Virus record (IMG/VR): IMGVR_UViG_3300036770_001423
Location: 30,297-94,296 of that record
Length of the DNA stretch: 64,000 bases
From: a virus
Strand: one strand, 5' to 3'
In this document: in pieces, positions 1-64,000 of the stretch
Position numbering within the stretch: position 1 is the first letter of the stretch
How the letters are laid out: every line of letters begins with the position of its first letter
Position numbers and translations under genes: made by a program
Notes under the pieces: generated by a model
Seen by the model: the letters and a program-made list of their open reading frames with translations, nothing else
Database searches by the model: none
What the model was told of the DNA's origin: nothing

Positions 1-631
1 CCACTTCCAGAGCAGATTTCTCAACTTTGAGTTGAGTAGCTTCTGCTACGGCAGCTTCGTGAGCTTGCTCGACTTGTTCTAATTGCTCGTAGCGAGCTTT
101 TTCTACTTGGATTTTCAAGGGGTCTTCCTCGTTTTGTTGTTGTAAAGATTTCTCGATTTGAGACTGGATAGTAGTGATAGCAATAAAATCTTCATCACTA
201 ATTGTTTGGTTCGGGTTCTCGCTAAGAGACTTCATAATGGTGAATTGAGCTACACGCTCTGTGATCCACTTCTCATGTTCTTTCTCCCAATCGTATTCAC
301 CATCAGAAGATTCACGTTCAGCTTTAGCTGCTTCAAACTCTGTTTCAAAACCTAACAGCTTTGTAAGGGTTTCTGCATCAGAACTCCACATATCAAAGAA
401 CTTACGTAAGAATTCTTCCATTGACATTGTTACAGTAATCTGTTCTAATGCTTTCTGTACTTTCACTACGTCAGTTGGTTGGATACCGGAGTTAGTAGAT
501 TTTGTTACTAATACAGAATATCCGCAGGCACTTCCGCCTTGGTCTTTTGATACCAGAGCTACATGAGCACCATTAGTATCAAAGTCGAAATTGAAAAGCT
601 TACGCTTTGCTTTTTGTTTGCTAATTGTCAT
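1..631 (-). CDS. Head scaffolding/prohead protein, runs off the window edge
   Basis: ATG at 629-631 overlaps the protease stop (ATGA/TAA junction). It reads MTISKQKAKRKLFNFDFDTNGAHVALVSKDQGGSACG, then an acidic coiled coil. Position follows portal and protease. Confidence 0.65.
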   Translation of the reverse strand, partial: MTISKQKAKRKLFNFDFDTNGAHVALVSKDQGGSACGYSVLVTKSTNSGIQPTDVVKVQKALEQITVTMSMEEFLRKFFDMWSSDAETLTKLLGFETEFEAAKAERESSDGEYDWEKEHEKWITERVAQFTIMKSLSENPNQTISDEDFIAITTIQSQIEKSLQQQNEEDPLKIQVEKARYEQLEQVEQAHEAAVAEATQLKVEKSALEV

Positions 632-1152
632 TTAATATCCTGCCCGTAAGCTTCACAATAAACGCTCAAGCCTGTGAACGTACCATCCTTCACTTTAGGC
701 CAAATTACATCTTCAGATAATTCATCTGGCTCAGGGAAGTACCACTCTTGTAGCCAAGTGTTCTTGCGAATAGTCACTTGTTCACCTTCTGGATTCTCGA
801 TAACAAATTCAACAGGAGAAGTGTAAGATTGCTCAATCACAGCTAAGTCAGAATCAAGCATTACACTGTGCATCAGATTAGCTTTCATGCAGTGAACGTT
901 AAATGAGCGACAAGCTTCGATAACGTCTTGGTCTGAGTAAGTATCACCGTGTAGGTCTTCAGTCTCTGTAGCGTCTTGTGGGGCCAATACAACCATCAAC
1001 GCTCGACGTTCTTCTACATCTACAGACTTACGTACTTGAACACCCTCTGGTGTGGTGACATCACTCTCAATAACTTGCTTATGGTTTTCACTATCACCGA
1101 TAGCCATGTCCAACAAGTCAAGGAACATCTTCTTTAATTTTTCTTTGTTCAT
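628..1152 (-). CDS. XkdF-like prohead serine protease domain
   Basis: Pattern KSVD..RRALMVVLAP, DLHGD, ANLMH, W..VKDGTFTGLSV; located in the head module. Confidence 0.75.
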   Translation of the reverse strand: MNKEKLKKMFLDLLDMAIGDSENHKQVIESDVTTPEGVQVRKSVDVEERRALMVVLAPQDATETEDLHGDTYSDQDVIEACRSFNVHCMKANLMHSVMLDSDLAVIEQSYTSPVEFVIENPEGEQVTIRKNTWLQEWYFPEPDELSEDVIWPKVKDGTFTGLSVYCEAYGQDIK

Positions 1153-2058
1153 CTATGTGCTGTTCTCATTTTGCTGGGACTTGACCCACTCAGTGGCTTG
1201 CCTAAAAGCTTCTTCTTCACCAAGCCTATACACATTGAATGTTTTGCGTTTTTTATTTCCGCACATCATTTTGTACGCAACGTAGTGACCTTTTTTATTT
1301 AAATGGACATTCATTGCCTCTGTTTTTGTGTACCTTGCTGGTTTTGTTTTATCATACTTCCCAAATCGTACAAGGTAATGGTATATAAAATCTTGAAGTT
1401 CGGAGTCTTGTGTTGGGTCATACCCTTCAGAAAAGCGTCTGAATAGTGCCTTATAATTAGTTGACCTGTTCAAATTCAGTGCATTACTTATACGATAATG
1501 TTTATACCCTTTCTTATAAAGATGGTATATATCGTTGGCGAGGGACAACACATCCTTATTAGAGTAGGGAGAGTTGATTAGGCTGAAAGATTTCATCACC
1601 TCCGACCTAGCAACCCTCTCTGTTTCTGGAACATCCCTATTCTTCAGCTTTTCAACCATATGTGATGTGTCTACAGGTATTCCTCTTCTCATTGCAGATA
1701 CTACTGATTTTTGCTTGTCGGTTTGTGGCCTACCTAGCCTACCATTCAGTCCACCACCGACACAAATATTCCATCCAATTAGAGGAGCTGGTCTTAGTTT
1801 ATTCTCTAACCATCTGGCGTAATCAAGATCACATTCACACAGGACAACTAACTCAATGTCGTCCCCATATTTAACCATTGCTCTATGAACTATGCCAATA
1901 GAACTGGCTTTTTGCTTTTCGCCATTTTTCAGTTTCTTAGCAACTCGAAGATGCGTTGAGTACCTTCGCTTTACACTACCAGATGTTATACCAACATAAC
2001 CTTCTGTATTTATATCAGTATGGTCTTTGTGTTTTATCCAGTATACAAAAGAACTCAT
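1153..2058 (-). CDS. GIY-YIG homing endonuclease with C-terminal AP2-like domain
   Basis: VYWI...YVGIT...RY..H, GWNI..GG, and KTFNVYRLGEEEAFRQA; inserted between portal and protease. Confidence 0.8.
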   Translation of the reverse strand: MSSFVYWIKHKDHTDINTEGYVGITSGSVKRRYSTHLRVAKKLKNGEKQKASSIGIVHRAMVKYGDDIELVVLCECDLDYARWLENKLRPAPLIGWNICVGGGLNGRLGRPQTDKQKSVVSAMRRGIPVDTSHMVEKLKNRDVPETERVARSEVMKSFSLINSPYSNKDVLSLANDIYHLYKKGYKHYRISNALNLNRSTNYKALFRRFSEGYDPTQDSELQDFIYHYLVRFGKYDKTKPARYTKTEAMNVHLNKKGHYVAYKMMCGNKKRKTFNVYRLGEEEAFRQATEWVKSQQNENST

Positions 2059-3575
2059 CCTTTGTTTTCCATATTCAAACTGCTGTTATTCTTACCAGCA
2101 GCACCAGTGCCGTTACCCATACCTTCGACCATGCCGTCACCACTGCGAGTAGTCATGTCACTAAGCTTCTCAATGATTTCATCTTCATCAAGCTTCTCAA
2201 TCTCTGTAGTGTCATAACCACACTTACGCCACAGTTGAACAAGCATTGCTTTGTCTCGTGGGAATAAGCCTGTAGCGCCTAAGCGTTGACCAGCTTTAGA
2301 AGCTTCTTCAGCATCAGCTTCATCCAGCTCACCAAACGTCATCACTGGCATATCATCTTCTTCAAGCTTAAGCTCATTAATGTCTGCAAGAGACTTAACA
2401 AACTCACGCTCAAATACTGTTTTGATATACATCAGCATACGTTCCATGTAGAAAGCATGGACACTGCGACTACTATCTGATAGACTATGTGAACCTGTAT
2501 CGCCTTGACCAACCAGAAGGAAGGAAGCGCCTAATACGTTAAGAATGTCTTTCTTACGAGCTTCAATTAGTTCAGAGGTTTTATAGGCTTTACTACCACC
2601 GTCAACACCTTTCAGTTCAACATCATAAACGTATTTACCGTTACCTGTTTCACCGTGTGTATCAGAGCCTAAGAGGATATATGTTTGATCGCCAGCATGA
2701 ATAGCAGCAGCATTCTTTTGTAATGCTTTTAATGTGGCAGCTTCAAGACTATTTTCATCTTCAGCAGCTTTATTGATATGATCATTCGGAACACGTAATA
2801 CAAGGACACCACCCAAGTCCTTGCTCACCCCAACAACCTCATAGCTTGTAATCATTTCAAGCTCTTTCCAAGATTTGAAGCAGTCGTATAGATCTGATTT
2901 ACCTTGGGGGTTGTTGCCTGTACTATTCCAACTGAACAACATAAACTTTTCTCTACGAACAAATTTATCTGTTAAGTTTTGTACAGTGAAAGGGTTAATA
3001 TTGCTTTGTCCAATGACTGTAGCTGGCATCCATTGATATAAACCAACTAAGTCTCGCTTCAATACAGCATCATCAAACACCCACTCACGAACACTCTTTT
3101 GAGCGCGAGGAGCAAGCTTTGCATATTTGTATTTATATTTACCAGACCATTTAATACTATCATTCTTTGCGAAGACTTTCTCAAGCCAAGCAAATCCGTA
3201 TTTACGGAATGTGATAATATTTGTGATGGCATCATACCAACTGTTACCGACAAAGTTCTTAATGTTCCAGTTTAAGAAGGCAGCAAAGTCTTTTGACTCT
3301 TGACTTCCCGATACACCTGCGATAAACTTTGTAGCAAGTAGGGACTTGGTGAGGAATACTTCTCCAGCAGTTAATCCTTGACTAACAGCAGAAGTAGAAG
3401 CCATCTTATCATATGTGGTGAGGCTATGAGGAAACTGCAATTCTTTCTTAGCAGATTCTTCGATGTAGCCACCGATGGCTTTTAGATATGGATTGCCGAT
3501 CTCTCCTAAGCGAAGACGACTGTCTGAGCTAGAGGGATTAGATTCAGCTTTCTCAATTTGAATTGTTTCTGACAT
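2055..3575 (-). CDS. Portal protein
   Basis: 506 aa immediately after terminase; RLGEIG, YGFAWLEKV, NPQGKSDL, GSHSLS motifs. Confidence 0.85.
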   Translation of the reverse strand: MSETIQIEKAESNPSSSDSRLRLGEIGNPYLKAIGGYIEESAKKELQFPHSLTTYDKMASTSAVSQGLTAGEVFLTKSLLATKFIAGVSGSQESKDFAAFLNWNIKNFVGNSWYDAITNIITFRKYGFAWLEKVFAKNDSIKWSGKYKYKYAKLAPRAQKSVREWVFDDAVLKRDLVGLYQWMPATVIGQSNINPFTVQNLTDKFVRREKFMLFSWNSTGNNPQGKSDLYDCFKSWKELEMITSYEVVGVSKDLGGVLVLRVPNDHINKAAEDENSLEAATLKALQKNAAAIHAGDQTYILLGSDTHGETGNGKYVYDVELKGVDGGSKAYKTSELIEARKKDILNVLGASFLLVGQGDTGSHSLSDSSRSVHAFYMERMLMYIKTVFEREFVKSLADINELKLEEDDMPVMTFGELDEADAEEASKAGQRLGATGLFPRDKAMLVQLWRKCGYDTTEIEKLDEDEIIEKLSDMTTRSGDGMVEGMGNGTGAAGKNNSSLNMENKG

Positions 3576-3587
3576 TATCCCCTCAGA

Positions 3588-5594
3588 TTATGAATTAAGG
3601 TCATATTGCGCTTTGATTGTGGGATCGTTGAGAGCGGTTAGTTTTGGGACTGTGTAGGTTTTGATTGTATTCAATGCGTTTAGGGCTGAGGCTGCGCAGT
3701 CGGCTACGTCATCCTTGTACCGCTTTGTGCTACGCTCCCCTGAAAACTGTTCTAGACTTTGTAGATAAAATTCCAGTGTCGCAGCATCAAATGTGCTTGC
3801 TACAATCTTGACTAGACCATTCTCACAAGCAGAAGCAAAAGGAGCAAACTTTGTCATCTTAGATTTGTTACTCGGCATAGGATCTGCTTTAACAACATAA
3901 CCTTTACCTATTAATTTCTTAGAAGACTCAATGAACTCATACTTACCTGCCGCAGAAGGATCTTTTGGAAAGATTATTGTAACATCAGTGCCGTCATGTG
4001 CTGCTTGTAGCTCTATGAGGTTATCTCGCTCACCTACAGTCTTTCTAACTACTCCGAGAACTTTACTGTCTGGATCTTTAAAACTTGGGTGAAAGTCGCC
4101 AAAGATATAGTAATAACCCTCTTTATCTTTAGCCATACCTATCTGTGCTGTGTAGTCTGGACTTGGTTCTTTGTCTGAAGGCGCAGTTCCTGCTTTATCA
4201 TAAGCCCTAACGCATTTTGCACCAAGAGGAATCTTGTCAGCAATAGCACACCACTTTCTATCGAAGTACAAGCTATTAGAAGGGCGTACTTTCCAGTTAC
4301 CATCCAACAATCTCGCTCTGTCGATAGGGTTCAAACCTTCCAACCATGCTAAATAATCAGGGTTCTGTTCTAGCATCTTAGGGTTGTCCCTAATTGTGCT
4401 ACCGATAAAACTGAAACTGATTGGTTTTACGTTATCACCATATGTAGCTTTTAATTCTTCTGGCGTATCTGCCCAGAAGTATTGACCGCCTTGTAAAATG
4501 AACCAGCGTATTACACCAGCCCTTTCTTCGATAGGGAAACCTTCGTCATCTAACCACCAAGAAATCATCTCTGCTATCTTGTGGTCGGGATCAGGGTTGC
4601 AACTGATCACCATTCGTGAAGGGTATTTGGACTCGGAACGCATCCGAGACATCAGATATTCTATTTGTGACCAATCGAATTGCGTACCTTCCGAAGTGTT
4701 CAATAAGGTTCGTTAATCCTTACCAGCAGCACTACCTGCTTCTGCATGTCGCCATGCAGACCTGACTATATCATCACCCCATTAGGGTGTCTCCCGTTTC
4801 CACTCACTTGAGTGTACGCCTTTCGGCTAGTCGATGAACGTTCTCCGTTAGGAGCTTCGCTGCTGATTGTCTCTGTGAGAGTTCCCAGCAATTAGAGAGA
4901 TTATTCGACACATATTACTACGTGAAGCGACTATTTTACAAATCGAACGCAATGAATGTATACTGTAAGCCTTGGTGATTGTACTTGTCTTTTTCTGTCT
5001 CCATGTGAGACCATTTCATTTTAAAACCAGTAGGAAACTTAGCTTCTAATGAATGCTCTGACATACGAGGACGGAGTTCTGTGGGTAGCTGCATATACAT
5101 ATTACGTGCAGTATCAAATACGCCACCAAGACCTTTGATTTGAACTGTTGTTCTGCGGAATACAATTGCGTTTGCTTTTGGGTCATCTACATAAAGCAAA
5201 GGGAGCATTTGTAATAGGAAACTTTTGCCGGAACCGGCTGCCAAATATTATGTAGTCGCTACACTACTCTGCCTTTTCAAGCAGGATCGGGTCATATCTT
5301 CATCCCAGAGGGAGTCTACCGTTTCGGATAATCAATCGCTTATTACCCTACGCCCTGACAAGGGCTGACCTCCACACACGCCATTACGCTTGGCTCGGTA
5401 TTAGCATAGAGCGTAGCCCCTTAGCTTTCACCGAATTAGATAGATTCTTAGATACACATTACTGTGTTCTGTGGCGCAAGTTCACCACCCATGATTAAAA
5501 TTTGAGCCTTACAATCAACAATCATTTGTTGTTTTTTAGATGTAGGCCCAAAAGGTAATCTTATCTCGCGGGGTTGTTTTTGTTTAGTTGTCAT
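3588..5594 (-). CDS. terL: Terminase large subunit, spliced: join(5594-5484, 5241-4942, 4691-3588), ~504 aa
   Basis: Splicing restores Walker A ILIMGG|AAGSGKS and Walker B FIAFD|EGTQF in frame. SCNPD motif III and nuclease residues AYD, PDYTA, KDDVAD are present. RBS GAGGAG precedes ATG at 5594. Confidence 0.9.
4692..4941 (-). mobile_element. Group I intron 2 of terL (250 nt, no ORF)
   Basis: P AATTGCTGGGAA, Q AATCAGCAG, R GTTCATCGACTA, S GATATAGTC. The 5' exon ends in U (CGAU pairs with GUCG) and the intron ends in G. Confidence 0.9.
5242..5483 (-). mobile_element. Group I intron 1 of terL (242 nt, no ORF)
   Basis: P AATTCGGTGAAAG, Q AATACCGAG, P7 variant GGTCA/TGACC, S GAAGATATGACC. P1 is GUGGU/GCCAC with a U.G splice pair; terminal G present. 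Confidence 0.88.
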
Positions 5595-5649
5595 AAAACT
5601 CCTCTTAGTTATAAATACTCAGGGGAATACTTATAAATAAGAGCCAGAC

Positions 5650-6801
5650 CTAATCTGGCGTAATATACTTTAACAATATGTCTAATACAAGACTGAAGTC
5701 TTTACGGTGGAATGTCTCTGTATAACCAGAACCCATTTCTTGTTTTGTAATTATACCTCTTTCGATACCAGAAGATATAATCTCACTCTCAAGTTTGCGT
5801 ATAACGTACCCATCAGGGTTCTCAAGATAGTATATTACAGATAAGGGGTATTTACATTTCTGTTGTATCTGCTTTAATCTTTTATCTAAATTATTCGTTA
5901 TACCAAATTTCAGCACATCGTCAGTAACTTTCAATAAATAAAAAGTACCTCCCATAGTGCTTCTATAACCAACCCTTTGATTCGAGCATCTAGGGCAACC
6001 AGCGGCATAAAGATGACTGTTAGGTGCTTGAGAAAACACACCGTGATCTCTGCATATGATGTCTATCTTAGTATGTTGATTTTTGTAATCAACTAATGAA
6101 TAGTCATATTTATCACCATGCACTTTCTTAGCTAATGATATGTATTCTTCTGTTGTGAACTTAAACATCTCTGCTTTAGCTAGTGAAGCACACTTAGTAC
6201 AACCAATTGTAGTTAAATGGTGATCAGCCCTTTGAGTGACTACGCCGTGTAACTTACATTCGTATGTAATATACTTACTCTTACCAACATACTCAGTAAT
6301 AGAGTAGTCATATTTATCCCCATGAACTTGTTTTGCTTTTTCTACATATTGTTCTTTACTAAATACTCTACTTTTAGAGTTATTGACAGTAGCACAAGAT
6401 TTGCAACCAACTTTGCCTGCTGTATGTCCTGACAGTTCTTGTCTAAATACTCCGTGGTCAGGGCAAATAATATCTACAATATCTTTAACTTTGACATTAT
6501 CGGGTATAAGACTATAATCATATTTACCGTTATGGGCGCATGTTGCTTTATCAATAAAGTACTGCCTAGGTTTTCTGGTAGCTTCTGCGATCCTTTCTTT
6601 GGCGCAGAGCTTACACCCATGTCTAGCGGATGTGTGACTGTTTGGGGTCACTTCAAATACAAAGTCGTGCTTAATACAACGAACTTTAACTTTATTACAG
6701 GCTTTAGTGTAAACAGACAAAGAATAATCATACTTATCTCCGTGAACACTTCTAGCTTTAATGATAAACGTTTCTAAATCTTCTATTTCGTGCTTTGCCA
6801 A
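5650..6801 (-). CDS. Free-standing homing endonuclease: four Zn-binding HGDKYDYS repeats (DUF723/CapR-like) plus C-terminal GIY-YIG/T5orf172-like domain
   Basis: Four repeats of HG.KYDYS...C..HG.F...H...GC..C; C-terminus FYLL..KFGIT...KR...GYTETF; TTG start. Confidence 0.8.
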   Translation of the reverse strand: MAKHEIEDLETFIIKARSVHGDKYDYSLSVYTKACNKVKVRCIKHDFVFEVTPNSHTSARHGCKLCAKERIAEATRKPRQYFIDKATCAHNGKYDYSLIPDNVKVKDIVDIICPDHGVFRQELSGHTAGKVGCKSCATVNNSKSRVFSKEQYVEKAKQVHGDKYDYSITEYVGKSKYITYECKLHGVVTQRADHHLTTIGCTKCASLAKAEMFKFTTEEYISLAKKVHGDKYDYSLVDYKNQHTKIDIICRDHGVFSQAPNSHLYAAGCPRCSNQRVGYRSTMGGTFYLLKVTDDVLKFGITNNLDKRLKQIQQKCKYPLSVIYYLENPDGYVIRKLESEIISSGIERGIITKQEMGSGYTETFHRKDFSLVLDILLKYITPD

Positions 6802-6810
6802 TTCATTAAA

Positions 6811-6950
6811 CCTTAATAATTATCACCCTACTCTTAGCCGTTGGCGTAAGAAAGAGGTGTGTTTCTTAGACTAATGTAAGATGATAATTATTAAAATCTT
6901 ACACCTCATACGCAATTATTTTTCACTATTTCTAGTCAGACCACGCCAAT
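6811..6950 (-). promoter_or_regulatory. Structured 5' leader that can occlude the endonuclease RBS
   Basis: A 21-bp helix 6896-6876/6831-6811 covers UAAGG; competing helices are also present. Confidence 0.6.
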
Positions 6951-7106
6951 GACCTGTATAAAATAAATGTGTCATCACTGCTACATACGTTCAGGAGAGG
7001 ACACATTCTTACTTTCGCTAACGGGGTTAATATCCAACCAGCTTCACGCTGTTCCGCGCTCTCTAACATCAGCAAACCACATCCCATGTGAGGATGCTGA
7101 ATTCTT

Positions 7107-7214
7107 TTAATCTAACCAACCTTCGTCAGCAGAGATGTAATAAATACCTTCATCAACTGAAGGGTCTAACCCCCAGTCCTGCTCGACATTCAATCCCCAA
7201 TCTTGTTCTTTCAT
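7107..7214 (-). CDS. 35-aa acidic repeat peptide (below the ORF-track cutoff)
   Basis: RBS AAGGAGG; MKEQDWGLNVEQDWGLDPSVDEGIYYISADEGWLD. Confidence 0.65.
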   Translation of the reverse strand: MKEQDWGLNVEQDWGLDPSVDEGIYYISADEGWLD

Positions 7215-7226
7215 AACCCCTCCTTA

Positions 7227-7670
7227 CTATTTCTTAGCTTTAGCCGCAGCCTTCTTCACAGCAGGAGCTGTTTTAACAGCAGCTTCTTGAACAGGAGCTT
7301 CTACAACAACTTCCGTATCCTGTTCTGCTTCAATTGTAGCTGCTTCTGCTGCGTCTGTCAACTGCTTTTCTACAACAGACATCATAAATACATACTTTCT
7401 ATCGAAGATAAATGTTACACGAAGCAATGTGCTAACAATACTACGAATATCATCTTCTGTCAAATCTTTAGCATTGGCTACAACGTAGTCAATCACCTCA
7501 TGTAACTGAGCAAATCGAATAGTATTACCACCAACACTATAATCGGTGCTAACATTGGTAAACATTTTTCCATTAATTTCTTTCCAGAAATCAGCATATG
7601 TTCCATTCTTTACTGCTTCATAAATTGCTGGCAAGAAGCTACTCACGCCATGATAAGTTAAATTCTTCAT
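7227..7670 (-). CDS. Hypothetical protein with Ala/Lys-rich tail
   Basis: Start reassigned to MKNLTYHG, which follows an AGGA RBS. Confidence 0.7.
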   Translation of the reverse strand: MKNLTYHGVSSFLPAIYEAVKNGTYADFWKEINGKMFTNVSTDYSVGGNTIRFAQLHEVIDYVVANAKDLTEDDIRSIVSTLLRVTFIFDRKYVFMMSVVEKQLTDAAEAATIEAEQDTEVVVEAPVQEAAVKTAPAVKKAAAKAKK

Positions 7671-7698
7671 TGTGTTTCCTGTGTAAATTACATTCTCT

Positions 7699-7845
7699 TT
7701 AAAAAAAAAAAATAAAAGCCCCGTTACGACGAGGAGAGGTGTGCAGAGGAGGATGCACCATCGTAGCGGGGACAGGAGGGAACACATCACTGTGTTTTAT
7801 TTTAATCGCTACCTTATGGTGATAGCTGGAGGAGAGAACGTAATA
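7699..7845. ncRNA. Putative structured small RNA or terminator carrying four GAGGAG/CTCCTC motifs
   Basis: Stem 7719-7729/7761-7771, inner stem GTGCA/TGCAC, and an A12 tract (U tract on the minus strand). Confidence 0.45.
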
Positions 7846-7876
7846 AAAATTGATTACTTATTGGAATGTAATTGAA

Positions 7877-8239
7877 TTAGCCAACAGAGCCAAATTTAAC
7901 AACTACACCTTCGTATGTTTCTTCTTGTGTGTCAGCCATGTCTTCGACATCTGACTGTTTAGCTCGTTGAAGCTCCACTTTCTCATTGTGGATAAGAAGC
8001 TCAAACCATTTACCGCTGAGGTAAACGTGAATCTTAATAGCTGCTCCAACATCACCACGTTCTTCTAACGTAGCTGCAAGCTCTTGTAATTTCTTTAGAG
8101 AGGCAGGACCAGCTAATGACAGCATAGACTCTAACTTTGCTTTAGAGTGTTTACCTTTAGCCCCCGGCCTGCGTCCTGATGGGTTCCCAGACTTGCCCTT
8201 GGAAAAGCGGCCTTTGTCGTCACGAATTTCGTCTGTCAT
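7877..8239 (-). CDS. Probable terminase small subunit (DUF5681-like N-terminus)
   Basis: GRFSKGKSGNPSGR motif; lies upstream of terL. Confidence 0.65.
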   Translation of the reverse strand: MTDEIRDDKGRFSKGKSGNPSGRRPGAKGKHSKAKLESMLSLAGPASLKKLQELAATLEERGDVGAAIKIHVYLSGKWFELLIHNEKVELQRAKQSDVEDMADTQEETYEGVVVKFGSVG

Positions 8240-8303
8240 ATTATATTCCTCTTACATCCACTAATGTATCATTGACTTCTTGATTTGTCAAGAGATATTT
8301 AAT

Positions 8304-8555
8304 TTAATTATCAAAATATGAATAATAGAAGTCAGAATGACTCTCGGAATGTAATGATGGACTTGCTCCTTCAGAGCAATTTTCTAATGTAAACGTAGGA
8401 GAGTATTGCTTTTCTTTTGATGCGTTGATACAGCTATTACAAAGCCCTACAAGCTCATCTGAATTAGGGTATGTACGTTTCTGTTCGCCTGTATCTAATA
8501 AACGATTACAAGCCATACAGCGGCTTATAAAGCCTGTGATTGATCTGTTTGTCAT
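8304..8555 (-). CDS. Small Zn-finger protein
   Basis: CMAC...CNSC. Confidence 0.6.
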   Translation of the reverse strand: MTNRSITGFISRCMACNRLLDTGEQKRTYPNSDELVGLCNSCINASKEKQYSPTFTLENCSEGASPSLHSESHSDFYYSYFDN

Positions 8556-8567
8556 ATTGTTATTCTT

Positions 8568-8777
8568 CTAGCATGTGATTGTTGGAGGTAGTTTTTGCAA
8601 ATCTGTTTTAAGGCTATCTCTGATTTGAATATATAGGTCTTGTTTTGGTGTAGTTTCTTTCTTAAACACTAAATTCAAATGGTCTTTAATGATTTCTACT
8701 TGTGTCATATTCAGCTCAGACGGATCACCAATTTCTAATAACCCTTGTAACCAATAACAGAAATTCTCTGGAGTCAT
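8568..8777 (-). CDS. Phage hypothetical protein
   Basis: MTPENFCYWLQG...IKDHL.LVF.K, a pattern common in phage proteins. Confidence 0.7.
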   Translation of the reverse strand: MTPENFCYWLQGLLEIGDPSELNMTQVEIIKDHLNLVFKKETTPKQDLYIQIRDSLKTDLQKLPPTITC

Positions 8778-8786
8778 AATGTTTCC

Positions 8787-9014
8787 CTAATCGAATTTAA
8801 CATTCCAATAACTACCACACTGATTACGATAATGTAAATTAAGCACTTCTCGTAATTGTTCATAATTAAGAGAACAAACACGAGCAATCATTTCGTTATG
8901 TTCAATTCCCCAATTATGCTCATTGTAGCGTTGATAACTGGGATGCGTCAACAACATTCTAATCTTATTTGCAAGCTTACGAATCTGTGTCTTGCTTAAC
9001 TTTTTCAAATTCAT
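8787..9014 (-). CDS. Hypothetical protein
   Basis: AAGGA RBS; upstream TTGACA promoter. Confidence 0.6.
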   Translation of the reverse strand: MNLKKLSKTQIRKLANKIRMLLTHPSYQRYNEHNWGIEHNEMIARVCSLNYEQLREVLNLHYRNQCGSYWNVKFD

Positions 9015-9093
9015 GTGTATTCCTTATTTGCTATATGAAACTAATATAACATGAATACTCTAGTTGTCAATAGGTAATTTGAAATTATTTTAA

Positions 9094-9366
9094 TTATTCT
9101 ACAAACACTCGCCAATTACCACCAATATCACGAAGCTCGTAAGAATACCGGTAGTTGTTACACACAATAGCAAACCCATCTTCTGACCTCAGAGGTCTTG
9201 CTGAGCTAACACTATCACAACGATAACCAAATGCTTTCACTACATCAGCTACTGCGCTGATTAATTCTGAATTCATCTGTTCACTAATGATTGCATCACT
9301 CTCAATTGGTGTTCCTGCATAAGCCAGTGATGATGCGAATAATGTTGCTAATACTAATTTCTTCAT
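9094..9366 (-). CDS. Secreted/periplasmic protein
   Basis: Signal peptide MKKLVLATLFASSLAYA; two Cys. Confidence 0.65.
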   Translation of the reverse strand: MKKLVLATLFASSLAYAGTPIESDAIISEQMNSELISAVADVVKAFGYRCDSVSSARPLRSEDGFAIVCNNYRYSYELRDIGGNWRVFVE

Positions 9367-9377
9367 GTTTATATCTC

Positions 9378-9668
9378 CTATAACTTCAAGTACTTTTTCA
9401 TTAAAAGTTTTAATTTACCTAAGTCATCCGATACTAGATCGGACTCAGTGATGCAGTCAAAGTAATCATCTATGTGTGTTTCTACCATAACCAAGAAAGC
9501 TCTGGTGTTGTTTCTATGAATTATTTCAGTAACAGGAATGACCTGATATGGGCCAACATAACGTCCAGAAATTAGTTTACATACATTGATTGGGATATTA
9601 ACTTCAAAAGAGGTAATATCCCAATTGTCAGGGCCAAACGGCATAGCTAACGTCTTACTCTTATACAT
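9378..9668 (-). CDS. Hypothetical protein
   Basis: GGAGG RBS; upstream promoter. Confidence 0.6.
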   Translation of the reverse strand: MYKSKTLAMPFGPDNWDITSFEVNIPINVCKLISGRYVGPYQVIPVTEIIHRNNTRAFLVMVETHIDDYFDCITESDLVSDDLGKLKLLMKKYLKL

Positions 9669-9813
9669 TTAAACCTCCTACAAGCAATTCTAAGCCACTT
9701 TAGACATCATTGTGTCTCAATGTATTCCCTAACATCTAAAATGGCTCTCCGTGTGTCCTATGAGCTAATACTAAGCTATGTTTGTGTTGTTGTCAAGAAT
9801 TATTTTTAAATAA

Positions 9814-11133
9814 TTATCCTTTAGCAACTTTGCTAGACACTTTACAATTGTTTCCACCAATAACAGAGTCATAAGCGTAGAACATAATTTTACGTAGCAT
9901 GTCCTCGTTCTTACGCTGAACAATGAAACCGTCATGTAGAGGAATCAGTATTTCATCTTCCAATAAAACTCGCTCTATCACAATATCACACATCTGGGAT
10001 TCGATGTTCATTAACTCTAATCCTGTGTTTGGTCCTGTGGTATTCATCAAATAACCGTTGTGTTCAATTAATTTATCAATAATTGTATGCACAACTCTAC
10101 CTTCTGGCCACTTACCTTCAGCCTTAGCTTTCTTGACTTCTGACTTCAGAGGTTCTTCAGTTAACGCACTGCTTAGAGCTGCCATAGCAGATGTAGGATT
10201 GTCTGTGTTAATTATCATCAATAACCCTTTCTTACTAATTGCCCTGAGTAATGATTTGTCCATACCTTCAAACTCAATACCATAAGGGTCATAGTTGTCT
10301 GGGAATGTTACACCAGCTAAATCTGCCAAGATAGATGGATGCAAATGTTTATAATCAAGTTCAACACAAGGTTCTTTGTTTATGGTTATCTCTAAACGTG
10401 TAGCAGCGCTCTGAGCTTGCTGTGAATTAGTACCCACCAAATAGTTCCTCCCGCCATACTGGTAACTTGAGTTATTATAGATCTTCTTAACACTGAAATC
10501 AAGCTTATTGTCATGCAAACAGATCTCATTTTCTATCATAGATAGATTTAGTTTAGTAAGAATCCTAATAATGTCTTTTTGCTTTTCTGTAAGCTTCTTA
10601 GAAATAAGATTGCCATCCTCGTCTCTAATATCCATAACACTCAGTGGTAGAGTGTCAGATTTCTCAGCTAAAGGCGTAAACAGGTCTATAAGAGCAGGGG
10701 ACAACTTCACTGCTGATGTAAATTTGTTACCAACCTTTACCTGCCTAATCTTACCTTTAGACTTTTTAAAAGATTCTAGGTCAAACTCCCAAAACACTCC
10801 GCCATAAGACATAAAGCAATCTTTCTTAAAGACTAAGAAATCGCATAACAACATAGTGTATTTGTGACTTACCTTTCTGTTTACCTTAGTGCCGTTGTAG
10901 ATCAGCGGTAAACTATATACCACCTTCTTTCTTGGGATATAAACCATATCCTTTCCTTTAGATACAACGAACACTGTGTTCTTAACGAAACAACATACTG
11001 CCTTGTAGCTTAGGTCTTTAGTCTGGTTTGTTATTACTACTTCTTTACTCTCTAGCCACTCTATGAATTCTTCATGCAATGAGTTACTAATACTATTTAA
11101 ATATTTAGGTATAACATAGTCCAATAGATACAA
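9814..11133 (-). CDS. PolA/T7-RNAP-superfamily palm protein lacking exonuclease domains
   Basis: GGRNY, motif A ELDYKHLHP, motif B RAISKK, motif C PLHDGFIV. Confidence 0.6.
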   Translation of the reverse strand: MYLLDYVIPKYLNSISNSLHEEFIEWLESKEVVITNQTKDLSYKAVCCFVKNTVFVVSKGKDMVYIPRKKVVYSLPLIYNGTKVNRKVSHKYTMLLCDFLVFKKDCFMSYGGVFWEFDLESFKKSKGKIRQVKVGNKFTSAVKLSPALIDLFTPLAEKSDTLPLSVMDIRDEDGNLISKKLTEKQKDIIRILTKLNLSMIENEICLHDNKLDFSVKKIYNNSSYQYGGRNYLVGTNSQQAQSAATRLEITINKEPCVELDYKHLHPSILADLAGVTFPDNYDPYGIEFEGMDKSLLRAISKKGLLMIINTDNPTSAMAALSSALTEEPLKSEVKKAKAEGKWPEGRVVHTIIDKLIEHNGYLMNTTGPNTGLELMNIESQMCDIVIERVLLEDEILIPLHDGFIVQRKNEDMLRKIMFYAYDSVIGGNNCKVSSKVAKG

Positions 11134-11195
11134 TTAAAGCCTCCTAAAGTTTACCTAGGACGGTAAGGGAACCAAGTTGCTAGTAAAATAACAAA

Positions 11196-11224
11196 GAAAC
11201 CCTTATGTACCAAGGGCTACAGCC
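11196..11224. promoter_or_regulatory. Dyad CCCTT-N7-AAGG, copy 1
   Basis: Similar to 31473-31501. Confidence 0.4.
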
Positions 11225-11248
11225 TAGTTTTATAGATAGTTTTCTACA

Positions 11249-11467
11249 TCAGACCTTGTGTAAAAACATCTCATATTCTAAGTCAAATACAGCAGCAATC
11301 TCAAGTAATTTATCGAGAGATACGTTCTCACCTTTAAGCCAGAAACTAACCATCTGCCTTGATACCCCGAGTTTCTTAGCCAGATCGGATTGTGATGTTC
11401 CAGAGAATTTTAATTCATCGTTAATATCATCAATCAATTTTAATTTAAGTTCTTGTAAATTCTTCAT
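11249..11467 (-). CDS. XRE-family HTH regulator
   Basis: SQSDLAKKLGVSRQMVSFWLKG; RBS AAAGGAG. Confidence 0.85.
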   Translation of the reverse strand: MKNLQELKLKLIDDINDELKFSGTSQSDLAKKLGVSRQMVSFWLKGENVSLDKLLEIAAVFDLEYEMFLHKV

Positions 11468-11700
11468 ACTAACTCCTTTACTCCTATAGTATAACACGTA
11501 TTAGAATATTGTCAATAAATATTATTGTCAACTAATTACTTGACAAGACCAAACGCAAATATTTAAAATTGCGTTTACCTCAACAGCTACCCACATTACC
11601 ACACCAAATATCCAATGTCAACTTATTTCGATTGACAAAACACACTTATTGTGTTACTCTTTTGGATGTTAAATGTCTTAACAATTAAGAGAATATCACA

Positions 11701-11874
11701 ATGAGAGATATTGTGCAAGTAAATGCGACAATTTACAGCCCGTCTGCTGGGATAATTAGTGTTGGAAGTAAGATAGAGCCAATAAACCCTGTAGAAACAG
11801 ACGGGTTTTTAGATGAATATAGCTATATGTTTGATGAAAGTATTTTATCAGACGATGTTGAATTATGGAGTTAA
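11701..11874 (+). CDS. 57-aa acidic protein preceding the tailspike
   Basis: ATG 11701 to TAA 11874; promoter TTGACA 11632; its 3' end contains the tailspike RBS. Confidence 0.55.
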   Translation: MRDIVQVNATIYSPSAGIISVGSKIEPINPVETDGFLDEYSYMFDESILSDDVELWS

Positions 11875-11877
11875 TGG

Positions 11878-13929
11878 ATGTCAATTAATAAATTAGTTGC
11901 TGATTACAAAGGTAGTCCTAGTAACAGTAAAGGTAGTAATATCAGGGATGCTGTGAACCAGCTGATTGACGCGCATGTATCGCACCTGAAGTCGCTTCCT
12001 GTCGCTGCTAAGGCGCAGACGGATACGGTTTATAACGTGATTGGGTTCTATGCTGGCAGCACCAAAGGTGGTAGCCGGTTTATTTACGACCAAAACATGT
12101 CAAAAGCCATGCACAATGGCGGCACTGTAATAGCGCCTGAAGCACTGGCAGCGTGGAGTGGAACACATGCTGACTTGACCACGCTTCTGGTGTGGTATGG
12201 TACAGGTTCTGGCTGTTATGTCTCAATAGAACAAAATATAAATGCCGCCATGTTTGGTGCGGTCTGTGACGGGACGTTAGACGATGTGCAATCAATTGAA
12301 GCTGCCTTTAACTTTGCTAACACACTTATAAATGGAAGTGTGACACTTGGTGCATATCACAGAATAAGCCGTTCTATTAAATTCAGAAAGTATGTAACTG
12401 TAATCGGAAATGGCAGCTGGATTCTGAATTACGGGACAGAAGATGCTTGTATTCCGCATCCTGACGACGGAATAGTTCTGGCAAGAGTAAGCGGATTCAA
12501 TATCACTTATCAGAACTACGGATCTCCTTTGAACCCAAATAGCCCACCATACACAGTTGATAAAACAAAAAAGCTGGGTAATCAAATAGTATGGTCTCAT
12601 ATGTCAACTTTCATAGCTGACGGTCTAAAACATTCATCGTCAGGAAGGTACTTCCAAGACTTCGAGCGGATCAATGTTTACTGGCATCGATACGGATTTC
12701 ATATGCTTGGCTGGACAATTCAAGGCAGAAACTGCCGTGCTCTATACAACGCGAGAGGTTTCTTTGGGTCTAACGCTGCCATTAATTCCGTCAGATACCC
12801 TGTTCACGCACTACAGCTTAATGATTGTCACGCGATAGCGAACACCGAAAACGGGGTAGATATTCGGTTCGCCGACGGCGTCAATCTGAAGGGCTGTCAC
12901 AGCGAAAAAAACTATTCCCGCAATATCAGAGCTGAAGGTGTCCGTGGGTTAACACTAGATCAGTTTTATCAAGAGTATTCGGACGGCAGTATCTTACTGT
13001 TTAACAGTCAGGGTGTTGATATTAATGGATACAGCTCTGGGAACAGACAAGTTTACAAAGGTTATGCTAAATCAGCTCAGGCATACTACGAAGAAACGAT
13101 TGTTAGCGGCACCTCGGTAAATGTAACGGCATATAACTCCAGTACCAAAATCGGTATTGATAACTTCGACAGTGTACCCACAGCTGAAATTGCTGTAATC
13201 AGAAATGATGGATATTTACCACCAGCTAACTGGTCAAGGTCAAGCTCAACTATCACGGTACCGTCTGCGGTCGCCGGTGATGTTATATCGGTTATTGCAT
13301 ATGCCTACAGAAACCCTGCGGTTGACCTTGCTGCGATCCAAGACAAATACGAGCTTGGTGCGAACTATCCGCTTGAGGTTCAGCACGCCCAAAACGTCCA
13401 GTTTGGCGGCTTTGTCACCAGCTATCGCACAGGTCCTGCGCTGACCAACGATTTTGATTTAGCGAACCTCGCCGCCAGTAAAGATATCTATTACAACGCA
13501 TTTCTGAAAGACACTACAGTATATAATGTCCCAAGCATGTATTTTCCGTGGGGTACAGGTTTTGCTCTAAAGCAGAATTTCAACAGAGGCTTGGTGATAA
13601 AGAACGATACAGACCCAAATGTTGAAGTCAGCTTTACAGGAACGCAGCACTATCCACAAAGTGGTCAAGTAGGTACGATATCTCTGCCCAACGCAAATGC
13701 TACACTTTTCATGGTGATTTCTGCAAATGGCTGTGCAATGTTCACATTTGACGGTAACGGGTCAATTTATCCTGCCGCTGTTTCAGGACAAAACTACACA
13801 ATACAGCAAACGAATGCGGCTACAGCTAACAAGTTAAACTTGTATAGTGCCGGGGCCAACCTGTTAGGATTTGATAACAGGCTCGGGTATGCTACTCAGT
13901 TCACACTTTTACGACTATCTGATAATTAA
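11878..13929 (+). CDS. Tailspike/depolymerase (right-handed beta-helix)
   Basis: GFYAGSTKGGSRF and NAAMFGAVCDGTLDD..I..A (pectate-lyase-3-like start), followed by beta-helix repeats. Confidence 0.75.
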   Translation: MSINKLVADYKGSPSNSKGSNIRDAVNQLIDAHVSHLKSLPVAAKAQTDTVYNVIGFYAGSTKGGSRFIYDQNMSKAMHNGGTVIAPEALAAWSGTHADLTTLLVWYGTGSGCYVSIEQNINAAMFGAVCDGTLDDVQSIEAAFNFANTLINGSVTLGAYHRISRSIKFRKYVTVIGNGSWILNYGTEDACIPHPDDGIVLARVSGFNITYQNYGSPLNPNSPPYTVDKTKKLGNQIVWSHMSTFIADGLKHSSSGRYFQDFERINVYWHRYGFHMLGWTIQGRNCRALYNARGFFGSNAAINSVRYPVHALQLNDCHAIANTENGVDIRFADGVNLKGCHSEKNYSRNIRAEGVRGLTLDQFYQEYSDGSILLFNSQGVDINGYSSGNRQVYKGYAKSAQAYYEETIVSGTSVNVTAYNSSTKIGIDNFDSVPTAEIAVIRNDGYLPPANWSRSSSTITVPSAVAGDVISVIAYAYRNPAVDLAAIQDKYELGANYPLEVQHAQNVQFGGFVTSYRTGPALTNDFDLANLAASKDIYYNAFLKDTTVYNVPSMYFPWGTGFALKQNFNRGLVIKNDTDPNVEVSFTGTQHYPQSGQVGTISLPNANATLFMVISANGCAMFTFDGNGSIYPAAVSGQNYTIQQTNAATANKLNLYSAGANLLGFDNRLGYATQFTLLRLSDN

Positions 13930-13990
13930 AAGTGTTAAGAATATAAGTTAAGCATAAAATTATTAACTTAGATATCAGTTTTCTAAACCA

Positions 13991-14020
13991 AAGCCCGCCT
14001 CCGTGCGGGCTTTTTCATTT
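13991..14020 (+). terminator. Rho-independent terminator
   Basis: GCCCGC-ctccgt-GCGGGC followed by TTTTT. Confidence 0.85.
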
Positions 14021-14132
14021 CTAAGATTCCTTAATCAGTAACCCCTCTTTCTAAATTCCACAAATACCTATTGACAACCAATCAACAACACTGTAGTCTG
14101 TGCAGACATTAACACATGTGAGGAGAAAATTA

Positions 14133-14678
14133 ATGCTTGAAACAATAAAAAAGGTTTGGAGGGATCAATTCTTAGCTGAAGGTGAAAGTCAAATCAAGTA
14201 TCAGACAGATGCAGAGCTTACTAAACCAGAGCTTACTGAGAAGGTTATTGGTGAAATGGGTATTAAGCTAGGTCTTGATACATTCACACTCTACACAAGC
14301 CACGATAACGAAGTTCACCAGAAACAACTAGCTTCTCCTGTAGTGACGTTCTTGAAAGTGATTAAGAAAGGGTTTGATGAAGGTAAGATTAACTTCCCAT
14401 CAAGAGACATGGACGATTGTACTGTTCGTGTAAACTTTACCGATAAACTTCTGTTTTGGTTAAAGTTTAGCAACCAAGAGAATGTGCTATCCTTCTTTGA
14501 AGGGTTTAAATTGTCAGGTATTCGTCTTGAATTTCCTTCGAGTATGAATTATCTTACAGACAGTGAACGTTACTGGATCAGTCGTTATGTCGGTTATCGT
14601 TTACAGCTTGTATCTCAAGCAGAGGAAGAAAAACGTCGAGCAGCGACAGAGTTAGAGCTACAGGAGTTATTGAAATGA
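14133..14678 (+). CDS. Hypothetical protein
   Basis: TTGACA 14071 promoter; GAGGAG RBS. Confidence 0.65.
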   Translation: MLETIKKVWRDQFLAEGESQIKYQTDAELTKPELTEKVIGEMGIKLGLDTFTLYTSHDNEVHQKQLASPVVTFLKVIKKGFDEGKINFPSRDMDDCTVRVNFTDKLLFWLKFSNQENVLSFFEGFKLSGIRLEFPSSMNYLTDSERYWISRYVGYRLQLVSQAEEEKRRAATELELQELLK

Positions 14679-14905
14679 AAATCTCAGAACCACTAATCCA
14701 TGAGCTTTTAGAATTAACAAGACTGTTCGCACATCTTCCATATAACGCAATCTTTATGTTTGTGGCTTATGAGGATAAAAGAACGCTTGACTTCTTCTAT
14801 GAGAACATTTATATTCCTATGACTGAAGGTAATCGGGACTACGGAAGTAACGTAGTTGCGTTGTTGAATGAAATAAAAAGTGAATTGGAGGTGACAATTG
14901 GTTAA
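14675..14905 (+). CDS. Hypothetical protein
   Basis: ATGA overlap. Confidence 0.6.
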   Translation: MKISEPLIHELLELTRLFAHLPYNAIFMFVAYEDKRTLDFFYENIYIPMTEGNRDYGSNVVALLNEIKSELEVTIG

Positions 14906-15539
14906 AATTGATGAAGACATCTTAGCGACAATTGAGAGTATTGCTGAGAATACTATTGGTTATGAAGTGTATTTGGGTGGTGGTGCCCTACGTGACTGGT
15001 ACATGGGTAAATCTGCTAAAGACTTAGACCTGTTCTTTGTTCCAGTGGAGAATGCACCACAGTATTTGTTACACGACACACACCGTAACTTACAGTATAG
15101 TTATCGAATGGAAACAAATGAGACACAATCCCTGTATCAACGAGGTGTTGAACAACTGATTGGTTTTAAAACTCCGTCTTTAGTGGTTCCTGAGCTTCAG
15201 TTTATCGTGTATGGTACAACGTTGACAGCAGAAGAACTCACGGAAGACATGGATATTGGTATTTGTCAGATTATGTATCACATTCTGTCTGGTAAATTCT
15301 ATGTATCTGAGAATTTCAAGAAGGATGTTGCGGCTAAAGAGATCCGCTGTTATCATAAATACGACAAATATCGCATGATTGAGCGATTTGATAGGATGCA
15401 ACGTAAGTTTAGCGACTTTAAGTGTGTTGGTAAACCTACGGTCGGGTTTAATGACTTCATTGACTCACCAATCGAAGCTATCAGCAGTGTTTATCGTAAG
15501 ATTAAACCACGTAAAGTTAGTTGTAGCAGTGGCTACTAA
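14898..15539 (+). CDS. Nucleotidyltransferase (CCA-adding/poly(A) polymerase head-like)
   Basis: LGGGALRD...KDLDLF, D..ICQI. Confidence 0.75.
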   Translation: MVKIDEDILATIESIAENTIGYEVYLGGGALRDWYMGKSAKDLDLFFVPVENAPQYLLHDTHRNLQYSYRMETNETQSLYQRGVEQLIGFKTPSLVVPELQFIVYGTTLTAEELTEDMDIGICQIMYHILSGKFYVSENFKKDVAAKEIRCYHKYDKYRMIERFDRMQRKFSDFKCVGKPTVGFNDFIDSPIEAISSVYRKIKPRKVSCSSGY

Positions 15540-15678
15540 CCAAGGTTAGCTCTAAAACGCTCTAGGAACGATTATAAGCGATTATTTTATTTATGGCTAC
15601 GTATGTATCACTTTACAAAGATAATTGATTATAGGCGATTATAGAGCTATTATAATTGATTTTAACAGGAGGATTGGA

Positions 15679-15918
15679 ATGAAATACAGAGTGGTAAAAG
15701 TTGACGATAACAACTTTATCCCCCAATACAAGAGTTGGTGGTCATTCGGTTGGAGAAACTTCTATGTAGATTATGGTTTTGGTAACAGAAACGCTATTTC
15801 GTTCTTTACAGAAGCATATGCAATCGAATATTGCCAGAAGAAAATCAAAATTAAAGAACCTGAGAAAGTTGTATGGGAATCAAGTACATATTATTCTAAC
15901 GGTTTTGGGCCAGAATAA
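15679..15918 (+). CDS. Hypothetical protein
   Basis: GGAGG RBS; KYRVVK...PQYK.WW. Confidence 0.6.
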   Translation: MKYRVVKVDDNNFIPQYKSWWSFGWRNFYVDYGFGNRNAISFFTEAYAIEYCQKKIKIKEPEKVVWESSTYYSNGFGPE

Positions 15919-15930
15919 GGAGAACGAATA

Positions 15931-16743
15931 ATGAGTAAATTCGCAAACAGCCCATTTCAATGGGCTGGTAGTAAGAACAAAGTGCTACCAATTTTACTGC
16001 CAGTGTTAGAAAAGTACAGGAAGAAAGTTTTCTGTGAACCATTCGTAGGAGCGGCCAACGTTGCTTTAAATTTCGATGCTGAGAGATATATCCTAAGTGA
16101 TGCTAATTTAGACCTTATTTATTCTTTTAGGGAAATAAAGGAAGATTGTTTTAAATATATTCGAGATTGTAATTGGTTATTCTCTGGCGGTTTTGAAGAT
16201 TACTACAAGAACAGGGATTTGTTTAATCAACTTCATCCACGACATCGTAGTGCTTTGTTTCAATATTTAAACAAGCATGGGTTCAACGGTCTGTGCAGAT
16301 ACAACAGTAAAGGACAGTTTAATGTACCAATCGGAACAATAGGTAAACCTAAACAAGTCCCCGAAGAACAGATTAAATATTTTAGTGCAAGGTTTACTGG
16401 GACACCTACATATTTTCAGTTCGGCAGTTATGAACAAGTGTTTGAACAAATGGAGAACGTAGAGGAAGCTCTAATTTACTGCGATCCTCCTTATGTACCA
16501 TTAACAAGTAATTTCAAATATACTGCGGATTCGTTTGATTTTGAACATCAGGTGAGGCTGAAAGAATTAGCTAAAGAGAGTAAACATACTACAATTATCA
16601 GTAACCACTTTACTGAGTTCACTGAATCTCTATACAAGGACGCTGACGAGACTATCGTGTTCGATGTGCAGAGAACCATTAGTTGTAAAGGAAGTGACCG
16701 TAAGAAAGTTCAGGAAGTGATTGCTGTGTACAAAGGAGAATAA
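15931..16743 (+). CDS. dam: DNA adenine methyltransferase, Dam-like
   Basis: WAGSK, EPFVGA, FNGLCRYN..G.FNVP, DPPY. Confidence 0.92.
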   Translation: MSKFANSPFQWAGSKNKVLPILLPVLEKYRKKVFCEPFVGAANVALNFDAERYILSDANLDLIYSFREIKEDCFKYIRDCNWLFSGGFEDYYKNRDLFNQLHPRHRSALFQYLNKHGFNGLCRYNSKGQFNVPIGTIGKPKQVPEEQIKYFSARFTGTPTYFQFGSYEQVFEQMENVEEALIYCDPPYVPLTSNFKYTADSFDFEHQVRLKELAKESKHTTIISNHFTEFTESLYKDADETIVFDVQRTISCKGSDRKKVQEVIAVYKGE

Positions 16744-16744
16744 C

Positions 16745-16957
16745 ATGCACGACAACCTTTATTCCTACGATAGACGTAATGGGTTTGAACTTGTAGTAGA
16801 GCCTATGCCTTGCGAAGACAAAGCTTACGTGGGTATGGTGTACTATCAAGGAAAACTGAAATACAAAACACCATTACGTTTCAATCCAGATGATTGTCGA
16901 GAGGAAATCTTGAAGGATTTAGAAGCATATCTGGATAATTTCGGCGCAGTCTATTGA
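16745..16957 (+). CDS. Hypothetical protein
   Basis: GGAG RBS. Confidence 0.6.
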   Translation: MHDNLYSYDRRNGFELVVEPMPCEDKAYVGMVYYQGKLKYKTPLRFNPDDCREEILKDLEAYLDNFGAVY

Positions 16958-17013
16958 CAAATAAGAAATTAGTGATAATATTGAATTATCATTAATTATT
17001 GAGGAGAGAAATT

Positions 17014-17148
17014 ATGAAAGATTTGCTTATTATCGTTACACTGGCTATTATACAAGGGATGGCAATAAAACTGGGTTGGTATTTTGTTGCTGGAATGGTA
17101 GTCGGTGCTTCTTATTTTCTTGGCGCTGAATTCGGGGAGAAGAAATGA
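17014..17148 (+). CDS. Small membrane protein
   Basis: GAGGAG RBS; hydrophobic, 44 aa. Confidence 0.55.
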   Translation: MKDLLIIVTLAIIQGMAIKLGWYFVAGMVVGASYFLGAEFGEKK

Positions 17149-17489
17149 TGACAACAAACAATTATGAATTATTGGCGGATACGTCACTTGGTATCTTATT
17201 ACCGAAGATGGTGCAGCAGATTATGGGTGAAGGTATCCCTGAAGAAATGGCTGTTGAGTTTATGAACTGGTCTATTGCTACTTGTGGTATCCGAGATGCT
17301 TACGTTGCAGGATTTACTAAAGAGTTCAACGAAGAAGAAATTCAAGAGATTGTAAACTACCAGCAGAAGTATTTACAACGTATCCTGTCATTAGATGGTG
17401 TCTTGACTGAGAACTTACTGTCACAAATTGATCCTAAGCAACTGGAAGCCAAATTAACAGAATTATGGGAGAAATACAATGCAATTTAA
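17145..17489 (+). CDS. Hypothetical protein (DUF2059-like helical)
   Basis: FTKEFNEEEIQEIVNYQ. Confidence 0.55.
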   Translation: MMTTNNYELLADTSLGILLPKMVQQIMGEGIPEEMAVEFMNWSIATCGIRDAYVAGFTKEFNEEEIQEIVNYQQKYLQRILSLDGVLTENLLSQIDPKQLEAKLTELWEKYNAI

Positions 17490-17679
17490 ATTCAGCGTAG
17501 ATATAGTAATCACAGCTATGGAACGTTATCTTGATGATAACCAAGTGAAGCCTAACAGCTTTGATATTGAGCGTGAAGAATTGTTTCGCTCTTATGAAAC
17601 CTTAGTGCGATTAGCTAATAAGCCAGAAGCTGTTATTCTGGATGATTATGAAGTGGATTTATTGTATAAGTATTTGTGA
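17479..17679 (+). CDS. Hypothetical protein
   Basis: Operon-packed ORF with RBS. Confidence 0.55.
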   Translation: MQFKFSVDIVITAMERYLDDNQVKPNSFDIEREELFRSYETLVRLANKPEAVILDDYEVDLLYKYL

Positions 17680-17685
17680 GGCAGT

Positions 17686-17880
17686 ATGTCAGAATTAGAG
17701 CTTTGTTGTGAAAAGGAATATGATGACATACTTCGCATAAGTTCGGAAGGTAGTGATGAAGTATGTTTTCATATTGATTCCATTTACGCAAACTGTGACT
17801 GTGTATTTCTCAGTAAAGAGAAATTAATGTTGTTACATAAATGGATTAACGAATATTTAGGAGAAAATCATGTGGCTTAA
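17686..17880 (+). CDS. Hypothetical protein
   Basis: GAGG RBS. Confidence 0.55.
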   Translation: MSELELCCEKEYDDILRISSEGSDEVCFHIDSIYANCDCVFLSKEKLMLLHKWINEYLGENHVA

Positions 17881-18040
17881 TCATCTACGTTTTACTGTTG
17901 GTGTGTTTGTTTTAGTGTGCTTATTGACACCTACTGTTGCTATATTTAAGGTTATACTCCAAAATAGGGAACCAGAGAGTCTTTGGGATGCTCTTGTTGG
18001 CAGTGTAAAAGATTTACGAGATGAGATTTATTTCAAATAA
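17870..18040 (+). CDS. Small membrane protein
   Basis: GGAG RBS; 56 aa with one TM segment. Confidence 0.5.
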   Translation: MWLNHLRFTVGVFVLVCLLTPTVAIFKVILQNREPESLWDALVGSVKDLRDEIYFK

Positions 18041-18051
18041 GGAGTAGTTGA

Positions 18052-18816
18052 ATGACTTTAGAGCATGGTGGTGGTCGTAAAGTGCGTGAACGTAAAGTTA
18101 CACGAGCTAAGAAAGTGGCTGAAGGGGGTCAACGAGCTATTGACCCAAAACACTTAGAAGAACGCAAAGAGAAGTTTCAATCTGTTAAACCTATGAATGA
18201 CTTGCAAGCAGAATATATCAGGTTCTGCTGGGAATCTCCTGTTGTGATAGCTACTGGCTTCGCAGGATCATCGAAAAGTTACATTCCAACTTGTGTAGCT
18301 GCTGAGAAGTGGTATTTGGGTGAAATTGATAAGATTTATTTGATCCGCCCTGCGACATCAAGTTCCAAGTCTCTTGGTTATTTCAGTGGTTCGTTGGTTG
18401 AAAAAGCTAAACACTGGCTTGCACCTATTCTTGATACGCTGTATGAGAAGCTTGGTCGTAATGTAACTGAGTTAGCAATTGAATCGGGGGCTATTGAATT
18501 TATTCCACTTGAAGTTGTGAAAGGGCGTAGCTTAAAGAACTGCTACATCATTTGCGACGAAGCGGAAGACCTTACAGTGAAAGAATTTGTTAAAGTAGTA
18601 ACCCGTTTAGGCGAAAATGCGACAATGGTATTCGCTGGTGATATTCTCCAGACAGACTTGAAGGAAGAAAATGGATTGTCTTTAGCCTTGAAGATGAAGG
18701 AAGAAGATGTGAACTTACCTTGGTCATTTGTGGACTTCAATAGACCAAGTGACATTGTTCGTTCTAAAGCAACACGAGAAGCTATTCTTGCTTTCCGGCG
18801 TAGAGGTTTGATGTAA
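18052..18816 (+). CDS. phoH: PhoH-family ATPase
   Basis: GFAGSSKS, LGYFSG, GRSL, DEAED, TRLGE, GDILQTD. Confidence 0.9.
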   Translation: MTLEHGGGRKVRERKVTRAKKVAEGGQRAIDPKHLEERKEKFQSVKPMNDLQAEYIRFCWESPVVIATGFAGSSKSYIPTCVAAEKWYLGEIDKIYLIRPATSSSKSLGYFSGSLVEKAKHWLAPILDTLYEKLGRNVTELAIESGAIEFIPLEVVKGRSLKNCYIICDEAEDLTVKEFVKVVTRLGENATMVFAGDILQTDLKEENGLSLALKMKEEDVNLPWSFVDFNRPSDIVRSKATREAILAFRRRGLM

Positions 18817-18838
18817 TATGACAATTAAAGGAGAATAA

Positions 18839-19582
18839 ATGAAAGATTCATTAGACACAATTTATGTAAAACCAACCCCTTCGGAGTATGTTTACCATAT
18901 TGATTCAGAAGTAGGTGAACCACATGAATACCGTGAGTTAATCCAATGTTTAGAGTCGATGCAGGAAGGAGACCACCTTAGTCTATATTTAAACACTTTT
19001 GGTGGCTATCTCCACACCACTGTTGCCTTGTTAGGACATATCCGTTCTACTAAAGGTCATGTTCATACTGTACTTAATGGAGTAGCTTGCAGCGCTGGTA
19101 GTATTCTATTCTTGTCTGGACATAGTTGTGAAGTGCTACCACATTCAACACTGATGGCACATACAAGTTCTGGTGGTTCAGGTTATGAGAAGTTATCTGA
19201 TTCGGCTAAGCGATTAGCACACGATACGAAACATCTGAGTAAGCTATACCATGAAGTATATGAACACTTCATGTCTAAAGAAGAAATTGAACAGATGCTT
19301 TCTGGTGTAGATTTCTGGTTCGATGATGAAGACTTAGATAAACGGCTGACATATCGTGCAGAGAAGATCCAAGCTAAACAACAAGAAATGATGAAGCAGG
19401 TAGAACAAGACTTCCTAGCCTCAATGGAAGCTGATGAACTGCCAGAAGCAATTCTGAAGAAGCTCACTAAGGGTCAGCTCATTGATTACATCCAAGGGAA
19501 CATTATTATTGATGTGAAAGAAGATGGCGAGACATTTGAGATTATTGAAATTGAAGATGAAGAACCTCCAAAATTACATTGA
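18839..19582 (+). CDS. ClpP-like protease
   Basis: LNTFGG, ACSAGS, LMAH, DFWF. Confidence 0.85.
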   Translation: MKDSLDTIYVKPTPSEYVYHIDSEVGEPHEYRELIQCLESMQEGDHLSLYLNTFGGYLHTTVALLGHIRSTKGHVHTVLNGVACSAGSILFLSGHSCEVLPHSTLMAHTSSGGSGYEKLSDSAKRLAHDTKHLSKLYHEVYEHFMSKEEIEQMLSGVDFWFDDEDLDKRLTYRAEKIQAKQQEMMKQVEQDFLASMEADELPEAILKKLTKGQLIDYIQGNIIIDVKEDGETFEIIEIEDEEPPKLH

Positions 19583-19655
19583 CAATGAACAATTAGTGTA
19601 ATAATATAGCCACCTAGTAATCCTAGAGTGGCTTTTATTTTATGTGGAGGAATGT

Positions 19656-19931
19656 ATGAAAAATATTGCTGTAATTGTAAACAATAAAAGGGAGTGGGAG
19701 TTTTTCGTTGAAGCATTACAATTTGCTTTATCGAAAGAGGATACACCATACAAAGCTACAGCTAATGACATTGTAGACAAACAGAAAGATGTACGATACT
19801 TTATGGTGCCTAATCATTTTAGTGGTATTGAACGTATGCGAGGTGTCATTGTGAATGACTACATGACTATGGCTAATTTTGTGGATAATGATATTCACGA
19901 GTATTTGATGAACTATATGAGAGGAGAATAA
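19656..19931 (+). CDS. Hypothetical protein
   Basis: GGAGG RBS. Confidence 0.55.
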   Translation: MKNIAVIVNNKREWEFFVEALQFALSKEDTPYKATANDIVDKQKDVRYFMVPNHFSGIERMRGVIVNDYMTMANFVDNDIHEYLMNYMRGE

Positions 19932-19932
19932 T

Positions 19933-20520
19933 ATGGCTAAAATTATTGTAATGAATTCCTGCCCGAACACAGGGAAGGACACAGCAGCAGACTATATTGC
20001 TGAGAAGTACAATGCTCAACACTTACGATTCAAAGATGGATTATACAAGGTGGCTGCTATGGTGGCGGGGATTACTGAGTTTCAAATGAAGCAATTGGCT
20101 ACATTCCGACCAACTAAAGAAACACCTTCTCATTATTTCTCGGTAGGTGGTGAGCAAGTAAGCCCCCGACAATGGTTAATCCACTGCTCTGAGAATATTG
20201 TAAAACCATTATTAGGTAAAGACTTCTTCGGTAAGCAATTAGCTCAGTCAATTACATCTGATTTAGTGGTGATCTCAGACAGTGGTTTTGAATCAGAGAT
20301 TGTTCCATTACTCCAAGCGGGTCATTATATTTGTGTAATTCGGATTGAGCGAGATGGATATACGTTTGAAGGTGACAGTCGAAACTATTTACCAACATCA
20401 CCGTTATATCACACATTCTTGGTGAATAACAACGGAACATTGGACCAGTTCTTGAATAAAGTGGGAAGTATTGTGGATGATATTGTTGGGATTAGTGGAA
20501 CTTCAGGGGCTTCAAAATGA
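19933..20520 (+). CDS. Deoxynucleoside monophosphate kinase
   Basis: TGKDT, F.D.L, SPR..L, ISDSGF..E, NNGT. Confidence 0.8.
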   Translation: MAKIIVMNSCPNTGKDTAADYIAEKYNAQHLRFKDGLYKVAAMVAGITEFQMKQLATFRPTKETPSHYFSVGGEQVSPRQWLIHCSENIVKPLLGKDFFGKQLAQSITSDLVVISDSGFESEIVPLLQAGHYICVIRIERDGYTFEGDSRNYLPTSPLYHTFLVNNNGTLDQFLNKVGSIVDDIVGISGTSGASK

Positions 20521-20792
20521 CATTACCTTTATTCATAGCAATCTTTGCAGTTAACTTTGTATATATCATGCTAAAAGCTATGCAGCAAAAGAGTGTGGTA
20601 GCTGATAAAAAGATGTTCATCGTTCCTACGTCTATGGCGATGAGCGCTTGCGAAACGTTCATGGTGGCAACAATAGCGACTATGGTTATTGCTACACAAT
20701 CATACTGGGCTTTTGTTCCTGCTGGTCTGGGCGGAGGTACAGGGTGCTTACTAGGAATGTCTCTGTTTAATAAACTAAACAAGGAATCATAA
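20517..20792 (+). CDS. Membrane protein
   Basis: Three hydrophobic segments; GLGGGTG. Confidence 0.6.
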   Translation: MTLPLFIAIFAVNFVYIMLKAMQQKSVVADKKMFIVPTSMAMSACETFMVATIATMVIATQSYWAFVPAGLGGGTGCLLGMSLFNKLNKES

Positions 20793-20980
20793 TGAGCTAC
20801 CATTATTCAGACATGGACGACTTACCTCCTATGAGAGTTCCTGATGCTACAGCAGAACGTAATGCACTATATGTCATCCTCTGCGACTTCTTATCTCCTG
20901 ATGAAATACAGAAGCGTATAAAAGATGTTTATGCTGGAAAATATAATCAGCGTAATACAAACGAAAAAGCCCGCATTTAG
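20792..20980 (+). CDS. Hypothetical protein
   Basis: AAGGA RBS; TAATG overlap. Confidence 0.55.
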   Translation: MSYHYSDMDDLPPMRVPDATAERNALYVILCDFLSPDEIQKRIKDVYAGKYNQRNTNEKARI

Positions 20981-20994
20981 CGGGCTTTGTTTTA
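20963..20994. terminator. Bidirectional terminator
   Basis: AAAAAGCCCGC-attta-GCGGGCTTTGTTTT between convergent genes. Confidence 0.8.
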
Positions 20995-21008
20995 TGTGCA
21001 ATTTGTAG

Positions 21009-21557
21009 CTACATCCCAGATGTTAATCTCACCACCATATAACTCATATCATACACTTGGAAGTTACCTGAATCCGCTTTAAAATATACTTCCAATCCAT
21101 TAGCAAATATTTCTGGGCCAATAAATACTGGAACAGCAAGAGATATAAACTGTTCCACTCCGGCAGACTTACTAACACTACCAGATTGTGCCTGCACAGG
21201 GTTATACGGAAACGTAGGAGATTCTAACCGTATCTCATAAGCAGCATTCTGAGCAGAAGCTTTAGCTTTAAATCTGATCTCCACTAAAAATACGTCATTT
21301 AGTGTTTGTGGTTGAAACTTCTGAGAAGTAAAGTTATAATTGAGAGATAAACTTCTTCCTGCCTGAAAGAATATGTCAGCAGGTTGAAATTGTAATTTGG
21401 TTGTGCTACCCTGATTCACCACTAATGGGGAAACGGATGTGTAGTTATTGAGTTGAAGAAATTGCCAATCTCCTTGAGCGAACAGGTTGTCTAGGCTACG
21501 CTTTATTTTATTTTTTCCAAGAGAGACAAGCTCATGGAAGTATTCTATCACCCGCAT
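21009..21557 (-). CDS. Beta-rich hypothetical protein, possibly virion-associated
   Basis: Lone minus-strand gene with its own TTTACA-17-TATACT promoter; start MRVIEYF. Confidence 0.6.
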   Translation of the reverse strand: MRVIEYFHELVSLGKNKIKRSLDNLFAQGDWQFLQLNNYTSVSPLVVNQGSTTKLQFQPADIFFQAGRSLSLNYNFTSQKFQPQTLNDVFLVEIRFKAKASAQNAAYEIRLESPTFPYNPVQAQSGSVSKSAGVEQFISLAVPVFIGPEIFANGLEVYFKADSGNFQVYDMSYMVVRLTSGM

Positions 21558-21697
21558 CGTGGTTTCCTGTGTTGTTGTGAGAATGCTCCTTCCTAAAGTA
21601 TACAGGAAGATTAATATTTTGTAAATAGATAAATTTATGTTGACAGCAAATAAATGCTCTAGTAGAATTACATCATCCAATCAGATAGGAGATAAGA

Positions 21698-21904
21698 ATG
21701 ACAAAAGCAAAGAAAGAGAAAGTGATTGAGACTGTTGTGTTAACATATCAGGAATACACATTCCCTGAAGTATCTTTCCCTAGTAAATTCTGTTTCAGGG
21801 ATGCTAATGGAGACTTTATCTTCATCAAGACATCGAAACGAAGTATTGCTGAGCAGTATATTAAAGATAATTATGATGGGCGTTATTCGCTGCGTGAAGT
21901 ATGA
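21698..21904 (+). CDS. Hypothetical protein
   Basis: Promoter at 21640; GGAG RBS. Confidence 0.6.
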   Translation: MTKAKKEKVIETVVLTYQEYTFPEVSFPSKFCFRDANGDFIFIKTSKRSIAEQYIKDNYDGRYSLREV

Positions 21905-21998
21905 ATAAGAAATCTGACACACCTTTAGTATTGACATTAGTATTTATGTTTGTTATATTGCCTTGGATTTTAGGATATTTAGCTATGGGAGGTACAAG

Positions 21999-22217
21999 AT
22001 GAGTGGAATTATTTGCAGTCCAGCAGTTTATGAATATAAAGGGATACTATTTGAGTTTCATAGTTACTGCGGCCCTTGGCCTTTAAAAAAGTCTAACCAT
22101 GACCCTAAGAAATATGCTGGGCCTAAATTCTGGGATATGTGGGATGAATTTTCAAAGCTATCGAAAGAAGAACAAATGACATACAACATTCACCGAGGAG
22201 GGTGTCAGAGAATATGA
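21999..22217 (+). CDS. Hypothetical protein
   Basis: GGAGG RBS; FEFHSYCGPWPL. Confidence 0.6.
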   Translation: MSGIICSPAVYEYKGILFEFHSYCGPWPLKKSNHDPKKYAGPKFWDMWDEFSKLSKEEQMTYNIHRGGCQRI

Positions 22218-22747
22218 GTAAACTGCTGATTAGTTCCGATCACCACCTCGGGCACAAGAATATCACCAAATACCGAACTGATTTTACTTCTGCGGAAGAA
22301 CATCATAATTTTGTATTTGAAAATTTAGCAACAAATGTCGGTAAACGGGACACTCTATACCTGTTAGGTGATGTAGCTTTTGACAAGTATTGGCTTGAGA
22401 AAGTAAAGAGTATTAAGTGTCAGCACAAGAAGTTAATTCTTGGTAATCACGATTCTGAACATCATTCAATTAAAGAATTAGCTGATGCGTTTGATAGTAT
22501 AGAAAGCTTACTGAGTAAACGTAATGTGTGGTTTAGTCATTGTCCAATTCACCCCCAAGAAATGCGTGGTAGGTTATTCAATGTGCATGGACACCTTCAC
22601 GGTAAGGTTGTAGAGAAAACAGTGTTCGAGTATGGCAATGCCGCAGGAATGATACAAGACGAAAGATATGTAAACGTTTGCGTGGAACATACAAATTATA
22701 AACCAATCAGTTTTGCAGAAATTATGGAGAGAATAAATGAGACTTAA
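22214..22747 (+). CDS. Metallophosphoesterase (calcineurin-like)
   Basis: SDHH.GH, LGD, GNHD, SHCP, HGHLH. Confidence 0.88.
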   Translation: MSKLLISSDHHLGHKNITKYRTDFTSAEEHHNFVFENLATNVGKRDTLYLLGDVAFDKYWLEKVKSIKCQHKKLILGNHDSEHHSIKELADAFDSIESLLSKRNVWFSHCPIHPQEMRGRLFNVHGHLHGKVVEKTVFEYGNAAGMIQDERYVNVCVEHTNYKPISFAEIMERINET

Positions 22748-23351
22748 GAGAAGATTGGTTTGGGGTGTTGGAATAAATGACGTTGACTACGCAGTGAACC
22801 AGCTTAAAACGACAGGTTTCGTATGTCCGTATTATCTTGTTTGGCAAAAGATGTTGGAAAGATGTTACAGTGAGAAGTATCTTAAAGTGAAACCGACCTA
22901 TGTTGGTTGTAGTATCCATCCAGAATGGCAAAGATTTTCAAATTTTATCAAGTGGGTTGATTCTCAGCCGAATAGAGATTGGCAGAATTGTCAACCAGAC
23001 AAGGATCTTCTTGTAAGAGATAATAAGTTGTATGGACCTGACACTGTGGTATTTGTTTCTAGGCAACTTAACGGTTTCTTAAATACAAACAAAGGACAAA
23101 GAGGCACCTTACTGATAGGAGTATCATATTATCCAAACACTACTTTAAAATTTAGAGCAGCTTGTAACGACCCTTTTCTTAAGAAACAGATTAAGCTTGG
23201 TTTTTACAAAACAGAGTTAGATGCCCATAAAGCTTGGCAAGCCAAGAAACACGAGTATGCTTGTCAGCTTGCAGAGCTACAAGATGACCCTCGCGTAGCA
23301 GACGCTTTGCGTCAACGTTACGCCCCTGATAAAGATTGGACAAAGGAGTAA
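22737..23351 (+). CDS. HNH-family homing endonuclease with AP2-like C-terminus
   Basis: W..ML.RCY, W..FSNF..W, DKD...Y.P.T..FV...N. Confidence 0.75.
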   Translation: MRLKRRLVWGVGINDVDYAVNQLKTTGFVCPYYLVWQKMLERCYSEKYLKVKPTYVGCSIHPEWQRFSNFIKWVDSQPNRDWQNCQPDKDLLVRDNKLYGPDTVVFVSRQLNGFLNTNKGQRGTLLIGVSYYPNTTLKFRAACNDPFLKKQIKLGFYKTELDAHKAWQAKKHEYACQLAELQDDPRVADALRQRYAPDKDWTKE

Positions 23352-23363
23352 AGGAGAAAATTT

Positions 23364-24242
23364 ATGATTAAACAACCGATGTTGGCGAACAGCGAAATTC
23401 CGAACTTATACGAAGATGTAAAATACCCTTGCTACATTCAACCAAAATTGGATGGAATCCGTTGTCTTGCTATTAATGGTGTAGCTTATAGTCGTAAGAT
23501 GAAACCAATCCCAAATCAATACGTGCAGAAAGTGTTTAAGGAACTAAACCTACACGGATTAGACGGTGAGTTGATGGTTTATGGAGATTTTAATTCTGTG
23601 CAATCTGCAATCATGTCAGAAGATGGTGAACCTGAGTTCTACCTAGCAGTGTATGATTACTGGGACAGCGATCTTTCATGTAAAGACAGAATGAATATTT
23701 ATATAACTAAAGTGCTTGAGATTAATAGACCATTGTTTGTGAAACGTGTTATTACTGACGTCGCACATACACCAGAGGAAGCGGAACGTGCTGTAGCTAA
23801 ATATGTGTCGCAAGGTTACGAAGGTGGTATCTTACGTTCACTGAGTGGTCGATATAAACAAGGACGATCTACGTTCAAGGAAGGCTTCTTGTTAAAGCTG
23901 AAAAGCTTTCACGATTCCGAAGCTGTAGTAATTGGTTTTGAAGAAAAGATGTCCAATGAAAATGCTCTTGAAACAGATGAACGAGGCTACGCCAAACGTT
24001 CAAGTAAGAAAGAAGGTATGGTTCCAGCAAACACACTAGGTTCTTTACAAGTAGATTGGAACGGTGTAGTATTCAACATCGGTAGCGGATTCACTGATAT
24101 TCAACGTAAAGAGATTTGGGACAACAAAGAAAGTTATCTTGGTAAGTTGGCTAACTTCAGTTATCAAGAGCTTACTAAATATGGTGTTCCCCGTTTCCCT
24201 GTATGGCGCGGATTTCGCAGTGAATTAGATATGAGCAATTAA
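23364..24242 (+). CDS. lig: ATP-dependent DNA ligase
   Basis: QPKLDGIR, LDGEL, EGGILR, KLK, GSGF, PRFP. Confidence 0.92.
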   Translation: MIKQPMLANSEIPNLYEDVKYPCYIQPKLDGIRCLAINGVAYSRKMKPIPNQYVQKVFKELNLHGLDGELMVYGDFNSVQSAIMSEDGEPEFYLAVYDYWDSDLSCKDRMNIYITKVLEINRPLFVKRVITDVAHTPEEAERAVAKYVSQGYEGGILRSLSGRYKQGRSTFKEGFLLKLKSFHDSEAVVIGFEEKMSNENALETDERGYAKRSSKKEGMVPANTLGSLQVDWNGVVFNIGSGFTDIQRKEIWDNKESYLGKLANFSYQELTKYGVPRFPVWRGFRSELDMSN

Positions 24243-24263
24243 TAAATTATTGAGGAGTAGTAG

Positions 24264-25003
24264 ATGGGTTATTATGATATTGCAGGGTATGACAATTGGA
24301 AGTGTGACGATGTAGTTGGGCAATTAGCTTGGGATGAAATCTATTTGCAAGAATGGGCTGAGAGTTTAATTCGACAGGATAACCCTTGGATGGATGAAGA
24401 ATCTATCACAGCGTTGGCTCAACACAGGTTAGAAACAGGTTACTATGATGACATTGATTTCTAATATTACAATCATCGTATTTTATTTCAGTTGCGCTGT
24501 ATTTGTCAGCGTACTAGACTTTGAATGGAGTGAAGACGCTGATAACCCAAAAGCATACTGGAAGTATTTGTTAGTTAATTTAGTGACATGGTGGATTACT
24601 ATCTTGATATTGACAGGAAGATTTGTAAGATTTATTAAACGACAACATAGGAGAAAGAAATGAGTGAAGAATTAAAAATGCCAGTCAATACTCCTGAGTT
24701 TACGGTAGGTATAATTGGTAATTGCTACGGCGATCTTAGAGTGAAAGTTGTTGATGGACAAGCTTACTGGGATATTGACGGTTTTGGTAGTATTAACTGG
24801 GAGAAAATCCCTGACTATTTATACTTCGCATTAGTTAAATTTGAAGGAGAGAACAAATGAACGTATTTTTAAAGTTAGACCCAGACCAAGTGGAATCAAT
24901 TGTCCGTAATGATTTGATTGAGATGTACAAACTGACTGACGACCTTGAAGTGAAGCAAGCTTTATACAAAGTGATTGATTACTACAGTACTCGTGATCAA
25001 TAG
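24264..25003 (+). other. Four small hypothetical genes (24264-24464, 24445-24663, 24660-24860, 24857-25003)
   Basis: Tightly packed ORFs with RBS or ATGA overlaps. Confidence 0.55.
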
Positions 25004-25079
25004 GACGAATTTAACGCTTGACAACAATAGCCACGAGGATTAGAATATCTCTCGTGGCTTAATTATTTGGGAGAAACTA

Positions 25080-25604
25080 ATGTTATTATTTTTGAAAACT
25101 TACTGGAAGACTATCGCTATTGTGCTATTACTCGTTCTAACGAACGTAGCGACATATCAGCGAACATCCTTGCATGTGAATACACAATGGGAATTGAAGT
25201 GGAGTGAGGCGAATACTGAGGCTTTACATGCTACAATTGACCAGCAGAAGTCGGAATTACTTAAACAACAACAACTGATTAAGGAGAAAACAAAGAATGA
25301 ACAATATTACAAACAAGAGCAAGCTAAGCTTGACATTGCTTTTACTGAGCTGTCTACTGAACATGAGTTGCTCCTCAAAACCCTTGATTCAATGTCCGAA
25401 GGTGGAGAAGATGCTAGTGCCGGAGTTAACCGTGAACGGGCATCCGAAGCTACCACATCCATTGTGCGAGCCGAGTTGCTCCGATGGAGTGTCCAAGCAA
25501 ATGAAATTCTATCGAAAGAAGCTGACTCACTCAGATTGAGCAATACAACTTGTGTTAATGAGTATAATTCAGTAAAGAGTGTAATTAATGGAGAGAAACA
25601 ATGA
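25080..25604 (+). CDS. Rz-like i-spanin
   Basis: N-terminal TM, coiled coil, C-terminal AD.L...C...Y. Confidence 0.75.
   Translation: MLLFLKTYWKTIAIVLLLVLTNVATYQRTSLHVNTQWELKWSEANTEALHATIDQQKSELLKQQQLIKEKTKNEQYYKQEQAKLDIAFTELSTEHELLLKTLDSMSEGGEDASAGVNRERASEATTSIVRAELLRWSVQANEILSKEADSLRLSNTTCVNEYNSVKSVINGEKQ
25297..25539 (+). CDS. Rz1-like o-spanin lipoprotein nested in the i-spanin
   Basis: AAGGAG RBS; hydrophobic signal with Cys (LLLLSC / NMSC); Pro-rich; +1 frame. Confidence 0.72.
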   Translation: MNNITNKSKLSLTLLLLSCLLNMSCSSKPLIQCPKVEKMLVPELTVNGHPKLPHPLCEPSCSDGVSKQMKFYRKKLTHSD

Positions 25605-26152
25605 AGATTTACACAGGGATTGGTAGTAGGGAAGTTCCTGAAAATGTACAGAACGCAATGTCGCAGGAAGCTTATTTCTTAGCTAGTCAAGGCTATACGC
25701 TGCGCTCTGGTGGTGCTAAAGGTAGCGATGCAATGTTTCAATGGGGACATGAATCTTATTATCGAGATGAAGATTTATCTATTACTAACGAGGAAATCTA
25801 TATTCCTTGGGTGAATTTCAAGATGGATCATTTTCTGGATACACACAATAATATTATCCCTAAGCATCTACTTGGTAAGTGTATGGAGATTGCTTCAGAA
25901 GTACATCCTTACTGGGAGCGCTGCTCTGTTGGAGCTAAGAAACTACATGCCCGTAATGTCTGTCAGGTGTTGGGGAATAATCTTGACACTCCTTCGGATT
26001 TTGTGTTATTTTATGCTAAAGAATTGAATGGTGTTGTGCAAGGAGGGACGGCTACTGCTGTGCATTTAGCAAGGTTACACGGTATCCCAACAATCAATAT
26101 GTTCTTCGATGATTGGGAAGATAAATTAGAATTTGAAGTGAGGAGAAAATAA
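25601..26152 (+). CDS. SLOG-superfamily (DprA/Smf-like) nucleotide-binding protein
   Basis: YTGIGSR, LRSGGAKGSD, LHARN, GGTATA. Confidence 0.75.
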   Translation: MKIYTGIGSREVPENVQNAMSQEAYFLASQGYTLRSGGAKGSDAMFQWGHESYYRDEDLSITNEEIYIPWVNFKMDHFLDTHNNIIPKHLLGKCMEIASEVHPYWERCSVGAKKLHARNVCQVLGNNLDTPSDFVLFYAKELNGVVQGGTATAVHLARLHGIPTINMFFDDWEDKLEFEVRRK

Positions 26153-27055
26153 ATGACATTTAAAATTGAAAACTTAAAAGATTTTGAAGCTGTACAAGCG
26201 GGTGATACACTGATTATTCAAGTACCTCATCGCTGGGGTGGTTACATGGTGGGTAATCGTCAATTGAATGGTACACAAATCACAATCAATAAAGATGAAA
26301 CCTTGTACACATACACAGCACCACAACGCACATGGGTTAAAACAATCCTGAAAGATGGTACTGAGCTTTCTGCACAAGAAGTGAATAAGATCCACAATCA
26401 GTATTACGATGACGATGAAGAAAAGATGGTGTATCCTTCTTTGAAAGAAGAATTCGCACATCGGGAACGTCTGCTAGAGATTAGCGAAGGCGAGAAAGTA
26501 TATCTGGAAGAAGAAGCCATTCTCACTCCAGTAGAATACACAATTGTCGGTGAACTGAAAGACACAGGTAATCCTTTTGTAGAAACTGCTGTGTCATACG
26601 GCAAAGGTCGTTTCTCTACAAGTGACAACAGCTTCTTTAAGCTAAATGTATCGAAAGTGATTGGTGATACACTGAAGAAATTTGCCGCTGAAGCTGACTT
26701 ACCGTTTACAGCCAGCTCTCACAGCGGTTATAAGTATGCTAAAATTAAAGGTGATTACGTAATCACAAGTGGTAAATGGTACCACATGGCAGAGAAGTGC
26801 TTTAAGTATTTCCCATCATTGCAAGATGCACAGAAATATGAGAATGATATTCGTAGTGAGCTGCATAGTTACCTTGCCGCTAAGTTTAATATGACAGTTA
26901 TTGGTAAGTTTGTTGCTGCTGAAATCTTTGCTGATTTACAAGCTATCCTGAAGAAAGTGGAAGGGTTGGATGTTATGCGTAAAGCACAAGACAATAAGCA
27001 ATACACGAAGAATGCTATTAATGCTTTGATGAAGAAACTAGGAGAAGTGAAATGA
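26153..27055 (+). CDS. Hypothetical protein
   Basis: 300-aa ORF; GAGGAG RBS. Confidence 0.7.
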   Translation: MTFKIENLKDFEAVQAGDTLIIQVPHRWGGYMVGNRQLNGTQITINKDETLYTYTAPQRTWVKTILKDGTELSAQEVNKIHNQYYDDDEEKMVYPSLKEEFAHRERLLEISEGEKVYLEEEAILTPVEYTIVGELKDTGNPFVETAVSYGKGRFSTSDNSFFKLNVSKVIGDTLKKFAAEADLPFTASSHSGYKYAKIKGDYVITSGKWYHMAEKCFKYFPSLQDAQKYENDIRSELHSYLAAKFNMTVIGKFVAAEIFADLQAILKKVEGLDVMRKAQDNKQYTKNAINALMKKLGEVK

Positions 27056-29420
27056 CCAAGAAAATAGTTATCAAATATACAACAGCCGAACATGACTGTG
27101 AAACTTGTGGTGGCACTTGGGAAGAATCTTATCAGTTATTATGCAAGGACGTTGTGATTGGTAATGAAGCACATGCTTACTGTTTTGGTTGCGAAAATAC
27201 ATCACTAAAAGATGCGTTAATGCAATTCCTTGAGCATGAAGGTTATAAGATAGAATTCGACGGAGACTACTATGACTAAATTCAAAGTAGGTGATAGAGT
27301 GAAATGGAAAGATAAGCCTTTCCTTTCTAATGGGTGTGTTCTGAAAGTGGTGACATCACCTTTCGGTGGTCACTATTACATCATCAGAACAGATGAATAT
27401 GCGCCAAACGAATATGCCTATAACACAGATGAATTATTGGCTTGGTCTAATGATATTGAGAAGGAGTAGATATGTGGTACGTAAAACATAAACATAGTCC
27501 AGATGACTATTACGACATCTTTCTTGATGAGGAAGCTGATGAATGGGTGTGCTATGCTTCTCCTGACAAGTATTATGCACCCTACTACGAAACACAAGAA
27601 GCTGCACAGAAAGACATTGACAGATTATGCGAAGTTGGTGTATTCTTAGTGCCAGTATTTGAACAAGAGGGGAATTGATTATGTTTGTAAAAGTTAAAAA
27701 TATGGAACACATGAATGATATAGACGCACCTTATGGTTTAGTTCAAGTTAAGAATATTTGCTACATTGGTCAACATTTATCAGATAACACTTATGCTTTA
27801 TCATTAGTCAATGGACGCACATTCTTAACTGACCAAGAAGGTTATGATAAAATCTTAAAGATTATTGATGTGGAGGAATAATTATGGATTTATTTATTTT
27901 ATATGTTCTACCTGCTTTACTTACAATCGTGATATGTGGTATTGATTCCTACCGGAGAGGTGCCGTTACGGTCGGTGAGGTGGTAGGTACTGTAATACTT
28001 GCTGTAATACCGATATTTAATATTCTTTTCGTAATATGGGCTGTTTTGGATGAACTCAGTATGAGGGGATTATTATCTAAAACACTTTGGAAAAAGAAAT
28101 AGTAATAATTTGAGGAGAGAAGTGTGAGTGATCTATCTGAAATACATACTGAAAGTATTAGCTTGCATTCAGCACAGCAACATTTTGAGAGCAATAAACA
28201 ATTTGAAGAATTTGCTAAGAAGTGGAATTATGATTTATCCACAGATGAAGAAGGGTTCTACACGAATAGCCTTACACAAAGATTGTGGGATTGTTGGGAA
28301 GAAAGTCGGAGGGCGAGATAAGTGAATCACATTACAGATCACGACATGAAGAATAAACTTATGCAAGACTTAGAGTTACACATCACCGCATGGAGGGAAG
28401 CTTCAGATAAATCTGAAATTAAATCTCTGCGTGGAGCAATTAGCTATTATTCCACTCCAAACGAAGACGATGAGTATGAGAATAAGTTCCAAACAATGTT
28501 AGCTATTCATGGGATTGTATTATGAACAGAAAACAATTCCAGTTATGGTTGGATCAATGGCCTGAAGACACAGAGATTCATGTAGGTATTCAACAATCAG
28601 CACCACCGTATTGTCCTTATGGTGAAGTAGTATATGAGAAGTTCAAAGGAGAACGTTGTGATGATTATGATTATACAGATTTTAATGGGAATACGTGGTT
28701 AAGGGAAGATAGTCCTTATTACAATAAACGAATACTAGAACTTGGAGGGAAAGATTAGATGTTATTAGACACATTATTTAAAGAAGTAGAACAGCTACAG
28801 AAGATTATCACAATGAATATCGTAGTGTATAGTGATGTTGTGTGGTGCTACACAGACAATGAATTATCCGTCAACACAGACGGTGATGAAGAAGCGTTGT
28901 TTCAGGGTGAAGGTAGTACATACTCTTATGATGTAAGATGTGTTGATGCGTCGGATGACGGCTATGTAATCTTCTATGACGCTAACAATAATTGTGGTAC
29001 GAGAGATACAATTATTGTTAAAGCTAGTGAGCGGAGAGATTAGAGTGAAAGATATTATAACCAACATCTTGTCATTTGTATATGGAGTGATAGTAACGCT
29101 TGTACTGGTTATTTGGCCAGTGGATATCAGACACGCAGCGATTATTAAGATGTACAACGAAGGAAAGATTGTCTGCACAACATTAGCTGATGAGTTTATT
29201 TGTAGGGAGGTGGAGAATGACAGTAAGTGAATTGATTGAATTATTAAAAACATATCCACCACATATGTTAGTGGCTGCTGAGATGTACAGTGAACAATAT
29301 CTTGTTACACCTGAAGATATTAGTCTAAAGAGGTTATGTCTCCCTAGACCAGATGGTTGGGTACAGAACTATCGACAAGATAAAGAATCAACAGAGTATG
29401 TTTTGTTCAGGGGAAATTAA
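27052..29420 (+). other. Run of eleven small hypothetical genes (27052-27279, 27272-27469, 27472-27678, 27681-27881, 27884-28102, 28124-28321, 28322-28525, 28522-28758, 28759-29043, ~29046-29230, 29217-29420)
   Basis: Head-to-tail ORFs with GGAG RBSs; some are membrane proteins or carry CxxC. Confidence 0.6.
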
Positions 29421-29494
29421 TGAAACCAACACAAGAACAAACAGGCACATTTGAAGCAGCTATGAAGAAGCCCCGTTAAGTGGCTTTGTTGTAA

Positions 29495-30094
29495 TCACGT
29501 AAGGTCTTTACATGCTTGTAAGAAATCTTCCACAGTAAAATCTTTATTAAACCACTCTAGCTTATATTTACTGTCTTTGAATTTTTCATGTAGAAGCTTT
29601 TCTAAATCTAAGTATCTACCATCCGTACATTCGAAAGTAGCTAACAATTCCACCTCAAAAGGATTACTGGTTCTTATGCTGGATAATCTGCTTTGTATGT
29701 TCTTAGAGTAACCTATCTTATAATAATCCCCGCAACCCAATAAATACACAACCCCGTTTCCTTTCCCAGAATATTTATCGTTAAAGAAATCAGACCCTCT
29801 TTGATTAGGTTTTCTAGTTTTTCTAAAAGCTCCAATGAAAGTAAACCAGACAAACGGCCATTTCAGTTCATATGAACAAGATTGTTCTTTCACATAAGAA
29901 ACGTCATCACACAGTTTAGAGACTAACTTTCTGTCTTTATTGTTCCACGAATCCTTCGGTATTTCGAGAATTTCTTTTAATTTGTCAATATGAATTGCTT
30001 TGGTGCGTTCTCTACCCCAACCAACACGGTACTTTTCTGGGATTTCTCTCAACTCACTTAGGAACCACTGTATTGTTTCATCATCAAAATTCAC
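29495..30094 (-). CDS. T5orf172/MUG113-type GIY-YIG-like nuclease
   Basis: VYLL...YKIGYS.N...R...TSNP...EK.LH..F...EWF. Confidence 0.8.
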   Translation of the reverse strand: MNFDDETIQWFLSELREIPEKYRVGWGRERTKAIHIDKLKEILEIPKDSWNNKDRKLVSKLCDDVSYVKEQSCSYELKWPFVWFTFIGAFRKTRKPNQRGSDFFNDKYSGKGNGVVYLLGCGDYYKIGYSKNIQSRLSSIRTSNPFEVELLATFECTDGRYLDLEKLLHEKFKDSKYKLEWFNKDFTVEDFLQACKDLT

Positions 30095-31312
30095 TTAAAC
30101 CTCCAACCACTTAATTAATAGATTTCTCATTCGCTCAGACAGAATCAACACCTTCATAGGTTTACCTTGTCTGATTGCACCACGCCAAATAAACTGAATC
30201 ATCTCAGACAGAGCAAACATATCTTCATCTGGTTCAATATTATTAGCTCTTAGGTAATTCACTTCGATAGGGTTCTTAAAAATATTCACAGCATACATAC
30301 ACAAAGAATAATTACGGTAGTTGTTTGTTGCACGAATATTCATAGGAAGGAAAGCGGGCATGTCATCACTAACACCCTTCGTATATCCAGCCCCCTGCAT
30401 ACGCTTCTGGTGGTCTTTGTATGTAGTCCAGAATACCTCGCCAGCCTTAGCCTTATTGGACACAACACAAGAGCGTAGCATAGCTTTATATTTATCTATT
30501 TCTTCTTTCTTAGCTTTCTCAAACCAGCCTTTACTGAGAGTAGTATCTCTTTGCTTCTTAGCATTAGTTGCTCTGTTCTCAATGATGGTTAGATTAGCTC
30601 TAATAGACTTCTTCAGTTCTCCCTCAGACAACAAACCAAGGTTGTTGTTATCTACAACAGTGTATGGTATGTTATTCAGCTCTAACCAACATCTCATATC
30701 ACTACCATGAAACAAGTAAGTGAGAATCCACACTTCCTTTAATTCAGACAACAGGCGAGGAGGATACTCAAACATAAGGAATGTATCAGCATAGCAGTAA
30801 ACAACACCAAGACTGCACAAACTGCGAACAAAAGAATATCTACCATCGTGCTCTGGATATTCAGCTTCATTCCAACTAAGCTGATTACGTTTATCTGGAT
30901 TAATCAAAACCATACCAGATTTAAGCAAATCTCTTGTATCAGAAGGAACCAAACTTCTATCTAATAAACCAACACAACTAAGAGCTTCATCAATCACCAG
31001 TGTATATTGTTTATCTACCAACATATCAACTATCTGCACAGTAAGGTTTTGGAATAGTGCATGAGTAGAAGCAATATTCTTACCCTCGAATATCAACATC
31101 TTTAAATCACCTATCTTACCTCTACCTTTGTTCTCTGGTGTATAGAAATCTAATTCTGGTAATTCCTTTGGTACACGTTCATCAATCTCAGAGAGGAACG
31201 GAGTGATGTATAAGAACCTAGCTTCTGGGTTCTCTTTAGCTTTCTGTCTAATCAACTCAAACATCTTAGTGGACTTACCTGTACCACACATACTATCAAT
31301 AACATTAATCAA
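30095..31312 (-). CDS. SF2 helicase-like protein, putative origin-binding protein
   Basis: DSMCGTGKST, ITPFLSE, STH, IDE, RATN, QFIWRGAIR; TTG start after AAGGAG. Confidence 0.7.
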   Translation of the reverse strand: MINVIDSMCGTGKSTKMFELIRQKAKENPEARFLYITPFLSEIDERVPKELPELDFYTPENKGRGKIGDLKMLIFEGKNIASTHALFQNLTVQIVDMLVDKQYTLVIDEALSCVGLLDRSLVPSDTRDLLKSGMVLINPDKRNQLSWNEAEYPEHDGRYSFVRSLCSLGVVYCYADTFLMFEYPPRLLSELKEVWILTYLFHGSDMRCWLELNNIPYTVVDNNNLGLLSEGELKKSIRANLTIIENRATNAKKQRDTTLSKGWFEKAKKEEIDKYKAMLRSCVVSNKAKAGEVFWTTYKDHQKRMQGAGYTKGVSDDMPAFLPMNIRATNNYRNYSLCMYAVNIFKNPIEVNYLRANNIEPDEDMFALSEMIQFIWRGAIRQGKPMKVLILSERMRNLLIKWLEV

Positions 31313-31411
31313 AATATACTCCTTAAGGGGACAAAATACCATAGGGAAATCTAATGAATTTAATCACCCTATACCCTAATAGTATACCATGTTTCTTATT
31401 AATTGCAAGTG

Positions 31412-31853
31412 AAATATCATTTATTTGCAATAGAAATAGAATTATTTGAAGTGAGCTTGCAATAAGGTTTTTGAAACCCTTGTGTGGTAAGGCTTAGAGG
31501 GGTATAGGTCTTAGAATATAAAAAGGTACTATCATACTGCCGATTGCCAAACTATAGTTTATACCAAATATCAGTGTTTGCTGTAGAAGTGTAACATCTT
31601 CCTGTATCCTTCCTGTTTCTACCTTGTGTATGAAATATCCTTGTAAAAATATCCTAATTACTTCATTTAATTAGAATTTATTTGTAAAAATATCTATACA
31701 AAATATCACTACCTCTCCTGTTAATTTTAGATTGAAAATATCATATCCAAAATATACATCCTATAAGGGTATTTCAGAATTAGAAATTATGTATTTGGTT
31801 GTTTAACACGACCACTACTCCCTCCATCATTCTTTCCAATATTCTGAAATATC
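31412..31853 (+). repeat. Eight same-strand AAATATC repeats
   Basis: Copies at 31412, 31566, 31633, 31647, 31688, 31701, 31736, 31847. Confidence 0.75.
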
Positions 31854-32094
31854 AAAGCATTATCAATAAATAACCCATAGCATAGATTATGTAAAATTGA
31901 CTGTAATACGAATAATTATCATTTAGATTATTATTATTCATTGTGTTCTATTGATTAGTATACTTAATTGACTAATAGATAGTAATTGGTAAGACCAATT
32001 GAGATAATACTTAGTGTAATAAGCTTTGCTTCGTGTTAGACAAAACATTCGTTTGTCAACACTCCGCGCCAATAATTACAGTAGTAATAATTCA

Positions 32095-32193
32095 GGTGAT
32101 AACACTTAGTGTAATAACATTTATTGTAATAACATTTATTGTAATAACATTTATTGTTATCACTATTAGTGTACTAATACTTGTTACACTAAG
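32095..32193. repeat. 15-bp tandem repeat TGTAATAACATTTAT x3 within inverted flanks
   Basis: Exact copies at 32110-32154; flanks GTGATAACA/TGTTATCAC and CTTAGTGTAA/TTACACTAAG. Confidence 0.85.
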
Positions 32194-32498
32194 CCTCATG
32201 ACAGCATAGCTGTCATTCATCTAATACGAATAACTCTTATTTGTATTTATACGCTCATAAGCCTAGCTTATTCGCTTTGCATATTGGCCTATATATTGCA
32301 TAAAATAGAGTGAATACATATGCAGTTATGCACTATTTATTCTGCATAAAATAGCTAAAAGTGAATACTCTGCTGAGGCATATCAAGGTAGCACTACAAC
32401 ACAAAGCCCCGTATAATCGATTCTAGAGCGTTTAAATGCTATAAAGATTATTGACATTAGAATGTAAAGAAAGTTGACAGGATAAAGAGAAGGTAAAT

Positions 32499-32527
32499 AA
32501 AAAGCCCCTTGTCGGGGCTTCTCTTTT
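32499..32527. terminator. Bidirectional terminator
   Basis: AAAAAGCCCC-ttgtc-GGGGCTTCTCTTTT. Confidence 0.75.
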
Positions 32528-32750
32528 AGCTGGTTAGCTTATGCCGTTGATCTCGTTTAACTCCGCTTGCCATCTGGCTAAATCTTCAAAATAAAGCCAA
32601 GCTTTTTTTTGGCTTGGCTTTGATAATTATTTTCTATGCTGTAAAACAGCCTGCAAAGCTCTGTATTACGTTTTATTAATTCTGGTTGTCTGTATAGCCT
32701 AGAAACAACAAAAGCCCGTATAGGGCTTTTAATCTTGTTATATTTGATGT

Positions 32751-33407
32751 TTATGCTGTAAAGTAGTCTTTGTTACTTGGATATACAAAACATACTTCTT
32801 TACCTTTGAAAATGCATTCAAATTTATAAGTTTTTTCATTTAAAGACCATTCATCCGACGCAATACCATCTTTTTGACACTCATACTCACATGCGTGTAA
32901 GTCATAAGCTAAGGCTCTTGCATACTTGCTTGCGCTAAATTTCCAGCTTGTGCCGTGTTTTAACCCTAAACTTTCAGCTTGTTCTAGTGCCATCATTTTA
33001 CGGGTATTTGACGTACCAGATAAAACGCTAGTCAGTTGGTCCCTCTGTGCTGATGTCAGGCATTCAAAATAAGCATAACAAACGGTAATACCGTCGTTAC
33101 CTTGCCAAGATTTACCAAAGGATACAGCAGACCAGACAGCTTTGATTGCTTCGATTAATTCAACACTGATTTTAACTTTAGCTGTTGCCATCTGACCAGC
33201 TTTGTTGAATTCGTCGCTCATATACTCACCAGCTGCGTATACAGAATCATTGTATACATAGCCATTACAAGGTGCGTGTAACCGGCCCTGAGTATCAATT
33301 GTAGGCTGCTTACCTTGGTTTGCTGATGCTATAGCAATGATTAATTTCTCATTGCGTTTTACATTGTCAGAATTAAAACCAGATAACAGAGAAACTAAGC
33401 TAGCCAT
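32751..33407 (-). CDS. Early-region hypothetical protein
   Basis: Own TTGACA promoter; start MASLVSLL. Confidence 0.7.
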   Translation of the reverse strand: MASLVSLLSGFNSDNVKRNEKLIIAIASANQGKQPTIDTQGRLHAPCNGYVYNDSVYAAGEYMSDEFNKAGQMATAKVKISVELIEAIKAVWSAVSFGKSWQGNDGITVCYAYFECLTSAQRDQLTSVLSGTSNTRKMMALEQAESLGLKHGTSWKFSASKYARALAYDLHACEYECQKDGIASDEWSLNEKTYKFECIFKGKEVCFVYPSNKDYFTA

Positions 33408-33507
33408 AACACACCTACCTATCAGACTAGGCAAGCACCATTGCTTGCCCTACCCCTTGTATTCTAGTTCATTGGTTCAGCTTGTCAACAAAATAAATTA
33501 ATTATTT

Positions 33508-36500
33508 CTATGTTACCGTCATAACTTTTCTGGCTTCTTTTAAGCTTGCCAGGATGCCTTCTGCTTCGCTATCTCTGCAATAGCTCACCATATACCCCAT
33601 ATTGACATAGTAGTCTGTAATCAATTCTGAAAGGCTTTCATACACATAATACTGATTAGCAAATTCACCGTCTACACAATTGATCGCTGTATACCCTTGA
33701 TCTGATTTACCAATGTATACCGTTTTTGTGCAATATTCCTCATAAGCTACAAAAGACAGTGCAATACCTTGTGTAGTTGTTAGCTGTTGCGGTTTTAAGA
33801 TTCTCATAATCTTTAGTCCTTGTTATTTCTTACATTGTGAGTTCTGCGAACATTGTTAGCAATAGCGCCGATCAAGAATGCCAGCGCTACGCAATAACCA
33901 GCTATGCCCAAAAATAACCATTGTGATTCTGTCATGGTCTTTATTCCTTAATCATTAAACGCAACGTATACGCCAGCCAATACAGCACCACAAAACCAAG
34001 TAATTGCAGATTCTACACTGTAGATACCGAATGAACCCAGTGCAACAGATAAGACGATTAATGCGTTGTCGATTTTCATTTTAAAGCCCTTTCAGATTTA
34101 GCCGTTGCACCATTGCCCCGAGCTGATAAAACAATCTTAGAACAAAACAAAAGGGCTGTAAAGCCCCTTTTTGATAAATTATTTTAATTCTTTTTCAATA
34201 CCAGCTATCAGGGTAAATCGGATCAGAAAACATATGCTCATATTGTGCTTTAGTTAAGCCGTTGATAAGTTTTTCTTTCTTAGCTAGTTTAACAGGCCAG
34301 CCTTTTTCCGCTTTGGTTGTCGGGGCTTTGTTACCTGTCTTAACAGCATGAATCCGAGCTTGTGAACGTGTTTTGAAGAAGATAGTACCTAAAGTTTTCA
34401 TGTTAGTTTACCTTTGTTTCAATGTTACGCCAGAATTGTTTTTCTGTCTGTTGTTTACGTTTTAACAGCTTGGCTTGTTTGCTCTGCTGTTGTTCTTGCT
34501 TTGTGCTATCAGCACTGAAACGAAAAGATTTACCCATCTCATCAACCCTCAAGTTTATATTCAAAACGTTCTACCCGCAAACTGTAACAGCTTTTAAGCT
34601 TTCCTGTCAACAACTCAGACAAAATAGTTGTAAAGCTTTTCCGTGTTGCTTTCACTACAAATTGATTGCCTGTCTTATGACAGATGATCAGATGATCTGT
34701 CAATTGTTCAATTTCTTCAAAGCTTAAAGCTTTGATTGCCAGAATAAGATCTAAATCAGATTGTGCTGTTGATTCTATAGCTTGGATTACTGGGATCATG
34801 TTTAATAGTCCTGTAGTAGTTCTTGTAATTGTTGACGTTCTGAGCTTGTGAAAAGCTTTTGCACTTGCTTTGTAGTTGCCATGCAAGCTTGATAAGTTTT
34901 AAAATCAGATATTGAGTCACTATCATACCCGAATTCAGAACAAAAATCATCAAATGACATTGAACCGCTTTCGGCGTCCAATAGCAGACAATACAAAACG
35001 CTGGCTTGTGTTGGCGTCACAGCATAGCTTTGAACAAAAACATTTTTTACCAGTATTTCCTGTTTACTTTCTTTCACAAGCGCATTGGGTAAACCTGTGA
35101 CAGCTTTCACAGAATCAAGATACTTTTTGTTTGCCGGTGATAAAGATAAACCTGAATTATTGATCCGATGGCCTGAGCCAGTGTAAAAATCAAAAGATTC
35201 TGAGAATTTACCAGCTTTTTTAAATGTAATTTGCCATTGGTCAGAATCTTTAAAATTAGAATTGTTACCAGCAACACCAAGCCATTTTACAGAGTATTCA
35301 ACGTTGATTGACTTCAAAAATTCAGCTACTGCCAGATCTTGTTCAGGAATTGTTTTCATTTGTTTATACCTTAAAATTAAGTTTTGTTTGAATTGCGCGC
35401 TAATTATAAAGCGCTCTTTTGTTGGCTGTCAATCGTTATTAATCAACTTTTTCAAATTCTTCCCATTCTTCGATCTGATCTTCTAAATCGGAAATTTCAC
35501 TTTCCAATTCTTCAATTTCAGATTTAAGATCTTTATATTCATCAAAGTTAGAAACATCGTAAGAATCTGCAAAATCATTTAAACTTTGACTGTAAAAGCT
35601 TTGATCGCAATCTGATACCCAGTCTGCAAAACTAGCAGCACCACGACCGCAAACATAAAACGGTAATTGATCTAAAACATCAGCATACGATTCACGCAAT
35701 TGGTTATCATGGTCTGATTTAATTTCATCCTCAAAATGAGCCAGTGGGTCATTCTTATAATTATCTAAAGTTGATTGTTTGTTTTCTAACAATTCTTGCT
35801 TTTCGGCTAAAAGCTTTTGTAAATCAGATAATGTGATCATAACGTTTTTACCTTGTTTTGTTGGCATTATTGCCGTTGTTTACTTATTGCTACTGACTCA
35901 AATTATAAGCCAGCAGTATATAAAGAAACAAGCTTTCAATTATTAAAATCTAATTCGTTGATTGTGTCAACATCTTTTTGTTTGTTGACATATTCCCGAT
36001 CTACGATTGACAGCACTTGTCTTTCAATACCCTTAAAGCTGTTTTTGTTCTCAGATTGAACAACCTTAACAGCTTGTTCGATTAATTGCAAACGATTATT
36101 TTTCATTTTATTTCCTTAGATTAATTTTAAATTTCTTTCATCCTGATGAAAGATTGCTAATAAAATAGCGCCGTTAACAGTTTCAGAACTGCCAACAAAG
36201 TTACCACAAAAACGGATTACATGTAAAGCATTTTCTGATCCGCCGGTGAATTCTAAAGCTATGGTATACCGGCTATCGTCAACAGCTTTTTGTAATTTAG
36301 TATTCATTTTTCTTTCCTTAAAATCCGATTAAAGCCATATAGCCGCCAATTAAACAACACGTAAAGCTTACCGCAAGGCAGATTACATTGTCAACCGCTT
36401 GTTTTGATAATTTCATACTTTCATTACCTTTTCATTTTGTCCAAAGTAAAACCAGCGATTCGAATATTCCACCGGCGCAACAATTCTAGCCGTCCGACTA

Positions 36501-36973
36501 CTGATCTTTTTGTAAGTGTTACCGCCAGTCATAAATTGATCGCCAATAGCCAATTCTGAAAACACTGGGAATAATTGCCGGATCACCGGATGCAATTGAT
36601 CGCGTATTTCTTTTGAAGGGTTCATATTGTTCATACCTTGTGTTGTGTTGTTTCAATACGTTCAATCTATCATAGGTAAAATAGATTGCAAGCTTATTTT
36701 TAGTAATTATCAAATTATTTTCTTGTGCTTTCCTTTATATAGCATTGTGCGCAAATAGCACAAGCTGACAAGCTTTGTCAATAGCTTTTCTATATTTATT
36801 GATTAGTAATTTTGATTGACTAATTGTGTCAGAATTCTTTACAGTGTATTGAGAATCATTCCCGTTCAAAGAACGGCCTGAAAGGTTCCTCATTTGCGTT
36901 TGCTGGAATTTTCTGGCTGTGTTGCTTGTTGCATTGATTGAGGCGATAGCACAGCTATCCGGTTTTCCAACCA
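33508..36973 (-). other. Block of small early/host-takeover genes (33508-33807, ~33813-33935, 33948-34079, 34195-34401, 34404-34538, 34542-34798, 34802-35359, 35439-35840, 35936-36106, 36116-36307, 36413-36634, 36735-36973)
   Basis: Co-oriented short ORFs with several sigma70-like promoters and AT-rich UP elements. Confidence 0.6.
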
Positions 36974-37221
36974 TTTTAACGTCAAGTCCTTGATTTTCCA
37001 ATGAAAAATTGAATAGTTTCGATGACGATTTCTAATGTAACCTGTGAGAAATGCAACAATCTTTGTATCAATTCCTACCATAACGTCCTGACTTTGAAAT
37101 AGATTAATTAACAAGTTCTATTTGCACCTGTCAACTTTCAAACTAAAATCGTCTTAGTTTCTAAATTTATCTGTGAACATTGAAATAAATCGAGTAACGA
37201 GTTCTGGAAAGAAGGGTGAAC

Positions 37222-38220
37222 TCAATCACCCTCATCTACAATGTTTAACCTTGCAAATTCTCCATGATGCTTCAATGCTAATTCATTATAGGCTAACGCT
37301 GCGTCTTTTTCTGTTTCTGAATATTTAGTGTATTGTTTATTCCCAACCCAAACAGTAGACCTCCAAGGCTTCTTAGAAACTCTCTTAGTTTCTGGTGTGT
37401 TTTTAATATAGAAAACACCCTTATACTTTGAAATAGTATTTGATTTTGTTTTAGCGGCATTGGTTGCATTCTGCTGAACTGTAGCCAATCTTAAATTAGA
37501 CCTTACATTATTCAGGGGATTCCCGTCTATATGGTCTATGACATAATTTGAAAAATTAGTACAACCAAATACTAAATGATGCAAACGGTATGGCTTTCTT
37601 TCGCTACGATTTTGAGTAGAACCTTTGATTTTTGCATATACATATTTGTTTGCGCACAGGGACGGATATTTATTATCATCTACAATAAAAGGATAATTTA
37701 CCCAATATTCATAAAACTCTTTATCCACTAAAGTCTCCCCGCATATCCCAATTATTTCTGTACTACCAAACCTAAATTCCATAATTGGTAGCTTCATCAC
37801 TTCAGGATTATCCGTAGCACCCTCCCAATTTTGAATAACTTCGTTAAATCGTCCCCAAAATTTCTCAGAAGATTTGTTTGATGGAACACAACCACAGCTT
37901 GTATTTCTTCCGTGATACAACCCCGATCTTTGCGGATTAAATAAATTACCACAATCACACAACGTTGTTGGTTTTACTGGATTCTCTAACCCTATAACCA
38001 CTAATTTACCAAACCTATCACCGATGTTCACTGACAAAACTTCTTCGGGTAAGGCTTGTTTCAACCTAACATTACCTTCAAGAATTCTCTGTTTTGGTAT
38101 ATTTTCCCTGACAGTTCCATCTGTAAACTTGACCGTGTAGTTACCTTTACCAGACCTCCCAATGACGGAATACTCGATTCCTTGTTTGTTGGTATTTGTA
38201 AAACCTATTTCTAATTTCAT
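37222..38220 (-). CDS. HNH-AP2 homing endonuclease
   Basis: CDCG..SCGC, LHHLV..IDHIDGNPLNN.RSNLR, SKYKGV, AALAYN..A...HGEFA.LN. Confidence 0.88.
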   Translation of the reverse strand: MKLEIGFTNTNKQGIEYSVIGRSGKGNYTVKFTDGTVRENIPKQRILEGNVRLKQALPEEVLSVNIGDRFGKLVVIGLENPVKPTTLCDCGNLFNPQRSGLYHGRNTSCGCVPSNKSSEKFWGRFNEVIQNWEGATDNPEVMKLPIMEFRFGSTEIIGICGETLVDKEFYEYWVNYPFIVDDNKYPSLCANKYVYAKIKGSTQNRSERKPYRLHHLVFGCTNFSNYVIDHIDGNPLNNVRSNLRLATVQQNATNAAKTKSNTISKYKGVFYIKNTPETKRVSKKPWRSTVWVGNKQYTKYSETEKDAALAYNELALKHHGEFARLNIVDEGD

Positions 38221-38237
38221 TAATTCTCCTTAATGGC

Positions 38238-38262
38238 TAAAGCCCGCTAATGCGGGCTATTG
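38238..38262 (-). terminator. Terminator hairpin
   Basis: AGCCCGC-taat-GCGGGCT. Confidence 0.65.
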
Positions 38263-38279
38263 GAATATTGAATATAAAT

Positions 38280-38909
38280 TTAAACATTTCCTAAGATATA
38301 GTCTCGGATCAGTTCATATTGTGTAGCACTGTAAGTGTTTTCAAAGAATCGTGTAGCAATTTCTCGATCACCACCTGCCATAGACAGATACTTATCGTAT
38401 GCAGAAATCAGTGAGTCTTTCTTATTGACAAATGAACGTGCTTCGTAAATAGTATCATACAATTCATCAATCAGCTTCTGGCGATCTTCCATTGCTTGCT
38501 GCTGAACTTCAGAAGCTTCGTTATATGCTTTCCATTCACGAGTAAGTTTAGCATTTTCAACAGCCTCTTTAGCAACAAGCTGTGGTGACTTAGTACGAAT
38601 CAGCTTTGGTTTTACTATGTAATAATCAGATGTGCAGATTTCATAACTGTTTTGATTGTATTCTTTCTTATACTGATTGGAATCAGCCAAGATTTGAGCA
38701 ATTTTCTTACCAGTTTCTTCGTCTACAACAAATTCTGAAAAACTCATCAGTGTAATGTCAGATTGAGATTTCAACGATTCTGGTTGTTCAATCACTGTGA
38801 ATACTAACGGAATACCTTTCTCAGCACAAGCGTAATCAACATATTCTTGCACTTGTTCATCTGTCAGTGTAGCCAGTTCGATTTGGTTTAATGTATTAAA
38901 TGGTTTCAT
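38280..38909 (-). CDS. Hypothetical protein
   Basis: 209 aa; AAGGAG RBS. Confidence 0.7.
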   Translation of the reverse strand: MKPFNTLNQIELATLTDEQVQEYVDYACAEKGIPLVFTVIEQPESLKSQSDITLMSFSEFVVDEETGKKIAQILADSNQYKKEYNQNSYEICTSDYYIVKPKLIRTKSPQLVAKEAVENAKLTREWKAYNEASEVQQQAMEDRQKLIDELYDTIYEARSFVNKKDSLISAYDKYLSMAGGDREIATRFFENTYSATQYELIRDYILGNV

Positions 38910-39098
38910 AATATTCTCCTTTGTTTAATTTATCGTTCAACAACAGGAACTAAGTTCCCATAACATTTCTTGTATTCTGTTTGAATCAACTCATTCAGTT
39001 TATCATATTCTTTTTCAGAATACAATTCAAACGCTGTTGTTTTCTTATCAATCCACACTTCACCTACTATGGGATGAATGTATTTAATTGTGTTCTTT

Positions 39099-40180
39099 CT
39101 ATTCATTTTTCCATTTACCCCGCTCTACACAATATGTATACGGCATAGTTGATTTTGTGGATGCGTTGTAAGCATAAGAAGTTTCTTCTTTAATGCATGG
39201 TCCAATTTCATTTTCACGCAGATCTAGCTCGATTATAATTGTTAAAATTGTCGCCAGATATAAAATTGCTGCAATAAACCAGTATTTCCAGTTTGAGTTT
39301 CCATCTATATTATAATCAATTGTTTTCTTAGCTAACCAGCATTGTATACCAAATACTAAAAACATGAACAATACAACAATAAATGTCACCATAATCATTT
39401 CTCCTCAATATTCTCAATTCGTGTAGACAATACAATAACACATTTCTGATTACGTGGTAAAGCTTTTTCGCATTCAGAGATTAAAGTTTGTTGTTCGGCA
39501 GTTTTAAAACGTTTATTAGTAGATCCTTGCTCTAAACTAACACCGAAGAAAAACCCTAACACAAACACCACGCCTAATAAAAACCCCATTGATGACTTAT
39601 CCATTTTACCCCTCCACAATTTCAAGTTTAACAGCTTTGTTGAATGAAAACATATGGCACGATTTACCTTCATTCAACTTACATTGCTTATAATACAGCA
39701 TTCTTGCTTCACGATCAACCACTTTCTTATATTTCCAATCTGTAGTGGCTGTATTCGCTATAAAAGATGTTAATAGTGCAATAGACATTACAAAGAATTT
39801 AACCACGATCCATTCTCCTCATTCAAACATCGCGTATAACGCTCTACAATTGATTATGAGCCACTTTCTCCTCAATCCTATCCGAATGTATTTGGATGAA
39901 TTATCGTGGCTTAGAATGCTTCCTATTGCGTTTAATCTTGTTGTGGTGGAATGTTTAAAAATACACAATTTCCTCTGTAATCGCAGTGAGTAATCACTGA
40001 CCAACCACGCTGCTCTAATAGTAACTGAAGTTGCGTTGTTGTGATCCACTCAGGAACATCATAACCTTTGTTGTTATAAAATGTCGGGAACACTTCTTTC
40101 TGTAACCACTCATCTACTTTTGATTGGATACCTTCTGTAACAGATTTTTCGTAAGCCAAGTAATCTTTAACTGTAATCAT
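39099..40180 (-). other. Small hypothetical/membrane genes (39099-39398, 39395-39604, 39606-39806, 39932-40180)
   Basis: Packed ORFs with RBS. Confidence 0.55.
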
Positions 40181-40280
40181 GTTTATTCCTCCTACAATGC
40201 TCTATGAGCGATTATTTATGTTACCCTAAGCCAACGTATGGCTTAGGCTGTAAAACGTCTTAGAATTGATTCTAGAGCGT

Positions 40281-40658
40281 TTAAATGCTGTTGGCTTTAA
40301 TCCGCTTCGATGTACGTTGCAACCCTCTCAACGCTTTAGCTAAATCTAATTCATTCACTGGATTCTCAATCATACTCTTTAAACTGTTGAATGTTGTATG
40401 ACAAGCTGCAACATTCCCTACTTCATAAGGCTTGTTGCTATCAATACGGTCGATTGTAAACGTATCTGCTGTCAATGTCAACCCTGTAAAGTAACATTTC
40501 TTTGCCTTACACATGTTCTTAAAGCTAACAAAAGAGATGTTGAAATCAATACCACGATCTTTGCTGGAACGTGCTTTGTTTAGATAAGCCGTAGCAATCT
40601 TAACATCGTCACCAGAATGTCTGTTAGTGGTTTTCTTTGCAGGTTTCTTTGTAGTCAT
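40281..40658 (-). CDS. T4 Srd-like protein (degenerate HNH fold)
   Basis: SSKDRGIDFNIS...CYFTG...TIDRIDS...Y..GNV.ACH..FN.LKS. Confidence 0.65.
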   Translation of the reverse strand: MTTKKPAKKTTNRHSGDDVKIATAYLNKARSSKDRGIDFNISFVSFKNMCKAKKCYFTGLTLTADTFTIDRIDSNKPYEVGNVAACHTTFNSLKSMIENPVNELDLAKALRGLQRTSKRIKANSI

Positions 40659-40812
40659 CGGTAAATCCTCATTCATTTCGATGTGAACAACTCTACTCTC
40701 ATCTGTTCCTTGTGTCAACAAGAATTTTAAATAATTCTATAAACGATTCTGCTTGACATGAGATGTGTGTATGTGTAGAGTGGTTGCATGTTCAAACGTA
40801 TGGAGAAATTAC

Positions 40813-42068
40813 ATGAATAATAAAATTGAGAAGGGTTGTTTGGCTATTGTTGTGAATAGCTATTGTCCTGAGAACTTAGGTAAGGTTGTCACTGTTGGCA
40901 ATTACATCGGAACAGAAATCGGATTCTTAATGAAGGATTTGTGGGAAGTTGACAAACCGATGTTAGCATCCGATGGTAAGTATTATTTTCTTCAGCGAGA
41001 AAATTCGTTGATGAGGATTGACAACTACGACGAAGATATGTATACTCTTGAACAGATTGAGCAATTAGAGAAGGAGAAAATGGAATGAAAACAGTAACAG
41101 TTGATGCACAAAATCTGTGGTACATCTTATCTGTATATGAAAGTTTGTTGGATAAAAATAGTCCTTTTGCGTCAGGGGATTTAGCGATTATCCAAAAGAT
41201 GAAACAACAAATTAAAGATGAGGAGAACAAGTGATGAGTGATTTAATGACTGTTTGGTTTGCGTTTAACGTTGTGTTTGGTATATGGTCTGTTAAGAACT
41301 GGATTACTTGGGGTGTTGCTTTCTTTGGTGGTCACACTTTCCATCAGAACACAGCAGGTAAAATGTTAGATTTAATTGTTCTGTCAAGTTGTTTAGCTCA
41401 ATATTTAATTGTGAATGGAGGTGTTGTATGATTAAGACATTTGTGTTGATTATGGTTATTAGTAACGGCTACAAAGCTGGAGTATCTTCTGTATCTACAG
41501 AGTTTAATAGTCAAGAAGCTTGTCTTGCAGCGCTGAATACTATTATTAATGAAACAAATCGTACCAATTATACTCGTGTTGTTGGTAGTGGCTGTTTTCC
41601 AAAGGAATAAACATGAACAAAGCTCCTGCTGAAGCATTGGAAGAACTAATCATCCTGTCAGGGATGTACCGTGTACAGCTTGGATTGGTGGCTAAGCTTT
41701 CAGGGGCTATCTTAGCTAATGATAAACACAGAGCTAAGAAGTTGTGGAGTGAGATGACAGAAATTAAGAGTTATCTTTGTGACATATTCACTTGTGATAT
41801 TGAGGAATATTTGTTTAGTTACTCATGAATAGCCGTCCATACGGCTTCCATTTAACAATAACCATGATACACTATAAGTGTAGGAGGAAAGATTATGCAA
41901 GTAAAAATTCATTGGCCTAACGGTGATTATCACACGAAATCAACTTTCAGCACTACTGGTGAACACACGGATTTATTAGTGTTAGCCATGCGAGATGTAT
42001 TGGTTCTGTCATTGACATACGATGTGATTATTGACAATGGCGTAATTACTTTTGTTGAGAAGGCTTGA
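40813..42068 (+). other. Small hypothetical genes (40813-41088, 41085-41234, 41231-41431, 41428-41610, 41613-41828, 41895-42068)
   Basis: Packed ORFs downstream of TTGACA 40754. Confidence 0.55.
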
Positions 42069-42099
42069 CAACCGAGTAAAAGGTGGTAATATCTACCAC
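42065..42099 (+). promoter_or_regulatory. Sigma70-like promoter
   Basis: TTGACA-16-TAATAT with extended TG; the -10 element lies inside the GTGGTA/TACCAC dyad. Confidence 0.65.
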
Positions 42100-42109
42100 A
42101 AGTAAGTAG

Positions 42110-42595
42110 TTTTAAATTATCTGTTGGGTTCACAACACTGACGTTTTCTTAGCGGAGAACGTCAAAGCCTCTAAGGTTTGAGCTAAATACAAATCCGCTA
42201 TACAGTAAAGCACTCCCTGATTCACAGTGACATCCTGTAGTTATAAGTAGTGAACGTAGGCAATTACATACAAGGTCTTAAGACGGACTCCGAATCAGCG
42301 ACAATACAACCTTCTTTGGTGAGTTATTCGGATAAACACAATTTAAAGGGTGATGGTTTCCTGCTCCAATTGATTATTCATTATCAAAGGCAGGCTATGC
42401 AGGGTGGTGGCTTCCCTCCAGAGATAACAGATCGTAATGTGATTCTCTAGACAATTAGCATCGTGATAAATTGTATGTAATATATCTCATATAGATTAGA
42501 TAATAGCTGATAAAGATACAGGCGAACAGAGCGTAATAGCTAAGGGCTTTTCCTTACTATCACCCTATCGTCTAATGAACAGATCCGTCCAAAAT
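42110..42595 (+). ncRNA. Putative large structured RNA upstream of an HNH gene
   Basis: No ORF with an RBS; many helices, long-range pairs and pseudoknots; G.U pairs favour the plus strand. Confidence 0.55.
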
Positions 42596-42606
42596 TTGAG
42601 GTATGT

Positions 42607-43371
42607 ATGGAAACAATTAATTTATATGATTATTTAGAATTGAGAGGTGCGAGAGCCTTATCTGATGCAGAAGCTGAAGTCTTAGGTGTTGAGCTAGTTT
42701 CAGGCTGGGTGAAGAAAGCTAATGCTATAAAAATAGACAAAATAACGGCAGTACAGGCACTGTTATACGGAGCTAAAAGTAAGTCAAATAACACTTCTCG
42801 CATGAAAACAATAGCTGAAGGTTTATTGGCTGGGAAAAACTTTAGTGATTTCATAGAAGTTACTGGTCTTGATAGACACGTAAAGAAGGTAAAAGCGCCT
42901 AAAGTAAAACGTTGTAAGATGAAGCCGAGTAACGTAATAAAGAAATTGGCAAAGTTTTGTAACATGCCATCAACTGCTGACGCCGATGCTTTGTGTGTAA
43001 TAGCTTCCGATAAGCTAAAGTTTACACCAGACTGGACTAAAGGTTTGGAATTTGTTGCTGCACAACTGTTTGAAGAATCAAAGAAGTACCAACAAGAGGT
43101 TGTTCCAGACAAGTTTATTAAAAAGACGGATGACGATGAATTCTTTAGAAGTCAGGCTTGGAGAACTTTAAGGTATAACGCATTTAGTCTACATGGCAAT
43201 AATTGTCAGTGTTGTGGAGCGAAAGCGGGTAACGGTGTCGTTCTCCACGTAGACCATATTCTTCCTAGGTCTACTAATCCTGAACTAGAATATGACATCA
43301 ACAATCTTCAAATCCTTTGTGAAGATTGTAACATTGGTAAATTACACCTGAAAACTGACGACTGGCGTTAG
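42607..43371 (+). CDS. HNH endonuclease with long N-terminal extension
   Basis: FFRSQAWRTLRY, CQCCG, LHVDHI.P, NLQILCEDCN.GK; GAGGT RBS. Confidence 0.88.
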   Translation: METINLYDYLELRGARALSDAEAEVLGVELVSGWVKKANAIKIDKITAVQALLYGAKSKSNNTSRMKTIAEGLLAGKNFSDFIEVTGLDRHVKKVKAPKVKRCKMKPSNVIKKLAKFCNMPSTADADALCVIASDKLKFTPDWTKGLEFVAAQLFEESKKYQQEVVPDKFIKKTDDDEFFRSQAWRTLRYNAFSLHGNNCQCCGAKAGNGVVLHVDHILPRSTNPELEYDINNLQILCEDCNIGKLHLKTDDWR

Positions 43372-43458
43372 GTTAAGAGAAGTATATTACTGTATTAGTA
43401 TTGTAATTAGTGTAATACTCTGATAGATTAGTAATCAGAATGAATTGAGGAGAGTGAA

Positions 43459-43882
43459 ATGAATAATGAAAAATATATAGTTGTTGTATTTGATGATATG
43501 ACAGGTAAACCTAAACACTCAATCTGTGGAGGCAATGGAGTAAGTAGAGATAAGGCAGAGTTCATCATGGCTGAAGCTAGTCTACACTTAGACCATTCTA
43601 AGTATTCTCTATTTCTTGTTCCTTGTGTAAATGAACATTTTGATGAGGATGAGTAGAATGAACACACCACAAAACACATATTGGAATACTCGTGATGGGA
43701 GAAAGCTACTGATTGCTGATATGGATTTAGACCATGTTCAACACTGTGTATCTCTCATGACTAGACAGATGGGGTTCACTGTAGTTTATTACAGTTATTG
43801 TCATAGAATTAAACTGTGTGAGTTGATTACAGCTTATGAATTAGATCGAACACTAGCTGCTTTAACTGATCCTAATTTGTAG
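43459..43882 (+). other. Two small hypothetical genes (43459-43656, 43658-43882)
   Basis: RBS present; W.TRDG...I.DM...H motif in the second. Confidence 0.55.
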
Positions 43883-43891
43883 GAGGTGCGT

Positions 43892-44063
43892 ATGGAACGT
43901 TTAGAAAACTGTACAGCTCTGTATACATCACGGAATCGGTATTGAGGTAGATAGACTGAGAGATGGTGTTAAAGTGTTTAGGGCTGTAAGTTTATGTGGA
44001 AAGAAATCTCGCTGGACAGAGAACAATCTGCAAGATTGTATTAGACAAGTTGTTAAAATAATC
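43892..44063 (+). pseudogene. Possible frameshifted gene remnant
   Basis: Strong AGGAGGT RBS and ATG, stop after 17 codons; another frame stays open downstream. Confidence 0.35.
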
Positions 44064-44121
44064 ATTGACAACACAATTCATTCCGTGTAATCTATACACA
44101 ACTTGAACACAGAGGAGAGAA

Positions 44122-45429
44122 ATGATGAGTAATTACAAAGCAATTATCGCAAAGATTGATCGTGTGGCACCTATCCCTAATGCAGATCGTATTCATTTAG
44201 CCACAGTGCTTGGTGAGTCTGTGATTGTGAGTAAAGAGTGGGAAGTAGGTAAAATTGGTGTGTTGTTTGTAGCAGGTACACAGTTGTCTGAGGCATTTGC
44301 ATCAAATAACAACTTGTTCCGTGATTCTGAAAAGAACGCAGACAAAACAAAGAAAGGTTTCTTTGAAGATAGTCGCCGTGTACGAGCACAACCGATGTTG
44401 GGTGTTAAGTCTGAAGCATTCTTTGCTGATTTATCTAGCCTTTCATTTGCTGGTGACATTACAACTTTAAAACTGAATGACTCGTTTGAAGAATTTAACG
44501 GTGTAAAGATCTGTAATAAATATTTAAATGAAAAGACATTACGTGCAATTGGTAACGCGAATACAAAAGCACGTAAGAAAGATGCTACGCCATTATTTTT
44601 TGAACACGTAGAAACGTGTCAATTTAAACAGGGTATGCAAGCTATTCAGAAAGGTGACTTGGTTAGTATTCAGGCAAAAGTACATGGTACGAGTCAGCGT
44701 GTAGCTAAAACAACTGTGGTTAACGACTTACCTAAATGGAAAGAGTTAGTTAATTCATTGTTCAGCAAGGTTGGTTTACAAGTACCTTTTGCTGAGACAC
44801 GAACAGATTATGTTGTAGGTACTCGTCGTGTCGTATTGACAGAAGGTAAAGAAGGTTTTCATGGTTCTGAGCAGTTCCGCTATGAAATTCTTGAACAACT
44901 TAAACCGTACTTAACAGACGGGATGACTTTGTATCTTGAAGTTGCTGGTTACGCTAATGGTAAACCGATTATGTCTCGACACAACACAAAAGATTTGAAG
45001 AACAAAGAAATTAGTAAGAAATACGGTGACGTAGTAACATACTCGTATGGTTGTAAAGAACATGAAAACCGTGTACACGTATATCGTATTACGATTACTC
45101 AGCCTGACGGAACAGCTTTAGATTTTACACAGAAACAGTTAGTTGATTGGTGTAATGCTCGCGGTATTTTACCGGCGTTGGATGTGGTAGAACCGTTTGT
45201 TTTTGATGGTGATTATGAAGCATTAGCTGCCAAAGTTGAAGCTCTTACAGAACGTCCTGAAGTGTTAGGTGAAGATTTTATCGATCCTAGTCATGTTAGT
45301 GAAGGTGTTATTGTTCGGGTAGATCGCGGTACATTGACGCCGTTATTTCTGAAGTCTAAGAACTTCTACTTCAAAGTGATGGAAGGTATTGCTTCGGAGA
45401 AAGAAGTAGACGTTGAAGATGCCGCATAG
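44122..45429 (+). CDS. RNA ligase (Rnl2/DRB0094-like, with N-terminal OB domain)
   Basis: PIPNADRI, motif I AKVHGTS, EGVIV, KSKN. Confidence 0.85.
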   Translation: MMSNYKAIIAKIDRVAPIPNADRIHLATVLGESVIVSKEWEVGKIGVLFVAGTQLSEAFASNNNLFRDSEKNADKTKKGFFEDSRRVRAQPMLGVKSEAFFADLSSLSFAGDITTLKLNDSFEEFNGVKICNKYLNEKTLRAIGNANTKARKKDATPLFFEHVETCQFKQGMQAIQKGDLVSIQAKVHGTSQRVAKTTVVNDLPKWKELVNSLFSKVGLQVPFAETRTDYVVGTRRVVLTEGKEGFHGSEQFRYEILEQLKPYLTDGMTLYLEVAGYANGKPIMSRHNTKDLKNKEISKKYGDVVTYSYGCKEHENRVHVYRITITQPDGTALDFTQKQLVDWCNARGILPALDVVEPFVFDGDYEALAAKVEALTERPEVLGEDFIDPSHVSEGVIVRVDRGTLTPLFLKSKNFYFKVMEGIASEKEVDVEDAA

Positions 45430-45490
45430 TAGTTGACAACAAAAGCCTAGTCTGATAAGCTAGGCTTCATTGTTTACAGAGGAGAATAAT

Positions 45491-46390
45491 GTGAAAGCAG
45501 TTATTTGTGTAGGGATTAGTGCATCAGGGAAGTCTACATTTGCTAAAGAATTGGTTGCGCAAGGTTGGGTGGACGTAAACCGTGATGACATTCGGTTTGA
45601 AATGTTCTGCAATGGTGTTCGTGATTGGAGTTTGTACAAGTTTACTAAAGAACGTGAAAATCGCGTAACCCAAGCACAAGAAAGTATGGTCGATGGTGCT
45701 AGTGTTATGGGGATGAATGTTGTTATTTCTGACACAAACATTAACGACAAAACTCGTAACTTTTGGATTAAACGTCTTACAGACCTCGGATATGATGTTG
45801 AGTTAAAATACTTCGACATTGATTTGATTGAAGCGTTAGAACGTGACGCTAAACGTTCTAATGGTGTAGGCTACAAAGTAATTACAGACCAGTATCGTCG
45901 TTATATGAAATTGCGTCATGGAGATAATTATCATAAACGTAAAGAAGGTTTAGTAAGAGCTATCATTGTGGATATTGATGGCACACTAGCTGACATGGAA
46001 GGTATTCGTAAACCATTTGACTGGGATAAAGTTCACTTAGATAAACCAAGAGAACACATTATTCGGATTGTAGAAGATTACTTCTTTGAAACTCCTGAGC
46101 GATGTGAAGTAATTTTTGTATCTGGTCGTGATTCCGTTTGCATGGAGTCTACAAGACGCTGGTTATCAGAACACGTAGGGGATTGGACAGATAGTCGTAT
46201 GTTACTTATGCGCCCACAAGGAGACATGCGAAAAGATACATTAGTGAAGAAAGAGATTTACCACAAATACATCGAAGGTCGTTATAATATTGACTACGTA
46301 ATTGATGACCGAGATCAAGTTATCCGCATGTGGGAATTTGAATTAGGTCTGGATGTTATCAAGGTTGGTAAACTTCACAACGAGTTTTAG
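45491..46390 (+). CDS. pseT: Polynucleotide 5'-kinase/3'-phosphatase
   Basis: GISASGKST, NRDD.R, DIDGTL, SGR, DDR. Confidence 0.9.
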   Translation: MKAVICVGISASGKSTFAKELVAQGWVDVNRDDIRFEMFCNGVRDWSLYKFTKERENRVTQAQESMVDGASVMGMNVVISDTNINDKTRNFWIKRLTDLGYDVELKYFDIDLIEALERDAKRSNGVGYKVITDQYRRYMKLRHGDNYHKRKEGLVRAIIVDIDGTLADMEGIRKPFDWDKVHLDKPREHIIRIVEDYFFETPERCEVIFVSGRDSVCMESTRRWLSEHVGDWTDSRMLLMRPQGDMRKDTLVKKEIYHKYIEGRYNIDYVIDDRDQVIRMWEFELGLDVIKVGKLHNEF

Positions 46391-46397
46391 TACACCT

Positions 46398-46428
46398 AAG
46401 CCCAGCGAATGCTGGGCTTTTTCATTTC
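46398..46428 (+). terminator. Rho-independent terminator
   Basis: GCCCAGC-gaat-GCTGGGC followed by TTTTT. Confidence 0.85.
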
Positions 46429-46533
46429 TAACACAAATAAATTAAATATTGACATCCTCACCCGTTCGTGTAGAATAGCTCTCATTGAATCAACCGTGAA
46501 CGCATAGCAGAAAGATTAGGGAGCGAAGCAAAA

Positions 46534-49081
46534 ATGACAGATAAACTACAGAAATTAGAACGATTTGATACGTGGATTGAAAACGATAGCTGGAGCGGCG
46601 GTCAGTGGATAGGTAGAGTATATCATAAGAACGGGGATTTTATCGAAGTGTCAGAGTTACTTTCTTGGATTCAGACCCATGTTAGTGAAGGAAGTATTTC
46701 TAATGTATACTCAGACTTATTGAAAGCTTTAGGTGAAGGAGACAAACAATGAAGTTCGAATGTATCAAAGATTTTTGGATGAATGTACGTTTTGTAGATG
46801 ACTTACCTGAGCTTGCTTTCAAAGCTGGAGAGGTATACACATTCTATCGAACAGCTACACCTGACCACGTAGTAACTCACGCAGATCATACAGGCGATAT
46901 TCACTACATGGATTTAGACGAAGAATTTTTTGAATATTTTATTCAAGTGGAGGAATAACATATGCCAGCAACAATTATCACAGTAGACTTTCGTGGTACA
47001 CGTAAAGTGATTGGACATGAGTGTATCCCAAAACGCACAGCTTGGAATTGTGATGTTTGTGGGAAAGAGTATATCAACATCGAAGGTGCTGAAGATAACA
47101 TTCGTCGTATTGACATTGATAAAGATGTTATGTCAGCAACTGGAAAGAAACAGTTGACAACTACTATCAAAGTATGTGAGAATTGTTGTATTCAGATTGG
47201 TAATGTATTTAAGAAAGGAGAATAATGATGAGTGTGAAATACAACAGAGGTTCTTATCTGTGGGCTAAACAGTATTTAGTTCCAAACTTAGTTCAAGTAG
47301 AAAAACTAAACGACACAGTGTTCAGCGTTCCTGAAACGTTACAAATGGTTTCACATTTACTGCTTGGCGAGTTAGATGATTTTACTAACGGAGAAGGTTA
47401 TGATATTTATCGTAAATATGCCTTCCATGTGATGTCTACATTTCAGATGCAACTGACATCATTAGGTTACTACGAGTATGGTGATTCTGATATTCGTGAA
47501 CTGTTACCGCAACGTATTTTAGATAAAATGAATTCAGGAGAACGATGATGAATAAATTTAAAGCTGGTGATAAAGTAAGACGTATTAATGATTCTTGGGG
47601 AAACACTATAATCGGGGAAATTTATACCGTATCAGATCATGAAAGCAGATACCTATATTTAGCGCACGATACTATTAGCTATGATCCTAGTAATTTTGAA
47701 CTTGTTGAAGATGTGGTAGAATCACCATCAGAACAAGAAATTATTACAGCTTGGTTGGATAAGTTGACTTATGTTCTGGCTAAAGATTGTTCAATCAACT
47801 CAAGTCTGGATATAAATGAGCATGGTGGTATTTCTATCTTCGGAGATATATCTCAAATCACAGGTTCAACCGACATCTATCAATACATCGAGAACACATA
47901 CGACCAACTGAAGTCACAAGAAATTCAGAAGAAATCACAAAAGCTTCTGGAACAGAAAGAACAGTTAGCCAAACAACTAGCCGATATTGAAAAAGAATTG
48001 GAGAGCTTGAAATGAAAAATTTAGCGTATAGTACAGTGTTCTTTTTAATTATGAATGTGATGGTTGCTATCATCATGGATGTATCAGGGTTTGACTTTAC
48101 GTTCCCTAATCCAGATATGCCTGATGTACATGGTTATTATATTTGGTATGGTATTTTTGAGTTTGTTGTAGTGTGTTGTACTTTACTATTCTGGCTGTCT
48201 GGTTGGGACAAGCATGATTGATTTCAACAGCTTACCAGAAATATTACAGAAGTTCTTGACAGAATTGAATAAGAAGTATAAGATTGCTGCCATATCTGCT
48301 GTGGATGAGGATTTTGGTAACAAAATCTATCAAATCAGTTGTAAAGGTAAAGTGTTTTACATCTATCATCGCTTAGCTACAGATGAATGGTCATGGAAAG
48401 AACGTGGTAGTATGAGCTTTCCTAAACAATTAATGATTGAGGAGAACAGTAATGTGGGAATTGAACGACATTAAGAAATTATCAAACCAGCACCTTAATG
48501 CACTCAGGGCAAAAAGATGTGACACAGCCCGTGATTTGTCTAAAGAATTGAATGATGTGTTGACAGAGATTGATTTGATTGATAATGAGTTGAAGCTGAG
48601 GAAGGAATTGGATGGAGGTGAGTGATGAAATATTCGGACGAACTTCGCATTCGCTTACGTGATGTAATCACTAACACATGCAACACTGTTGGTTGTAGAG
48701 ATTGTGATTTGAAATGGGATGATGGTTGTTCCGCTACAGACTTAGAGGGCAGGATCTATGAAGCGGAACGTCAGGAGTATGAAAATGACAATTGAACAAA
48801 AACGTCAAGAGATTCTCGACATCTTAGAATATTTCAAATTTGATGTGATGTTCACTAATTCTGTTATGGAATTGAAGAATGAAAATGGTCAGGAATTTAA
48901 GCACTGTCATATTAGTTACGGATATGGTGATAATCATGGAGGCTATTTCTCTATATTAGAATCTGAGAGTGCTGGTAATGTTTATGACTTCCCATTATCG
49001 GGTATTCGTAGTGACGACTTTGAGAAAGTGAAGGGTGCATTCTGGTTATATTGTAAATTGGTTAAGGAGTATGTGGATTGA
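46534..49081 (+). other. Run of small hypothetical genes (46534-46752, 46749-46958, 46962-47225, 47225-47548, 47545-48015, 48012-48221, 48214-48474, 48452-48625, 48625-48795, 48785-49081)
   Basis: Overlapping start/stop codons and RBSs; two are Cys-rich. Confidence 0.6.
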
Positions 49082-50958
49082 GTGGTAATCGAATTAATAA
49101 AACGTTTCACTGTATTGCCAGTGAATTTGACGATAAAAAACCTTGTAACAGTTCTGATGCTCTGAGTATCTATCAGGAAGAAGATGAACAAGGGAATGTA
49201 ACATATAACGGTTACTGCTTTAGTTGTGGTCAAGGGTTTAGTGCTAACCATGTTCATAATAGTAGTCATGCTTTAGAGCTTGGTGTAGAGGAAGGTGTTG
49301 TTAAACACAAACATTCTTTTGCTTTGGTGGCTAAAGCAGAACCACTTACAAATGACCAGATTGGTCAACTGAAGAAGTCTATTGGTTTTACGGATCGTCC
49401 ATATCGTAGCTTGCAACCTGAATGGTTGCGTTTCTTTGGTCACATGGTAGAACGAAACAAATATGGTGAACCAGTATCAATCTACTACCCAGAAACTGAA
49501 GAAGGTAAAGTAACTGGATTTAAGATTCGTTATTTACCTAAATCATTCAGTAAGGTTGGTCGAACAGGTAAACATTCACAGTTGGCTGGTCAGTTCGTCT
49601 ACAAATCAGCAGGTAAGCGAGTGTTGATTGTTGGTGGTGAAGGTGACATGGTTGCTGCTTACGGTATGCTGAAGAAGTATGGTGTCCATGTTGTTAGTCC
49701 TACTTGTGGTGAAGGTAGTGCAGCAAGCCAATGTCAAAACAACTACGATTTCTTAGATCGTTATGAGGAAATCTATGTTGGTTTAGACAACGATACTGCG
49801 GGTAAAGAAGCTACAGAGAACATGCTGAAGATTCTACCGTCAGAGAAAGTGAAGATTGTATACTGGTCAGCTAAAGACCCACACAAGCTGTTGGAAGATG
49901 GTAGTGGTGATCAGATTATCAAAGACTTCTTCAATGCTAAGTCATATGTCGAAGCTGGTTTGAAGTCATCCAATGAAATCATGGCTGATGTAGAAGAAGT
50001 GTTGACAGCACCTAAAATCACTTTGCCGTCTTATATGTGGCGATTAGAAAAGATGATGAAACGTGCATTCTCTACCAACGGTAGGATTGTCAACATCATA
50101 GGTTCTACATCGTGTGGTAAGTCTACACACGTAAACAATATGATCTATCACTGGATATTCGCTGAAGGAATGAAACCTTTAATCATTTCTCTTGAAGCCA
50201 CCGCTGGTGAATATGCTGTAGACTTATTATCTTTACATATGCAGAAGAACCTTGACTGGTTTGATGACGGTATGGATGCTTGGAACTACTTACAACGCGA
50301 CGATGTGAAAGCGTTGAATGAGAATCTATTCCACGATAATGAATACAATGAACGTTTCCGTATTCTTGATGATCGCGAAGGTAACATTGAATCACTGAAG
50401 AAGTTGATTGAACGTGGTGTAAAGCAATACGATTGTAATATTGTAATTATTGACGTTCTGACAGACTTGGTTCGTTTTCTACCACAAGATGAGCAAGAGA
50501 AGTTCTTGGCTTGGGAAAGGAACTTTGTTAAGTCCGGTGTGAGTATCGTAAACGTATTACACACGAAGAAGCCTGAGCGAGACAAGGAAGGTAAACTTCG
50601 TAAGACAACGGAGTACGATGCTTTAGGTACAGGATCTTTCGTACAGTCAGCTCATATTAACATTGTTATAAATCGCGATAAGATGGAAGCTTGTGAAATT
50701 GAGCGCAATAGCACATACGTAGAAATGCCGAAGTGTCGTAGAGGAACAACAGGTGATGCTGGTGTATGGTATTATGACGGTGCTACACGACAAGTGTATG
50801 ATAGAGATGATTTCTTTAGTCAGAGTAGGCAAGTAAATCCTGAATACGTACAACAACCAGTTATTTTGGATGAAATACCTATTCCGCCATTCGACCCAGA
50901 TACAGCAGAACCGGAACCTCCTTATGACGAAAGTGAGGTATTTGAATCAGATTTTTAA
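49078..50958 (+). CDS. Primase-helicase (Zn finger + TOPRIM + DnaB-like)
   Basis: CFSC, GGEGD, LDND.AG, KDP, GSTSCGKST, SLE, KCRRG.TG. Confidence 0.9.
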   Translation: MSGNRINKTFHCIASEFDDKKPCNSSDALSIYQEEDEQGNVTYNGYCFSCGQGFSANHVHNSSHALELGVEEGVVKHKHSFALVAKAEPLTNDQIGQLKKSIGFTDRPYRSLQPEWLRFFGHMVERNKYGEPVSIYYPETEEGKVTGFKIRYLPKSFSKVGRTGKHSQLAGQFVYKSAGKRVLIVGGEGDMVAAYGMLKKYGVHVVSPTCGEGSAASQCQNNYDFLDRYEEIYVGLDNDTAGKEATENMLKILPSEKVKIVYWSAKDPHKLLEDGSGDQIIKDFFNAKSYVEAGLKSSNEIMADVEEVLTAPKITLPSYMWRLEKMMKRAFSTNGRIVNIIGSTSCGKSTHVNNMIYHWIFAEGMKPLIISLEATAGEYAVDLLSLHMQKNLDWFDDGMDAWNYLQRDDVKALNENLFHDNEYNERFRILDDREGNIESLKKLIERGVKQYDCNIVIIDVLTDLVRFLPQDEQEKFLAWERNFVKSGVSIVNVLHTKKPERDKEGKLRKTTEYDALGTGSFVQSAHINIVINRDKMEACEIERNSTYVEMPKCRRGTTGDAGVWYYDGATRQVYDRDDFFSQSRQVNPEYVQQPVILDEIPIPPFDPDTAEPEPPYDESEVFESDF

Positions 50959-50967
50959 GGAGATGTA

Positions 50968-52596
50968 ATGAATTGGTTTGTTTTTGATCTCGAAACTTAC
51001 CCGAATATATTCACTTGCTGTGTTGCTGATATGCAAACACGTAAGATGAAACTGTTTGAGATTTCTTCACGCAAAGACCAGCGTAATGACATGTTTGAAT
51101 ATTTGCGTGGTGTTCGCAGACAGAATGGAATTCTCGTGGGTTACAATTCACTTTCTTTTGATGAACCAGTGTTGCAGAATCTGTTGAAGAATAAGACCAT
51201 GACAGTTGGTGAGATTTACCACTACGCCATGAAAGTTATTCAGTCAGGTTACGGTGATAACAAATGGCAGTATCAAATCAGAGAGAAAGACCGTTTCTTA
51301 CAACAGCTTGATTTGTTTAAAATGAACCATTTCGACAACAAGGCAAAGGCTACATCTTTGAAGATGATTGAGTTTAATTCACGCTCAAACAACATTGAAG
51401 ACTTGCCTTTCCCTGTTGGGAAGCACTTAACTAACGCTGAAATGGATGTGCTGTGTAAATACAACTGCCATGACGTAAAGGAAACGGTGAAGTTCTTTGA
51501 GAACTGTAAAGCTCAGATTGACTTCCGTTTAGACTTACAGAAGAAGTATGGGTTCAATGCTCTGAACTGGAACGATACTAAGATCGGTAGTGAGTTCTTC
51601 ATTATGGAGTTGGAGAAAGCCGGTATCAATTGCTATGATGGTCAAGGTAAGGCTCGTAAGACAAAACGTACATATATTGATTTAGTTGATTGTATTTTTC
51701 CATATATCAAGTTTGAGCGCCCAGAGTTCAATGCTATTCTTGAATGGTTGAAGCGTCAGCGTATTACAGAAACCAAAGGAGTGTTTTCAGATATTCCTGA
51801 ACACGAGCTTGGTGATGTTGCTAAGTATGCTCTGATGACAACCAAGCGTATCAAGTTCAAGAACAAACCAACTCAGAAAGAAATTGATGAGATGTTAAAA
51901 CAATATCCGCTAGGTTGGGTGGAAGAAATTGAACTGAAAGCTAAGTTACCAAAGAAAGATGGTGGTGGATTCAAGAAGGCTTATTGGTTCAACTATCGGA
52001 TTGCTGATGCTCTGAATGTGGTGATTGATGGGTTGTGCTACGTATTTGGTACAGGTGGTGCTCACGCTGCGGTAGAAAAACGAGTAATTGTTTCTGACGA
52101 AAAAAGAGTAATTCGTACTTTTGACGTTTCTAGTTTTTACCCTAATTTAAGTATTAAGAACAAGGTTTATCCAGAGCATTTGGGTATCGAATTCTGTGAT
52201 ATTTACGAAACGTTATACAACATGCGTAAATCTTTCGATAAGAAGTCTGCTGAAAACGCTATGCTCAAACTGGCTCTGAATGCAACATACGGGAATTCTA
52301 ACAATGAGTATAGTCCGTTTTACGATCCGAAGTTTACTATGACTATCACACTGAATGGTCAAATGTTACTGTGTAAAGCTATCGAGATGGTGCTTTCTTT
52401 ACCGACTGTAGAAATCCTAATGGCTAATACTGACGGTTTCGAGTTTATCATTGACAGAGAATACGAAGCTTTAGCTGAAGCTAAATGTAAAGAGTGGGAA
52501 GAAATGACTGGTCTAACGTTAGAGGGTGATACTTACGCTAAGATGGTTATTTCTGATGTAAACAACTACTTTAGCATTTATGAGGAAAAGAAATGA
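50968..52596 (+). CDS. B-family DNA polymerase, N-terminal part (exonuclease + palm)
   Basis: DLETY, GYN..FD, YN.HDV, DVSSFYP, KLALNATYG, NTDG, DVNNY. Confidence 0.9.
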   Translation: MNWFVFDLETYPNIFTCCVADMQTRKMKLFEISSRKDQRNDMFEYLRGVRRQNGILVGYNSLSFDEPVLQNLLKNKTMTVGEIYHYAMKVIQSGYGDNKWQYQIREKDRFLQQLDLFKMNHFDNKAKATSLKMIEFNSRSNNIEDLPFPVGKHLTNAEMDVLCKYNCHDVKETVKFFENCKAQIDFRLDLQKKYGFNALNWNDTKIGSEFFIMELEKAGINCYDGQGKARKTKRTYIDLVDCIFPYIKFERPEFNAILEWLKRQRITETKGVFSDIPEHELGDVAKYALMTTKRIKFKNKPTQKEIDEMLKQYPLGWVEEIELKAKLPKKDGGGFKKAYWFNYRIADALNVVIDGLCYVFGTGGAHAAVEKRVIVSDEKRVIRTFDVSSFYPNLSIKNKVYPEHLGIEFCDIYETLYNMRKSFDKKSAENAMLKLALNATYGNSNNEYSPFYDPKFTMTITLNGQMLLCKAIEMVLSLPTVEILMANTDGFEFIIDREYEALAEAKCKEWEEMTGLTLEGDTYAKMVISDVNNYFSIYEEKK

Positions 52597-53111
52597 TTGA
52601 CGCAGCACTCGTTAGGTCATTGTTTCATTATGACCCCGACACTGGAGTATTTAAGAGAATAGGTAGGTTGAAATGTAACGGAGAAATTACTTCTTGTGAT
52701 TTCGTAGGTACGGCTCGTTCTACTCACGGTTATTTACAGTATACTGTAAAGGATAAGACTTATGATGTACACCGGTTGATTTTCTTATACACGGACGGTG
52801 AGTTTCCTGAATGTGATATAGATCATATTGACGGTAATAGATTGAACAATAAATGGTCTAATCTCAGGAAAGTCACTAGGTCTGAAAATCTCAGAAATGT
52901 AGGAAAGAAACAAGAAAATAAATACGGGTTTACTGGTATAGGTGTACATACTCAATCTGGGAAGTACCGTGTGTTTATAGGTTCTCATCATAAGTCAGGT
53001 TTTAACACACTGGAAGAAGCTGTTGAGTATCGTCAACGATTGGAAAAGGAAATGGGTTACACTGACGATCATTTTAAACGTGAGGTATGGAATAATGAAA
53101 TTCAAAGCTAA
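52593..53111 (+). CDS. HNH homing endonuclease inserted in the polymerase gene
   Basis: YDPDTG, VHRL, IDHIDGNRLNN..SNLR; overlaps both polymerase halves. Confidence 0.88.
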   Translation: MIDAALVRSLFHYDPDTGVFKRIGRLKCNGEITSCDFVGTARSTHGYLQYTVKDKTYDVHRLIFLYTDGEFPECDIDHIDGNRLNNKWSNLRKVTRSENLRNVGKKQENKYGFTGIGVHTQSGKYRVFIGSHHKSGFNTLEEAVEYRQRLEKEMGYTDDHFKREVWNNEIQS

Positions 53112-53688
53112 AGGTCGTTATGAATGGAGAGATTTACCTAATCACAAGAATCATTCAGCTCTGATAGTTAAAATGGCTGTAGAGGAATTTATTCTACACG
53201 GAACAGATCCTGAAGACTTTATGAGAAACCATAAGAATTGTTTTGATTTCTGTTTAAGGGCTAAGATACCGCGCAGTAGCAAGCTTGTGATTGTAGATGA
53301 AAACGGAGTTGACCATCAGACACAGAACATTTGCCGTTATTATGTATCTAAGAACGGTGGTGATTTGGTGAAGGTGATGCCACCTTTAGCTGAGTTCAAG
53401 GAAGAACAGGTGTGGGTGAATCATCTGACAATGGAAGAAGTTACAATTTCTTCTGCTGTGGATATTGCAAAGTATGAAAAGAAAGGGTATACTTTCAGTC
53501 ATACAGTGAATACTCCTTGCGAAGACCGTAGGTTCTTCATTGAGGCTGGTTGGAAATGTAAGGTTGTGAATGACATCAACGATTTTGTATGGGATGTCGA
53601 TTATGACTATTACGTTGAACGTGCTTGGAAACTCATCAATTTTGCTGATGAAAATTCTTCACAAGAAGATGTTGACACAACAGAATAA
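53095..53688 (+). CDS. DNA polymerase C-terminal part
   Basis: MKFKAKGRYE, HKNHSA, RYYVS..GG.L.K, DYDYY; GAGGT RBS. Confidence 0.8.
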   Translation: MKFKAKGRYEWRDLPNHKNHSALIVKMAVEEFILHGTDPEDFMRNHKNCFDFCLRAKIPRSSKLVIVDENGVDHQTQNICRYYVSKNGGDLVKVMPPLAEFKEEQVWVNHLTMEEVTISSAVDIAKYEKKGYTFSHTVNTPCEDRRFFIEAGWKCKVVNDINDFVWDVDYDYYVERAWKLINFADENSSQEDVDTTE

Positions 53689-53728
53689 CGTGCTATAATT
53701 ACTGCACGTTTTAACAAAGGAGAAAACA

Positions 53729-53923
53729 ATGCAAGATTTACAACAATTTGAATTAACACAACAGCTTATCTATATCGAGAATTTCTATGATGATTTGAGT
53801 AACAATCGCTTTGCGAATTCCCCAGATTATCAGAAGAAACGTAAGAATATTGAAACAACAATCAGTGGTCGTAGTAAGATTTATACTCTACTGAGTCGCT
53901 ACGATGTAGCTGGTAATAATTAA
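53729..53923 (+). CDS. Hypothetical protein
   Basis: Promoter at 53672; AAGGAG RBS. Confidence 0.55.
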   Translation: MQDLQQFELTQQLIYIENFYDDLSNNRFANSPDYQKKRKNIETTISGRSKIYTLLSRYDVAGNN

Positions 53924-54024
53924 CGTAGAACCTTATTAGGTAAGAGATTATCTGAAGTAGCTTCAACGTGAAGCATTAAATATAACGCGAATACTCGCAT
54001 TTAATACGTAAGAGGAAATTAAAT

Positions 54025-55002
54025 ATGGCTTTTAAACCAGCAAATAGTAATCAACAAGCAACACCAATGAATCCTAACATTCCGAAAGTAAATTGGAATG
54101 AACTGAACAAAGGTGTTAAAGGTGGTAGTCGCCCAGCACGAGTGTCATTAATTGTTGACTTAGGTACACAAGAACGTGAACCGTCCACTAAGGATTACAA
54201 CCCGAACGATCCTAAGCAAGTGGAATCACTTGGTAAAGGTAGTTGGGTGGAGAACGTAGGTGGTAAAGATATTCTGCACACACCACGTAAACCTGTTCAA
54301 CAAGTAGCTGTCTTAGCTGACCTGCTGAACGATGTGGTAGATTATGGTGGTGCTATTGGTAAACAACCATATCGTCTGTTGTTAAATCCATCATTCAAGG
54401 GTGACGTTAAAGGTGTTGACTTAGCTGGTTGTTACAGCTATGATGAAAATGGTAAGCGTTTGGAAGACCGTCCATTTACTTTCCATCAGCAATCTCTGTT
54501 GACTAAGTTGTCAAAAGCTACGCAGACATTAGCTGTGATTGATGGTGGTGCTGATAACATGGATGTGTCGTTGTTAGCCGGTAAAGCATTTATGGCTCAG
54601 GTTGCTGTGAATACGTCTGGTGAGAACACATACGTTAACTACAAAGGTTGTTCTGAAGTACCTCTGATTGAAGATGAAGACGGTAACGAAGCCCCTTTAA
54701 AAGTTAAGCCATTAACTAATGAAGCACGTATCATTACATTTGATACTGTTACAGAAGATGATGTGAAGTGGTTACGTGGTGATTTAGTGAAGAAGATTAA
54801 GCAAGCACTCAACTATCAAGGTAGTAAGATGCAAGCTGTTCTGGAGAATGCTTCGCCAAACGCAGCAGGAAGCTCTACAAGCGCTTCTAATGAAGAATCT
54901 AAGCCATCGCAAGGCTCAGGCAAGAAAGCTGCTGCAAAGGCTTCTCAGAACGTTGTAGATGATGTTCCGGTTGATGACTTCGACTCGGACATCCCGTTCT
55001 AG
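54025..55002 (+). CDS. Single-stranded DNA-binding protein (putative)
   Basis: IVDLGTQ; acidic tail DDFDSDIPF. Confidence 0.7.
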   Translation: MAFKPANSNQQATPMNPNIPKVNWNELNKGVKGGSRPARVSLIVDLGTQEREPSTKDYNPNDPKQVESLGKGSWVENVGGKDILHTPRKPVQQVAVLADLLNDVVDYGGAIGKQPYRLLLNPSFKGDVKGVDLAGCYSYDENGKRLEDRPFTFHQQSLLTKLSKATQTLAVIDGGADNMDVSLLAGKAFMAQVAVNTSGENTYVNYKGCSEVPLIEDEDGNEAPLKVKPLTNEARIITFDTVTEDDVKWLRGDLVKKIKQALNYQGSKMQAVLENASPNAAGSSTSASNEESKPSQGSGKKAAAKASQNVVDDVPVDDFDSDIPF

Positions 55003-55003
55003 T

Positions 55004-55492
55004 ATGAACGTCTGTAACTTCTGCGGAGAGGCTAAACCCCTCTCCGAATTTTATGAATGTAATAAAACTAAGTGTAAAATGTGTGTAAAAGCTGCTTCAA
55101 GAAAATATCGAGATAATAACCTTGAAAAGGTCAAAGCATACGACAGAAACCGTCCGAACCATAAAGAAAGGATTGAACAAAATTCTCAAAAAGCTAAGGC
55201 GAAGCGACTGGAAGGAGACCCCGATTTTATTGAGTACGAAAGAAATCGTGTTCGTGAATATAGATCGCGGAATCCAGAAAAATACAAAGCTCAGTGTGCT
55301 GTTAATAACGCAGTGCGGGATGGGTTGTTGATGAAACCTTGTCGGTGTGAGAGGTGCGAGAGCACCACAAATATACAAGGACATCACTGGTCTTATTTAG
55401 AAGAACATTGGTTAGACGTTATTTGGCTTTGTTCGAGATGCCATGCCGACGAACACAAGAAGTTGCGAGAGCTTGGTAGAGATGTTGATTAG
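55004..55492 (+). CDS. Zn-finger/HNH-like endonuclease
   Basis: CNFC..K...EFY, CKMC, V.NAVRDG, CERC, GHH.SY, WLCSRCH..H. Confidence 0.7.
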   Translation: MNVCNFCGEAKPLSEFYECNKTKCKMCVKAASRKYRDNNLEKVKAYDRNRPNHKERIEQNSQKAKAKRLEGDPDFIEYERNRVREYRSRNPEKYKAQCAVNNAVRDGLLMKPCRCERCESTTNIQGHHWSYLEEHWLDVIWLCSRCHADEHKKLRELGRDVD

Positions 55493-55526
55493 TTTAATTT
55501 TATGGTAATTAATTGAGGAGTACTTT

Positions 55527-55955
55527 TTGGAAGAATATAACTTTAACCCTGTTGTGGTATATGAGTACGCTCACCCAGACAATAAAGATTACAGATTAGA
55601 AATAACAGATTTTGGTGAAGATTTGAGTCCCAGATACGAGGCTTGGATTTTTACTGGAAGTGGTATCGGTTCAGATACAACATGCTTACAAGAAGATGAT
55701 TATTCGGTTATCAAGCAAGAAGCTACTGAAATATTAGACTCCTTCATTGAAAGGGATTTAACCGATGAATCATATGAAAGCGAAGAATACGAAGGTTATA
55801 CTTTATTGGTCAGTGATAAGTTACCTGTAGTAAATATTCTGAACTGTGACGGTGTTTTGATTGAAGCAATGTTCAAAGAGAATAATTCTACTGAAGACTT
55901 GTTCTTAGTTGGTAAGAATTATGTTGATAGTTTAATTAATAAGGAGAATAAATAA
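55527..55955 (+). CDS. Acidic hypothetical protein
   Basis: GAGGAG RBS; TTG start. Confidence 0.6.
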   Translation: MEEYNFNPVVVYEYAHPDNKDYRLEITDFGEDLSPRYEAWIFTGSGIGSDTTCLQEDDYSVIKQEATEILDSFIERDLTDESYESEEYEGYTLLVSDKLPVVNILNCDGVLIEAMFKENNSTEDLFLVGKNYVDSLINKENK

Positions 55956-56209
55956 TGGCATTACCGCAAACAAAAGAAGCTCGTGAGATCGTATTGAAAC
56001 GTGTGCAGGAAGCCGTTCAATTCCGTCGAGAGATTGATGGTTTGAAAGAGGATACAAAGGCTCTTGCTGAAGCCTGTAAAGAACAATATGATATGAAGCC
56101 AGCAGAGTTCAATGCTCTTGTAAAAGCAGCATATGACAAAGCTAAAGTGGAAGAACAGATTGAGAGTTTACAGACCAGCCTGTCAGAGCTTGAAATCTTA
56201 ACGAAGTAA
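55955..56209 (+). CDS. T4 DsbA/GapR-like dsDNA-binding protein
   Basis: Helical; EA...REID...D......K...FN.LVK. Confidence 0.6.
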   Translation: MALPQTKEAREIVLKRVQEAVQFRREIDGLKEDTKALAEACKEQYDMKPAEFNALVKAAYDKAKVEEQIESLQTSLSELEILTK

Positions 56210-56280
56210 CAATTAGATTAATACACGGGCTGGGGCAGAAATGTCGCCAGCCTTAATTTTATGTAAAAGAGGAGAGAATC

Positions 56281-56702
56281 ATGTCACCAGAAGAAAAAGC
56301 AGTGAAAATGTGGTTACTAGATAAGAGTCAGGAAGAACAAGAGTTCTATCGTGAAGAAATGTTCAGGATGTTAGAAACATTTAAAGATGACTATGACATT
56401 ATCAAAGAAAACCACAAAGAACTCTATATAGCAGCTATAGCAATGGCTGTAGTTAAGTTTACTGAGTATGTGGAGAGTAAACAATGAAGTTTGTTCGTTG
56501 TCAAAGTGTCTTTAACGTATTCTCTGCTACACAAGAAGAAATCGAATTAATCCCTAAAGAATGGATTTTACCATCAAGAGAAGCTAATCCACATATTGTG
56601 TTGCTAGGCAATGAACGTGAGCAAGATTTTATTAGAACAATGTCTAATTGTTCTGAAGATGAACTTTATACGGATTACTATAGAATTGAGGTGACTGAAT
56701 GA
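56281..56702 (+). other. Two small hypothetical genes (56281-56487, 56484-56702)
   Basis: RBS; ATGA overlap. Confidence 0.55.
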
Positions 56703-57892
56703 GTAAAGAAGACCAACACTTGTTACACTTATCTAATAAAGTGAGACAGCTTGAATATTTGTTAGAACAATCAGAAAAAGAGAATAAGCGACTCAAACGT
56801 ATTCTTGCGGAATTGAGTTTTGATGCAAAGAACTGGCTTGCTAAGCTTGGGAGAATTCAGATGAATACAATTTTAATTATAGATGGTGATGAACTAGCTT
56901 ATGTTCATGCTGCTGCTGCGGAACAACAACTGCTCGTATACAAGAATACTACTAACGGTTTTGAACACGGATTTAAGAATAAAACAGAGTTTGGTAAATT
57001 CATGTCAGGACTAACTGTTCCGGAAGATATGTACACTACAGAACTCAAACGTGTACCTGAACCAAAACAAAACGCTTTTAGTACAGTGAAAAAGAAGTTA
57101 TTATGGTTACAGAACAAATTCAATGGCGCTGCTATTGAGATTTATATTTCTGGGGACAATAACTTCCGAGATTCTTTACCTTTACCGAAACATCCAGACC
57201 CGAGCAAGTCTGGACAGTACAAAGGTCAACGTGACCCCGATACCAAACCTCTGTTACTGAACGACATCAAAGACTACTTATTCAAATACTGGAATGCTCA
57301 ATTAGTGAATGGTATGGAAGCTGATGATCGTTTGTGTATGCGTGTGTACGAAGGTTACTTGAACAAAGACGGTGATAAAATCATTGGCTTGACTCAAGAC
57401 AAAGATCGTCTTGGCAATATGGGTTATTGGTATGACTATATGAATGACACAGAAGGTAATGGTCAACCACAGTTCATTGACGGTTTAGGTAAGCTGTGGT
57501 TGGATACATCAAAGAAAACACCTAAGTATACAGGTGAAGGTAGGAAGTGGTTGTATTGGCAATGGATTGTTGGTGATCCAGTAGATAATTATAACCCGCG
57601 AGATGTTGCCACATCATTAGGTTTAAAGTTGAAACGTTTTGGCGATAAGACAGCTTTTGATTTGCTCGAACCGTTACAATCAGACAAAGAATGCTTCCAA
57701 GCTGTACATGATTTGTATCTGTCTTGGTATGGTTCTGATAAGTTTAAATACACTGCTTGGGATGATGTGGAACATGAAGTAGATTATATTGACATCATGC
57801 AGTTGTATTTCGATTGCGCTAAGATGAAGCGTTTCGATGATGACAACGTTGATGTTCGTGCAGTGTTGAAGAAATTAGGAGTGATTAGTTGA
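56699..57892 (+). CDS. 5'-3' exonuclease (FEN/T7 gp6-like); catalytic part starts at 56861
   Basis: IIDGD, NFR, YKGQR, EADD, DKD, GDPVDN. Confidence 0.88.
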   Translation: MSKEDQHLLHLSNKVRQLEYLLEQSEKENKRLKRILAELSFDAKNWLAKLGRIQMNTILIIDGDELAYVHAAAAEQQLLVYKNTTNGFEHGFKNKTEFGKFMSGLTVPEDMYTTELKRVPEPKQNAFSTVKKKLLWLQNKFNGAAIEIYISGDNNFRDSLPLPKHPDPSKSGQYKGQRDPDTKPLLLNDIKDYLFKYWNAQLVNGMEADDRLCMRVYEGYLNKDGDKIIGLTQDKDRLGNMGYWYDYMNDTEGNGQPQFIDGLGKLWLDTSKKTPKYTGEGRKWLYWQWIVGDPVDNYNPRDVATSLGLKLKRFGDKTAFDLLEPLQSDKECFQAVHDLYLSWYGSDKFKYTAWDDVEHEVDYIDIMQLYFDCAKMKRFDDDNVDVRAVLKKLGVIS

Positions 57893-58425
57893 ATCCTTGG
57901 GAGTCAGAACTAGGTAAAACACTATGGAAATCCTCAACACAGTTCTGGTCATTCATTCGAGGTAAGCTGAGGCTGGGATGGAACACACACCCGATGAAGA
58001 TTTCTGTAATTAACAAGAAACGTTATCAGATTAAAAACCCTAACCCTAAAGGTAAGAAACCTACAGTGTGGGGTTTTGATTGCGAGATGTGCGGTAAGAC
58101 ATTTCCAATATCTGAGGGTCAGGTTGACCACATCACCCCTGCTGGTTCGTTGACATGCAAGGAAGATATACAAGGTTTTGTAGAACGTTTATTGTGTGTC
58201 ACAGAAGATGATTTACGTCTTGTGTGCAAAGGCTGCAACAACGCTCTTGCAATGTCACAGAAACAAGGAATAACATACGACGAGGCAATTCTTGAAAAGA
58301 CGATCATTGAAATCTGTAAGGCAAAAAAGGATCGTGAATTTCTTCAGAATGCGGGAATTCCTCCCGCTTCAAATGCAACAAAACGTAAAGAACAAATCAG
58401 AGAATATCTGAAGGAGAATAAATGA
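57889..58425 (+). CDS. HNH endonuclease
   Basis: CEMC, QVDHI, LVCKGC. Confidence 0.78.
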   Translation: MNPWESELGKTLWKSSTQFWSFIRGKLRLGWNTHPMKISVINKKRYQIKNPNPKGKKPTVWGFDCEMCGKTFPISEGQVDHITPAGSLTCKEDIQGFVERLLCVTEDDLRLVCKGCNNALAMSQKQGITYDEAILEKTIIEICKAKKDREFLQNAGIPPASNATKRKEQIREYLKENK

Positions 58426-59307
58426 GTATTTACCAACTAACAACACATGAGTTTACAGAACTCTTAGAGAATGGAACACTATACAAACTGTTCCCTGAAC
58501 TACAAGGACGATTATTCAACGTACAACAATTCGTAGCATTGAAAGCCGAATATGAATTGAATGATGCTTTATATAATTTCTTATTTGATATTGTAGAATA
58601 TACAGGTTGTGACCCCGCTGAGTTTTACGATTTGTTTATGGAACACAAAGAAGAAATCCTGAATATCTTACAACACTCAGAAGAATTGAATGTTCAAGGT
58701 GTATTGGCTAAATTACGGGAGGATGTGTAAGTGTATATTCCAATTCGACACGTAGAAGATATTGAAACAGCTGTAAAGATTCTTATTGAAGAAGCTGTGG
58801 AAAAAGCTACGGAAGATTTAGAAGATGAGTATGAAGAAAGGCTTACTGAGAAAGATGAAGAAATCTTTGAGCTTCGACAGACAATCTTAACACTAGAGAA
58901 TGAGATTCGTGAATTACATAAGGAGTTAATGCGTGACTAATATTAGTGATTTAGATGTGTGGGTAATTCGCCACAAAGAAACTAAGGAAATTATTAAAGT
59001 ACCTTCTGGGAAAACTTCTTGGCGTAAACAAAACCATGCTAAGTCTGCTTGGGCTACTTTTGGTGATTCTTACCGGGGTATCGAAGAACGTTCAAAAACT
59101 TTAGGTGTAAAACTGATTAAAGGAGATTACGGTTTTAGGTTTCCGAAATTTGATGAGCAAGATGTTTATGAATTGGCTAGTGTGAAATCTTTAAATAAAG
59201 ATTTGTTTGAGAAGTTACAACAACTGTGTGAAGAATGTATTGATTACTTACCTGAAGCAGTAAAGCAAACATATATTACCAAATTAAAGGAAATCACTAA
59301 TGACTAA
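58422..59307 (+). other. Three hypothetical genes (58422-58730, 58731-58940, 58933-59307)
   Basis: Packed ORFs with RBS. Confidence 0.6.
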
Positions 59308-60274
59308 TATTAAACGTAAAGAGTGGCACAATAAGGTTGACGAGTTATTAGCTGCTGGTGTACAGTCAGGTAGAACGATTGCTAAGATGTTAGGTCGTGG
59401 AAAGAGTCAAGTTAACAGTTACATCAGTAGCTTAAAACGCTCTGAGAACGATTCTGAGGCGTTATCTCAGCCGAAAGGTGCTAAGGTGTTATTCTTAGAT
59501 CTAGAGGTTTCTGCTTCGATTGTAGCGGCGTTTTCAATGTTTAAGCACTTCAGCTCACCAGATCATATTATCCAGTTTCCATATGTATTGACATATGCGG
59601 CTAATTGGTTACATGACCCTGAAGACAAGATTGAATGTTTTGGTCTGGATGATTTTGAAACATTTGAAACAGATCATCGGGATGATTTTGAATTAATCTT
59701 ACGTCTGTGGAATTTGATTGATAATGCTGACATCGTTGTTGCTCAAAACGCTCCATTTGACACAGGATGGTTCAACCAACGTTGTGCTTATCACAACTTA
59801 CCTGAACCAAGTCCGTATCGTGTTGTAGATACGTTGAAGGGTATGAAGAAGTCGATGTCGTTACCAAGTAATAGTCTTGGATATACAACAAAGTATTTTA
59901 ACCTGCCTCATACGAAGTTACATAACGAAGGTATTTCACTGTGGATTCGTTGTATGGATGGTGACAGAGAAGCTCTCAGTCTGATGAAATCTTATAATAT
60001 TGGCGATATTCCAACATTACGTGAACTGTATTTGAAGATTCGTGCGTTCATTCCGAACCACCCGAATGTTGCTTTGTATTTCGGTGAGTCAGACCAGATG
60101 CGATGCCCTACTTGTGGTGGAACACATCTTGACTTGTTAGAAGGGAAAGCGTACACTAACCTCAGTGTGTTCGATGCTTATCGTTGTAAAGATTGCGGCA
60201 CTGTGAAGCGCTCAGGTATCTCGACAACGACTACAGCAGAACGTAAGCTGCTATTGAGACAAGTGAGTAAATAG
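59300..60274 (+). CDS. DnaQ/RNase H-like exonuclease with N-terminal HTH and C-terminal Zn ribbon
   Basis: LDLE, QN..FD, DTL, YN.GD, CPTC/CKDC. Confidence 0.82.
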   Translation: MTNIKRKEWHNKVDELLAAGVQSGRTIAKMLGRGKSQVNSYISSLKRSENDSEALSQPKGAKVLFLDLEVSASIVAAFSMFKHFSSPDHIIQFPYVLTYAANWLHDPEDKIECFGLDDFETFETDHRDDFELILRLWNLIDNADIVVAQNAPFDTGWFNQRCAYHNLPEPSPYRVVDTLKGMKKSMSLPSNSLGYTTKYFNLPHTKLHNEGISLWIRCMDGDREALSLMKSYNIGDIPTLRELYLKIRAFIPNHPNVALYFGESDQMRCPTCGGTHLDLLEGKAYTNLSVFDAYRCKDCGTVKRSGISTTTTAERKLLLRQVSK

Positions 60275-60275
60275 T

Positions 60276-61070
60276 ATGAAGGTTGTGGTGAATGAAAATT
60301 CTTTCATGATACCTGAAGTATGGGAGGTAGTGGGTGGTGGTTCACACCCATTAGTTTCTTGTACGTGCAGATTGTGTGGCACCAAAAAAGATGTAGATGC
60401 TTGGGCGTTGAAATCTGGAGCAGTAAGGTCTTGTGGATGTCTGAGAAGCTTAGTCCCAAACAAGGATATTACAGGTTTGGTGACTGATTCAGGTGTCACT
60501 GTATTAGGCTACATTGGAAATTCTATTTGGAGAGTACAATACACTTGTTCTCATTTATCGGATGTTCCATCACACCTTATTCACCAGAACAAAACAGGTC
60601 TGTGTGATCGCTGTAGTAAGTCTAAAACTTGTACAGACAGAAACACATCACATGGTATGAGTGGGACTCCAGCATACAAGTCTTGGTTGTCGATGAAAAG
60701 ACGTTGTTATTCTCCTAGTAATAACCGTTATGAGTTTTACGGCGGTAAGGGGATAGTTGTATGCGATAGGTGGTTGGAGTCTTTTGAAAACTTTTATGAA
60801 GACATGGGTGATTGTCCTGCTGGTATGAGTATAGATAGAATTGACACAGCAGGTAACTACGAACCATCAAACTGTAAGTGGTCTACTGTGATAGAACAAG
60901 CCAATAATAAGACAAGCAACCTATTGTTTACTGATGGTGAACAGGTTTGGAGCTTGAGAAGGTGGTGTGACATATTCGGTAAAGATTACAAACATGTTTG
61001 GTATAAATACAGAACTTGTGGTTTACCAGTCGAACTCTTGTTTGACGGTAAAATAAAACCAGTAGCTTAA
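60276..61070 (+). CDS. HNH homing endonuclease
   Basis: SCGC, HGMS, W.SMKRRC, YGGKGI.VC.RW, SIDRID..GNYEPSNC.W...Q.NN. Confidence 0.88.
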   Translation: MKVVVNENSFMIPEVWEVVGGGSHPLVSCTCRLCGTKKDVDAWALKSGAVRSCGCLRSLVPNKDITGLVTDSGVTVLGYIGNSIWRVQYTCSHLSDVPSHLIHQNKTGLCDRCSKSKTCTDRNTSHGMSGTPAYKSWLSMKRRCYSPSNNRYEFYGGKGIVVCDRWLESFENFYEDMGDCPAGMSIDRIDTAGNYEPSNCKWSTVIEQANNKTSNLLFTDGEQVWSLRRWCDIFGKDYKHVWYKYRTCGLPVELLFDGKIKPVA

Positions 61071-61173
61071 TTTATTAAGCTAATACCTAAACAAACCCTT
61101 GACACAGGAATTGAAGTTGTGTAGAATAAGAGCCTGACAACACGTTCCTGTGTCAATAATGAGGGGAGAAATT

Positions 61174-61773
61174 ATGAGTGAATTAAAGTTTCCGTTTAAG
61201 TTTCGTGCATTTGATTCATACCCAATTTATACGGCTAAATATTCTGAGAAATATTATGTTGAAATTTCTTGGTACAATGACGAAGGTGAACTCAGAACAC
61301 GTATGTATAATTTAGCAGATGTTGCAGAAAACGTAGCAAGAAATATATGGCGGATAGAAAAGCCTGATCAAACAGACCCTGACGTAACCATCAAGCAATC
61401 TGAAGTAGATGCTTATGTTGACGAAATCAACATGCTTCGTGAGCTTGTTGCTGAGATTACATTAGAAGCAGACGTCAATTCATTAGAACAGCAAGCAGAA
61501 GCTTTCCGTGTTCTTAATGATAAGATGCTTAGTCATCAGTCTTACAAACAGGGAGATGGTGGTTCTACACGAATCGGTGAATTGTCGAAGCAACTGGATA
61601 CGTTGTTTGCTGCATATGATAGTTTGGCTGGTAAACAGAAAGAACAAACCTTCAAACCAATTTCAGAAATGACTCTTGAAGATTGGCAACAGGCTTTGGA
61701 AGAAGGTGCTGTGTTTGAATATCATGATGGTTCTACGCTAACTGTATTGGAAGTAAATACCATATTTTTTTGA
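61174..61773 (+). CDS. Hypothetical protein, possibly frameshifted at a T7 run (extension to 61867)
   Basis: Ends ATA TTT TTT TGA; the +1 frame stays open to TAA 61867. Confidence 0.6.
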   Translation: MSELKFPFKFRAFDSYPIYTAKYSEKYYVEISWYNDEGELRTRMYNLADVAENVARNIWRIEKPDQTDPDVTIKQSEVDAYVDEINMLRELVAEITLEADVNSLEQQAEAFRVLNDKMLSHQSYKQGDGGSTRIGELSKQLDTLFAAYDSLAGKQKEQTFKPISEMTLEDWQQALEEGAVFEYHDGSTLTVLEVNTIFF

Positions 61774-61877
61774 ACCACGTATAGGTTTCCAAGAACAGGC
61801 GTTTCTTTTCAGTAAAGACGGCAGTAATTTGGAAAGCGGTTACAGAATTAAACGTCGTATTAAATAAGGAGAGAATA

Positions 61878-62300
61878 GTGAACGAATTACAACGAACTTT
61901 AGAGTGGTTTCAGTTAGCCGTACCTAACCCGACAGACAAGAATAAATCTGTTCAGGTAGGGTGCTTCTTTGAGGAAGTTTCAGAAGTAGTCGAAGCATTA
62001 GGAGATTATTCATCCCAATATGGACTGATAAGTGACATGGCACATGACTATAAAACCTATGAGGGTAAGATTCACCTGACCCCACAGCAACGCCTTGAGT
62101 TATTAGATGGACTTTGTGATGTGATTGTCACTGCTGTAGGTGTAGCCCATATGTTTGATATGGATATTCTCGGCGCTATGTCAGAAGTTAATCGTAGTAA
62201 CTTTAGTAAGTTTGTTGATGGTAAACCCGTGTTCAACGAACAAGGTAAAATTGCTAAACCAGTAACATTCTCCCAACCTAATCTGGAGCAGTTCGTATGA
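61878..62300 (+). CDS. MazG-like/PRA-PH nucleotide pyrophosphohydrolase
   Basis: EEVSE, ELLDGLCD, EV.RSN.SK, GKI.KP. Confidence 0.85.
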   Translation: MNELQRTLEWFQLAVPNPTDKNKSVQVGCFFEEVSEVVEALGDYSSQYGLISDMAHDYKTYEGKIHLTPQQRLELLDGLCDVIVTAVGVAHMFDMDILGAMSEVNRSNFSKFVDGKPVFNEQGKIAKPVTFSQPNLEQFV

Positions 62301-62488
62301 TTGAACCAATTATCACTGAATGGCGGTTTGAATATGTATCAACAAATCATAGTGTATTTCGTGGAGTGATTAAGGCTGTTAGTGTTGACAACAGAAATAC
62401 ACAAATGCTATCATTGCTCTATAAACGGTATCGCAGAAAGCTGCCGTTAGATGGTGTGCAGTTTGTTGAGTTAACCGATAAGTTTTAA
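62297..62488 (+). CDS. Hypothetical protein
   Basis: ATGA overlap. Confidence 0.5.
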   Translation: MIEPIITEWRFEYVSTNHSVFRGVIKAVSVDNRNTQMLSLLYKRYRRKLPLDGVQFVELTDKF

Positions 62489-62499
62489 GGAGAGTAGTT

Positions 62500-63192
62500 T
62501 TGGAAGTAAAACATTTTAAAGATAAGTTAGAAGTTACCGCAATCGGCATCACCACACCTCTAGTAGATTATATTCCAGATAGCGAAGGTTTAATCAGTTA
62601 TCAGGCTCGTGTCAGCAATGAAGGGACTCAACTAGAATTTGAGACAGCGGATCGCTTATTAGCATACTGCGCTCGTATGGGTCATTGGTCTATCTTTGAT
62701 ATGTCAAACTTAGTCATTGAGATTAAAGCCCCTCGTGATATTAGTCGTCAAGTGTTGAGACATAGTTCGGCTAAGTTTCAGGAATTCAGTCAACGGTATG
62801 CCGATGTAACAGATGATATGTTCTGTCTGCGAGAGTTACGTAAACAAGATACGAAGAATCGTCAGAACTCAATCGCCGGAGCATTTACGTCAGAGGAAGA
62901 AGCTGAATGGTACGCTGATCAAGAAGAAGTTATTCAACTGATTCAATCTAAAGTTAAGAAGTGGCGCAGCCGTGATGCTGCAAAAGAATGCACTCGTGTA
63001 TTTATGCCGGAAGGTCTTACCATGTCAAAGATGTATATGAACGGGACTGTTCGCACTTGGATTCATTACACAGGACTTCGTAAGAAGCGTGGAGAGACAC
63101 AAGCTGAACATTGTGATGTAGCTGATAAGTGTCGTGAGTATTTGTTGAAACACTTCCCTGCGTTGTGTAAAGTATTAACGGAGCAACAATGA
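62500..63192 (+). CDS. thyX: Flavin-dependent thymidylate synthase
   Basis: ARVS, GHWS, RQVLRH...FQEFSQRY, NRQNS, KE..R, TQ.EH. Confidence 0.92.
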   Translation: MEVKHFKDKLEVTAIGITTPLVDYIPDSEGLISYQARVSNEGTQLEFETADRLLAYCARMGHWSIFDMSNLVIEIKAPRDISRQVLRHSSAKFQEFSQRYADVTDDMFCLRELRKQDTKNRQNSIAGAFTSEEEAEWYADQEEVIQLIQSKVKKWRSRDAAKECTRVFMPEGLTMSKMYMNGTVRTWIHYTGLRKKRGETQAEHCDVADKCREYLLKHFPALCKVLTEQQ

Positions 63193-63560
63193 TGCAGTTG
63201 AAAGACCTCCCAAAAATTGATGATATTTACTATGACTACAATTACAATGTAGCATTAGTTGATTTAGCTAACACAGAAGTATGTAAGCAAGGGTATTGCG
63301 CTACACAAGACGATAAACTGATTAAAGCTATGCTTCACTTATTTGGTGTCGATGTGAATCGCCCGTATGAACGTTTAGAGTTAGCTGATGGACAAACGTT
63401 TCGTTCTCCTATTACTAACCTTGAACAGACAGGCGGTTATATCTACTCAGGTTATGAACGTTCAGATGAAGCGTGGAAGAAACGTGGTAAAGACAATATG
63501 GTGAAGTATCTGTTCGGGTACAATGAAGAATTTTTTAAAGCATTAGGATTGAAGGAGTAA
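63189..63560 (+). CDS. Hypothetical protein
   Basis: GGAG RBS. Confidence 0.6.
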   Translation: MMQLKDLPKIDDIYYDYNYNVALVDLANTEVCKQGYCATQDDKLIKAMLHLFGVDVNRPYERLELADGQTFRSPITNLEQTGGYIYSGYERSDEAWKKRGKDNMVKYLFGYNEEFFKALGLKE

Positions 63561-63562
63561 AG

Positions 63563-63763
63563 ATGTATTCTGAAGGGCTGGTAGTATTTAGTAAAAATGT
63601 ATGTCCTAATTGTGTTACTGTGAAGAATAAGCTTAAAGCTCAGGGGAAAGAGTTCACAGAGATTAAGTTAGAAGAAAACCCAGAAGCATTGGTATTTTTG
63701 AAAGAACAAGGTTTTCGTTCTGTTCCTGTAGTGATGCAGGATGGTGTAGTGGTGGCAGTATGA
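63563..63763 (+). CDS. Glutaredoxin (NrdH-like)
   Basis: CPNC, RSVPVV. Confidence 0.88.
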   Translation: MYSEGLVVFSKNVCPNCVTVKNKLKAQGKEFTEIKLEENPEALVFLKEQGFRSVPVVMQDGVVVAV

Positions 63764-64000
63764 TTAGTTCAGTAACTAAGCGTAACGGTGAAGTGGTCCC
63801 GTTCGACACAGACAAGTTTAATCGCTGGGCTGAATATGCAACAGAGGTTGGTGGTAATTGGTCAGACATCGCATTTGAAACTTATAAGAAACTGACAGAT
63901 AAAATCTCTACGATTGACATTCACCAAACGATGATTGATGTTTGTATTGACAAAGAGACTCTTGAGTATAGTCGTGTAGCAAGTCGTTTAGAGTTTGCTA
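63760..64000 (+). CDS. nrdA: Ribonucleotide reductase alpha subunit, 5' part (ATP cone); runs off the window
   Basis: MISSVTKRNGEVVPFDTDK...IHQTMI...YSRVASRL. Confidence 0.8.
   Translation, partial: MISSVTKRNGEVVPFDTDKFNRWAEYATEVGGNWSDIAFETYKKLTDKISTIDIHQTMIDVCIDKETLEYSRVASRLEFA

Follow-up and report, generated by a model that had tools for sequence, protein, structure and literature searches.

A near-identical promoter-bearing leader, possibly an exchangeable module, ahead of an HNH endonuclease gene in a 94-kb phage genome

In phage lambda, the late promoter PR' is followed by a terminated leader (6S RNA, tR'). HEARO/omega RNAs are encoded as RNA-sized, ORF-free stretches directly 5' of the genes for the HNH-bearing proteins IscB and IshB. 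The HNH protein of GVE2 (PDB 5h0m/5h0o) groups with the packaging-associated HNH proteins of cos phages, whose genes adjoin those for terminase or portal. Free-standing phage HNH genes such as T4 mobE are small, lie between unrelated genes with expression signals of their own, and vary among relatives (PMC2790892, PMC2988022). T4-type phages also carry short promoter/stem-loop cassettes (PeSLs) with an early promoter of host type, in many copies per genome, which stay near-identical between relatives while the adjoining genes are replaced, with breaks at gene starts (PMC2839356, PMC4122927).

We compared these systems with a locus in a 64,000-nt window (the whole stretch of DNA analysed here), part of a 94-kb phage genome that has direct terminal repeats and is rich in introns and other endonucleases (Table 1). 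A first-pass annotation had read a sigma-70 promoter, a pseudoknotted RNA of ~480 nt and an HNH gene at this locus as one cassette, a candidate ribonucleoprotein (RNP). Our results show that this anatomy is right and that the non-coding unit is conserved, but they do not support an RNP with the nuclease. The reading we prefer, which we give an even chance of being correct, is an exchangeable promoter-plus-leader module ahead of a mobile HNH gene rather than a ribonucleoprotein system.

Table 1. Features of the HNH locus, in window coordinates.
Feature	Position	Strand	Remarks
57-aa ORF, no known family	41895..42068	+	Strong GGAGG ribosome-binding site; own stop
Near-identical non-coding block	42021..42609	.	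Starts 44 nt 5' of the -35 hexamer, ends at the HNH start codon
Candidate operator palindrome GTGGTA-ATATC-TACCAC	42083..42099	.	Spans the -10 hexamer and the likely start site; sequence reading
5'-proximal three-hairpin domain	42102..42190	+	Hairpins 42122-42137, 42139-42164 (11 bp) and 42165-42179
Remainder of leader	42191..42596	+	Without ORF, terminator, repeat or above-shuffle stability
Shine-Dalgarno TGAGGT and HNH ATG	42597..42609	+	Final part of the conserved block
254-aa HNH endonuclease (predicted)	42607..43371	+	PF01844, 2.5e-9; own ribosome-binding site, upstream promoter
Spacer, 87 nt	43372..43458	+	From the HNH stop to the GAGGAG ribosome-binding site of the next small gene

The sigma-70-type promoter claimed at 42065-42092 (+) is present (TTGACA-N16-TAATAT with an extended TG) and is one of 38 TTGACA-N15-18-TAnnnT sites in the window, against 6.7 expected. 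A second TTGACAA..G.GTAA copy lies at 42031-42045, 34 nt 5' of this promoter. The palindrome over the -10 hexamer was scored by the hairpin search as a minus-strand hairpin; from its letters and position it may be an operator. Between the promoter and the HNH gene, 514 nt (42093-42606) are free of ORFs and end in the HNH ribosome-binding site, which bears out the earlier description of ~500 nt with no credible ORF: all six frames of 42069-42606 are stop-rich, and the longest ORF of the gap, 66 aa from a GTG start (42250-42450), had 0 homologues among 5.8 billion proteins. No terminator was found between the promoter and the HNH gene, or in the spacer that follows the latter. The genome around the locus is roughly as tightly packed as had been described, although a crude ORF map contains other ORF-poor gaps, of 390–690 nt, at 31343-34194.

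The HNH gene shows features of a free-standing HNH gene (an intergenic HNH motif, its own ribosome-binding site and an upstream promoter) and, like T4 mobE, is a small gene between unrelated neighbours, here small ORFs, an RNA ligase and a polynucleotide kinase, and is variable among relatives. Unlike such genes, it has an unusual 514-nt leader, and neither an empty site nor a cleavage site was seen. A group I intron carrying the HNH ORF was rejected: the group I model RF00028 matches four sites elsewhere in the genome and is absent from the HNH locus even at E ≤ 10, and the flanking ORFs are independent, the 57-aa ORF having its own stop and the 65-aa ORF downstream (43459-43656) its own GAGGAG ribosome-binding site and ATG. 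More generally, cmscan of 41800-43500 against Rfam (E ≤ 10) returned one chance miRNA match inside the ORF and none at the gathering score; no Rfam family, group I intron or tRNA was found at the locus. A CsrA-type sponge was discarded because the leader, as read, has only three GGA motifs. The 5' hairpins were also considered as a piece of the HNH gene in inverted orientation, but their two complementary arms lack colinearity. A target-site duplication flanking the HNH gene was likewise dropped, the 14-nt repeat in question matching at 12/14, which is chance level.

In the 254-aa protein, Pfam finds HNH alone (PF01844 and PF14279, residues 200–245; the HNH domain itself at 200–243) and no other family. 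The absence of a recognisable RuvC was thus borne out, and neither a PLMP domain nor a split RuvC is present by the same search. Residues ~163–254 form an HNH domain of the GVE2/HK97-gp74 kind, not of the I-HmuI kind, and GVE2 HNH is their best match both in sequence (5h0m, E 5.8e-9) and in the fold search (5h0o, Z 9.9, rmsd 4.0, 89 aligned). IscB aligns over the HNH part only (Z 6.1), level with McrA, Cap5 and retron HNH, and the HNH domains of IscB and Cas9 score no better than these three. Unlike the packaging nucleases, the gene lies ~37 kb from that of the terminase large subunit (3588-5594 of the window) and adjoins neither terminase nor portal, and its product has 165 extra N-terminal residues relative to GVE2 HNH. 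Residues 1–165 comprise two helical regions that resemble no family or fold. Matches to residues 1–170 came from just 3 representatives; for this part the Protein Atlas gave no usable match and Foldseek against PDB none at E ≤ 0.001. Full-length relatives are limited to P0001, P0002, P0003, P0004 and P0104. Searches of IMG/VR with the protein gave C-terminal matches and no full-length relative, and the family alignment, among the matches listed from JGI metagenomes, also reached the C-terminal part only. Searches of the literature turned up no RNA partner for such HNH proteins.

All the complementary words proposed as helices and long-range pairs are where they had been placed, but their numbers are about those of chance, as judged from 300 dinucleotide shuffles. 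Watson–Crick stems of at least 7 bp number 12 in 42093-42606, against 7.3 ± 2.7 in the shuffles, 6% of which reach 12; those of at least 8 bp number 4 against 1.9. With G-U pairs allowed, every class lies within 1.3 sd of the shuffles. The minimum free energy of the 514 nt (−118.1 against −115.4 ± 6.4 kcal/mol; z −0.43 on the plus strand and −0.69 on the minus strand) is no better than that of shuffles, which counts against a structured RNA, and nothing shows the large fold of the proposed pseudoknotted RNA. In sliding 120-nt windows, stability is confined to 42060-42260 (z about −2 to −3.1), and 42180-42600 scores +0.4 to +1.5. The ~90-nt three-hairpin domain, predicted to be closed by 42107-42112/42180-42185, alone within the leader is more stable than its shuffles (−28.3 kcal/mol, z −2.65; 2 of 200 shuffles reach this value). 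A fallback offered in the first-pass annotation, an elaborate translational control leader, comes closer to the evidence, but sequestration of the HNH ribosome-binding site is no stronger than in shuffled leaders (predicted unpaired probability 0.23 against a mean of 0.24).

Three other studies yielded contigs that are 98.6–99.2% identical to 42021-42609, with 7/589 differences in X4, 5/349 and 2/258 in X6 and 6/538 in X8; parts not covered by a contig were not counted as evidence. Genes flanking the block in these relatives are 85–95% identical, or replaced or unalignable. In X6 and X8 the likeness stops at 42609, the HNH start codon, and the two share the same unlike continuation. From this ATG a relative reads MTLEEYMEIKF, the beginning of a diverged HNH allele that resembles the N-terminus of the family member P0004, and the window's HNH coding DNA is <80% identical there. 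On the left, the joint in the relative leads from 41869 to 42021 with 155 other letters between, so that the edge of the block falls within an ORF: the last 16 codons of the 57-aa ORF belong to the block, and its first two thirds are swapped out. We conclude from the 99% identity, the diverged flanks and the end of likeness at the HNH ATG that the block is a real unit with a history separate from that of the nuclease.

In the same relative the promoter-bearing spacer 44054-44122 is also retained, and similarity breaks off at the ATG of the RNA-ligase gene, which suggests that conserved spacers beside diverged genes are a general feature of these phages. In a second relative (X2, a 16,953-nt contig) likeness is lost after 41817, which argues that the region is accessory. 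The block resembles a PeSL in that promoter and stem-loop are near-identical between relatives, with adjoining genes replaced and breaks at gene starts. No contig bridging an empty HNH site was found among the relatives compared, and exact block words (three 22–25-mers against IMG/VR, one against GTDB genomes) gave 0 matches. Identity of ~99% in contigs from other studies makes a functional non-coding element possible; since the comparison involves one diverged relative lineage, it is compatible with recent exchange and with selection alike.

To this can be added the upstream regions of homologues, which share neither sequence nor structure with the window leader, contrary to what a conserved RNA ahead of this nuclease family had been taken to predict. 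Searches of ~100 homologue loci with the leader (blastn, nhmmer, tblastx) gave chance-level matches only, and pairwise local alignment against the Vibrio, Sulfitobacter and L008 leaders nothing beyond one 18-mer. A long leader is not a family-wide trait, the median upstream gap of 90 metagenomic HNH homologues being ~65 nt; an 877-nt gap at one locus (L006) is accounted for by two tRNA genes. Homologous HNH genes nevertheless stand behind unannotated gaps of 459–641 nt in Vibrio phages 2.095.A, 1.178.O and 1.276.O and Sulfitobacter phage phiGT1. The Vibrio gap has its own promoter and a covarying hairpin with a T-run, is present in 317 phage records, and occurs elsewhere without an HNH gene or ahead of T5orf172, methylase, phosphoesterase or tail genes. 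It corresponds exactly to the lambda PR' arrangement of a strong constitutive-looking promoter, structured 5' leader and gene block, which the window locus resembles except that its leader lacks an intrinsic terminator. Synteny through the RNA-ligase gene identified eleven viral loci; these share the ligase and kinase alone, and so provide neither a close relative nor an empty site.

Several observations weigh against a module. The leader is about ten times the phage's usual promoter-to-gene distance, for which the module reading offers no obvious reason; the main part of the block occurs once in the 94-kb genome, matching itself alone, whereas PeSL motifs are short and repeated and here just the promoter hexamers recur; and the 1% divergence over 590 nt may also come from strong selection for a role as RNA or DNA. 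A functional non-coding RNA gene (regulatory, decoy or anti-defence) read from the 42065 promoter, with the HNH gene as a homing-type passenger at a conserved target, would fit a canonical phage promoter with nothing to translate for 514 nt, given that the other intergenic members of the set lie mostly 20–60 nt ahead of a start codon. It would also fit the ~99% conservation between diverging flanks, the significantly stable 5' domain, a GC skew that agrees with the plus-strand genes, and the occurrence of the block in runs of 12 studies, mostly freshwater, a far wider spread than that of the window's HNH allele. We consider such a gene possible but doubtful, as the block has no 3' end signal and no Rfam match, and ~400 of the 514 nt have shuffle-level stability; its depth in RNA-library contigs, which says nothing on transcription, equals that of the rest of the phage and gives no sign of a distinct RNA. 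That the 590-nt block is a new long phage ncRNA gene, near-invariant across freshwater and subsurface phage lineages, with an optional role for the adjacent orphan-domain HNH proteins, whose genes settled there because the block is so conserved, appears unlikely. The block might instead act as DNA, either as the recognition or cleavage region of HNH homing with its co-conversion tract or as a recombination hot spot or replication element, its identity kept by gene conversion. Homing normally copies the nuclease gene along with its flanks, yet the nuclease genes differ between relatives; the block also contains no iterons, tandem repeats or AT-rich tract, and the GC-skew switch lies outside it, at 40.5 kb. 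We therefore rate action as DNA as quite unlikely, even though the near-identity is sharp-edged on both sides with flanks too diverged to align, two different alleles of one HNH family occupy the same place, the left edge inside an ORF resembles a recombination junction more than a gene boundary, and free-standing endonucleases are known to convert flanking DNA (PMC2790892, PMC2988022).

A decayed gene remnant without present function would account for the gene-like length and for a GC content (0.39) equal to that of the genome, but seems improbable: translated comparison (tblastx) with the fetched homologue loci showed no similarity, the longest ORF has no homologue, and neutral sequence would not stay 99% identical beside genes diverged by 5–15% unless it had recently been exchanged. 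We find it very improbable that the leader is a guide or scaffold RNA or a ribozyme in an RNP with the HNH protein, as HEARO/omega RNA is with IscB or IshB. Like those systems, the locus has RNA-sized, ORF-free DNA that abuts the 5' end of a co-oriented HNH gene; in two lineages the gene behind the block belongs to one and the same small HNH family, and the N-terminal 170 aa are orphan. Unlike them, it has no match to HEARO or any other Rfam family at E ≤ 10, no RuvC or Pfam family besides HNH, no sign of a transposon and no RNA-protein co-variation. Fold signal is missing over most of the leader, the leaders of closer homologues are unrelated to this one, the Vibrio leader is also found where there is no HNH gene, and the HNH domain is closest to that of a protein-only phage nuclease. 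The different histories of the leader (99% identical) and the nuclease (<80% identical from the ATG onward) are the opposite of co-evolution, which argues against a co-evolving RNA-protein pair and against the earlier treatment of the two as one cassette.

Under the preferred module reading, the locus would consist of two separable things, the module at 42021-42609 and, directly behind it, a free-standing mobile HNH gene. The module would combine a host-type sigma-70 promoter, the -10 palindrome, the three-hairpin domain and ~400 nt of non-coding sequence that lacks structure and extends into the ribosome-binding site. RNA polymerase would start near 42099, cross the leader and enter the HNH gene, probably continuing to the small genes and RNA-repair genes beyond it; with no terminator in the way of such read-through, the leader would be a long 5' UTR and not a separate guide or scaffold RNA. 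Near-identity of the block would result from exchange or homogenisation by homologous recombination during co-infection, and the module, much like the PeSLs of T4-type phages, would act as a common 'linker' where different nuclease alleles and adjacent genes are swapped. The HNH protein probably acts on DNA, with recognition that may be protein-based, through its orphan N-terminal region.

If this plain reading is true, the locus is another case of phage gene shuffling at conserved promoter-bearing spacers and requires no new mechanism; it shows HNH nuclease genes settling behind such spacers. As cultured Vibrio and Sulfitobacter phages also have long 'empty' leaders ahead of HNH genes, this would help annotation. 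If instead the near-invariance of 590 non-coding bases reflects selection, the block would point to a long phage RNA or cis element that has not been described before and is frequent in freshwater viromes.

Part of 41900-43450 was found in public sequencing runs from 12 studies, and contigs of four runs (X2, X4, X6 and X8) were aligned to 40000-46500 at an identity threshold of at least 80%. A block at 42021-42609, which contains the promoter and the ORF-free leader of the HNH gene (42093-42606), is ~99% identical in X4, X6 and X8, from three other studies, whereas flanking genes on the same contigs or their neighbours are 85–95% identical (Table). At the ~7% divergence of the flanks, 589 nt should contain about 40 differences; the count is 7. 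As judged from these alignments, the discontinuity in conservation is real. The 99% likeness gives way to unalignable sequence at both edges. On the left this happens within an ORF, the relative carrying 155 other letters from 41869 to 42021; on the right it happens at 42609, where the HNH start codon ends. Past it, X6 and X8 share one unlike continuation, reading MTLEEYMEIKF, which resembles the N-terminus (MTLEEY...) of P0004, a protein relative of the window's HNH. The relative thus has a diverged HNH allele of the same family behind a near-identical leader. Because X4, X6 and X8 share their loose ends, they seem to hold one relative lineage, and the evidence amounts to one pairwise comparison, not three. 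A second relative (X2 contig, 16,953 nt) follows the window over 40182-41817 and is then unlike, which marks the region as accessory.

Two readings fit this near-identity: strong selection on the entire block, or recent exchange or homogenisation by recombination. Well-constrained RNAs still vary in loops and linkers, and recombination junctions fall inside ORFs. That the block differs by 1% and the coding flanks by ~7% suggests that the common ancestor of the block is the more recent. We lean towards exchange, given this low divergence, the abrupt edges, the position of the left edge within an ORF and the single relative lineage. Whatever the cause, the leader does not share its history with the nuclease gene, which argues against a co-evolving RNA–protein pair. 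The first-pass annotation had joined promoter, RNA and nuclease into one cassette, possibly a ribonucleoprotein; a ~99% identical leader before a diverged HNH allele does not sit with that proposal.

Its description of the DNA itself was sound in several respects. A genuine sigma-70 promoter motif is present at 42065-42092 (TTGACA-N16-TAATAT with extended TG). The window contains 38 TTGACA-N15-18-TAnnnT sites, this one included, where 6.7 are expected, and the phage apparently makes heavy use of promoters of the host sigma-70 type. Sites of the form TTGACA(A)-N15-18-TAnnnT are ~six-fold over-represented, many with an AT-rich tract upstream. Intergenic members of the set mostly lie 20–60 nt before a Shine-Dalgarno-bearing start codon; the 42065 promoter, at 514 nt, is the clearest outlier. 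No credible ORF follows it, as had been claimed: all six frames of 42069-42606 are rich in stops, and a collection of 5.8 billion proteins contains no homologue of the longest ORF, which has 66 aa, starts with GTG and lacks a ribosome-binding site. Neither an intrinsic terminator between promoter and HNH ORF nor tandem repeats in the leader were found.

The complementary words reported earlier are each present in place; the ~480-nt structured RNA drawn from them is not supported over most of the length. Watson-Crick stems of at least 7 bp number 12 in 514 nt, within the range of dinucleotide shuffles (7.3 ± 2.7), and with G-U pairs allowed all stem classes fall within ~1.3 sd of shuffles. Folding gave a minimum free energy of -118.1 kcal/mol, and shuffles gave -115.4 ± 6.4 (z -0.43 on the plus strand, -0.69 on the minus). 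In sliding 120-nt windows, stability appears only at 42060-42260 (z -2.1 to -3.1), and z is +0.4 to +1.5 from 42180 to 42600. Rfam searches returned no family here, even at E<=10, and no tRNA gene was found. All four matches of the genome to the group I intron model lie elsewhere. For most of its length, the leader's predicted structure is not above chance. The Shine-Dalgarno is predicted to pair with 42275-42280, a suggestive sequestration that we rejected since it is equally frequent in shuffled leaders. The 5' hairpins (42124-42164) are complementary to HNH-motif codons (CQCCGAK, VVLHVD) at 43205-43253 (16/19 and 14/18), probably by chance, as the two arms are not colinear for a single duplex.

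Features of the locus, its surroundings and compared phages
Feature	Position	Detail
Second endonuclease-like gene	40281-40721 (-)	phrog_3118 (HNH endonuclease, 3e-25); 1.3 kb upstream
Flank	41026-41240	21/215 differences
Flank	41616-41869	16/254 differences
Flank	45301-45374	11/74 differences
Conserved block	42021-42609	Differences: X4 7/589; X6 5/349 + 2/258; X8 6/538
Three-hairpin domain	42102-42190	-28.3 kcal/mol, z -2.65; holds 11-bp hairpin 42139-42164
18-mer AATTAGCATCGTGA[T/C]AAA	42453-42470	Also L106:3426-3443 (Vibrio phage 2.095.A, just upstream of leader promoter)
Imperfect direct repeat CTC[AT][TG]ATAGATTAG	42486-42499, 43418-43431	One copy 108 nt ahead of the HNH ATG, the other 47 nt past its stop; 12/14, within chance for region
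Two small ORFs		Downstream of HNH gene, ahead of RNA ligase
RNA ligase		Downstream of locus; phrog_968
Polynucleotide kinase		Downstream of locus; phrog_505
Promoter-set examples	8291-, 9070-, 14071+, 25018+, 44065+, 45433+, 46449+, 53672+, 61099+	
Vibrio leader units	L107:1715-2182, L108:1707-2182, L106:3436-3949, L116-L124	

In the HNH protein, Pfam HNH matches residues 200–243. Among solved structures, the phage GVE2 HNH endonuclease is nearest both by sequence profile and by fold (5h0m, E 5.8e-9; 5h0o, Z 9.9, rmsd 4.0 over 89 residues), followed by the HNH domains of McrA, retron, Cap5, IscB and Cas9, undistinguished at Z 4–8. Residues 1–165 are predicted helical (pLDDT mostly 65–85), with no credible fold match. 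An exhaustive search of residues 1–170 against 1.84 billion representatives returned three matches only: P0001, a fragment with 96% identity and a low-complexity sequence. Full-length relatives are P0001 and P0002 (~60% identity) and P0004 (~40%); residues ~100–254 are also found in a larger family, of ~160-aa proteins.

Upstream of ~100 homologue loci, no sequence likeness to the window leader was found, which again tells against the cassette. The median upstream gap is ~65 nt (90 metagenomic homologues). Cultured phages differ, their closest HNH homologues standing behind long unannotated gaps: 524 nt in Vibrio phage 2.095.A, 459 nt in 1.178.O, 467 nt in 1.276.O and 641 nt in Sulfitobacter phiGT1, with no gap in Microcystis phage Mwe-JY08. 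In a metagenomic phage contig (L006:997-1178), two tRNA genes (Arg-TCT, Met-CAT) occupy such a gap, another case of this family adjoining conserved non-coding genes. The Vibrio gaps are mutually homologous and have three parts: an invariant sigma-70 promoter (TTGCAT-N17-TATAAT) within a CCCCACT/AGTGGG inverted repeat; a long hairpin of varying sequence and kept pairing (double changes at 11/13 predicted pairs), then a T-run; and a variable 3' half. Hairpin and T-run lie ~120–150 nt downstream of the promoter; after them come a conserved CACTCCAAGTCGCTAA..TTAGCGC box and a tail of 250–500 nt that varies. This leader occurs in 317 Vibrio phage records, and the first gene behind it varies: only small ORFs (242E40-1, 1.038.O), T5orf172 (1.265.O, 1.016.O), DNA methylase (jenny 12G5, 1.135.O), tail fibre or tailspike (1.003.O, 1.067.O), or phosphoesterase (1.054.O, where 270 nt of leader are 98% identical to 1.178.O). 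In this group the leader is thus a self-standing regulatory unit, the site behind it takes varying cargo, and the HNH gene is one of several options. Its layout resembles a terminated late leader of the lambda PR'/6S type followed by a hot spot for cargo genes. Its relation to the window leader, which lacks its hairpin-and-T-run terminator, is analogy, not homology. Their sole likeness, the 18-mer (17/18, local score z 5.2), may be chance or a common protein-binding site.

The source record, of which the window covers bases 30297-94296, is 94,296 bp long with direct terminal repeats and contains several group I introns. At ~40.5–40.7 kb both the GC skew and the direction of transcription switch, placing the locus 1.3 kb into the rightward gene set. 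The second endonuclease-like gene also matches families annotated Srd anti-sigma factor, sigma-70 decoy and endonuclease VII. On a crude ORF map, there are further ORF-poor stretches of up to ~690 nt at 31343-32750 and 33808-34194, which could represent an origin or some other non-coding region. The former is AT-rich (GC 0.29–0.31); no tRNA was found in it, nor any Rfam family at gathering score.

The most economical account, to which we give about an even chance, is that a promoter-plus-leader module precedes a mobile gene for a protein-only HNH endonuclease and acts as a conserved recombination linker. The leader's length and near-invariance remain unexplained on this account. A separate non-coding RNA gene, for which the outlying promoter speaks and against which the chance-level folding speaks, is possible although clearly less probable. 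A DNA-level element tied to homing is rather unlikely, and a decayed gene very unlikely. Least probable of all is the ribonucleoprotein.

The module is comparable to the PeSL cassettes of T4-type phages (PMC2839356, PMC4122927), although much longer and single-copy. One X4 contig joins 44122 to 46414, and the relative may lack the 2.3-kb ligase–kinase pair or have it replaced. The promoter-bearing spacer after the kinase gene (46391-46446) is kept in the relative lineage without difference (0/56). In the first relative, the promoter-bearing spacer before the RNA-ligase gene (44054-44122) is likewise kept (4/69 differences), with likeness ending at the ligase ATG. The pairing of conserved spacers with diverged genes is thus a broader trait of this phage group.
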